This document shows, in pieces, positions 1 through 64,000 of a stretch of 64,000 bases of DNA. A program made the position numbers and the translations under genes. This DNA is from Marsupella aquatica. Its lineage: Eukaryota > Plantae > Marchantiophyta. The number at the start of each line of letters is the position of its first letter. Within the stretch, counting starts at the first letter, position 1. Below the pieces are notes generated by a model. It did no database searches. It was given only the letters and a program-made list of their open reading frames with translations, and had not been told where the DNA came from. The DNA lies in NCBI GenBank assembly GCA_973895155.1, contig OZ316895.1, positions 9,784,184 through 9,848,183 of the forward strand, read 5' to 3'.

Positions 1-996
1 TATTTGCCGTCAATGTGATTTTGCCCTGACACTAATTTGCACTTACGGTGGCTTTACAAAAAGTGAAGGACCCATTGTTCTTTAATTTAGTTCCCGCTTA
101 ATCTGAACAGTCTAATGAGTGGAAACTTCTCGAGTTGGCTTTGGAAGAACATGGGCCCACTAGGTTTGGTGTCTATCAACCTTACATGGCCCAAGAAGAT
201 GCTGATGTGGAGAAATGTGTCTAGAATTTAAAACTACCTTCAGGGGTGGTCCAAATTCACTTCAACAGATTTTTGGTATGGTGCCCATCTTAAGAACAAG
301 AAGGGCCATCCTGTTTGCTTTGGTGAAAAATAGTCACTAGTGGAGGGGACTCTTTGTAAAGTCACCCTTTAGAACAAGAAGTGCCATGTTTCATGCATCA
401 AAGAATGCATACATACGATAAGTTTGCTCCAAGGGTCCACCACTCGTGGAGTCAACGGGCAGCCAATGAAAAGGGCAGTCTCAGGCACTTGGGCCATGGT
501 CCCCTGCTCCCAGCTATTGACTATGTCAGGTTGTGAGTTTCAAACAACTCCCAAGTAATCCATTTTTTCCATATGACTTACCCACAACATGTGGTACAAA
601 GTATGGACTGCAACCAGTCATGGAGAGGCAGGAGCAGTCCAGGTGGGTAGCGGGGAGCACCAAAATGAGGGGCGTCAGGGGAAGCAACTCTCCCCACTCC
701 CCACAGAAGTGCCCCTTGCCCCAAGTGTGCGCTCCTTGGCTTTTGCTAACTCACAGATCTCCTGACCGTACTCCTCATTTGTAAGCAATCCTCGTTGCAT
801 GGAACCTTAAGCCTGATGGTAATTGTACATAAAAAATGAGCAGCATAAGGTGTATTGTGCTATGACAAGCTTTCACTAGTTGAATCTATTTTCCATTTCA
901 TGTTAAATCCAATCATTTTTTGTATCAGTGAGTGTTGCTCCTTCTCCTTGTCCAGTTGCTCGTCCAGTTGCTGCTGCTTTTTGATGTGCAGTTATC

Positions 997-1190
997 ATGA
1001 CCCTAACCGTGCCATACTTACTATGACCTGCTTGTTTACGTGCAGTTACCTTGACCCTAACCACGCTATACTTACCATCACCCAAACCTTGCCATTAGAG
1101 AGGGATTATTGAATATTTTTATGACCCTGACCGTGCCATACTTACCATGACCCGAAACTTGCCATTAGAGAGGGATTCTTGTATACTTTT
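997..1190. repeat. Diverged local tandem repeat (TGACCCTAACCGTGCCATACTTACCATGACC core, about 3 copies)
   Basis: Core recurs near 998, 1052 and 1122; the CTTGCCATTAGAGAGGGATT tail occurs twice (about 1088 and 1158). Confidence 0.75.
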
Positions 1191-2378
1191 CTCATTACTT
1201 GCATGTGATTTTTGCCTTGCACGAGGTTGCACTTAGAGATGGACTAATTATTCGCCAGGAATTCTGCACGAGACATTATTTAACAGCCGGGAAAAGGACC
1301 TGGGGGCGGCCGGAGCCCCGGTCCAGGATGCATGGATTATGTATATAATATAGGATAGAAACAGAGAAGTGAACTGTAGCAAGTCAACTCTTTAAATTAA
1401 GATAATCTGATGGGAAGCTGCACGGTTGGCAACGCGTATCAATCTGCTACGCTATGGATAACTTCGTGGAAAGTTGATTGTGGGTCTCGAGCAATTATTC
1501 CGTCGCTCGTCAGCTACTCGTCGGCGGAGGTGGGTAGCTGAACAGAAGAGGTTTCGATTCTCAGGCGCAACTGGGGAAGAGATTCCCGTGTACAGTGACG
1601 AGTGAAATGAATGAATCTCCCTTCTCTGCGACCTTCCTTGATCCCTCTGATTGCGAGCACGCGAGGTGGAGGGATGAGGACTGACCGAGCAGTCCAGTGG
1701 GTTGCAGACAGAGGTATTCACCGCTGAAGCATGAACCGCACCTAGTACAGACAGTTAGCCCTGTACTGAGATACAAAGAGAGACTGTTATCTACAGAAGT
1801 GATTGAAGTCTTGCATAATTGCCCAGCAGATGACTAGGAATTGCAGCACAAGCCTCAAATCATTCCAGTTTCAATTGAGCAGTGAGAGAGGTAGGAAATA
1901 TTGTAGATTGACTTGGAATTCGTGAATTCCAACCAGCCCAGTCATATTGAACACCCTCTGCTAGTCTTCGTTGCTAATCAGTCAATAAGCAAGTCGACCG
2001 TTTTTTGCACTTTCCTATGAGGGCTTTCATCACCTAAGACCCTCGGAAGCCGAATCCTGGTCCATCACCTTTCCTTGCATGGAGCAGGTACCACTCGCTG
2101 AGTGGAAGTGAGGGGATTTGTGATTGCGAGAAAGTGGCTAGGGTTTTAATCTTGCGACAGTATTTTGACTTCAAGGAGTTCATCGTATGTAGAATTCTGA
2201 GTAATCTTTGAGTTCATAGGTGGATCAATTGAGGTGTCCATTTCTGATCTTGTTCGAAGATTAAGAAGTCCATATTCGCGTGACAGCAAGAAGAGTATAC
2301 CTACGTCGAACTGTTGTAAGGATTAGAGGAGGAAAAGGAGGAGGATACCATAAGGTGAACTATTGCAGATCAGATACA

Positions 2379-3029
2379 ATGACAGGAATGTCTGTGGAGT
2401 TCGTGGGGAAGGCGGCAGTCGGACAGACTCCAGAAGGCACGAGCTCGGTGCAGATTTTGGGCAAAGCTGCGGTCGAGAGTGAGGACGGGACCTCACTGGA
2501 GATCATCGGTCAGGCGGCCGTGTCGCTGGATTTCATCGGGAAGGGTGTTGTGCAGGATTCAAAAGGGAACTCTGTAACTCGTGCACATATGGTCCATTTC
2601 TCGTGGACGAGTGCGTGTCTGACATGCACAGGGATCAGCCTCTGGTGCGTGATACTCTTCGTGCGGTTCGTTTACCTTTGGCAGCAATGTCTACTTGCCG
2701 GAGGAGCCAGCTCAATGTCCGTGGTGCGGGCCTCAGTGGTTCTCGGAACGGAGGTAGGGTTGTTCGCCATGGCCGTCTTGCTGGTCTTGTTGGTACCGAG
2801 AATGATCGTCACGTGGACGACTGCTGTGGTGTTCCAGTATATTCTCGGGGTAATTGTGAGTGGAGAGAGCGGCAAAAAGCAGATTGTTCGGGAGGGAAAT
2901 AAAATCGCCAAAGAAATCTCTTGGATCACACTCACAAGCGTCTTCGAGGAGGGAAATGCTGTGGCCGCTGCTGTCTTGATCGTTTGCTTCACGACCACCG
3001 CAGTTTTGAGAAAAATGCTCGCAGTCTGA
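2379..3029 (+). CDS. Unknown multi-pass membrane protein (about 216 aa) with an N-terminal 4x hydrophobic-G-K/Q-A-A-V repeat
   Basis: Open frame from ATG 2379 (or 2388) to TGA 3029. Repeats VEFVGKAAV, VQILGKAAV, LEIIGQAAV and LDFIGKGVV are followed by about 4 hydrophobic segments. A possible acceptor TTGCAG ends at 2368. No family recognised. Confidence 0.5.
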   Translation: MTGMSVEFVGKAAVGQTPEGTSSVQILGKAAVESEDGTSLEIIGQAAVSLDFIGKGVVQDSKGNSVTRAHMVHFSWTSACLTCTGISLWCVILFVRFVYLWQQCLLAGGASSMSVVRASVVLGTEVGLFAMAVLLVLLVPRMIVTWTTAVVFQYILGVIVSGESGKKQIVREGNKIAKEISWITLTSVFEEGNAVAAAVLIVCFTTTAVLRKMLAV

Positions 3030-4149
3030 TTATTCAACAGTGTCCAGAACTGAGTTGTTTGTTATTTCTCTGGTAATCCGACTTTTGAGACTCCGAACCA
3101 AGTAGACTTCTTTGGTTTCACCGGCCCCTTATCCGTGTGGATTCCAACCAACATATGCCCCCTTCTCCGTCGTCTACCAGCTCTTCAGAGGCCGGGTATG
3201 TTCAAATGTATGCGTCGGATATCTACCGAGTTATCTTCTCAATCTCTCGCGGTTTCCACAAACCGCTAACGCGACCCCGATAAAGCCTTAATTGGGTGAT
3301 GGGTTTGCGGGGAATTTGCACTTGTACAGAACGTCATGATCACATTGAGCTGCATCCTCTTGCCTTCGGCGGACCTACATTCCTAGATTGTTTTTCGACA
3401 ATAATCTTTTAGAGTACACAAGCTTCAGCAAAGTTAGAGGCCAGCTTTGTTCACGTCCTTCACATGAGGATGAAACAACGGGAGAAGCAGCAACGAAGAC
3501 GTACTTTTGAATCCAGTAATTAACAAGGAATCCGGAGCAAGAAAGGTCGCCCAGGCGGCCATCGATCAGCAAGATCATCCGGGGTTCTGGAGTGTGCAGT
3601 GGAGGATCGAGGCAGGCATTTACTTTTACATAAGAGTACCGATTCTCATTGGAGTGTGTACGCATTCTCGAGACGTGCGCGAAGCGCTGGTTAAGATGGG
3701 CACTAAAGTGGAATGCTGAAGGAGTTTTGAGTGTAAAGCCAGTCAGCCAGGTATACGTCACTAAAAGCTCTTGTACAAATTAATTGTATCATGGGAGTTC
3801 CGGGAAGAAAGTTGCAATGCTAGCGAGTTCGGAAAATTTCGAAGAGAGCACTGTTCAATCTCTTAGCTTGCGAAATGCAACTACGATATAAGTGACCAAG
3901 GAGTCTGCTGGTACCCTCAGATATATAGATTACCACTGGCCCTGACTTTTGTTGTCTGGCACATGCAGTGGACTGAATACTCAAGGAGTAATCTGAGTGC
4001 TGGTTTAAAGTTGCTGCAAAATAGCTTGCACCTTTGTTCTAACTCTCGTCAGTTGATGCTTTCAAATTCCTAATTATATGAATCCAAAGCCATGGTAGCA
4101 GGACTTCCAAACGTACCTCGCTATAAAACGAGTTATGTCGACCTCATTG

Positions 4150-4490
4150 CAGTGTTATGATTAATTGCATTGCATTGTCCTCTGCGTTTTGGTTAATGAA
4201 ACCGTCTCTGATGTACGTGAACGAATCTTCTCAAATCAATTTGATCTCCTTTGTCATTCCTCTGCGTTTTGGAAATCTGAATAGTCTCAAGTACGTGAAG
4301 GAATCTCCTCAAGTCAATTGGTCTACTTTGTCAGTGTTGGTATCATAAATTGCATTGCGCTCACTCAGTAGTCTCAGGTGAAGGAATCGGACCAGCTCAA
4401 TTAGTCTCCTCTTTAGTTGTGATATGATCACTTGCATCATGCTCTGCGTTTTGTTTTTGAAAGATTAGTAGTCTGAAGTGAAGGAATTCT
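4150..4490. repeat. Diverged tandem repeat of about 80-105 bp, 4 copies
   Basis: CTCTGCGTTTTG ... AGTCTC ... GTGAAGGAATC ... TCAATT motifs recur, with GTGAA(C/G)GAAT near 4217, 4295, 4378 and 4478. Confidence 0.7.
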
Positions 4491-6177
4491 ACGGACGAGT
4501 AGTGAATCTCACGGGCAAATCACTTCTTTCAGATCCAAAATGGTCACTCTAATCAGCTATGGCTTGGGCTCTGCAGCTTGCCATGGATTATGGTCCTTGC
4601 ATTATAATTACTTTACCATTGTGACATTGATCAGCCAACTGCCTCAACTGGGTGAACAATGATTATAATTGCCTGCTCGTGCCGTCTGAGCAGTAGCTTC
4701 TGAACGATTGATTGCACCATTACCCCCGCCCCAAAGTAAACCACGAAGGGTTAACCTACCAAACACTCCCAAATGTTAGTGATTTGGCTCATGATCCAAT
4801 TCTGAGTTTCACCATGTTCTCTTCTATGTGTTATGGTGTCTTAGATCAGGATTTTTGCAGACACTCCCCTGGTGCAGAAATGATTTGCTGGTAATCGTGT
4901 CTCTAATTGCAGCCATTACGAATCACAGCCTGTTACCCCCTCAAGGAAGATGGGCTACCCTACTCCGTTGAAGACCAAACACAAATTCTCCCTCCACAAC
5001 CTCGCTGAACCTTTGGAGAGAGACATAGGCAAACTGTCCAGTCCAACAGTATTCTTTGTATAAGATTCAGCTTCGCTGATATGAGAAAAAACCTGACCCA
5101 GAATATTCTCCCAGATTATCAATAAAAGCATTTAGTTTTTGGTTTACGGATGATGCTGAATCTAGCAGAAAGCATTAATTGGAATTCCCGCCATTAAGTT
5201 AAATGATGAAAGCTTTTCACTTTATTCCTGGCTAATTTTTGAAGCATCCGGTCCAGCAATCTATGCTGAATACCCAACAAACTTCTAAACAAAACTATGT
5301 CAATGCTCGTGCAGTGCATAGTATTGTTGATAGTAACTGATATTGAGCCAAAGTGAGATGGCTAGATCGAGGAAGTCAGACTCTACGGGGAGTCATCTAG
5401 TAAGTGGATTTCAAGGAGGGTGTAAGTTGTAACAAGAGTGATGGGTTGGGCACGGAAAAGATGCTTTGTGGCACCTTAGGCTCATCTCATGGTTAGGAAA
5501 AAATGTCACTGTAGTTAAACAGCTAGGGAGGCTTTGTAACACATTGGCATTTAGTAAAGACCATGAGAAAGAAGAGTGAAATGTGTATATTGTAATATTT
5601 AGATTTCTGGTATAACCAGGATAAAGCTTCACAAATATTGTAATCACTACAAATTTTGCCATTATTTCCATTGGAAAATAATATACTGCCAGAATGTAGC
5701 GTGAAAATTCAGCAATATCCTGAAAAATTTTAGCCCCCAAATCGAGGGTCTTATCAACAAATCCTGATCCTCAATTTGCATCCAATGACCACTAGCAATT
5801 GTGAACACCTTAGGGAAATTTTACAGAATTGCCCCACAAAGGTTTGAGACTTACTAAAATGTCACTTCAATGTCTCAATTGGATTAAATGTGTCCTTATT
5901 TACGGACCCAATGAGGGATCTCTTGCAAATTCCCTGGCACAAGAGTGCGCCATGTCAGCGCGGATGTAGACAAACAGGACTAGACGTGTTTGTGAGAAAA
6001 ACTAACCGCCCCCAATCGTGTTTGGGTTGGTTTAATTTGCCGTAACATTTAATGCGCCGTGCCATCAAAACTAAGAGTAAAAGTAGTAATAAAAATAACA
6101 AAAATACAAAGAATGAGATGGATCTTCTCTTAAACATAACCTTTTTTTTAACATTTGCATTTTGTCATATTAAAAGT

Positions 6178-6521
6178 TGTTAGATATTGCTCTAGTCTTG
6201 TGACTCATGAACTAACCACAGTTAATCTAACTCGGGTTAGGATTTAACTAATGTTAGCGATAGTGTTGTTGTGTATATAGCCAGGGCTGATGCCAGACCC
6301 TGGTGGAACTTAGGTTCATTGTTACGGAGCTAGTTGAGAGATAGGGAGAGTTTGTGTTGTGGATGCTTGGTATGGCCGGTCGGCCTAGAGTGCAGTAAAG
6401 CTCTTGTGTGTTCCCGTGGACATAGCCTCATGTGGAGGTGAACCACGTATCTCTCTGTGTCGACTATTGTGCGTTGGATGGTTCATGGGCTTGCCGTTGC
6501 GAATGTCGTCTATGCTCAACA
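6178..6521 (+). mobile_element. Solo LTR (344 bp), probably Ty1/copia
   Basis: Starts TGTTAG (6178) and ends TCAACA (6521), flanked by a perfect 5-bp TSD AAAGT (6173-6177 and 6522-6526). Contains CCCGTGGACATAGCC...GGTGAACCACGTATCTC, resembling the U5 motif of plant copia LTRs. Confidence 0.8.
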
Positions 6522-6999
6522 AAAGTAATCATTTATAAATTGTGTTTTCATTTTTTATTGAATTTTACTAAATGGATATATCAATGTTTGAGAAAGGGAA
6601 GTTAAGTAACTACCCAACACTCAATTCAATGGTGGAAGACCTTAGGCTCATTAGCGACGAAAGGCAATCTTGAGGCTCATTAAGAGCCTCGGGTACACAC
6701 CTGCCCGCGCCTACTGCCCGTCCTTTTACATATTTTTTTGAATGTTAATAGCGTGAATGATCCCCACTTTTTGGGTGGGGTGAATGTTAAAATGCATTCT
6801 TTGACACAACCGGTTTGGAACCCGGGACCTCCTGATCCCTAACTGATCTGTGCTACCATTGAATCTCTCCACAATTCGTGACAACATTCTTTCGCTCCAG
6901 ACATTTATCCTAAAATCAGACGCAATACATACAGGCAGCACTAACGAGGTAATCAATGCGGATTAGCATTAATTATCCTCGAGATTGAGTTTCGTCCTT

Positions 7000-7320
7000 A
7001 ATGGTACATGCTGAAGGATATTATGTCTCTCTCAGCACAAGAAACCCTGGAAGATTGGAGTAGACCATTTCCACAACATCCATGAAATCTTGTGAAGGAT
7101 TGACAACATCGTCATCACTTTTGTCAAAGAGTATGCGACGCAGCCTGGACTTCTCTGCAGTGGACATTAAATCCACAACATTGCGGATCTTTTCTCATAA
7201 TGACCTTGCCTGTTTGTGCTGGCTTGCGACATATCATAGCAAAGGCATCATCTTGTGCAACAATACGGTGCAAATTGCAAAAGCAGCCTTTTTAACATCA
7301 CCATTGACCATACCTTGCAC
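7000..7320 (-). pseudogene. Decayed coding fragment of unknown (possibly transposon) origin
   Basis: One minus frame reads protein-like (...KAAFAICTVLLHKMMPLL*YVASQHKQARSL*EKIRNVVDLMSTAEKSRLRRILFDKSDDDVV...) with in-frame stops; family not recognised. Confidence 0.3.
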
Positions 7321-8663
7321 TCATTTAGGTAGTTGTTTTCTTTTGTTAAGAGGGAGAGTGTGAGGGGTGGGAGTGGGATAGAAGGACTCTGGAGAAAGGG
7401 AACATAAGAAGGAGGACCCACAAGAGGGAGGAGAGAAGGGGCAGGGAGAGGATGAAAAAAGTGTTGCATCACCCTCCTTGGATCCCATAGTTTCCGTGAA
7501 TTGCCCGTCTCGCATAGATCTAATCAACTTGCCTCCATGGCACTTCTTTTCCTGAATGACTTCCTCCACAACATCTTTTGCACAACAGCATCTTCTACAC
7601 AAAGACATATTTTTTGCAACATCTTTTGTGGGCACAATCATAGAGCTACAATAGTTCCATATAATTAGGAATAGGATAATGTCCTGGTTAGAGGGCATTG
7701 TGGGATATACTGCCCGTAACCAAGACATTAATGTATGTAAAAACTTGAGTGACTTTTCAGTAACAAACAAGAAAAAGTGAATCCCTGAAATAGAAAATTC
7801 AAATTAAAGGGTCATCCAAGAAGTGGTTGCTATGGAATTGGCCAAAAATATAAGTTCTTTAGTTATATTAGATTCTATTCATAGATATTTTATTAGTATC
7901 AATCATCTTGAGATCTTGACTAAATTTAATTATTTTTTTGGTATAGTAAAATTATATTTAATTTTTACTTTTACTATATATATATATATATGGTGTATTG
8001 TATAATCCCCTCCTCAAAAAAAGGGGTGCATTATGGAGAATTAATGCATCTAACACTATAATAGGCAATCCCGCCCATTTGGTCACTTTCGTCCGTCATC
8101 CCGTTATGAATTTGAATATCAGCGGGAATGAAACTGAACCGTCAGATTAAAGCATCTCTTTTTTGTATCCATCCGATTGTGAAACAAGACATGCATCAGA
8201 TTTTGCTCCCTTCCGTGCACCCCCGTGCACTCCCGTGCACTCATTATGCCCCTCCATCCCCGCCCACAGCAAGGACCTCCGCATAGGGCTTCGCGACCCA
8301 CATTTACATTCCATGCACTTTCTCCCTATGGGACTGGCCCTCCTTGCAGAGTGCAACGCACTGGCATAGGGCTCGTTCAAATATACAAAGAGAAAAGTCA
8401 GGAAAATCTTTACGAGACTAATAAGCACCATTTGAAACTAGGCCATGATAACTTGGAAAACAGGTTAGTAAAAACTGGTTTTGGCGAACATGCTTTACGT
8501 ATTACACACGACTCCACTGGATACGGATCCGATACGCTTTGGGTACAGTATAGTATCGAACTTCGGTACAGTACAGACTGATCGACGATCAGCTATGTCC
8601 ACGCGTTCTCTGGGTATGTACCAGACTGACGATAGGGCAACAGTGCAACACCACCAGAGTCTC

Positions 8664-8990
8664 GTCGCCATGGAGTCATGGACGGCTATCTCAATCAATG
8701 GAGGAGCTCCCTTCGAGACCGGCCTGCTGTTCAGCTCGCCGGCTATGGCGATCAATGGGATCTATGGTTTGTTTATATATCCCATTATGTCATTGCCATG
8801 GACGGCCATCTCAAACAAGGAGTAGCTCTTTGAGACTTTTGTGATGTTTGGCTCGCCGACTATGGCGAGCTGTGGGATCTATGGGAGCTCTGGTTTTTCG
8901 ATGTATCTCAAAGAAAGGAGGAGCTCCCCTTGAGACCGCGATGTCGTTTGGGTGGCCGGCGATGGCTCGCTATGAGAGCTATGGTTTGGC
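8664..8990 (+). repeat. Three tandem 100-120 bp units, each self-complementary
   Basis: Unit pattern GCCATGG...ATCTCAA...GGAGGAGCTCCC...GAGAC...GCTCGC...CTATGGCGA, with ATCTCAA at about 8688, 8808 and 8905. In unit 1, GTCGCCATGG (8664) pairs with CTATGGCGAT (8743-8752). Confidence 0.75.
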
Positions 8991-9030
8991 GATATTGCTG
9001 TGCACATTTGAAATGTTGTTGTCGATGATG

Positions 9031-9262
9031 GTGTGCGCAGATGCGGAGTGAATCGGAGCTTTGGGTTGTTGATAGTGTGCGCAGGTCGGGAGAGTCTCGG
9101 AGCTTTGGTATGTTGTTGGTAGTGTGCGCAGATCGGGAGAATCTTGGAGCTTTTGTATGGTGCTTTGTTTTTGTTGTTGGTGTGTGCAGATCTGGAGTGA
9201 ATCGGAGGTTTGGTATGGTGCTGATTGTGTGCGCACAGATCAGGGAGAGTCTCGGAGCTTTG
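9031..9262 (+). repeat. Five-copy 45-58 bp minisatellite (GTGTGCGCAGAT...CGGAGCTTT)
   Basis: Copies start near 9031, 9075, 9122, 9180 and 9227. Confidence 0.85.
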
Positions 9263-9852
9263 CAAGGTCGGATCCTTCGCCAAGGGTTAGCTATCTGCTG
9301 TAAGCCACTCCCAGTCTACGATCTGGATTGTTGTCTGCAGATCGGTAGTGTGTTGGAGATCGATTGATACATGGTCGATCTGACGCTGATCTAAACGGAT
9401 TCTGTTGCTTTAGGCGAAGTATAGGGTGATCGAGTGGATCCGAGATTGATCCGATCTCCACTTTTACTCAGAGATCTGCCAGCTTGATATGTGAGGTAAT
9501 GTCTGGAATTTCTCACGAGAGGACAGCGTTTCCTTTGCGTGCCTTGGTATGACGGTATGGTATGGCAGTTCGAGGCGGTTTTGAAGTGATTTGCAGTCTT
9601 CCTTTCAGAGCCGTAGACTAGGGTGGGTTTCCGATAGGTTGTGCAACTGAATGATCTACTGAACTCTTCTGGCGCAATGGTCGATCGAGCGAGGAGTTTC
9701 TCTATCTCTTTCTCTATCTATCTGAAGAGTTTGAACTGAGAGCTCGTTGAGTCGTATTTCGAACAGATGTGGTGACATCCAACTCAAAACAAACCCTCTA
9801 GCGATAAGGTGTTGGAAGTTGATTCCAGTTTCCTCGTCGTTCTGACGGTCTG

Positions 9853-9953
9853 TGAAGTTGAACTGATGTTTCCAGGTGACGGAAGATCTGCATGAGATCA
9901 AAAGGCACCGAATCTTACAACAGATCTTACGTCACCTGGGAGAAGTCACTTCA
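9853..9953 (+). ncRNA. pre-miRNA-like stem-loop
   Basis: 9869-9890 TTTCCAGGTGACGGAAGATCTG pairs with 9921-9942 CAGATCTTACGTCACCTGGGAG (one mismatch, two G:U on +). The stem extends inward (TGAGAT/ATCTTA) and outward (TGAAGT/ACTTCA). Confidence 0.6.
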
Positions 9954-10018
9954 GCGTGATTGTCTAACTATTTCTCCCCACTCTTATCACGAACTGGGTC
10001 TTACCTGTTCTGTGAGAT

Positions 10019-10355
10019 CGGTGGCTAGACCCTTGGCTCCCGGAAGGGTTTCCCGGAGTTCGAGTTGTTGATGAAATCTTGGAGTTCGGAGTGGATGCAT
10101 CTTAGAGAACTTGTTGAGCGACTCAGTTATTGAAGCCACATCCCTCAGTGGCTCCGGTCTATCCAGGATCTGGAAGGATGCCCACGAGAGACCTGGAGAT
10201 CAGAGAGAGATTAAGCCTTGGATTTACACCCACATCACCCGTTTGGCCAGAGACTTGCAGGATGGCTAGTGCTTTGAGACTTCTACTCAGTTTCATCCAC
10301 TCCGCTCGCTCATATTCTGAGCCAGATCAGAAATTTTGTTAAAGGGCTAGTACTG
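10019..10355 (+). ncRNA. Long imperfect foldback, candidate small-RNA precursor
   Basis: CGGAGTGGATG (about 10087) is the reverse complement of CATCCACTCCG (about 10294). CGGTGGCTAGACCCTT pairs with AAGGGCTAGTACTG at the base, and further partial pairing is seen inside. Confidence 0.4.
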
Positions 10356-10649
10356 GGCGTGAGCGCTGAACTTTCTACGGTGGATTCTCTTTGGATGACT
10401 TCTATATTTGGATGGACTTGCGTGTCTGCCTTAGGCGTCTCCTCGAAGAGAAACCCGTGTTTATGGAGACTTTCTTTGATGGAAGGCTTTCGTCGGCTAA
10501 CAGTTTTGTGCTGCAGATCCTTGTCAAATTTATGTCTCACAGGGCCTGGGACGATTTATTATTGTGAACATGATTGTTGTGAAATGCTAAGTCCTGCTGC
10601 ACGCGAGGTCCGCATGATTTGACTCAAGTCAGGCGATCTTTGCAGGCGG

Positions 10650-11275
10650 TATGGCCTCTCAAGAAGTCGAAGGCTTCCGGGTTGTCCCGCAGAGCTGGAG
10701 TAGCAATGTCCAAAAGATCAGAACAGAAGCTAACAGGATGGGGAGCTGTCCAGATTCTCGGTATGTGTGGTATAGTCAAAGCTACCCTGGCAGAATTTAT
10801 TTCAAACAAAATTAGGCTCGGTTAGGTTAGGTTCATATCAATCCTTCGAATCTGGCTTGGCCCTTGTTTTTCGAGGGTAGTCTTGCCTACTCCACCCAGT
10901 GTCAATTTCACTTGATGACTTCGTATTGGAGTTGTAAGATTCTTGGGATGGGTGGCGTGAGCAAGGACACCTGGGAAAGACCAACACTTCTGTATTCTAG
11001 CCTACCCAGAGTAAATACTCACTGTTCATAATCTGGTTAAACTCTTGCTATTCCAGTGTAGTCTTGCCTACCTCACCCTTCCGATATACAAAGATGGGTC
11101 CAATTAACGGCTTAGAATTTGCAGTTGGCTTAGTAGCACTTTTTTGCCATGGTCGTCTTCCCTATTCCACCCATACCGACGAACGCTGATACTCCCACCT
11201 GGCGGCTGGCTCGTCGTCTTTCCGTGGAGCTGTTGCCCTGTTGCAGGAAGGCTGCCTCTTCTCCGATAAGAGGGA
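10650..11275 (+). ncRNA. Nested foldback carrying three miR482/2118-like guide arms
   Basis: Outer stem: 10740-10796 pairs with 11140-11197, extending loosely to about 10650/11275. Inner hairpin 10925-11105. Antisense P-loop 22-mers lie at 10881-10902 (TCTTGCCTACTCCACCCAGTGT), 11062-11083 (TCTTGCCTACCTCACCCTTCCG) and 11156-11177 (TCTTCCCTATTCCACCCATACC). Confidence 0.7.
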
Positions 11276-11285
11276 GACAGGTTCA

Positions 11286-11460
11286 GGAGCTCATGATTTT
11301 CGGTATGTGTGGTGTAGGCAAGGTGACCCTTGCAAAACCAATTTCGACCAAATACAGACTCACACAAGCGCAGCTAAAATTTTGGAAGATTTGGTGAAGC
11401 ATTTGTTTTGCAAGGGTGGTCTTGCCTATAGCGCCCCTACCGATGAAGGAAGATAAGCTT
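11286..11460 (+). ncRNA. miR482/2118-like pre-miRNA hairpin
   Basis: The 5' arm 11300-11353 pairs with the 3' arm 11389-11443. The 38-bp core has 4 G:U pairs and 4 mismatches on the + strand. The 3' arm carries TCTTGCCTATAGCGCCCCTACC (11420-11441), and its reverse complement encodes IGRGAIGKTTLAKQ. Confidence 0.75.
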
Positions 11461-11981
11461 CTGCAAATTTGGAGCGAGCGGACTGCTGTTCGGCTGCTGT
11501 TCCCTTTGTGCAAAGTCCCCGTTTGTTAATTGTCTTGTTCGCCTGGTGACCACTTCGTAGCTCGCGTATATAACAGTTTTGGGGTACAGGTGAAATGAGT
11601 AGGTTGTACTTTACTTTCAATTTCCATATGGACAATACAGGAAGAACGTACTATTGTTGAAGTTACCAAAAAATAATAGCTAGTTGGAAATGCTACCGAG
11701 TGAAACCCTTGTAGCACAACTTGACGAAGCGTCAACTTAACTGACAGCCCGGTCCTACTGAAGATTGTAATTTCTACAATTGAGAAATTTCATTTACTTC
11801 ATCTCTCTTCATCAGTTTGGGGATTCTCCTGTGCTCTCTTATTCCTAAGTAATGGTAGGTATGTCAAATGTGAGTGCCAAATCGTTCAGGGTTTTGTACT
11901 TGTAACTAAATGTATGGTGATGTTTATGAACTTCTGATTACATTGTGGTAGCAACTACTCAACATAGCGACACTTCTGATG

Positions 11982-12067
11982 GCGAACCTAACCAGGGGAA
12001 TATTCTTGTGGCCTATTTTCTGCCGTTGCGAACTGAACCAGGGGAATATTCATGTGGCCTATTTTCT
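11982..12067. repeat. 46-bp tandem duplication
   Basis: AACCAGGGGAATATTC(T/A)TGTGGCCTATTTTCT at 11990 and 12036. Confidence 0.9.
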
Positions 12068-13278
12068 TCTCAAGTATCCTGTGGAGCCCGAAGTCACCGT
12101 TAGAAAGGTGGACTGTTACGTGTTCGCCTTGCAATGATCCCGCATGAAAACAATCTACGCGGAATTTTGCACTCAACGTGAGTTTTCCGTCCCCAGCCAT
12201 TTCCTTCGAGCTTGTTGGCAAGCTTGATAGTCCAGTCAATTCTTGCCGAATGTGCCAAATAAAGATATCACCTTGCTGGTGCTCGTGTCGGCTTAGAAAT
12301 ACATGCCCAGTGTAACCCTATGGACTTCATAAACTCCAGCAAAACGACTGCTTTTGTTTGCCGTGGACACCTGTGGACTGGTCTAAACTCCAGCAAAATG
12401 TATGCTTTTGTTTGCCATGGACTCTTTCAAAGCTGCTTGAATAATGGCCCTGCAAGTTAATCAAAGTCACTAACTTGAGCAAAACGAAGTTAAAGCCAAT
12501 GAAATATCCCACTTACAAAGAGCCTTTTTAAGGACGTGAATGGCCAGGCTAACAGAAAAAGGACGAGGACTGGCCTAAGACTCATAATTTTTTTTGTCAA
12601 TCACGTATGGAACAGATCTTTGATTAATGCTCCAAATCAGAGTATTAATCAAAGTATTTAAAGTACTCAGTATTATCTCGACTTCCAAGCGCCATACTTG
12701 TTAATCGTCCTGATTTTGGCCAATGTAGACACCAGCATTGTCGCAATATCCTTCACGCTGCAAAAATAAATTAATGTGAGAACATTTGGGTATTCACTTT
12801 GAGTGAATCCAATGGATTTCCATTGAGCTTATTCCATCGGGGTTTTTACATTGAAATCCCTGTGCTACAGTGTTTTGAGCACGCGTGGAAGTTAACCTAG
12901 CAAAATTATGGTTCCTGAGGTTTCGCTTCTACACTACGTAATTCTCAATCAAATTGATTTGGGAGGGGCACTCAGTCAACGCTTCGTTTTCTTCAAATTA
13001 CGTTGTCTTCTAGAAAGTGTTAATGAACGTGAAGGCTTGTGTTCTTGTTAATGGAATTTGGCACAAAACGTTCGAGAGTGATTATTGGAATGATCAGAAT
13101 GTATTCTTCGTCACACAACGAGCAGGTGGAATAATGAGCAGCCCAATCATTTCCTCCAGATTTTGTAGCTTCCGTAGAAACGTTTTCGTATATGACGAGG
13201 AACAATCCTGAAATCCAACTTTAGAAGTAGTAGCATAGCTGAAGAATTGATCTTCAACTGGAGACCATCGTCACAAGA

Positions 13279-14739
13279 CTAAATCTCAACAAGTTCAATT
13301 GCAAACCTTTTGACTTGCTTCCGGTCCAAACATTGAATATGTCGTGATCTTCGAGACTCCTCTCGGGGAAGCAGATGCCCGTGTAACGAGCTAAAAACAC
13401 GAATTAGCTGAGAGTTGGAATCTTCGATGTGGTTGTTTGTTCCGAAGTAGTTCATCAATCTTGCTCTAGATTCCGTCTCTTGAATGTCTTTCCACAAGGT
13501 CATAACGGGAGTTGATAAATCATCAACTTGGCTCGCCACACTATTGTCGTTTTCTTCACTTGTGGGCACTCGTTGCACATGGGTTGGATCCTGAGCTGAG
13601 CATTTGTCATTCAATTTGTTGCGAAAATAGGTGAGAATTGGCACCAAGTTTGTCTCAAACTCCCCTGAAGTAGTGCTGAGCTGCTGGTCCGTCGCCGTGA
13701 TGTGCTTATGTTGTCGTGCTTCACCTGCTACTTCACCCATCCACTGCCAGAAATTCCGTTCTTGGTGATTGCATTCCACTAGCTCTTTGATCATGCACTT
13801 TGCCATCTCTAGAGTCCTCAGGTATTTCTCTAGAGTTTTCTGGTGCTCTAATAGAAGCAATTCAAATGGGCTGAATGGGTGGCCTTCGGGGCCTCTCACA
13901 TTCTCTAGAAGCTGCATCTGATTCAGTTCATGACTCCGCTTGGTCTTACAAGATATAAGAGCATATAGGGACCTCAAGGTCATCCCTAAACGACCACACA
14001 TCATGAGAAGCTGGTCACTTTGTGCTTTGACTTTGGCTCGACTACTCTCACCCAAGCTATTGGATGTTGCGATCACTTTTGCCACGTACTGGCTAGCCTC
14101 TACCATTGCTTCTCTTCCCCTCTCCATAGCTGAGGCATCCAAGAAAGTGTTAGTTATCACAGGTGTATTTCCCAAAAACGAACCAAAACGTATCTCCAGG
14201 GCACGAGAAAAGACATCAGTGTGGCAAATGAGCCATCCCATAGCCAGCAAGAGATGCCTACTCTCACTGCTTTCATTGTTCAGACCAAATAACGGAGAAT
14301 TGGGAGCATAGCCCCACAAGGCCAGATAAAATTTCACAAAGCAGAGTCGTTCTTCCTGAGAGGTACTACTGGCGTCAGGCATGGGCATCACATCAAGATA
14401 ATCCATTGCCAAGGGACCTTGAATGATGTTCCCAGAGCAGTGATGCTTGTTGTCACGGCCAAATTCTCCATCTCCTACAAAAGAGTAAGCGGCAATCTGA
14501 CCATTGTTGTACTGATCCTTCTTTGCAGATACTGAGTGAGGAGGGGGATTGCTTGGAGGCCGAGCCAAGGCTAGGTGGAAGACAACCAGATCTGACAGCA
14601 ATGAGAGGACAGAGAGTGTAGCTGACGGATCATTGTCAGCTGCAAGAAGAAGATGGTGGGCAGGGCAAGGTTTGATACCAAGAGTGTAAAGAAGGGAGTT
14701 CAGGTAGCTCAGAGAGGAAGATAGACTCTTACCCACCAT
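13279..14739 (-). CDS. TEDC1: Tubulin epsilon and delta complex protein 1 (TEDC1/C14orf80)-like
   Basis: Long ORF from ATG 14739. The motif FVKFYLALWGY...SESRHLLLAMGWLI and a later coiled-coil with FWQWM match TEDC1 as I recall it. The 3' end is uncertain: an acceptor near 13210 precedes a frame reading DCSSSYTKTFLRKLQNLEEMIGLLIIPP, so a further exon down to about 13095 is possible. Confidence 0.65.
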   Translation of the reverse strand: MVGKSLSSSLSYLNSLLYTLGIKPCPAHHLLLAADNDPSATLSVLSLLSDLVVFHLALARPPSNPPPHSVSAKKDQYNNGQIAAYSFVGDGEFGRDNKHHCSGNIIQGPLAMDYLDVMPMPDASSTSQEERLCFVKFYLALWGYAPNSPLFGLNNESSESRHLLLAMGWLICHTDVFSRALEIRFGSFLGNTPVITNTFLDASAMERGREAMVEASQYVAKVIATSNSLGESSRAKVKAQSDQLLMMCGRLGMTLRSLYALISCKTKRSHELNQMQLLENVRGPEGHPFSPFELLLLEHQKTLEKYLRTLEMAKCMIKELVECNHQERNFWQWMGEVAGEARQHKHITATDQQLSTTSGEFETNLVPILTYFRNKLNDKCSAQDPTHVQRVPTSEENDNSVASQVDDLSTPVMTLWKDIQETESRARLMNYFGTNNHIEDSNSQLIRVFSSLHGHLLPREESRRSRHIQCLDRKQVKRFAIELVEI

Positions 14740-17377
14740 TATGTATGATGAACACAAAAGCACAGGAAAAATAGGTCCTAACTCAGAGAACCGACATCTA
14801 TACTGAAGTTTGTGAGAGAAGAGATATCCAGATCCTACACCCTAAAAATCTAAACAGTCCCCAAGAATGCGCGTAAGTGAAGTGATTGCAAGTGGATTTT
14901 GTGGATGTCGTGAGTGATGTGGGTCATACGGGAGGTCGACAATTCTGGTGACAAAGTGAATATGCTTGTGTGGTGAAGCGTATGCTGAGTATCAAGTCAC
15001 TATGGCTCATTTGAAATGAAATCTTCACTACTTTCAAAAATGGACGACACAGTTTTGGTAAATAGAGGCCTATGATTAGTGGGTGTACAACCTTAAATAC
15101 ATTGCATAGCCAATCCCACTGCCAATCATTTTTTGACTTGAATACCAGGCCCGTGAATGAGGGGGGCGGTCACAAAGGCTGAACTACATTACACTACTTC
15201 TAGTTGTTTGAAGAAAACTATTACTCTAAGTGTCAAAACCATGTTTGAGATATGCCCAATGTCATTTTTCAGTTATTCTTGAAATACCAATAGTTTCTTG
15301 GAATTGAGTTGACAAGATGGGTGGATCATGGAAGAGGAATACCTCTGTCTCCAAGGACTGACTGGTTACTTGCATCGTTACATGTGTCATGTCAAGTCAC
15401 TCCCAAGCAATGTGTTTGTGGTTCACTATGCTCTTGGGCCAAATTGGCCAATTCAAGAGTGATACTGGGTGACCTCACCCCTGGAAAAAGCAAAAGTTTT
15501 TACCTGAGGCACTTTAGTCTCTTTAGTACTCTGAGACCACTAAGCAAACACTGTAATAATTCTTTTCACTACCATGTAAGCAATTAGCAAGTAAGGATGC
15601 CAAAGTGGATGCCATCATGGATTACCTTCTTCAAGGTACAGTACCCAAACTGCACTCAACTATGCAAAAACTAATACACAGTTGCATGATTTTGGCCACC
15701 CTGGAACAATAGAGTGAAGTTGAACCCAACTCTGCGTTTAAATTGTTAGCAGGAACCTAGGCTCCCTCACGATTTCCTACCCACAAAATGGTTATTAATT
15801 TTCTTGCATAAAATCCTCAAGTTAGAAGTTACAATTTGAACCCTAGACCACACCCATGTACGTTAGTTGCACCACAACATTGAGGTAGAGGTTAGAGCCT
15901 TAGATAAATATGTTAGAAGGTTAACGAATCTTCTTGTTTAATCTTCCACCAAATTCTCAATTTTATATATTTCAATTCAAACTTATGCTATTGCAAGTAT
16001 CATGCAAATATGACGTCAATAAATATTATTTACCTTGCATTCATTATGGTTTTTCCAAACAAACTAAATGAATGATAAACAATTTCTTATATTTTTTCCT
16101 CATAGTTCGTATATTTTTTCTAGCAGAAAAATAATGACATTTGGTATGCTCTTACATAGATAAGGATAATTTCTCTATCATAGGTATTTGCAACAAAATT
16201 TTAAGAATAATCTATCATAGAAGCCTAAATCCAATTTTGCTATTACACAAGAGGTGGACTCAAAAATACATTTGCATACCAAATCATAAATTTTTTAAAG
16301 AATTTTTAGAAAATCCTAAGTCAAGATTCATTGAGGTAACTTGACTTCTTGGTCTAAACACTCAATCCAGCCACACTCATCCATAACCATCCATAACCAA
16401 CAAGAAACTCACATTGGTGACATATGTGAATATATTTGATATTTACTCTTAATTTTCACTTCATCCTATTGTGACCAAACCCTCTTTGATCACAGGCTTG
16501 GTTAATGTAATACCTAATCTATGTTACTCTTGTGCTTACCTTAATTAAAAGCACCTAACCCCAAATCTTATATAATCTTGCCATTAATTACCTAGTTAAT
16601 GTCACACTTACCTTATGCTAATTTTTTCACTACTCAAATTAAAAACACACCTAACTCAAATCTTATACAGCAGCAGACTTGATTAGAAGAAACATCCTTT
16701 TAAATTTTTTTACTCATATTTAGTTCATGCACATTCCTATTTACATTGTTGTCGAGAAGCAAGGACTAAATTAAAACATAAAATAGTACTTGGATATTTC
16801 TGTCCACAAAGTATATTGTAGTAACCAAATTCAACTTTTAAATATGTTTTTGTAATTACAAACATGACACAACTTTATATATAGTTCCGCTTGTTACTTT
16901 GGTATTAATATATAGTCATCCATATGGCCATTTCTATGAATAAAAAAAATAGTGACACGAGTGTCAATTAAAATATATTCTAGTGCATATATAATTTTAA
17001 TTGATCATTGACACGAAATTTATCAACTGTATTACTCCTTCCTATAGCACTTTTGACTTAGTACTTCGATCCATTCTCCCAATAGAGTTAAACATTTAAA
17101 AGATTAAACTTTAAATAGATTAAAGTTTGCTTAATGGAAAAATACTAAATGAACTTATTTCTCATATATATATAATTTAATGTTCACAAACTCCGAGAAA
17201 AGACGCAAACGGCACAATGACTCATAATCCGGGATAATTCACACCAAAGGGACCGAATAAGCTCAATTTTCACAAATGAAATAAAGTATTATTAAAATAA
17301 TTCGCAAATTTTACACACTTTCTTGAGATTCAGAAGAGATACTTCGCAACATTATCCTACAATTTCAGAAAATGTTG

Positions 17378-17474
17378 TTTAGTGCGAGGTAAGGTTTAGT
17401 GACAGGTAAGGTTTAGTGATAAGGTAAGGTTCAGTGAAAAGGCAAGGTTTAGTGCCAGGTCAGGTTTAGTGACA
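17378..17474. repeat. 17-18 bp minisatellite (AGGTAAGGTTTAGTGAC), about 5.5 copies
   Basis: Directly visible tandem array. Confidence 0.9.
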
Positions 17475-18497
17475 AGTCCATGTTCTTTTATCCAGGTTTA
17501 CCAGAATTAAACATGCTCCTTTACTCTTGGACGAGGGAAGCACAACTGAGGAAGCAATCTCAATAGAGACAAGTGCAGAGAAACAAAAAACATCATCAAG
17601 AAACCATCCAAATACAAAAGATTCCATTTCATTTCACCTACGTTTAAACCAAACCACCAGACTTATTTGCACATATAAGGGGAAATCGGACCGAAGTGCA
17701 GAGAATGATAACAAGCGGACAGAAATCTGCCATAGTCAAGAGCACCCATCTAAATAAACTCCAACACAAAACACGAGCCTCCTAGGAATATTGGCAGCGA
17801 TGGCAGTTCCAGGAAAAATTAGGAACCAAACTTCATACCTACACCGTCTCAAAATTTCCGAGCTCTTCACGGGCCTCGAGCCCAACTACCATAAATGTCT
17901 GTGTCCAGCGCTTAGGAGTAGTTACTAGAGCCTATCGTAAAGTGCGATCACCACGAAGTCCAACGACAAGCATGTCACAGCAAGTGCCTGAAGTCCTTGA
18001 CACTCACACGAATTCTACAGATTAGAAAAAATTGACCAATAAAAAATAGAGAAAAAGAGGGAAAAGCTAAAAAACTCCAGGAACGGGAATAAAGACGAAT
18101 GTTCAATCCCAGCTTTCTTTCCCCAGTACATAGCACATGGGGGAGAATCTCGGACAGACTTGAACTCAGCTGCCTCTGAAGCCCCAAAAAACGGCTCTGC
18201 CACCAGTCAAAACCTTGGCAGCGTGCAGCGTTGCCTCTTGCAAGTTTGCAGAGGAATATCAGTTACTCGAGACCAATACGGCCATGTGAAACCCGAAACA
18301 GAAAACTGAATAGGAGCCTGGATCCCTGCGCCGGATCTGAAGAACACCGAGGCTTGCAGCGCCGCGGAAAGGTAGCAAGTCAATACCCAACATAGATCCT
18401 TCCACACTTCTCCCACATAACCCCACTCTCCAAATCTCCCAAAATCGGATGCAATTGCAAGAACTAAAACCAGATCGATAGCAACTTCCACTGTTGT

Positions 18498-22514
<4,017 letters not shown>

Positions 22515-22643
22515 TCAAAAAACACTTAGTCCCGGATCTGACACGGAGTGAAGATCCCCGAGTTCGTAGCGGAACGAGATGAACCAAAACCTTCCCGGCA
22601 ATCTCCTTCGCGGTAGACAGACGCGTGATGTAAGTCTCGTCGT

Positions 22644-22677
22644 TACTTTTGGATTTTTTAATTTTTAGGGGTTTTTG
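22644..22677 (-). promoter_or_regulatory. A-rich tract in the PABP 5' UTR, candidate autoregulatory element
   Basis: Minus strand reads CAAAAACCCCTAAAAATTAAAAAATCCAAAAGTAA, about 160-190 nt upstream of the ATG. Confidence 0.5.
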
Positions 22678-24570
22678 GACCTTGCTCGCAGAGATATGGA
22701 CTGCAGAATCGATGAAGAGAGGCCGAAGAAGATCACGACAACACCCTCGCACGCGAATGATTTCAAAAACACACCAACGCAACACGAACGATAATAATAA
22801 TCACTCCGCGCTCTTCCTTCGCCCTTCTCTTCCACCTTCCGAAACTTAACAGTAGTCCCTTATTCCAATCTCTGCTTGCAAGGCCCGGCTTCACTGTCCA
22901 ACCATCGCCGACGAACGCCCTTCCGATGTGGTGCTAGGCGCGTCAGGAGGCGTTAGCGACTTCAAATTACCATCAAACGTTCGATCGCCGGACTTACGAA
23001 CAGCACCATATCCTCCAGCGTAGGTATGGCCTGCGCTGCGCAGCCTTGCCTCGCCTCCAGATAAAAACGACGCGATCCAAACGAATAATGACCCGTTCTC
23101 CTCCGCCTCGCCCCTCTCTTCCTCTTTCTGCTCCTCCTCCTCCTCCTCCTCCCTCCGCGCTCCCTTCCTTCCTTTCACGCTCCCTCGCTCCCTTCTCGCT
23201 GCCTGGCTCAGTGGCTCCGGCGGGCGGGCGGGATGTTTGGCTGGCTCGCTGGATCGCTGCCTTTCCTCACTGTAGTTTGCCCCGATTAGACGAGGCGGGG
23301 CGGGATGGGCAGCCTCACTCGCTGGCGTGCAAACGAAAGGCGGAGCACTGAAAGCCCATTCCGTTTTTAGGTTTTCCTCCACTTCCCTCTCCCGCTTTGA
23401 GCGACCTGCCCCTTCCGCACTGCCGCGTCATCAGTTCGGTCGGGTATGTCCGTCCATCCCCTCGCGGCTCCCCTCCGTCCCTCGCCGCAACGGCGACCGC
23501 GCCACTTCCCGTCCTTTTACAGTCTGTTTTCTGGTTTTCGCCCCCCGGAGGTACTCTACGATGGGTGACTGGCTCCTCAAGTCTACGGTGGAAGACAAAT
23601 GTGACGAGAACGTACCGTAGGGTTGAGTTCCCGTCCGTTGCAGGATCGCCAGTGGACGGAGGCCTTGGATACTGGATACTACTTTACCGCTCTACCAGGA
23701 GCAGCTCCTGGTAGGCCGGTAAAGTGTCTCACTTCATGCGCAAATTATTTCAATCTGGTGGAAATCGATTCAATCTAGGCCATCGATTCGGAATATCGAT
23801 GGTTCACATTTCCAGGAGCCGTCCATTTTGGAGGGAAGTTTTTGTTTCCCCCGATAATAGTAGAGTGTAATAATAAGGCGAGGAGGGGGAAATTAACTAC
23901 TGTGTCTATCGAGTGAAACTAAATGTTAATTGAATCGAGGCCTTCCATCTCGACTATTGACGGTTGAGCTTTCTAAGGGGATTATCCATTTTGGGGGAAG
24001 AAAATTAATTACGTCAACAGTAGTGAGCGAAGTCAGTCCTCGCTGCTCAGGCAGTAACAGTGACAACCCGCGCCTCCACCCCCATACTCACTCCACCCAT
24101 CCACCCTACCTGTAGTTGGTTTTCTTGTGGCCCTCCGCCAGCTTTTTTACCTTTGTTTTCCCTTTCTGTGCCCCATTCTTTTCTTCCCATGCAATCAACT
24201 TCTATAGTGAAAAAGACAACGGTTCTGCCAAATTCTTATCTCCTGCCATTTGAAGAGTGAGGGGATAGGCCAGGACATAAAAGACTTTCCAATCTGTACA
24301 TGTTAAAACTTAGCATCCAACAAATGAAAAAAATTATGATTCACAATAGCAAATAATATTTAGTTCTAGTATCCCTTGGTATGTAAGTTTGATATTAATT
24401 AACAAGTCTGAACGATGAAGAGTTGCATGTTGAAATAGGTTTGGGTATGGAGATGAGTGAACAAAAAGATGAGACTATTCATGGTAAGATTCCAAACTTT
24501 CCCTTGGTACTTCTATGTACATACAGCCCATATGACATTGCATACAGTCCACGCAAAATGTTAAAGTAGC

Positions 24571-24690
24571 CAAGGGGTTTATTATGTTCCCTTGGCATTC
24601 CCATCCAAGAGGTTTATTATGTTCCCTTGGCATTCCCATCGTAACCAGAGGGTTTCTTACATTCCCTTGATATTCTTGTGTCCATTGTAG
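24571..24690. repeat. Short diverged tandem repeat (GGTTTATTATGTTCCCTTGGCATTCCCATC)
   Basis: Two exact copies near 24576 and 24611, plus a degenerate third. Confidence 0.8.
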
Positions 24691-26226
24691 CCGAAGAGTT
24701 TCTTACGGTACCATACAAGCTCAAAATTTTCTTTCTACTCATGGTCATTTCAAAAGTTTGTCAATCAAATATTAAATTTACCAGAAATCACTGCCATATC
24801 AATAACAACCCATCCAAAGGTTAATTTTCATTTACCATTGTTTTTACAGTTATGGGGTCTAATTGTTTTTCTTTCTTGCTTCAAACACAACTAGTCATGT
24901 TTGGATCTTCTTGCATAACTAATGGTTCTTATGTGTGATCAATAGTTCTAATGTGGCTGCATGTGCTTCCAGAGATTTTGGAAGGAGCTTCCAATGGGGG
25001 TCCGTAATGAACTCATTTTAGGAACGGATCCATACTCAACTAATGTTAACAGTTGACCCATGCTTAGTGACAAGTGCTTGGTTAGTCTGAGTAGCGGACC
25101 CATACTTGGAGGGGGAACCATACTCTGCTAAATTTGGGAGAACACCCATACTTGACTAATTATGGCATCTGATTCCTGCTCAGCTAGGTTAACCTTAGGA
25201 GCGTATCCATGCTCAACACATGTGAGACAACCTAAGTGCAAAGGCACAGGTACGTTGTGAACTGGTTACAAAAGAAAAGATCCAAGTTAGCTACAAGATC
25301 CAAATTAGCCCACTTACCTCCTCCCAAAACTACCCTCATCTTTCATACATTGTAGTTTCTATGGATACAATACTTGAGATGGTATCTCATGACTCATGCT
25401 TACTTCTGTGTCCCAATACCTGCACGTCAAAATCTTGCAGCCCGATAAGTATAAAAGATAGGTTAAGTTTACCATGGTATGGAGGATCCATTCAACCATT
25501 GGATGCTTGTTGGTAGCATAGTACACCTCATGTAGCTGGTTTTTGGTATGCAATTGCCATCAGGCCTTACTTCTAGCCAATTTTTGTCTAGTTTTGAAAT
25601 TGTCAGATCCTTCAAGGCAAAAGTTGTTGTAAGGTATAGCTAATTGTCACATTGGCATATTTATCAATTCTGCTAGAGTTCAGTCTTTTCATGAGACTGA
25701 ACTCTGAGACTCTCAACAAAACTAGCACTGACCAATATGAAGATTGGAAGCCAAGCATAGCCCACACTTATTCCAAAATTGGAAAGGTGAACAGATTTAC
25801 AACTCAAGTTATGAAGACAATGTGATTTGATACTGACCATCCTCTGCTAAAGAGGAGATCGTATTATATACATGGAGTTAGAGAGTATTTACTGAGTGGC
25901 GAGCCCAGCGGAGAGCCCAATGGAGAGGAAACTAACTTTTAACAAAATTTCCATATATTTCACCCTTGAGCATTGGCTACTTTTGAGCCATGTCCAAATG
26001 TCCACATATGCACACATCTTTCATGCTTTCTTCAAGGCTTGCTTGGGGAAGGCTTGTAGTTGGTGTTGAATTAAGTTCATGGGTCAGCACGCCCAATCTT
26101 TGAACATGGCCCATAAAAGCACATGGGGTACCACAAGATTACAATGGACCAAGTTTTCTTAATACCCAGAATGGTGAACAATTATACAAGAGTGCTATTT
26201 GAGTACGATGACAGTATCCTATTAAA

Positions 26227-27227
26227 CTAGCTCAATACCCGTGCGTTGCACAAAAGAAGTAGTGTCGGCCAAGATGTCGTTGAGAAAAAAAGATGTCAAG
26301 TCGGCCAAGAGGTCGTTGAGAGAAAAGATGTCTTGTCGGGTGAGATGTCGTTGAGAAAAAAGATGTCATGTTGGCAAAGACATCGTCGAGGGAAAAGATG
26401 TCATCTCAGCCAAGACATCATTGAGGGAAAATACCTGTGCGTTGCACAAAAGATGTCGTTAAGAAAAAAGATGTTGCCCAAAATGTCGTTAAACTAAGCA
26501 TGTTGTGGTGCCCAAGATATTGTTAAGAAAACAGATGTTGTGTCCCCCAAGATGTCGCTAAGAGAAAAGTGTTGTGGCGCCCAAAATGCTCTTAAGAGAA
26601 AATATGTTGTGTTTCCCAAGAATGATATTCTTATGTGAAAGATGTCATGAAGTAAAACGATGTTGTTAAGAAAATAAGTCATTTTACCAAAGATGGCATG
26701 TTGCCAAAAGGTCATCAAGTAAAAAATTGTCGTCAAGTAAATAGATGTCATGTCGCCAATGATGTCGTTATGCCAAAGATGTTGTTAAGTATTAAGATGT
26801 TGTTAAGTACAAAATGGTCAATAGATAAAGTATGTCATTAGTCAAAGATGTTGTGAAGTAAAAGATGTTGTTAAGTACATCTTGGGCTTGATACCTGTGC
26901 ATTGCACAAATTATGCATGTTGAGGTGAGAAAATATGTCAAGGTGAAAAAAGATGTTGATGAGAGAAAAACATTTTGAGCTGAGAAAAATATGTCAAGGA
27001 GAGAAAAGATGGCAAGATGAGAAAAAGATGTCGATTAGAGAAAAAGACATATGTGGAGGTGAGAAAAGATCTTGAGGTGAGGAAAATATGTCAAGATGAG
27101 CAAAGATCTTGAGGTGAGAAGATCTTCATATGAAAAAAAAATGTCAAGACGAGAAAATATGTTCTATATATTTTATTTATATTCAAAATCTATTTCAAAA
27201 AAATAGAATTATCTATATATGAATAGA
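26227..27227 (-). mobile_element. Non-autonomous Helitron (about 1.0 kb) filled with a degenerate ~19-bp AAAGATGTCGTTGAG repeat
   Basis: On the minus strand the 5' end is TCTATTCATATATAGA (27227) and the 3' end is GTGCAACGCACGGGTATTGAGCTAG (hairpin followed by CTAG, ending 26227). It is inserted between A and T with no TSD. Internal copies of the 3' motif lie near 26430 and 26890. Confidence 0.7.
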
Positions 27228-30200
27228 TTTATTTAAAATTTGATTAATTTTTTCATTGTGGCAGGTATGGGAAGGTTAAAGGGTAGCTTGGGCATTTTTA
27301 AAAGGGGTGTATGGATAGATCTGACAGTGTGGAAAAAATTATGTTTTGATGAACATTCAAGATTGATTCTCACTTTTTTTAGTTTGTAAAGGGAGAGGAT
27401 CAGGATTATAGTGGTACATGGTAAAGGGAGGTCTCCTTGATAGTGCATTGCTAGAGACCCTCCCTATTTTCTTTGTACTATTAGATTCATTTTTTGCTTG
27501 GAAACATTGCTCTCCATTTTCATTCCCAATATTGATTTTTTGGTTTTATTTCTTCTGGTTGGTTAGATTCTTTCATGTTTTTCATGTTTGGGATATTGCA
27601 AATTTGAATGACTACCATGTTATAAAAAAATAACATTATATTATAGCTTTTGACATTCTCCCTATCATCTAACCTATTGTGTTTAATTAATCTATTTTAA
27701 TTAAATTACTATCATTATTATATTATGCAATATTGTAATACTTGCAATAATATATAGTATGACATGTATTATGTATTTTTGTATTTCTTGTGTATGGATC
27801 GGGAACCTACTTAATACTCATGCATGTGCATTCGCTCCCTTGTTTTGTGTGTCCCATTGGCTCCCTCCTTTGTGTGTCCCATTTTATTCCCCTCTTGTTT
27901 GGAATGCACTGATTACTTTTATGGTGCACACTAAATTTAATATAGTCTTTATTCCTTCTCTTTGACATGTTTAATGTTTTTTGGACACTGCAAATTTGTA
28001 TGAGGACCATTTCAAAAAAAGGCTCAACCTTGTATTATAGTTTAGAATGATGTGTCTACAAATACTGTTAGGTGCAGGTAACTAACACCTCCACTTACAT
28101 AAAGCTCCAAATCTTTACACCTCTAAAAACTAGTATATTATTGCTACACCTAAAAACCTTATTCGATAATACTGGTTTGTGTATGTTTTGCTTAGTCGGC
28201 ACACACTGCATTTCATCAGTGAGGGGCAATATCTTGCAAGTTGCAACATTGCTCATGGCCCCTACCTCTGTCTAGTTACATCATGCTCTTTGCAGTTGCA
28301 ATCAACCCAACCCAATACCATTGGTTCTTCTAATGTGCACAATTTCACACCAAAGATTGACCTAGTAACCCGCCTATTAACCATTCATTGCAATCAATGA
28401 TTGGTGGACCATGAGTTGAAACGTGACTCTAGACCAAAGAATTTCATGCTTTGCTTTCTCATTGAAGCCATCTCATCCCTGAGAATGGAAGATAATGTGC
28501 CAATGCATAAGCCTTTGGCATGGTTATGAGCTAGTTCCTTGTTAATCTTAACCACTACAAACTAAGGACTTTTTGTGAATGTTACAATCAAGATATGAAT
28601 TTCGAAGACCTCTCTAAACCATGACATTTGTGAAATGCCAAAAGTGCTCTCCCAGTAGTTAGATCTGCCTAATAAACTTTGGCCCATTGCAAACCTGGAT
28701 TAGTGTGGTGCAATTGCAATTTTGTTTACTCTCCTAACACAAATTAGAGTTTTCTAAAAAGAAACTATGTGTAAACAATGTTCCCTTGCCTCACCACTAT
28801 GCCATACTGTTCACCATGTGATTTTTCAGCCAGCAAGTTGCCAGCCCTTCCCAGGTGTGGACTCGAAATGGCTCCCCTCCCAGAGACATCACTTCCACTA
28901 ACCCATGCCCTGAGCCTGGCTGCAGGATCCAAGTGCAACTTGAACCCACTTTGGTCAGCCACAATTGATGTCTACCATGACAAACTTTGCAAATCAATGC
29001 CCACTGGCTGCTCCTGCTATAGTGCTGTTGGGTGAGTCCCTTCTTTTTGGTACACTAGTAAGACCTAGTTTCCAGGGCATTGTGGGCTGTCTTGCCCCCA
29101 AAAATGAACTCAGGTTTTGAGGGACTGTGTTTTTGCCCAAAGCACCAATTAAAGGGGTAATGTATTTAATCCTTGAAAGATTTCTCCCAATTGAAGACAA
29201 TTGAGCATAGCCCAAGTTGTAATATTACATTTTTCCTTGAAATTGTAATTTTACATTTTTAAATTGAAGATAGCACAAATTTACCTAGAGACAAGGAGAG
29301 GACAAATCTCAAAACCATAATGGAATTTTTTTCCCTAAAGTGCAATGAAAACCAAGAAGAAAACTCTTGGAGGGTTTATAGTTGGCTAGTAGGGGCTGAG
29401 CTTCAAGTGGTTGGCCCGTCGGTGGGGCAAGCTGGCAGTAAGGGGCTGGGCTGGGGAGCTGGGAAACAAGTTGGGCACAAGTGCATGGGCAGGTTTGGGT
29501 CAATTTACGGTTTATATTCCTACCAATAGGCCACCACCCCAGTCGCCACATCTTCCTCTCAAGGGGGCTTTCCAAGAACAAGAGGAGAAAAGAAAGAGGG
29601 CTCGTGTGTTTCATCACATTTGATCCATAAGACCATATAGATGTCTCGTGACCAAAAATGGTTGTCAGGTAATGCATCCAATATTGTATTGACAGAATGA
29701 GTGAGATAGATAGAGAGGTCATTTCAAAATACTGCTTCAAGAGGTAATCTAAACTTTGCCCAAAATTACTCTTCACTTAAACCACACGTTCCACTATGAA
29801 GCCCCATTCATGTACTATTGGGAGATGTACTGGACCAATGAACTCTCAGCTTCATGTACAACCAAAGTGGAAAAAGGTCAATCACTCAGTGGTTGTGATA
29901 ACATCTAAAAGTAAAATAGTGAAAATGATGGGTGAATCTTTGTGCTCAGTCAATTGTTGGAATCAATCTAAAAGAAAATATTTTTCAAGGAAAAATTTGT
30001 GAAATCACACAGAAAGGTAACAATCAGTCACAACACTTGAACCCAAGACCTATGAGTCTTCACTCTTGAACCCAAGACTTATGAGTCTCCACTCGGACAA
30101 GCTACCACTCACTCAGCCATGCCTCTTTGGGCAAAAAATAAAATCTTGGAAATGGCCCTCAATTTTTGTCCTCTCATTAGTATAAAGCCCCCTCAATTCC

Positions 30201-32012
30201 TTGGTCGACTCATCATTCCCGCTTCAAACAGAAAAAAGAAGAAGTGAAAATTAAGGCATCCCCTAGACGTCTTGGAACAGACTAGAAGGGACTTCACAAC
30301 GTATCAGTATCGGAGTGACTGCCAGCTCGAAAGGTAGATTTACTTGTCCCGCATGAAGGAAGCATTTTGGGCTTCCTGATGCTTTGCACGTCCAGACCCC
30401 AACAAACCCAACATGCACAGGTGCGCACCCGGTCGTGCCAGGAGAGGAGAAATGGAGAGAGGGCAACATAGTGTTGGGGGACCACGCGATGAATTAGAAG
30501 GAGCGTTCCTGCCTAAATTAGCCACTTCTTTTTCTGAGACCCCGTTCTTCACAATCCAATGCTTATCCTTATATTTACGAAGATTAGAGTAAGAAAGTTC
30601 TCAGAATCGTCTAGTTAATGGCAGGTGACATTCGGCCGCACTGTGGATGATGGGAAAAAACCCTTAATTAAGAAAGTAAATTAAAAAAAATAAGCTGCAG
30701 CGCACCAACCTCATGTACACAGGGGAAAAACATTGTCGTGTGACGGGACGCGACGAATTCGCCTGCTCTCGTGTCGTGGGACTGGACGGGATCGCGGGCC
30801 TAGTGGACCTTATCTGAAGCGTCCATCGTGGATCTTCCCAGTCGAATCGGATCTTGGACGGCTTAGATCCGTTACCCGCCGACGTTCCTTTCCGATGCAG
30901 CCCACCCTCCGGACGGAGTGACGGTTAGGGCGAAGAACGAGAGCGAGGGAGAGAGGTTTCTTTCGAGACAAACTTTTAGGGTTTCCTACCATTCTGCTAC
31001 TTTTCTTCGTAATGGTCGGGTTATGTCACGTTTCCAGGAATTGGGGGGTGGGGGGATGGGGGAGACAAAGATGAGAAGAATGATTGCGGCGAGGCAGCCG
31101 GACGTTCGGACGTGATCACTGTTTCGACTCTGTAGCACAATCCGGAGAGGAAATTGATGAGAATTGTCGCGCACGAAAATTGACTACTATGATATGCTAT
31201 ACGTGCGTGTATACCGCCTCCGCATTCCTGACAGAGAGCATCAAGGGTTGGGTGGTGGATGGCTTCTGGATCGGCGGGTGTGCTGATAAAGTGCAGGAGA
31301 GTGGTATTGACGTGTTTCGAATCTCAGTCAGTCCTGGTTACTGTGAAGAACTTGTCAATTGTGGACTTGTTGTTTTTTTTGCCATGAACTTCCAAGTCAC
31401 GAAGGAGAATCGTGCAATGAGAAAAGTGGTGGTCCGTGGAGGGTCCAAAGGGACCAGAAGGCCCAGTCTGGACTCTTGCAGGGTCGGGTCTCAGACGAAG
31501 AAGTGTCCTTGCGTAGCGTTCGGTAACGTTTCTCTGTTCGTTTGGAGAGGACGGTAATGCGGAGGAGCTCCGAACCGAATCAAAGGTGAACCATTCATTC
31601 TCGTCGTGATTCTCCTCTGGTGCACTGGATCACCGCACCAGAGAGACTCTCCTCGTGAATGTGTTGTTCGCCAATTTATCGGGCATGGCACGGCACGTCA
31701 CGGCACGGCACAGCAAGAACCCATGGAGAATGATGAAATCGGACTCACGTGTTATTGGAGACATGGAGAATTGTGCTCTCACTTTCGGAGGGGTCGACGT
31801 GCAACAAGCGTAGTGGCCATCATATGGTCTTTATTCGAAAAGTCTTGAGGGGAGCAAAGGCGACAGAGAGTCTCTCAGAAGAAGAAAGATCTTCTGATCC
31901 CGAAAGTTGTGAAGTCTGAGAATGGTAGTAAAAATTCGGAAGTGCGTCGATAGCATGCGTAGATGATCTCGGGTATTCTCTATTTGAATAACAGACTTAA
32001 GGGGGCCGGCAC

Positions 32013-35000
32013 ATGCTCTCCTCTCAGAAGAAGGAGGTTCTGTCGCCGCAGAAAGATGTAAAGTTAGACAACAACAATACACAGAAAGATGTAAAGCTAG
32101 ACAACAACAATACAAATAAATGGTATGCTTTCTACAAGGAGAAATTCGGCTCCCCCAGCAGACGCACGGCGAGCATCAACCTTAACAAACTACCGCATCA
32201 TCATAGGCCGCCGCCATCTGAGCTTGTCGCTTTGCTTTCAAATAGAAAGAAAGGGCTTGCCCAGACCAACAGCCCGAATGAGCAGCAGAAGAGGGGACGC
32301 AGTAGTATGAAAGGGAATGATTCCTCATCTATTGTGCTGCCCCTGACTTTTAAAAGGATCCCGTCATACGACGAAGAACGAAGAAAAAGCCCCGTCCGCG
32401 TCCTGGGAGGCGCAGGAGGCAACAGAGATGGCAAGCCCGGTATTGGAAGAAGCATCAGTTCCAAGAATATAGACAATAATTTAGATCCCCGACGTCGAAC
32501 TAGTGTAACTTCTAAAGACTTGGACAACATTTACATTCCATCTTCCAGAGCTTATGGTAGTGGAGAGCCTGTTGGGAGGGCCTTGCCAGCAGCAGGAAGG
32601 CCGTCAGGGTCCTCAGTAACCACCGGCTCGTCTGCAGCTCAAGAATTGTACAAACGATACGATTCCCTTTCATCACACCAACCACCCGAATCAGTCCGAG
32701 GCCCCGCCCAAGGTAGAAGGAGACAGTCTACTAGCGGCACAACATCTGCGGGACCAATTTCTTACTCAGAAGAGAAGATCACCTGCGGGAAGAGTCCCCA
32801 GACTAAAACGCTATCCAACAGCAGCAAAGTGAGGAAGCCAAGTTATAGTAGTAGTAGTGGTGGCTTTGGTGGCTACCCAAACCCAAGTGAAGGAAGAAGA
32901 GCTGCCGCTGGTCCTTCCTTTCCCGAAGAGTCCTCATCGGGGAGCTCGAATGAGTCACTGGGTAAAGCACCAGACAATAGCGCTAGCCAAAGAAACAGGC
33001 TTGTTCCACCTGTGGATGAATCTAAGAATAATGATGACAACAGTAGCTGTTCATCCTCCGGGTCTGTCTCTCCCCATTCTCTCAACTCCAGATTGACTGA
33101 AATGAAATTTCTAAATTTTGATCCACCAAGTCAACACCAGCAGCAAGAACAAGGTAGAAGGCTCTCAGCTACCGGTGACCCTCAATTACTCGCTGGGTCT
33201 TCCGATTCTAACAGGAGACTAAGCACGTCTAATAATTTCAGCCGAGCAGGATCCAGTTTGGCTGGTGGTATGCAGAATTACTCGGGTGGTAGTAATAGGA
33301 ACAGCAGCCAGTACACTGGTAGCGGCAGTGGCAGTAGCAGGGATGTTCATGGGCTGGTTGGCCTTGTCAATGAAGGAAACACCTGTTATCTCAACAGCTG
33401 CTTGCAATGCTTGGCGCATTCTATGCCCCTGGCATCTGCTGTTCAGGGTCCTATTGAATCCCTTGTGGTGCAGAGACGAGGGAGTGGTAGTCGAGCTGGG
33501 ACGTCAGAGAGGGACTTTTCTAGCTTGGCTGAGTTGCTTGCCTATGCTTTTAGGCAGGTCGTGAGAGATTTATGGCAAAGACCGGCTTTTTCAGCAACTA
33601 GTGCCAGAATGTTTCTGCAGTGTGTGCAGGCCTGGGCTCCTCAATTCGCTGGCCATTCGCAACACGACGCACAGGTTGGTTCTCCCCGCTAAAAGAGGCT
33701 TGACGTCAAGGTGTTTTCTTTCATTCCATTATTCGTTCAATACATTGCTTCAATTCACTCATTCCAAAGGCACCCCACAAACTTCATCCACGCCACAATT
33801 CTCACTAGACAATCTAGCTATCGTTGACTGATAGTTGTTGTCATGTCATGTCTGTGACGTTGGTTCACTGAAAGATGCCGCCGATGAGCTCAGTTCTCAT
33901 CTCAGTATGCGCACATTTTCTTCCAGGAGGTTTTGAGGTCTATTCTTGACGGGCTTCACGAAGCGTTGAACAGAGTTACTACGGCTCCACCTTACCGAGA
34001 TCTCTATCTTGAACCCAAACCAGAAGAAGAACTAGCAGAATTGACTTGGAGGTACCATAAGTTGTGTCAAGACTCTATCATTCAAGATATTTTCTGTGGT
34101 AAGAATCTCAATGTTCCGAGCTTGCTATCGAAGTATTTGTTTGCGTCCAGATCTGATTGCAGTGAAACTAAGATTTAAGTCTTTCTTTGCTTCTGCACAC
34201 CTTCAAGTCTGAAAAGACGGCAACACTGCATGCACGACATTAGGCTATCAGTAAATCTAGTGACAGGTGTACAAAGTTTTCTTGCTGGTAATCGTATGCA
34301 AGCGAAAGGATGAGTCAAGGAAATTAGTCTTTTGGGGAAGCATCATGCTAGCTGTTGTGAGCGTTGCGAAATGGCCATTGACAACATGTCGATTAGATAC
34401 CATCTGAGTGAAAAGAGCTGAGACAGAAGCAGTGATTATTCATTGAATTCGAACTTAATGACCGAAGTCGTTCTAAATGAAGGTGCACTTGCGGTAAATT
34501 CAGCATGGCCGAATTTTTCGCTCAACACATCTGCTGGAATTTTTCCTTCACTTCTTGGCCTGTCCCTTCTCACCGCTCATTGTTCTGATGTCCACTTCCA
34601 GGGCAGCTGCAAAGCACCATAGAGTGCTGCACGTGTCACCGGCAATCCCACTGTTTTGATCCTTTCCATGATCTCTCTCTACCACTCCCTAAAAATGAGC
34701 GAGAAAGAAGCATGAGGGATTCGTTCAGAGGTGGGAATTCCCGATCTAGGGTGACGCTCCAAGATTGCCTCTCAGCATTTGTGACACCAGAGCAGCTTGA
34801 AGGAAGCAATAAGTACTACTGCCCTAGTTGTAAGGTAAGAGACAAATTCTCTTACCGTCATAGCTTTTGTTTTTTGTTAGTGTAAGATGTCCCTGTATCT
34901 AGATATCTCGATCAATTCTCTTTGAACTACACAGCACAGATCTGTGAACTGAACAGTTTACGGTACTTACATGAAATTAGCTTGCCAGGTTTCACTTTTA

Positions 35001-36181
35001 CCAAGGAGTCATGCACCGCTCAAATGCTCTACGAGAGTGTTTTTGATAGGATCTTTGGACTTGGACCGGTGATCAGTTGGAATTCAATTCAATTCAAATC
35101 AAACACTACGTATCCCTTACCTAGAAGACAGTCGGGTTAGACCGAACATGACGCTGTCATTTTGCAGGCTCCCCGGACATCAATGAAGAAGTTGACCCTT
35201 TATCGACTTCCTCCAATACTCGTCCTTCATATTAAGGTTCTCAACCAATAAGCAGCTATTTGCTTGGAATTTTATAGAGGCGTTACAGAATAATGTAATC
35301 TGGGTTTGCAAAGCAATTAGCGACCTTGTCTAATAATCATCACCGAACACGCTGTTCAGCTTCGGGAGTATCTGCCACAGATTGAGTTTTGTTAATCAAT
35401 CAACGCTGTTAGGAATCTTAAGGAAACGTAACACAAGTCTATGTTCAACCTTACTTCGGGTGTGTAGAACCATGAGAAAAATTTGAAATGCTTCACAAGT
35501 GTTTACCGTGATGGTCATTCTAGAGCGTTTCCATGAAACCATGTCCCTCCCAATTTGCCGATGTTGAAAACCAGGATCACACTTGAGTCCCATGCACCCG
35601 CCATGGGGACCCTTCGAAAGATCGCATGAAAGGAGTCTTCGTGTTGGCATCCTCTGGGGATTCCTCATGGATGTTTTTTCCACTGTGTTGCAGCGATTCT
35701 ACAAATCAGAACGGTTTTCATATCAAAAGGACGACACGCCAGTGTACTATCCTCTCCAGGGACTTGACTTCACAGATTTTCTTTCGTAAGTGGGAACTTC
35801 GTCTTCTGTTGGCTTTAACGTTTCTTTGCTGAAATCGTTCCGTTTTAGGTTCAGTTCTAAAAACATTTTCAACGACCTTGATATATTAGCACGTGGCAGT
35901 TTAACTCGTGTGAAGAGGGAATAGAGCCACTAATCTCTTCATTTCGTTAACTGATGAACAGAGCCAGGGCACGAAAGGTTCGGCGAGGAGGAGTTTTGTA
36001 TGATTTGTACAGTGTGTGCTGTCATATGGGCTCATTGGGTTGTGGGCATTATACAGCACAATGCAGGAACTGCGAAAATGATAATTGGTATTGTTTTAAC
36101 GATTCATCTGTGAGTCCCATGCAAGATGCGGCTGTCCTAAGTTCTTCTGCATATATTCTGTTCTATCAACAGCGATCGTAA
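32013..36181 (+). CDS. Ubiquitin-specific protease (peptidase C19, USP2/8/21-like catalytic domain) with a long Ser/Gly-rich disordered N-terminus, about 815 aa
   Basis: Exons 32013-33674, 33927-34098, 34602-34834, 35168-35236, 35694-35785 and 35962-36181 in frame (2448 nt). Cys box GLVNEGNTCYLNSCLQCL, QHDAQE, GQLQSTIECCTC, LPPILVLHIKRF, His box HMGSLGCGHYTA and WYCFNDSSV. Confidence 0.95.
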
Positions 36182-37464
36182 TTCCACAGCTTGGATCCAA
36201 AGGACACTGTAGTGGAAATAAGGACACTGGAGTGGAAATTGTCCGACAAGGACAGATGGAGCCAGTCATTTCTAGGTACATTTAGGAGATTCTGTGCCAA
36301 CTGCAAGTTTGTGCTTGCTTGTACACGTGTGCTGAATTGCTTGAAAAACGGCTTGGCATAAATTGTACTTTAAATGGTTGGGCAAACTTGCGGAACAGTG
36401 GCCCTGTAGTAAAGGGTGATATCTAGGGACTGAGGCTCCCGGGATATCCATCAGTCGGAGTAGGACTGAGGCTCCCGGGAGAACTTTTGGTTTTGGCAAT
36501 GTGAGTGCAGGCTCACATCGGTTTTAGATTGTACATTTACATTTGTGGCAGAGTTGATAGGGAAATTGAGTAGATCATTGACATCCCTGTGGGACATAAA
36601 TTCATGGATTTTGGGACCACCAATTCAGTTTGTTAAGAGTCTCCTCCAATTTTCTCATCACTCGTATGTTGATTCACTTACACAGAAGAGGCTTGTCGTG
36701 CCTCTAATCGTTACCCTACAATTGGTTTGCAAAGAAGATAAATCAGGAAGCCATGATTGATCCATTGTGAAGTCCATCAAGGTTCTGCTCAAACTTCATA
36801 ACAGTTCGGACTCGAAGAGAAAAAGCTGTTGCAAAGCTGAGATCAAATCTGTGCGCCCTTCAGAACGACACATCGCTATTCAAGAACGAGGCATTTAGAT
36901 TCTGTCTGTGCTGTCACGTGTTACACAAGAGCCAGAAAAATGCCCACCAGACATGCTAGCAACAGGAAAGCATGCATTGTCATCAGCAACAAATCTAACA
37001 GACTCTACATCCTGAAAAGACGATGATTAGCTCTCCAATTGCCTCGGGCAGCATTACGACGCGTTTCTTGTGTTGGCTGCCCTTTTCTTGGTTTCTGGTT
37101 CAGAATCACAGATACATCTAGATCCTGCAGACTGATATCCCACATCGACGTGAAGACAAAATCTTTCAATAATACACTTGAGAAATAAATGGGAAGGTCG
37201 ACAGCTGTCGAAAACCTCTGGGTCCCTGTCAGAACTCCAGTACAGATACAAAAAAGGTCGCATTATGCACCTGAAAAAAAATCCTCAGACCCTGGACCAG
37301 CTGAAACTATTGTTACGCAGCTTTGAAACACAGGGCGTCCTGCAATTGTAGGGTTTGTCGGACCTCTCTAAACACTACCTCATTACAAGAAGGACCCTTT
37401 GAGGGTAAGTATGCTAGAAGGACAAACTGAACCTTCCTAATTCCTTCACAGATTTTGAAATTGA

Positions 37465-40400
37465 TCAATAACCATAACTGCTGTTGTAATGCGATGGATA
37501 TTGCGCTGGCGTCGTAAGTCCCGTATTGGTTGTTGCCGTGGTGTGCATGGAATTTTGGTTCGCATAATTTGGGTATGGATTTGGATCTACTGCGTTGTAC
37601 GAGGGAGGAGCTGGTGGTGCTCCCGTTGCTCCAGCCATGAAATTCTGTAAAATTTAAGACATTCAGGAAAATATGAGCTGGTTCCCTGCGCAGATGTAAT
37701 GTCACCTCTACAAAACAACATTGATTCTGGTAAATCTCGAGTCTACGGTGGAAGACATAGAAAAGTGAAATGAAAAAATTGACCATGACAAATTGAAAGA
37801 ATGGACGCGGCTCGCCAGAAGAAGATTCGTCCCCCTTGAGTACAAAATCCAGCTGAAGTATCGTGAATACACTGATTTCAAAAAGGACATAGCTTCTTCG
37901 ACAAGTCTATATATTTGTCATCGGCTGGAAATCACTTTGAGGAAGTGAAAGGTCCGCAAGTTATTCGAATAGGTAACTATATAATGAAATGAAGCAACAA
38001 GTGCCAGGTATGAGTGAATGTGTAAGAAACAGCAATACTTACCCCTGTGATGTCTGTCCTCGATTAGGAACTGACAACACAAAAGATCTGGATCTCTAGC
38101 TTGAAAAGATGAATGGGTTCAGATAACTCTGGATCAACTTGGTAGAATTTACTCCATCTGAACTATTAATACAAACATAAGACGCGCAATTGGGTACCTG
38201 AATCAGTTGCTGAGCAGTCTGCACTTGAGCTGCACTACCGTGAATTTCAACTGTCATCTCTCCAGGGACACCACGAGTCTCCTGAATAGTTAGAGTAGCT
38301 CCACTTGTGCTCCGCATGTAACTTATGTTGGCGCCAGCCGTGCCAATAATGGCATCAGCATATGACAGTGGAATTTGCATATGTTGTGTCATCTGCAAAA
38401 ACTAATTCTTAGCTCTGTTAAACGGTCGCTGAAGCCTCAATCTCACATGTCGTCCAAAATGTCTTGTGCCGACAATTACACAAGATGCAACCCGTAAATC
38501 CTAAAAGAACCTTTCACCATCAATACTAGCTCAATAGAGTTTGGATATTATAAATGAGATGACTGACCTGTGTAATGACTGGAGCGGGCGGGGGAGCAGC
38601 CACTGAGTTTGGAGGTGCTGCGACACCAGGATCTCGACCATACATGGTAACACCATGGTGATGATGATGAGAATCGTGTTGGATAATCTCTGGGGCACTT
38701 TGATAATAGTTGAGGTTATCATTGGGTGCTGCAGCACCTCCATAGTGTGAATTGTTGCTTAAACCTCCAAGCCCGCCTCCACTGTTGGACAAGGAATTAG
38801 ATGTGGAGTGACCCGGCCAAGACTGTTGTTGACTTGGCTGGTGTTGAGATTGACTAGCTGTCACTGCACGCTGCTGTTCATAGTCCAACCTAAAAAAATC
38901 AGTTGGGTGGGTGATGCACGAAGATCGTGCACAATATTACCCAAAATCAGGCCAAATCAAGACAAAACACACTCACGCACGCATAATGTGCATGTGACGA
39001 TAAACGCAAGAGCTGCACATGTGGCGCGTACATTGAGTTCAAATAGGGAAAGGACACTTCGATCGACCAAAAACTTCCGCAAATGGGACACCACCAATTC
39101 CATTGCTCTGTGGACATTTCGAGCCTCTCCTTGAATCTCTACCACCCTGTCATCAGATAGTGCACACAAGGGGAGCTCCTCTGCAAACAGATATGACGGC
39201 AACGATGAACACAATCGAACGGAAAAACTTTAAAATCTACAGTAATGCTATCAGCATTGAATCTCCCTCCACCCGCCAATCTATGACACATCACTTCTTC
39301 TAATTATCTGGTCAGTGGTTCCAAAAGCTAGTCCAGTAGGTATGCAGAATCACAAAAAAATCACCAGCAACAACAGAAAAAATGCAATAAAAAGGAAGCC
39401 GGTTTCAAGTGAATTGGACACACAACTCGCCTCCACAAGACAAACATGGATTATCAAACAATAAAGCATAGCAGCAAATCACACGTCTACACACTTGGCG
39501 ACTATGAGTTGTTGGCAGAACCACCATTGGCAACCCCAAAAATGACATCTCACGTCATTGAGACCTGGAGGTATCACTTTCAGATACAGCGCCTTCACCC
39601 GCTTTCCTGAACTACACATTCAATACCCTTGACGAATACGCTTCAAATCTATTTGACAGCATAATATCCTACAAAGGTTCTCTGCTTCTGCATTGTCATA
39701 TTATGTTGGCTAGATTGGATTTAAACCACAAATCGTTTAATTCCAAGTGGCACTTCTATAGCGCACATACTCGTAGAAAGACCATTAAAACATGGAACTG
39801 CTCGGATTTCAATGCAGTTTGACGTTATATTAAGGGTGAACACATCTTGAGCTCGTTACGCTTTCCTGAAATATAACAGCTGTGGTCCACGGCTTCCATA
39901 GGAAAACTTGACAGGTATGCAATCTCTCCAGTGTGGCTGTGAATTTGGGATATGGTTTGTTACAATTTAATTTCGAAGAGGGACCTTGCATACCACTGTT
40001 TGGGCTCGTGTAGAGTGTATAGCCCCAGTGTGGCATTCCGGAATAAGAATCTAAGAGTTCCATTCTATCACTACGTAACTGCCTTACGACCACCACATGA
40101 GAGAATCAGAAAGGATTTAAAAGTCCGATATCTTCCTTACCTGGAGGGAGAACTCGAACAGTTGCACCCGAGGCATCCTGAATGGACTTGATCGTGGCTC
40201 CCTGTCGCCCAATCAGACTGCCAGCTTGTGTGGCTGCTACTAGTAAACGTGAAGAAACTGTACCACCACCGGCTCGGGGCTCAGTATGTCCATCTTCCCC
40301 GTCTGGATCAGATCCTTCGACTACGCGTCGGTGGACTCGGAGTAAGCCGTCCATAGCGGGTGAAATAGCCACATCAGGATCTTCCCTGGCCGAAACGAGC

Positions 40401-40884
40401 ACCTGGATTGCAATCCCATATCCACTTCATCAATTCTTCACCCATCTCGTCCCAAAAATGGAACATTGAACAAATGACATCCCAGTGCAACGTGGAAGGT
40501 CAATAATTTCAACTTTGCAATGAACCAGTACTGCTCTCAAAATAAGTCTCTATATCAAGAAACCCGAGTTAAGAGGCATACGATGCGTTCTGAAGTTCCA
40601 GGGACACCTTCAAGAATCTTAATTCGTGCACGTGTCTCCTCGCACATTTTCTTCACAAATTCACCTTTGCGTCCAATGATACCGCCCACTTTCTGAACTG
40701 GGACGACTAGGCGGAAGACGTTGTCCCCCGGCCATCCAGCCCACTTCTTGTCGCCACCTGCCTCTTCCTCTCGCCCCCTCTTTTGCTGCGGAGTCAGAGG
40801 TGGAGGACGATGTTCTGGTACCGACCGTATTGCAGCCGGAGGTTCTTGTTCAGGAAGGACTGCCGCTACTGCTTCGGTTGCCAT
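37465..40884 (-). CDS. Triple KH-domain RNA-binding protein, FLK/PEPPER-like, about 463 aa
   Basis: Exons 40884-40582, 40402-40141, 39180-39032, 38870-38568 (NAGNAG alternative start 38873), 38392-38198 and 37644-37465 in frame. Motifs [24 protein letters not shown] and [17 protein letters not shown]. Confidence 0.93.
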
Positions 40885-41409
40885 TTGGGATTCAATCCTA
40901 GAATAATATGCCACATTTGGATGATGCAATCATGCTGAACGAAAAAACTTATTGACACAGAAGCCTCTATGTGCTACAACGTTGGACTTCGTCAGGTCGC
41001 GCGGAAAACCAGTGACAGTCAGATGCAAAGAAATTTGAAGCTCAGCTTACATCTCTCAGATGAGTACAAACTACTGTAAGCATTGCAGAAAGAATCGGTC
41101 GGGTCTAGCCAGGAGGCAAAAGTTAAAAATGAAACCTCGATTCGGATTAACAGTAGGCGAGAGAGTGATGACCACCCCACACCCCCCTTCGTGCCCAAAC
41201 TAAGAACTAGGTCCAGGAGAGAAGAGAGATGTGAAAGTATCTACTAAGGATCATGAAGCAGGGGCTTCCAGAAGGCAGAATCAGTGAAGATGAGAATGTG
41301 ATTGCCAATGACATCTTCACCTTCTACTCGGAGCTCCGCAGGTTGGGGAGCGCAACGTCTTAAGGGAGGAAGCCATGGCGCTAGTCGCCGACAAGGTCTT
41401 CCCAGACTA

Positions 41410-41820
41410 AACCAAGCTGTTGCTCTTCAGCCGAGCGAGGCCGAGATTGAGAAGGAGGTTTTGCACTCCCCAAAGCAAAAAGCACCAGGGATTGACGGGG
41501 TCGCAGTTGATATGTTAACTAAAAGGAAAGGGACTGCATAAAGTTGGCCTGCACAGATGATACAGTCATGCCTATTGGAAAGACTGGAAGCTCACAACCT
41601 GGGCATCTGCTGGAGTAATCAAACTTATACCGAAGAATCAAGACGCTCATCAACTCTGGAGGCCACTGACCATGCTCACTTTGACAGAAAAAGTGATTAA
41701 GCTCCGGTTGATGACAAGCAACAGACGAGTTTTCTAGAAGGAATACTGAACAGTCTGACCTATGAGCTAGCTCAAGAGATGGTACCGACTAGTTAGCCTC
41801 CTCTAGTGTTTCTCAAATAG
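41410..41820 (+). mobile_element. Degenerate LINE (L1/Tx1-like) reverse-transcriptase fragment
   Basis: Frame-broken motifs PSEAEIEKEV...KAPGIDG, GVIKLIPK...WRPLTMLT, VDDKQQTSFLEG and VFLK appear in the correct order. Confidence 0.85.
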
Positions 41821-42339
41821 CTACAGGAAAGACAGCAAGACAGTAACGGCTAAGGTGGCGGAGAACTCCCCACCAAGAGACATAAGTCTAGTAGATGTAA
41901 GAGTGTAGACTACACTAGCCCCATTACCCGTTCAATAAATAGATACAAAGCAAAATAATCTTCCATAATATATTTTTTATGTTATTTTATCTAATCTTTG
42001 TCCCATCCTTGTGTTTGGTCCACCCTCATTTCAGGTTTGTCTATCCTCATTTAAATTTTGTTCACTTTTGTCTCTATGAAGGGTTATGGTCTAGAGGCCT
42101 ATAGACCCTAGGCCCTTAAGAGTAGACTTCGTTAGGGCTTTCATAGTAAGATTTAAGAACTAAAGGAATCTGTAATGTAATGGAATGCACTGCCAGGAGA
42201 GACCACTTCTGCAAAGGCTACACTTGAGAGGCAGTCACACTCTTTTGTTTCCATGGTCTACAATCCAGATTAGTTCCTAAAATCCAGGGGGATTTGCATA
42301 AGGGTGGGGTATAGGGAAGGGTGAATACTAATAGCTCTA

Positions 42340-42448
42340 TGTTAGACTCTACCTCTAGCCGGATGACCGGACCAGCCGGTCACCAGACATGACTATATGT
42401 ACCACCACTCATGGCTATTCAGATATTCATTCTCATTCAACTCCAACA
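42340..42448 (+). repeat. 5' LTR (109 bp)
   Basis: TGTTAGACTC...CTCCAACA, identical base for base to 49255-49363. Confidence 0.97.
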
Positions 42449-42462
42449 CGTTATCAGCACGA
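42449..42462 (+). other. Primer-binding site complementary to the anticodon arm of tRNA-Ile(IAU) (half-tRNA priming)
   Basis: CGTTATCAGCACGA directly follows the LTR. Its reverse complement TCGTGCTGATAACG matches the tRNA-Ile(AAT) anticodon stem-loop TCGTGCTAATAACG, with G at the inosine position. Confidence 0.8.
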
Positions 42463-44264
42463 GGACTCAGCCAGCGGAGCCAAGAAGAAATGAGAGAATA
42501 GACCATGGAAGATTGTATCTCGGGATGTCAAAGAAATGTCACAAGTGATGATGGCGATCGAATGAAGTGTGGATTTCATTTGATTTCCTTTTCTTTGTCA
42601 GCAACCGCAGCTATAGACCATCTATCATAGGCGCAGCGAGAAAAAGGCCTTCTACGATCCATGCCTTGTGCGAGGAGATAATAGGGACATCGAGACTCGC
42701 GAGCAGAAACGAAACAGAGAAAAGATTGAAAGGAGAATGGACTTTATAACTTATGGACGAATCATAAGGAACATCGTGTAGGCCATAAGATTTATCTTTT
42801 TTTTTCGAAAATCGAAAGGATAGGGGGCGATGAATGCCCGATGTTGTCCGAAAGAAAATTCCGAGAGGGCCAGAAAGAAGGCCGAAGCGAGACGACACGA
42901 GTAGACCCCGAAAAGTGATCGAAAAAAGGAAAGGAGCGAAAAGAGCATAAGAGAAGCGCGAAGGAGATCGGGAATGAAGGAGCAAGCCGCAGCGAGGGAT
43001 CGCCCACCATAAGGCAGCAAAAGGTCGAAAGCAAAGAGAAATCTCTCCAAGAATCTCTGGCTGTACAACAGAAGCAGTAGAGGCGAAAGAGAGATTGAGG
43101 CGCAATCTGAAATTACCACGATTTCAAGGCCGAGCCATGACGGAACGATCTCATAAGGACATCGAAGATCACTTAAGGAGGCAGAAGAGCAGAGCCTAGA
43201 CATAAACGGCAGCCCCCTGGAATTGCAAGTCGAAAACTGAAGGCAGAAATGGAGAGACGGACTTAAGATCGCACACAGCAGAAGGAAGATTAAGAGCGAG
43301 CGAGTATTACAGCATTTAAGAGAGCAGGAGCTACCCAGGATCTGGAGTGTAAGACCAGATGTATTCGAGGATGAATGAAAGACGCCAACGGAGGATTGAC
43401 TGAGATCCCAACCAACGGAGCGCAGGACATGACAAATAGACATGGCGAAATGAGCAATCGAGAGGAGAATTAATGACGATGAGAACAGAAGAGAAGAAGA
43501 AGACATCGATAATCTCATAAGGATCAAAGAAAGCAGGCAGCATCACGACCCCATAAAGACAGGCTGAGCGGAACAATTGAGAGAATCCACAAGAGCAGCG
43601 AAGCAGGAAAAGTGAGAGACGAGAATTCATAAGGACACCGATCCGGACTCATTGGAGGAGAATCGAGAGAGATCGGAAAGTAGCAGCATTCAAGATACTC
43701 ACGACTGCGATAAGAGATTGGAAAAAGAAGCCCGAAAGAAGAGAGTCACAAGTTGAAGCAACTGAGAATAGAGACCCCGGGTGGAAACGACACCTGAAGG
43801 TTGTGCGAGGAGGCACACCAGGAAAGCGCAACATCAGACCACAAAACATCGAGGAAATGTCGAGTCCGATCGAAAAATGCTAAGTGCACGCTCCATAACC
43901 GCACATAACCGCAAAACCCTCGTTAATTGCAACATTCGTCAAAGAGATTTGATTTACAAAGCCGAAAGTGCACTTAACCAAGTCACGAGTAGATACAACC
44001 CATAATTGCAACCCTAAGTGCACAACCGGATAACTGCATAGTTTAACAAAGAAAAGAGCACCTACAAAGGAAAATTTGCAGTTAACCAAATACCAAAGAA
44101 AACCTAAACCATAAGCGCAAACCCTAAAAAGGAATTTCGGATTTGCATGCTCTCTCCACCCAGCTTCACTTTGCATGCCGCAGAAATGTGCTTTGTCATT
44201 CCTTACTATACTTACTAGTATATAAACCTCAACCACACTTAAAAGGAATCAAGCCATCACCCCG

Positions 44265-47200
44265 ATGACCAACCTCGAGAAACTCAACTTTCCAGCCCTA
44301 GACATCGATGGTAGTAACTACCTGGAATGGTCAATGAATCTCAGAGAGAACCTTACCTCGCTAACCCTACTCCCAGCTATAGGGATGGCTCAACCTATAC
44401 TAGCTGGCGAACCCCAACCAGACCCGTTAACTAAAGCCAACGAATCTAAGGCCCTTGTATTCCTTAGACGCCATATCCATAGATTCCTCCAAAGACAATA
44501 CATGCACCTTTCGACTCCTCGCGAACTATGGACAGCGCTCCAGACCCGATTCGACCACCAGAAACTGGTCGAATTACCAAGAGCCAGGCAAGACTGGCTC
44601 AACCTGCGGGTCCAGGACTTTACTTCAATCTCAGCCTACAATAGCGAACTCTTTAGAATAACCTCAACCCTCGCACTATGTGGCGAGCCGGTCACAGACA
44701 AGGATCTGCTAGAGAAGACCTTGTCGACATTTCATTCATCGAATGTGTGGCTATCCACACAGTATCGAAACATGAAGTTCGGGCAATACTCTGAGCTCAT
44801 AGCCCACCTTCTAGTCACAGAGAGAAACCAAGAACTTCTTTTAGTTAACTCTAGAAACGTCCTGCGGGCACACTGCCCTCAGGACAAGAGAATGAAACCC
44901 ACAACATAGAAAATGCTGAACCCTCCACATCGAGGCAAAGCACTAAACGCACTAAGAATAGCAACCGTAGAAACACCCACAACAGGGGGAGTTTCTATAA
45001 CCAACGTCCACCATATAACCCCCAACAAACCTTTCGAGGACGTGGAGGACGTGGTGGACGAGAAGAACAAGGAGGACGAGGAGGACGTGGCAGACGTGGC
45101 GGACGCGGAGGACGCGGCGGCGGTAGAACATATAACAATGATCGCCGAAATGATTGGTCACAATCCCGACAACAACGGGAACGCCCGAAATGCCATGCAT
45201 GTGGCATGACAAACCACCTAGCCAGAAACTGTAGAATCCCGCAACATCTTAAAGAACTATATCAACGGTTCCTCCAGGATGGACAAACCTCAAGGGCACC
45301 ACCCCGTGAAACCCACGGGGCGTTTATGGAGTCTAGTGACCCATTCCAAGACTTTTCAGACCTACCCGCCCAACCCGAGGCACACTTAGTGGCAAGTAGC
45401 TCCACTACACCAGATTTAAATAGTCCAAGCACATGTATTATTGACAATGCGACCACGCATACTATCCTCAGGGATAGGCACCTTTTCCACAAGATTACAC
45501 CCTCACGTAGATCCCTAACCACTATCAATGGCCCTAGCCAAATAGAAGAGGGCTTCGGCCCAGCTTCCATTAGACTCCTGCAGGGCACAGCAATCCACAT
45601 AGAATCTGCTATTTTCGCCCCAAACGCAACCCATAATCTCCTCAGTTTTAGAGATATACGAGCAAACGAACTACATGTCCAGACGGGCGATACCACAGAC
45701 CAGGAAGTGATACACTTGGTTGAAAATACCCCTAGTACGGGGAAAATCATTAAAGAAACATTTTTCTCGTATCCTTGCGGGTTCTATGTAACTCATATTG
45801 AATGCCTGCATAACAATGCTCAAACAAGTGAATTGCCCGCGCTCTGGCATGCACGCCTCGGCCACCCCGGCCAATCAATGCTAAGCAAAATCATTAAGAA
45901 TTCAAGTGGCATTCCAATCAATACACGCCACACTCCAGCGAGCACTCCATGCACTGCATGCTCACGTGGAAAATTAATAACAAGGCCCACGGCATCAAAA
46001 TTGCCAACCAACATACCCAAATTCTTGGAAATAATCCATGCAGATGTTTGCGGGCCAATTAACCCACCAAGCGGACCTTTCCGCTACTTTATGGTATTAA
46101 TCGACGCATCAACTAAATGGTCAAATGTGACCCTGCTTTCAACGAGGAACATGGTTATGCCTCGCATTTTGGCGCAAATCCTGCGCGTGAAAGCACAATT
46201 CCCAGACCACCCCATTAAGACACTAAGAGTGGACAATGCAGGGGAATTTACATCCGAAACATTTGACGACTTTTGCACATCACTTGGCATAGACGTACAA
46301 TATCCTGTACCTCACGTGCATTTTCAGAACGGATTAGCTGAAGCGGTCATTAAACACCTTCAGTTAATCGCACGCTCACTACTAATGCAATCGAAACTTC
46401 CAGTCTCAGCATGGGGACATGCCATATTACAGGCTAATGCATTAATTCAATACCGCCCATCGGCTTTTAATACCTATAGCCCATATCAAATTGCCAATGG
46501 TATAAAACTTGACTTATCCCACCTTCGTTCATTTGGATGTCAAGTAATGGTCCCCATTACTCCATCCAAATGAACCAAGATGGGACCCCAACGACAGTTG
46601 GGGATATACATCGGATTCGACTCACCGTCCATAATCCGATATATGGAACCTACAACTGGCGATATTTTTAAATCTAGATTCATCGATTGTCATTTCGATG
46701 AACATGTTTATCCACCGTTAGTAACCCCTGAACACCCACAACCACCTTTGGAGTGGGAAAGACATTCACCATTTTGGCAAGACCTTAGAACCAATCAAGG
46801 GGAGAAAGAAGTTCAGCGAATTTTGCAACTCCACAAGATTGTGGAAGAACTTCCAGACGCTTTTGTCGATACATCACAAGTTATCCGCTCACATATTCCA
46901 GCTGCGAGAGCATCTGCTCGCATCGAATTATCAAGTGAGCCAGCAAACACATCCCAGCCACATGCCAAACGTGGCAGACCCTTGGGATCAAAGGATAAAC
47001 AACCAAGAAGGCATGGTTCATCTATACCACCTTCACCTGATGTCGATCATACCAAACCTACATCTCATGAAGAGATCTCTATCCACTACGCACACACAGG
47101 TGCAATGTGGGATAGAAATACTACTTCAATAGATGATGCTTTTGCATTAATGGTGGCAACACATATCACTGACGATACACCCGAACCAATATCTATCTTA

Positions 47201-48943
47201 GAATGCCAAAACAGACCAGATTGGCCTGAATGGCAAAAAGCTATAAATGGAGAATTAGATTCCCTACTCAGCAGACACACTTTTGGCCCAGTCGAGCCAA
47301 CACCACAAGACGTACACCTAATTGGCTACAAGTGGACATTTGTTCGCAAAAGAAATGATAAAGGCCAAGTTGTACGCTATAAAGCACGTCTGGTAGGGAA
47401 AGGATTTACCCAACAACCGGGAATTCATTACGATGAAACTTACTCACCGGTTATGGATAGCACAACATTCCGATATCTTATCGGATTTGCCATTTTTCAC
47501 CAACTACAAATGCGACAATTAGATGTTGCAACTGCATATTTATATGGCACTCTAGACACTTGTCTATACATGCGATCACCTCCCGAGTTGGAGCAACGTC
47601 GCCGAGCTTTAGCTCAAGGCGCTAAATCGCATATCCCATATCTACATAAGATTATAACACAATTATCTCAAGTTACACCTCATGTGTCATCTACACATGT
47701 AACTCATAATAACGACACCGCTGTGTCAAACATACGGAATACTCGCCGCGGACTAGCTATCCGTGTGTTGAAGGCACTCTATGGCCTGAAACAAAGTGGC
47801 AGAGTATGGTATCAAAGATTTACTGATGAAATGATTGCCATGGGTTTTTCTCATGATGCCATTACACCATGTTTATTTATTAAACATGTGAATGATAAAT
47901 ACGTCATCGTTTCCATTTATGTTGATGACTTAAATATATTTGGGACACCCCAACTTACAGAAGATACTATTACCAGTCTTAAATCAACATTTGAGATGAA
48001 AGACCTTGGACATACAAACTTTTGCTTAGGATTACAACTGGAGATCTTACCTACTGGTATGATACTCCATCAAACTACACAAACTGAAAAGATCCTAAAA
48101 CAATTCAATATGAACCTAGCACACCCATTGACATCACCTATGATTGTACGTTCATTAGAAAACACCACTGATATTTTTCGCAAGCGCGAAGAACATGAAC
48201 CCATATTAGGACCAGAAACTCCATATCTTTCTGCAATAGGAGCATTAATGTACCTAGCAAATCAGACTAGACCAGACATTGCATTTGCAGTTAACTTACT
48301 AGCTAGACATAGTGCAACTCCCACAGCCAGACACTGGAACGGAGTTAAGCACGTATTTAGGTATCTCCGTGGCACCACCGATATAGGATTATTTTACCCA
48401 TTCGGTGCAAACCACGAACTCATCGGATACGCGGATGCCGGATATCTTTCCGACACTGATACCGCAAAATCCCAAACTGGATATGTCTTTACCATAGGGG
48501 GTATCGCTTTTTCTTGGAAAAGCGTGAAACAGACCCTAACAGCAACCTCATCGAATCACTCAGAAATCTTAACTCTACATGAGGCTAGTCGTGAAGCCGT
48601 TTGGTTACGATCCTTTATAAACCACATCAACACCAAATGCGGCCTACCACCACTAACGAAGCCTACTAACATTTTTGAGGATAACGCAGCATGTATACAG
48701 CAGATCACGAAAGGATTCATCAAAGGCGATCGCGTGAAGCATATAGCTCCAAAGTTTTTCTACACCCACGAATTACATGGAAAAGAGATCAACATTTTAC
48801 AAATTTCAAGTGCAGACAACTGTGCAGATCTCTTCACCAAATCACTACCACCATTAGTTCATCACCGACACTGCCAGGGGATTGGACTGCGGAGCGTGCG
48901 ACGCATGATGACCGTGGAAGCTGCTACTCCACATGACGATTGA
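44265..48943 (+). pseudogene. Disrupted gag-pol polyprotein of the copia element
   Basis: Gag (ALDIDGSNYLEW) shifts frame at about 44853 into an RGG-rich linker and zinc knuckle CHACGMTNHLARNC. Then protease IIDNATTHTIL, integrase WHARLGHP, HADVCGP, VDNAGEF and QNGLAE, an in-frame TGA at 46571-46573, RT LYGLKQSGR and YVDD, and RNase H YADAGY, EDNAAC and ADLFTK. Confidence 0.93.
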
Positions 48944-49245
48944 TGCTGTTGATGACATGATGCTGACAACCTACTGTTGAGACAAATATTAAAACTAGAT
49001 TTACTATAGCATCTGACTTTATTTAATATTGACATTCATTACGACGAGGACTGTTAGGCTGCACTCTTTTTCCTTTAGCACTCATATTTTTCTCTGCTAC
49101 ACTGGTAGAGTTTTTACTAAGCTAGAGTTGATAAAGGTTTTTTAACGAGGCAGTCTACCTTGCTTGTACTTATATCATGTATTTTCTATGAACATGATAT
49201 AATAGGTATAGTCTATGTTATCTATATAGTTGTTCCTATATATCC

Positions 49246-49254
49246 AAAGGGGAG
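49246..49254 (+). other. Polypurine tract
   Basis: AAAGGGGAG immediately 5' of the 3' LTR. Confidence 0.85.
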
Positions 49255-49363
49255 TGTTAGACTCTACCTCTAGCCGGATGACCGGACCAGCCGGTCACCA
49301 GACATGACTATATGTACCACCACTCATGGCTATTCAGATATTCATTCTCATTCAACTCCAACA
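49255..49363 (+). repeat. 3' LTR (109 bp)
   Basis: Identical to 42340-42448 and followed by TSD CTCTA. Confidence 0.97.
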
Positions 49364-50451
49364 CTCTAATGAATTGACTTTTAGATGAGGTTTCAAGATT
49401 TACTAGATTATCTTTTATTGTTTACCTAAATCCATTCTTTGACACTTTACTTTACTTTACTTTACTACCGTTAAACAAACAAACTACAGTTAGCTTGAAA
49501 CATTTTGACAATCACCATCTGGTCTGGTTATACCACTGAATGGTCTTCGATGTCCTCTAACATGTGGTCTGGTTTCACTACTGAATGGTCCTCCATGTCA
49601 TCTACAACACCCTTTCCAACCCTCAACATTTGGTTGAGCCTCTTACTTTGGTCCTGCCCCCCCCCCCCCCCCCCCTGGTTGACTAGCCCACTCCCCATCT
49701 GCCCTAAGGTGAGAGAACTGTTAAGGTTAACTTGAAGACTATGATGATTGTTTGATGATGAAATACCCCCAAGATGATGACAGTTGGATCACTCCAAATT
49801 GTTCGAAGTTACTATGTTGAACCAACCGTGAAAGAAGGTGGCAATATAGTAACTAAAACAAGCGGCAAAGCATACGATTTAACAAAAATGAGTGACAATG
49901 TAGTATGGCATCTCAAATCGGTTGTTTTCCTTTTTTCGATCAGCCTCTTCAGGAAATCTCTGTCCATGGCCTTGACCGAAACCCCACTTCTTTCAAACTT
50001 TACCCTCGGCTTTTTTGGTTTGAGAAAGGTCGCTCACTACGTAATTTAAAAGTCAAATTCTTGAATTTGGTCATTTTTCTGAAGTATTCACAAATCTATT
50101 TCTGGTGTCGATGCGGGTGCAAGGACAGCCCAAGAGAGTGGCGGTAGCCTTTAGGGGACGAGCAAATTTCCTGTCATCTGAAAACTCCAAGGAACAGCTG
50201 GTTTGAGAGACTTTAGTAGTAAATCTCAGAAGGGAGGGAGAGGTCGGATCTGATCTAGAGCCAGCTCATATACCCATAAGAGTGTCCACAGCCTCTTTTC
50301 CATAGAGCTCTCTCTGTCCAGACGCTCACACACACTCTCATGAGGTTTCCTCTCTGTACAGAGCTTCAATTGCTCCTCTTGCTTACGCAGTCCTGACTAT
50401 GCCCGTGGGCTACATCCTTTGAGCTTGTGATCATCAATCTGGTCACCAGCC

Positions 50452-53400
50452 ATGGAATATGGGCCGGTCCGTGAAATAGAGGGAGATGCAGTGTCCGATC
50501 CCGATATAATCCGAGAATTGGAGGCTTGTAACCTCCCAGCGGTACAGAGTAGAGCTTGCGCCGATTCCTTTCAATTCCGTGTTTATTCATCTGTTGTCAT
50601 CCTCCATTCAAATTCCTATAGTTCGTTCATAGAGTAATCTCTGCCAAGAATTGGCATTTTCTTTTCTCTTTCGCTGTTTAAGATCTGCTAGGTCAAGGGT
50701 GTCCGTTACATCCACGGAAATGACTTCCCCATGCGTTGTCTGGGTTGGGTAACATTGGTTCTCTCTGGACACGAAAGTAAATGATGATTTCACAATTTAG
50801 AATATTTTTCAGTAAAAGAATTGGATAAATGACTCGAGTTTTTGAAGTATTTATTATTGCAAGTGTCTATCGCCAGGTTTTCATCCGTGGAGTGGCAAAT
50901 TGGCCAGCAATATCGCGTTGGGATCCAGCAAACGGTGGCCTTCATCATCTAAAGGTAGGGGAAGTTAGTGCAACTTCGTCCCGTAAACAAAGCAGATCCT
51001 CTTATACAAGCACACCTCAATATCCAACATTGGAAAGTTTCACCACAAGTAATAAAATTCTATCATTTCTTGGTATTATCAAAGGCTTGCTGGAGATGTT
51101 CATCAAAAGTTCTGCAGAGGCGACGCCTTGGTAATCATGAATTCCACGTTCCTTGCCCTAGACTTCATGAAGGGCAGTTTTGATATTTTTTCATTTCACG
51201 GTCTGTTCTCATATTGAGCATAATCGTTCTGGCCCCAGGCCTGGAGTTTATGTCAGTCTGAAGGACTTCTTACAGGTCCATAAGCTCTCATTTGCTCCTT
51301 GCAGAATTTGGCAGGCTCAACAACTGTGCAAGCAATGACATCTAATTCAGGTTCTGCCTTTTATGGCCATATAAGAGGCCATGACCGAGTTAAGTATGGT
51401 GGTCCACTTTCATGCTGGTGTCCCTTCCTTCCAGTGTAAATTCTACCAGGAGACCAAGAGGCAGTAGTACTTGTTTCTCTGCCCTGTTTGCTTTTCAAAT
51501 TGTCAATTTGAATGTTCATGCCTGGGCAAATTTAGGATACTCATAGGAGAGCATCTCTGCTTTCTCTTTTCACGGTCAGACTGTCCTCGTGAAGTCAACA
51601 TCATCACTTGGCCAAGAGACTCTTGATTCGAGATCTGAGATCTTTTGTGGTAACAGAGTGTTTAAGATCTCACGAACTCCGTAGTTTGTATAGCATAGCG
51701 TTTGGAGCTCTTGCTAACGTTTGTTAGTTGTTTACTCCTTCAGGTAGCAGTCTCATTCGGTGGGTTTATAGATGGGATAACATCAGGGGTCACTGGATAT
51801 GGCTCACGTCCTCCACTAGTAACAGAGGGAAATGACGCTTTGATTCCAGTGAGTGGCATGCCCATTGACATGGTTGAGTCACACGCTGAAAACAAAAGAC
51901 GGGAAGGTGAGCAAGCACTGGAACATAGAGCGCTTGGTCAACAGCTTTACTTGGCACAGGTTTGTATGAACAAGGAATCTTCTCTTAGACATGTATGTCC
52001 TTGCAAACCAATAGTTTTTATTTGTCCTTCCAATAGTGGCTTTCGATTTCGTTTCAACTTATGCCAACGACTCTAACTAATACAATCTTGGGTGCCTTGG
52101 GTCGAAGTCACGGTCTCAAAAGTGAGACAACGAAAAGGCAATAAAACAGGAAGTTGTATGCCCGTTGCAAGGCTAACTGGAAAATTCACATTTTCTTGCA
52201 AGGTTCCGATATGTTGCAAGGAAGCTTTGCAAGAGACGACTTTGTCACCAGTGATGCAAGATATAGAAACGGTAGGGCATGGAGTTTTATGTGCCCATAT
52301 GGCACCTCCTGTCAGATAGTGGATACTTTTTTACGAAAGTTCTTTGTTGCTATCAGTACCCATGCACCGCGTGCGGAGTCGTGGCCCTCCAGCTGTGACG
52401 TAACATACGATCAGTCCGGGAGGAAAATTCGTTTCTACAGTTTCTTCTCTTTATTTCGTGAATAGAGTTGCCTAGTTAGCCTTTTCTCCAAGCCCTAATC
52501 AGAGATCTGTAAGTGGGTGCTTAGACAGAGCCTAAAAGTGTAAATAAAAATAACGAGTAATAATAGCTGTCTGTCTTTTCTTGCATATTGTACCTTGGGT
52601 AAACTGCACATGAAAGCTCTGGAAAGGTTGGGTTCATAGTGCCAGTGTCTTTCTATTGCATTATTTTGTTTCTCAAAGCTTGGTTCCTACTTCCTCGTCA
52701 CAGCAAGTGCATCTCCTTCGCGATGTTAACAGATTGAAGAGGAAGACTGGTAGGATAATCTTTTTGTTAGATTACTCTGGCTCGCTATTACTATAACAAT
52801 TGGAATTGAACTTGCAGCCTCTGCTCTTGGAAACTAACCGAGTCTCAGACATCAACCTGTGGATGAGCATGACTGATTCACGATCAAGCACCCATTATGA
52901 TCCTTATCATAATCTCCTGTGTGTTGTAGCAGGAAAAAAAAGAGGTTTGTCCATCTGTTCCTCATTGGAAGACTAGCATGGGTCTGGAACTGAAAAGCCA
53001 TTGGGTCTGTCTCACAGATTTTCAACTTTGGCTGTAGTTATAATTTTTTCTGTGCAGATTGTTTTTAAAAGTGAGTCTTGAAATACGAGCCTTGCTTCTT
53101 TTCTCTAGCATAATATATAATTCGCCCTGCGGAGTGAACGTTTCCCAGAGTCCTTGCTTGACAAACCTGACAGAGACGAGGAATACTGGAATTGGCTATG
53201 CTGTTTGTTCACTCTCGTTTACTCGAACACGACCTGACACAGCTTTTGGACCGGAAACAGTGGACTTGCAACAATTTATTTCAATTAATCTTAAATCAAA
53301 GAATGTGTGGAAGAGGTTGGCAATGGGCAGTCAAGGCTAAGAAGTGACTTTATGCAATGTCAGTTACCGTCATATGTTTCTTTCGTGATCGGCAGAGTTC

Positions 53401-56400
53401 ACCTCGTAATCAAATAATGAATTTCACCGAAAAATAAGGAAATCCTTACATTTTGCCGGCCGTTTCAAGCGTTTCTTTCTTTCGTATATCCGCCATGTTA
53501 CGAAGCACGCCCCGGTCATCGTGATAATCACAATTGTTGGTGATCTATGCAGTAACATTATGGCCTCCTTCTGCAGCACCCCTGTTATACCCTCTACCGA
53601 TCAATGGGGAGGCCTCTAATCACAGGTGAGTTCCGTAGAAGTGGCAGCCCGAGGCAAACTGAAGAAAACCAATGGAAACTTGTGAGATTGATGAGAAGTG
53701 AGCAATTATCTATATCTAATGTTGAGTAAGGTTGGCATCATCGTGATTATTTTACTGTGTGTCAATTGCAAAGATTTAGACTTCAGCTTTAATGTCGTGA
53801 ATGTGATGCGACTTCATTTGACAGTAAAGATGGGACATTGCAGTGGAGTTGATTTCGTACATCCAGATTACAAAACCCATCCACTGTTTCATAAGGCACT
53901 TTCTGTGGCCCAGCTAGTAATTCTGCATCCGGGTGATGCCTTGTTCATTCCTGAAGGGTGGTATGTATCCCAGGTCATGCTCCCTTTGAAGCCTCGTCTA
54001 GTTTCTGGAGCATAGAACGTTTATTATGAAACGTGGTCATGTAAGAGAACTTGGATTATTTGCATCAGCGGTCACAAAAATCAATACTGGTTAACCAGAT
54101 CAACAAGATCGACTGATTACTTTCTCGGGTTCTCTCCTGAACAGGTATCACCAGGTGGACAACTTTGGAATCACCATAGCTGTGAATTTCTGGTGGCCTT
54201 CAAGTCCGTCTCTGGCTTTGGGCACCCATATGGATGCATACTTCTTGCGACGTCTTCTTGTTAAGTACGTACATTTCCACCTTTTTGCCATTCTATGGGG
54301 TATGAGCTTGTGAGTCCCTGCAACGGTAACTTTTGAACTTTGTCGAAAGGGAGAATCTTCCACAAATTGAGGTGCTTATAATTTGATTTTTGATTTATTT
54401 TCTCTTGTGTCACCTCAATGATAGTCAACCCATTTGAACATTCTGGACCAACTGGATCGAAAAGAATCATTGATGAATGTCCTTGTCATGTTTCCAATGG
54501 AGTCAATCCTTCATTGAAAATTCACTAACACTTAATTCTTTCATGCTTCTTTGGGACCTGGTACTTGTCTGACCATCATCACTTTTGTCATCAGCCTTGT
54601 GGATCAAGAGAAGGTACTATAAATCTTTGAATGAGTGGCTTACGCTTATTTAGATGTTTACAAACAATGTTCTTTTTTTATCGTTTTTTGTCATTTCAAT
54701 GTTTTAGAAACAGCTCAATTATTTTTCTATTGTAGGTTAAGTGCAAAGTGGTCTGTTTTCCATGCGAATATGAAATCCATATAATGAAAATTTAGCACAC
54801 TTGACAGTCACTGTCTTACAAATATGATGAGCAGTCTCTTGGCTTACACCAGAATTTTCTCCAACATCTATCTAAGAATAATTAGTGAGCTTAGCCAAGT
54901 ATCCAAACTAATACCACCCCTACCCTGATTTAAAGTGGACAGAGATCTCAACCACACAAGCACTTTTCCAAATTTCATAGTGGATGAGAATTACGAATTG
55001 TGTGAGCCAATTCCATACTAACATTTTAAATTTACCCCCGTTTGGCAGGATCGCTTGCTGGGAAAAGATCTGTTTCAACAGAAAAAACAACGCCCACTGC
55101 TCAATGGAACAGCTGACAATTCAGTCGCAGGACCAATTTTGGCGCCCAAGGATGCTGATCGTGGGGAAATGTCCTTGCATACTATAGACGTGTCACAGGA
55201 GATGAACTCTAAGAATGCTGATAATGAACAGTCGACGGAGATTATGGCTCCTGCACTGAGTGGCACCAATAAGTCACCAAAGCAGTCAGTGAAATTGGAA
55301 GACTTGACTGCACTGGAGACTTACAATCTAAATTGTCTCGTGGAAAGTTTGTCTAGGAATTCTGCTGGGACACCTGCCGTGGTATGTAAAGGAAGCCACT
55401 CAGCAATCCGGCTAGAACATGGCAGGGAAACACCCGGCCACTGGATTAGTTCTGACTCTTCTGAAGTACACCAAAACAACAAGGAGATACCGTGTGAAGG
55501 AGTTTCAGGCCACCTACAAACAGATCCAATTGCTAGAATATTCTCTGCCTCGACAGCTGTGTCCCTTCAGCGTATTTTTCTAGTCATGGCGGTACGTAGT
55601 TTTTACCAGAAATTTCATTTGGAAATGTTTTAGATCTGTAAAAGGCAGGGCTAGAACAAACTGTCACAACTCACCGTCCTGTTTCTTGGTAACTACCTTA
55701 GAGGAGGGATACACGTAATTTCCATCCTTGTGAATCTGCAATCCCAGTTGTCCGATAGCAAACATCTTGTACAACTTCACCTCGTAGGTGCATTGCTACT
55801 ATCACTAAGAAAAGAGTTCTGATTATACCTCTGTCCAACAAAAATATCGATGGTTGGAGTCGTAAAGTCGGAGTGAAGGATCGAATTTATCAATTGTCAC
55901 GAGACAAGGCTGTTCGTCTGCAACGACTGCTCAGCGAGATTGAGATTTTCATTGGGCTTCTGATCTAAGCCAGTAGACACGTGCTAAATTACTCATTTTC
56001 TTGCTTTGCAGAAGCATTTTCCACGAATGCTGGAGACTCTAATGCTAACAAGTCTTTCACCCTCCGCTGCTGAAATTCTGACGAGGAAGTTTGAGGAACT
56101 CGATGCTTCGACAGAAGAAAGCTCACAGTGAGTGCTTTCTGATAATCTACTCTCTGCTCCTTATCTTATGTTGGTTGGGATTCGTGGTCTTGAAAATTAA
56201 TGCATTCAAAACGGACGTGTGAAGATTGTACCAAATTTGTCCCACTTCAGACTGTCATCAAAGGAAGGAGTGTCTCGGATCACAACGGTTGGGGTTTGTT
56301 TGATGTCGAATCTTTTCTGGCGTGGCTCTTTTTTTAAGCCGGTGCAGGTCCAAAATTTTCGTCTCGGCTTGAATCGATGGCCAGCACATGTGACCCTTCC

Positions 56401-57681
56401 TTCATTCGAAATTGTGTTATGGTAGCAGTTGTTGAGATTGGCGAGGCTCGTAAAAAATTATCCTACAGAAAAGCACAATCGAAGAAGACTTGAACGTTGC
56501 GGATGAGTATCGGATGAGTCCTGTGCATCATGCCATCATTTGAGGGGATGCCACTATGTACTCTTGCACAACTTCAAGATCCGAGCTTCATGGATCCGAA
56601 TCGAAGTTGTAACCAGAGGTGTTAAGTTCATACACACCTCTTCCAGATTCTTCCTAACTGTGAAGCTGATGAAGAGCTCCTCAACAATGGAGGCTTCTGC
56701 TTGAATGACTGCATAGTGCATGGGACTCATAAGCATAGTCATCCATTGCTAGCATCCAAAGTATTCTTTGCTTGTGCTTTTGCTGCTGGAGTGGCGCATG
56801 CCAACAGTCTAACAATTGAGCGATGAGATCCTGATCCTCCTAGGCAGCATGCTTCATTTCTAATACGAGGGAATCAAGAGCAAACTTTTTTGATCTTTGC
56901 TTCAAGGATCAGGATCAATCCATACAAATTCAGAATTTTTGAATAAATTTTAGCTTGTAAAGATCATGTTGTTGATGGTAAATACCATGTACGAAGATGC
57001 CATTTTAAGCATTGGAGCCTTCCCCAGATTGCTTTTTCTAATGAAGATTGTATTGGATAAAATTGATGACTTCAGGGCAGCGTTCTATGAGCAATTCTAC
57101 GGTGCATTTGAAAGTCCAGATGCAGTAATGGAAGCTCTGCTGAATGGAAAGGAAGCTTTTTCGGCGCAGGTGATATGTTCTCAAGAAGTCAAGACGTTCT
57201 TAGATCAATTCCTTTGTTGTCTCATGTGCATTTCGTCTCTGGTTCACAGAAGAAGTACCGTACCCGTGCCTGAAAAACCTGGATTGACCATCAGCACAGA
57301 AAAACCTTAGCGTGAAATTACTGTCTTTGAAGCTCAGAAATGGTTCATCTCGGCTATTAATATGAACAAGTCACAAGTCACTTGTTAGAACTGTACCTGG
57401 GACCAGCATAGCTCAATCCCACTCTCCGTTTCTGGAGATTTAATCTTCTGCTTGGAAGTCATCGACACGTCCACACTTACTGGATAGAGGCACTTTTCTG
57501 CTGTGAGACTAGACTAGAGCATATCATCAAGGGTGAGTGCTCAATCTTGAGTCGTTTACTAGTGCACATTCTCTAATCTGTCCTAGTTGTGTGGGGGCTT
57601 TCTGTTGCCTGACAGGCTCTTCGCAATGTTCTGTCTCAATATTTGAGCATCGACTTGAATAGTAGCAGCTTCTCCACCTGA
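50452..57681 (+). CDS. JmjC-only 2OG/Fe(II) oxygenase (cupin-like 8), JMJ31-like, about 603 aa
   Basis: Exons 50452-50541, 50877-50954, 51305-51388, 51744-51959, 52203-52271, 52818-52944, 53553-53625, 53844-53960, 54145-54264, 54595-54613, 55049-55591, 56012-56127, 57076-57169 and 57616-57681 in frame (1812 nt). Motifs WPAISRW, INLWM, SSTHYDPYHNLLCVVAGKK, LHPGDALFIPEGWYHQV and AVNFWW; the HxD...H iron triad is intact. Confidence 0.9.
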
Positions 57682-58989
57682 TTGAGACGACGTTATTACC
57701 GCTCTGATAAAGCGACTTTACCGACAGGATCAAGAAAACAGACTTTCAATGCTCTGTAAGGTTAAGCAATAGATGCAAGCTGACTTACCACCTAACCATA
57801 CAACGAGGGTGTGCAGTTTCTAATGGAAATAGTGTTGCATGGACAGAAGCTAAGTGAGTCTCGCATAATATGACTCGGGCTTTTTCCTGGCAGAGGAGCA
57901 AGCATCAATTTTGTAGAAAATTCTCAGTTAGCCGTATTTGTTTAGGCTGGAAGAGTGTAGTGTACTGTGATGGTTTTCAAGTTTCGACTTCCGTTCCGTT
58001 GCTGGCAGTGAGGTTTCTTTAACCCAAGCCACTTCCTCAATTTGTAAAGTTTAGGGTTTAGAGTTCAGAGGTTGCAATAGTCACCGGCTTTGCAAAACTA
58101 CGGCCGACCCTGGATATTGTTCAATCTTAAATGAAAGAGTTGGAATGAGAATTATGCTGTTCACATAAAAACTTAGGCAGGAGTTAGTACAACTACTTTG
58201 GCAAGGAGTTGTATTTGACATGATCGATTCCAAGAAATACTTTCCTGGTGGGGAAGAGTTGCGCGTGCTACTTCATCTGAATGTCAATGTTGTGAGGCCC
58301 TTATCCTAGAATCGTAAGTACACCAGTGCACATGAATTTTACATCACTAAAACCCTAGAGACAAAAGAAGAAGGATGCCACCTAACCTTAAAATATCTCT
58401 TGAATTCATTGTACAGAGCTGATTTAGTGGCCTATCTGGATCTCCTGAGACTTTAGATTCGTTCATTCATCTGCTAGAAAGTATTAACAAAGGAGGTAGG
58501 AGTTTCCTGCCATGAATGAAGTGGATGTGTCATCGTAAAGTGCAGAGACTTAACCATACTGTGCAGTAATGGTTTCATTAGTGTTATTCAGAAATATGGA
58601 AGTCTTCAAGAATTACCATACTGTGTAGTAATTATTTCATTAGTCTTATTCAAAATTAAGTCTCGAGGTATTACCATGAATATTCTGAAGGAGGATCAGC
58701 ATACACCATGTTCATCTCGTACATTGATACTGATGTATTAAAGGAAAATAACCAAAAAGGTGGGCAACACATTTCCAGTGAGCCCAGACACTATCCCAAG
58801 TTTGAGAACAGGACTCATACTTTGAATAAGACTATTGAAACAATTATCACAGTAAGAACTTCCATGAACTTTCAGAAATCTGACCGGAGAATGTCTGTTG
58901 CCAACTTCATCTCTTGCCAACAGTAGTAAGTGTAGTAAGTTCCTGTTCTCAACAGCTTCCCTGTCATATTGCAGTTTCGATTGTTTGGA

Positions 58990-59219
58990 ATCTGGCCTGT
59001 TTAACAGAGAGGATTATAAATGGGAATAACCACCGGTACCGCTAATGTGCAACAAGCTCTACTTCGAATATTTAATTGTCCTCGACGTTTCTTTCTGTAG
59101 GGAAATCTGGCCTGTCTAACAGAATGGATTATATATGGGAATAACCCCCGGTACCGCTAATGTGCAACAAGCTCTACTTCGAACATTTAATTGTCCTCGA
59201 CGTTTCTTTCTGTAGGGAA
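58990..59219. repeat. 115-bp tandem duplication spanning the SDF2 stop codon
   Basis: Copies at 58990-59104 and 59105-59219 differ by only a few substitutions. Confidence 0.92.
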
Positions 59220-61422
59220 GTATACACCCTCCGTAGCCATCCATATGTTGTCTGAGCTCTTTTTCATGGTACCACAAACCTGCCAGGCAATCAGAAAGTC
59301 AACGAGTCGGCGGGATTTATGTCGTAGTCATTTCTGACCTCAAAGAACAAAGAAAAAATCCGAGCCAAGAATAGATACGGAAATCATAACAATCGAATCC
59401 ATCTCGGCACTAGTTATGAACTGACCTGACGAAACTCAAGAAATAGGCTGCGAAGTTTCAGCTTTTAACACAAATCTACCCAACTAGTTAAACAGAACTC
59501 GTACCTCTTGTTGGCCCCCAACAATCCGACTGTACTTCTTGTCATGCGTGGTGAGGTACCCACCAGTATCGACATGCACAAGGCGAATCTTCTGATCCCT
59601 AAGCCATGTCTTCCCTTTGCCCTCTATAATTAATCTGGAGACAACCAGTTACAGAAAATTGTATGGCATTCGCAGAATCTAAGTCCAGGGTCTCTGAAAA
59701 CATGTCTTAAGTATGCATATTGAAAATTTCACCACTAAATCATGAGACAATCCGAGAATGTCTCATGTGATCACACGAGAATATAAGGAATGACCGGTAT
59801 GTACAACGCAAGACAACCACTTAATCTCAAAGCAGATGCCTTTCTGTACAGCGACCGGGAAACACTGACCTCCAGTGATCACCCGTATCAGAATTCGTCA
59901 CGGATCCAAAGGCGCTCACCTGAACAGAAACATTTCTCAAGAATTACTTTAAACGTCCCCTCTACCCCACACGTAATGCGTCCTTGAGCAAGACACATGA
60001 CATAGGAACTAATGGACCTAGGGCTTTAGATGTAAGGATGAGATCAAGAAAAAGAAAAATCTGTTATTATGTTGCAGTCTACAGCTGAAGGCAACGACGC
60101 ATAGCCCGTATTGTTTGTAAATGAGAAGCCCTCAAGAGTCGGACTATGGTACTACACTGAGCGAGTCAGACGATTGATACAAGGATCTCAACCCATAACC
60201 TCTGTGCCGAGTCGGAGTATCATGACTCAAGCTTGCTTCAAAAATCGATTGTGCTCTTTGATCTAGACAAGACTGAGCTTACCAGCAACTTCTGTGCGTG
60301 GTTCAATTACAAATGAGGCTAAGTCTGCGAGTTCCACTCAACGCACATTCCTCAGTAGCCTTAACGGCAAGCTTACCTCGAGATTGTTTGATATTGGAGA
60401 AGCATGAAGGTGACTGTGGAGCCACTTCTTCGTGGATGTATGAAACAAACGAACGATTGCACCATCTGCAATCGGTTCTCCTTGCCTAAATTTTGCATCT
60501 AAAGCTGGCCTTACACTCTGTCAAAAACGCACGTCAGCAACTATGAGTTATCAATTCATTGATAGATAAATTTGAGCACTTCTAAGCCTGCGGATGTTCT
60601 CCATGAAATAAGCATTCGAGGGTAGTGCCAGAGCGAAGACTGCCAGAGTAGGCAACCCAAAACTACAAACTATAACGTCATTCATAAGACAAAAGATGCC
60701 GAGGTCAAAGGACTGCGAACGCCCAAACGACTGCCGATCTTGAAAGCCAACGGCCCACACCATTGCATACCTCAGAGGCAAGCATCAATTATTAACAATT
60801 TAGTATGACGGAACCTCAAAAGACGGAATATGTAATCCAATTTCCAGTCGCCAATTTTAAAGCTCTCGAGACAAGCAAATTGCACGGAACAAGCGGAAGA
60901 TTCACCCACCCAGTAACTGTTGGAATCTTCAACTCCAGGGAAGCCAGTGACAGATTGCTGTCCACTCCCGGTTCCGTAAGGAACATCATGTGAATGTAAC
61001 CTATACTTGGTCTTATCATGCATGAGCTTAATTGTACTTCCATACGTCACCTGCACTCATGCACAGCGAGGAGATGATATTCAGTGAAGAATCTATGCCA
61101 CAAGGAAGTAAGCCTCCACTCCTTCGGCCACGTATGTCTTTCAAAGTTACAAACCATGATACACCTTGAGCTCGTCAACAGCTCATCACTTTCAGTTCGA
61201 AGTAAGCAGCTGAAAACAAACAAGCCGTTGCCAATTCATTCCATGAAAGCAGAAAGATGACCACTCACTCATCAAGTCAGCAAAAAAAAGGAGCGCGGAG
61301 AAAACGGAGGAAAAGCTTACCTGCCGGCCTGAAGCAGGTGCCGCAAAGGCTGGCTGCGGGGAGGCGTTCTCGAAGGGGTAAAACCCAAGCAGCACGAGCA
61401 TTCCGAAAACCACGAACCCCAT
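59187..61422 (-). CDS. SDF2: Stromal cell-derived factor 2 (ER MIR-domain protein), 218 aa
   Basis: Exons 61422-61321, 61050-60910, 60517-60377, 59919-59870, 59634-59505 and 59279-59187 in frame (657 nt). Signal peptide, then VTYGSTIKLMH...RLHSHDVPYGTGSGQQSVTG, WLHSHLHASPISNNLEVSAFG and GQQEVCG. Confidence 0.96.
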
Positions 61423-61982
61423 CCCAACGAGAAACCCTAATCCTGACAAAACAGGAATTGACCACTCTCGTCCACTGTATCCCTTCCTCGCTTGCTCCTT
61501 CTCCTTTTTCAAATCACCCCCGCTATTCTTCTGGTCCGAACAGTTGCTGTTCACAGCTCCTCCTCGTCCTCTACCACCACTCACCAACCTCGATCTGTGC
61601 GTCAGCGACGAGCCAGTAGCAGCAGCAGCAGCCGACGAAGAGGCCGACGACGACGACACAGAAGGACCAGAATTGTAAGAGCCCGATCCAGAAGGTCCCC
61701 CCGGACCCGCCGTCCGGGAAACTTGAGGTGCCAGATCTGCTGCAACCGCAACTGCAATTCACCCTCAGACTCTTCACAACAGTGGCAGCAGTAGCTTCTT
61801 CTCTCCCATTCAATCCAAATATCCGTCCATCAATCTGTCACTCGAAGGGAAAGAAGGGAATCAAGTAATCCTCCCCGACCGACCGACGACCCAGCGATGT
61901 TCCAATTCGCACCGCACCGCACCGCAATGAGCTCCGGCAATGTATGTAAATTACTCTAGAGAAAGGAGCACAGGCCGGCCTT

Positions 61983-61983
<1 letters not shown>

Positions 61984-62016
<33 letters not shown>
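61984..62016. repeat. (CT)n microsatellite
   Basis: About 16 CT units. Confidence 0.95.
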
Positions 62017-62020
<4 letters not shown>

Positions 62021-62039
62021 GTGCGTGTTTCCAAAGACT

Positions 62040-62392
62040 ACTTCAACCCGCAGGTCCCAGCTGCAATCCCCCTCAACATGGAAGTTTGCCAGGGGATTAG
62101 CCTAGCACCCAAAGGTCCCAGCTTCAATCCCCCGATCCCCCCTTCACATGCAAGGGTTATGGAGATGTGTGAGTTTAGCCGGGAACCCAGAGGTCCCAGA
62201 TTCAATCCCCTGATCCCCCCTCTACATGCAAGGGTTATAGAGATGTGTGAGTTTAGCCTGGAACCCAGAGGTCCCAGCTTCAATCCCCTCTCCACATGCA
62301 AGGTCAAGATTTATGGAGATGGTGTCCCATAAGTCATATAAGTCCCTGCTTCAATCCCCCCCCCCCCCCTCCACATGCAAGGGTTATGGAGG
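62040..62392 (+). repeat. Tandem 60-78 bp repeat (GGTCCCAGCTTCAATCCCC...CACATGCAAGGGTTATGGAG), about 5 copies
   Basis: GGTCCCAG(C/A)T(T/G)CAATCCCC recurs near 62053, 62114, 62192 and 62270, with a degenerate copy near 62342. Confidence 0.85.
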
Positions 62393-64000
62393 AGGTGTAT
62401 GTGTGTAAGTGGGATGTACAGTAGTGGTGGGAGTCAGGTTTCTCTTGCCCCGCTAGTCTGATTGGGGGCCTTGGTTCAACCCTCTCTCTCTCTCTCTTGG
62501 TCTGGTCCCTCTTGGATCCTTGGGTATGACCCCCTTGTGACTACCTTACAGAGGCGCATGCTCCGGAGTAAATTGTCTATCCTCTGTTGGATGGGTATGC
62601 TTTTTGTTTCAAGGCAACAACAAAAAATACTTCAACCCGTAGGTCAAGCATCCATCGGCTGGCTATACTGTACCATATTGTATTGTGTTGTGGTATAGTG
62701 TACTGTAGTCTACCTTTATACCCTGGTTAATTAATTTCACATGCCAATTAATGAATTTTAAAAACAACTTTTCATTACTTTGTCACTTTGGAAAAATGGG
62801 GAGGAAAGTAGATTTGAGGACATGACAGCCCAAAAACCTTTGCATGAGGCAAAATGCCTTGGCACCAAAATGTGAAATTTCAAAAATAGTGGGATGGGCA
62901 AACATGGGGGTCATTTTGGGAAACAGGGAGGAAAGAAAATTCAAGACATGGCAACCTGAAATGCTTTTGTCTGAGGCAAATCCCTGGAAATTGTGTTTCC
63001 AGTTGAAATAGGCCTCATACTCGAGCAAAGCACTGAAAACATGTACATTGAGAAAACTTTTTGGCCGAGAAATATTTAAATGGCCACTTGCAAAAGTCCG
63101 GAAACAAGTTAATATAACTTTTCACAGTCAAACAGCGTGAACCAAGTTATGACTACGGTACTGTAGTGTAGTCTCCCGCATATAGCCAAATCAATATTGG
63201 CGCTATGCCAGACCCCCCTGCTAAGGGGTTGGTCACACTTGACTGAACTTTGAGCATCTCCTGTACTGGAGAGCTTTTTGTATATGTGCTGACTGGACCC
63301 TACAACTAAAGTCTAAAAAGTGGTGTCCAATCCACTCACCCCAATTTTTATCTTCTTTTCAGGCATTGGATTTTTTGGTTATGGGATCTGTATTTGGGAG
63401 ACAGTACAGTAGTCTTTATCTAAGTGCACACTCCCAGGAAGAAGCATCCGGAAGCGGGGGTTTTAACTACATGCTAAATGCAAAGTCATAGAATTGTGCA
63501 CCCATCAATAAGAGTGTATGGTTACATCTCTTTGTTAAATGTGCTAGTATCTTCTGTCAATGAAGAGTCTTGTGACTCCCACCCTAAACGGGACCCTAAA
63601 TTGTACACACATCCCTGCCCTAAATTTGGTCCTCTATGTACCCTCTAAAGTTGTCATTTATGATCAAATTCAGGCCTTTTGCATGTATTAAGGGTGCAAA
63701 AAGTGCAAAGTGCATGAAAAATGGATGACAATTATCTAAATTTTGCACTTCTGGAGTATTCACTTAGAAAGAAACCACTGTATACAGCTTAGACTTTCTA
63801 CAGGGTTAGCTGCTCAGTTTTTCAAGATTGTAATTTACAGTTGTGTGACGTTGATTTCAAGTGTGGAGTAAATTATCCCCTGAGTATTGGAGCTGAGTTT
63901 CATTTGACCATGACTGCCACTCCATCTTGGTTTGCAATTTTTAAGATTAAATTAAAGGATCATATTTTGATATTGCATTATTTCCTAATATGAAAAAATA

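Follow-up and report, generated by a model that had tools for sequence, protein, structure and literature searches.

A candidate polycistronic MIRNA cluster antisense to the NLR P-loop in a leafy liverwort

Does a bryophyte carry a MIRNA cluster of its own that silences NLR genes at the P-loop? The question is raised by a segment of about 700 nt in the 64-kb window (the whole stretch of DNA analysed here), for which a sequence-only reading had proposed a multi-guide NLR-silencing pri-miRNA. Reviews up to 2025 trace NLR-targeting miRNAs, notably miR482/2118, back to the emergence of the seed plants (PMC6523410, PMC4651229, PMC12069490) and describe the miR482/2118 family as restricted to seed plants (PMC6523410, PMC6132428, PMC12069490, PMC4651229). 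NLR phasiRNAs are reported for seed plants, and in Physcomitrella genic PHAS loci were not reported (PMC4457045, PMC7111516). On the evidence presented here, we hold with moderate confidence that the locus is a precise polycistronic NLR-silencing MIRNA cluster that arose independently in a bryophyte.

Between 10754 and 11447, the NB-ARC P-loop segment occurs three times in sense and four times in antisense orientation, in copies of about 45–60 nt each that are arranged as SA (sense), AS1 (antisense), SB (sense), AS2 and AS3 (both antisense), SC (sense) and AS4 (antisense) (Table 1). The earlier count of seven segments in both orientations was thus confirmed, all arms being present with the translations given for them. 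The three units align colinearly with 66 invariant columns out of 180, in agreement with blastn self-hits, and by their sequence are tandem duplicates. They share one strand and lie within 700 nt, the arrangement looked for in a polycistronic MIRNA, and we infer that all of them belong to a single pri-miRNA. SA and SC are likely the star (5p) arms of units 1 and 3, and SB is likely the star arm of unit 2.

Table 1. Coordinates of the cluster, its units, arms and main predicted foldback in the window
Feature	Position	Strand	Remarks
Whole cluster	10740–11450	+	three tandem sense+antisense units and orphan AS3
Unit 1 (SA+AS1)	10740–10910	+	about 165 nt
Unit 2 (SB+AS2)	10925–11092	+	about 165 nt
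Unit 3 (SC+AS4)	11282–11450	+	about 165 nt
SA, sense arm	10754–10813	+	K codon 10778; degenerate P-loop and next helix
AS1, antisense arm	10849–10902	+	candidate guide, U-initiated 22-mer 10881–10902
SB, sense arm	10939–10983	+	K codon 10963; most degenerate of the arms
AS2, antisense arm	11030–11083	+	candidate guide, U-initiated 22-mer 11062–11083
AS3, orphan antisense arm	11140–11183	+	candidate guide, U-initiated 22-mer 11156–11177; own star arm absent
SC, sense arm	11296–11355	+	K codon 11320; NB-ARC E 1.2e-3
AS4, antisense arm	11388–11447	+	candidate guide, U-initiated 22-mer 11420–11441; NB-ARC E 9e-3
SC/AS4 foldback (C-4)	11300–11443	+	predicted 48-bp helix, −63.3 kcal/mol, z −6.3, MFE = centroid

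The identity of the arms was examined with a PSSM built from the P-loops of NB-ARC proteins (85 segments). In all six frames of the window, ranks 1–6 were taken by six of the seven arms, SA giving the second-best NB-ARC score and SB falling outside the 14 best, in a control that is not fully independent because the proteins had been retrieved with a profile of six arms. Pfam returned NB-ARC as the best family in four of the six arms scanned (E from 1.8e-4, the value for AS3, to 0.1, none of them reaching the curated cut-off). The arm-profile search gave 56 matches, mostly to proteins with repeated P-loops; nine of the ten named ones were angiosperm proteins, NLR-type by name or by P-loop motif, and one was a mussel repeat protein. 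At the sequence level this search confirms the NB-ARC identity and cannot name the donor clade. A protein-coding NLR was rejected, the arms being short, lying on both strands and containing stops.

The sequence-only reading had further described the antisense arms as intact and the sense arms as degraded. The contrast is borne out in the core of five codons (G, G, K, T and T), which are altered in 0/20 antisense vs. 7/15 sense cases (Fisher p 0.001), but not over all seven conserved motif codons (4/28 vs. 7/21, p 0.17), the arms not being independent in either test. Over eight codons, the variable columns at codon positions 1, 2 and 3 numbered 2, 1 and 6 in the four antisense arms and 4, 3 and 5 in the three sense arms; bias towards the third position is described as characteristic of P-loop miRNAs (PMC5026261). 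Read on the target strand, AS2 has a stop codon behind KTTLE and lacks one base upstream of the motif, and the AS4 guide is complementary to a G-R-G-A-I-G-K variant. Non-synonymous P-loop variants in AS2 and AS4 may represent decay.

The seed-free host that had been presumed was borne out by the PABP phylogeny, which points to a leafy liverwort, and TEDC1 identity agrees. The PABP exon at 20688–21350 is 96.8% identical to that of Calypogeia fissa, 90.5% to Marchantia, 83–88% to mosses and 74–80% to seed plants. In a tree of the window sequence with 24 named proteins, picked among the 120 matches listed, the window sequence is sister to C. fissa (support 100/97). The TEDC1 open reading frame is 71% identical to that of C. 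fissa, and by these sequences the host is a relative of C. fissa among the leafy liverworts, though not that species. For both the PABP and the TEDC1 matches in C. fissa, the longest contig given measures 4,399,463 nt, a hint that the two genes are linked there. The TEDC1 gene of the window (13279–14841, minus strand) is encoded in one long open frame (520 aa; Pfam PF14970); TEDC1 is centriole-related and expected in a plant with flagellated sperm. A seed-plant host or contamination was rejected: a single 6917-nt contig of run X1 spans both the cluster and TEDC1 and shows no difference from the window, and 30/30 bins are covered by X3 and X4, runs from a second organism (B) and a second study, so that the locus is not a contaminant, although X1 may be the source of the window and is then not independent of it. 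In run X2, depth was zero in 4/30 bins, two of them inside the cluster; such holes prove nothing.

Each antisense arm holds a U-initiated 22-mer (Table 1). The shared register of the 5′ U, to which weight had been given, was indeed found in 4/4 antisense arms, but it follows automatically from the Lys-Thr codons, and it was rejected as evidence of processing since the K-T-T codons dictate U; a second U three bases upstream in all four arms has the same cause. The guides were compared by eye with the miRBase 18 sequences that PMC3475693 lists in its supplement, a comparison valid only if the miR482 register is processed. The AS3 guide is identical to pab-miR482b at 20/22 positions, the AS1 guide to ghr-miR482b at 18/22 (its first 18 nt), and the AS2 guide to ghr-miR482b at 17/22, the AS4 guide being more divergent. 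The miR482-type sequence that the sequence-only reading had cited was thereby confirmed. To judge from the codons, the miR482 likeness, 5′ U included, is forced by the G-K-T-T of the target.

The same likeness might be taken for descent, the locus being a true MIR482/2118 orthologue that goes back to the ancestor of land plants and was lost from, or overlooked in, Marchantia and Physcomitrium. Besides the 17–20/22 identities to miRBase miR482, the shared register and the 3′-arm position in the tandem units would agree with this, as would reads from seed-free vascular plants: in Table S3 of PMC5569507, miR482-named reads (up to 64,487) occur in 13/25 species, namely 12/21 ferns and 1/4 lycophytes. 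We nevertheless consider this orthology quite improbable, since the identity is dictated by the target codons and the stems keep an NB-ARC coding similarity that is described as absent from old MIR482 loci (PMC5026261). Moreover, no MIR482/MIR2118-named model is among the eight Rfam matches to E 10, and the four guide motifs are absent from two of the three supplement files of the Marchantia degradome paper. That paper names three LRR-gene targets, with no NBS and no miR482 among them.

Two origins had been offered, an old lineage or a convergent one; similarity to NB-ARC coding sequence persists in the stems outside the duplex and speaks for the convergent origin. The 11 codons that follow GKTT score as NB-ARC in 6/7 arms when ranked by PSSM as a share of window positions (SA top 0.002%, AS4 0.012%, SC 0.4%, AS1 and AS2 1%, AS3 3%, SB none), the first of these codons lying in the paired upper stem. 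In this part, 5/21 arm pairs share 17–19/27 nt (chance about 1e-4 per pair). NLR similarity outside the miRNA/miRNA* region was thus found in these six arms and in a 16-nt extension at guide 3; in published work, extended similarity of this kind marks a MIRNA as recently derived through inverted duplication, and several separate origins are reported for P-loop miRNAs (both PMC5026261, PMC4651229). The cluster probably arose when part of a liverwort NLR was duplicated in inverted orientation, independently of seed-plant MIR482. Upstream of AS3, at 11190–11260 on the minus strand, a weak NB-ARC-like translation with short blastp alignments hints that the NLR fragment behind AS3 was longer than those behind the other arms.

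Which strand would be transcribed? The both-strand folding check proposed earlier, run on 10600–11500, favoured the plus strand (z −3.8 vs. −1.7 on the minus strand, 20 shuffles each). Among single hairpins, the plus strand was better in 4/5 cases, and C-4 and 3-C folded on the minus strand too (z −5.0 and −4.1). The three tandem stems contain 13 G:U vs. 5 A·C oppositions (one-sided p 0.048), an excess which likewise favours the plus strand. A functional minus-strand RNA would be either a non-coding transcript or a long 3′ extension of TEDC1, which ends at 13279 on that strand, 1.8 kb away; its four GKTT sites, sense in this orientation, would serve as a decoy or a TAS/PHAS-like target, and the two minus-strand folds would agree with it. 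We find this very improbable, since three inverted arms would be left unexplained, an external trigger miRNA would be needed, and both the overall folding and the G:U bias speak for the other strand.

On the plus strand of the window, the SC/AS4 foldback is the longest predicted helix (200-nt tiles), and its duplex is ungapped with three unpaired positions; when MFEI was scanned in sliding windows of a fixed 160 nt, the cluster was not among the best 15. The AS1/SB and SA/AS1 foldbacks gave z of about −3.3 each, AS1 pairing better with SB (three unpaired duplex positions) than with SA (6–7). The SB/AS2 hairpin (B-2) is weak on the plus strand (z −1.7, with shuffles as good in 11/200), and SB is able to pair with AS1, AS2 or AS3. 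The global fold consists of SA/AS3, AS1/SB and SC/AS4, with AS2 unpaired with any arm, and a folding span of 300 nt gives SA/AS1, SB/AS3 and SC/AS4. Such a switch of partners with the folding span could, in these models, blur processing. The notion of four equivalent hairpins was not supported: four guide arms share three star arms, and the AS1/SA duplex is poorly matched.

The criteria for MIRNA annotation (10.1101/213314) call for a foldback below 300 nt and a duplex without large internal loops, with at most five mismatched and at most three asymmetric positions, as well as miRNA and miRNA* reads, precise processing and replicated sRNA-seq. The predicted foldbacks 1-B, A-1, B-2, 3-C and C-4 span 124–206 nt and lie within the size limit, and the SA/AS3 pairing of the global fold, of about 420 nt, would exceed it. 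In the miR482 register, 6/7 tested pairings have 3–5 unpaired positions, AS1/SA alone exceeding the limit of five. By these criteria, the predicted structures make the locus a provisional MIRNA. In all 12 guide/star combinations, U1 of the guide pairs with G and guide position 11 is mismatched. Rfam gave no matches at the gathering score in the 64 kb; below it, MIR4416 (E 9.5e-4) and MIR6024 (E 0.75) aligned at SC/AS4. A star-gap-guide pattern had three matches in the window vs. none in shuffles, a circular result as the pattern was derived from those three. Its matches in metagenomes were rejected as chance in 3/3 cases, being GC-rich (60–63%) contigs with bacterial-looking long frames and no arm cluster.

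The best-paired 19-nt windows of SC/AS4, with one unpaired position, lie 8–15 nt upstream of the miR482 register, where the weak MIR6024 alignment is also found. This would fit a proto-MIRNA or hairpin-siRNA locus which is transcribed and silences NLRs but is diced imprecisely or stepwise (DCL4/DCL1), yielding several antisense small RNAs per arm of about 40 nt in miR482-like and miR6024-like registers. The alternative partners of the arms, together with pairing and an NLR match that extend over 38–48 nt, would be explained as well, and such intermediates are described in the literature (PMC5026261, PMC4651229). On the other hand, the stems are short and imperfect, the U1:G pair and the position-11 mismatch are common to all combinations, and similarity ends near the duplex ends without long NLR tracts. 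We therefore judge imprecise dicing unlikely, and a cluster with precise processing remains our preferred explanation.

The guide length of 22 nt that had been assumed, and phasiRNA triggering with it, found no support in the structure. All pairings are ungapped, without an asymmetric bulge, so that the structure does not predict 22 nt; 22-nt miR482 is described as a product of asymmetric duplexes (PMC3877274), and DCL2 is reported as absent from bryophytes (PMC5569507, PMC10721683). By these models, guides of 21 nt are more likely.

As for targets, the claim that the guides are aimed at the NLR P-loop found support for AS3. A search of the whole run X1 at 85% likeness returned two records, a contig like the source and a 2866-nt contig that matches 11140–11177 with three differences (35/38 nt). 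On its coding strand, read by eye, the match is preceded by V-L-G-I-V and followed by V-F-E-N-I-S-P-Q-F, as in NB-ARC segments; X3 and X4 contain the downstream flank too, and the NB-ARC-type match extends beyond guide 3 by 16 nt on its 5′ side. Host DNA thus offers guide 3 a predicted site with at most three mismatches. The complementarity between AS3 and this NLR-type sequence, 38 nt, is more than one guide requires. An NLR-type match was seen for 1/4 guides, by a method that cannot show 21-nt sites.

Divergence in organism B was estimated from assembled contigs, apparently of two haplotypes, in which collapsed bubbles may understate differences; the contigs were chosen among 26 displayed of 240 pieces, and the variants displayed were 40/230 substitutions and 12/34 indels. 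Over 11133–11458, the 3′ half of the cluster, 6/326 sites differ in X3 and five in X4, vs. 28/336 (18/226 + 10/110) in a nearby intergenic contig (p 1.4e-4). TEDC1 coding DNA differs at 16/474 sites, a rate from which that of the cluster does not depart significantly (p 0.27). The six differences avoid the AS3, SC and AS4 stems (0/126 vs. 6/200 elsewhere; p 0.05 one-sided, 0.09 two-sided). In the 5′ half, the contigs of X3 and X4 skip 11003–11052, a 50-nt loop replacement in unit 2, and there are 1-nt insertions at 10824 and 10935. One X4 contig has a 1-nt insertion behind 11077, inside candidate guide 2, which by our reading restores the frame of the motif's upstream glycine; the AS2 allele of the window may be the derived one. 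Over 9600–15000, X3 and X4 show two haplotype classes, one nearly identical to the window and the other diverged by up to 8–10% in intergenic DNA, a pattern that, by sequence, is as in a hybrid or allopolyploid.

These structural changes in unit 2, taken with the stop codon and one-base loss of AS2, the degenerate SB and the one failing duplex, would suit a relic without function, in which an NLR fragment, duplicated both in inverted orientation and in tandem, has decayed and is never, or no longer, diced. We give this little credit: divergence in organism B is low with three stems free of changes, the unit loops have diverged while the arms were kept, the third-position bias is found in the antisense arms only, and the G:U bias is confined to one strand.

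Taken together, the plus-strand foldbacks that are predicted, the miR482-like arms antisense to the P-loop, the one NLR-type match and the reduced divergence lend partial support to the proposed multi-guide NLR-silencing pri-miRNA. Most probably, inverted duplication of a liverwort NLR fragment would have produced one hairpin, which tandem duplication tripled, AS3 probably being added or refreshed later from an NLR; the miR482 likeness would then be convergence imposed by the same target codons. A Pol II transcript on the plus strand would run across the units, DCL1 would excise duplexes of about 21 nt, AGO1 would take up the antisense strands that begin with U, and the guides would slice the host's own NLR mRNAs at the P-loop, the processing and slicing steps being those we infer from established plant miRNA biology. 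The four guide variants could cover different NLR subsets and so limit autoimmunity. Liverwort NLR domains are described to arrest growth when activated (PMC11218826), which provides a reason for a brake.

In its predicted working, the cluster resembles miR482/miR2118 of seed plants (antisense to the NB-ARC P-loop, shared register, 17–20/22 nt, 3′-arm guides, third-codon variation), but family membership is not established. It differs in its liverwort host, the lack of the asymmetric bulge described for miR482 (PMC3877274), NB-ARC coding similarity in the stems and more guides than stars, and it is known from DNA alone. Inverted NLR duplication, similarity beyond the duplex and P-loop convergence are described for MIR472, MIR1510, MIR2089, MIR6024/6026 and spruce MIR482q-s (PMC5026261, PMC4651229), all from seed plants, whereas the liverwort locus has three tandem units and an orphan arm in 700 nt. 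Tandem-duplicated P-loop hairpins on one transcript are described for Populus MIR482-MIR1448 and Panax ginseng MIR482a-MIR2118 (PMC3475693, PMC3433442); these have two hairpins each and are supported by expression, while the liverwort locus, seen as DNA, has four guide arms, three star arms and alternative pairings.

Nor is a seed-free host by itself new, as had been supposed, since ferns already have miR482-named candidates in the supplement of PMC5569507 (You et al. 2017). Like the cluster, these are small RNAs antisense to the P-loop, from seed-free plants and in many variants: supplement file 4 contains P-loop-antisense sequences, with 31 entries for D. esculentum, and by Tables S3 and S5 and file 4 the miR482-like reads of D. 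chinense and D. esculentum are abundant and highly diversified. The fern candidates differ in coming from vascular plants and in having been called by homology from reads, and it is by reads, not precursors, that they can be likened to the cluster. The main text of PMC5569507 has no match to '482', and later reviews are silent on the fern reads. No NLR P-loop miRNA of a bryophyte was found in the open full-text literature, in the parts that were searchable; subscription papers, miRBase, PmiREN or bioRxiv supplements could hold one. In the literature searched, a bryophyte NLR-silencing MIRNA cluster thus appears to be unreported, convergent P-loop miRNAs and polycistrons being already known.

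If the cluster works, the braking of NLRs by P-loop miRNAs extends across the split between bryophytes and tracheophytes, and the same guide is either reinvented wherever NLR families expand or far older than thought. A bolder version, to which we assign a low probability, is that P-loop miRNA control of NLRs is as old as land plants, with the liverwort cluster, ferns and seed plants sharing one miR482 lineage, refreshed by repeated capture of NLR fragments in a refolding polycistron whose three star arms serve four guide arms. With four defined guides, an NLR match in the host and a lineage reported to be without DCL2, the locus offers a test of NLR phasiRNA amplification without the 22-nt machinery. 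It also suggests that small-RNA immunity is perhaps under-reported in the model bryophytes Marchantia and Physcomitrium.

Several other features of the window were observed. At 9864–9948 on the plus strand, 0.8 kb upstream of the cluster, there is a compact MIRNA-like hairpin (−39.7 kcal/mol, z −6.4, MFE = centroid), with no Rfam match and no P-loop similarity, which by its predicted fold could be a further cistron of the cluster transcript. Further upstream, three direct repeats of about 90 nt, 75–79% alike (8677–8988), are followed by a 47-nt tandem array (9026–9262) and, at 9494, by a donor-like AG/GTAATG; the region 8677–9494 is possibly the 5′ part of a plus-strand transcription unit. Dense, G-skewed tandem repeat arrays with periods of 17–56 nt occupy 26252–27162, and Copia-type retroelement ORFs with gag-pre-integrase and integrase lie at 44226–48943 on both strands, a gag-like ORF being listed at minus-strand coordinates 44226–44909.
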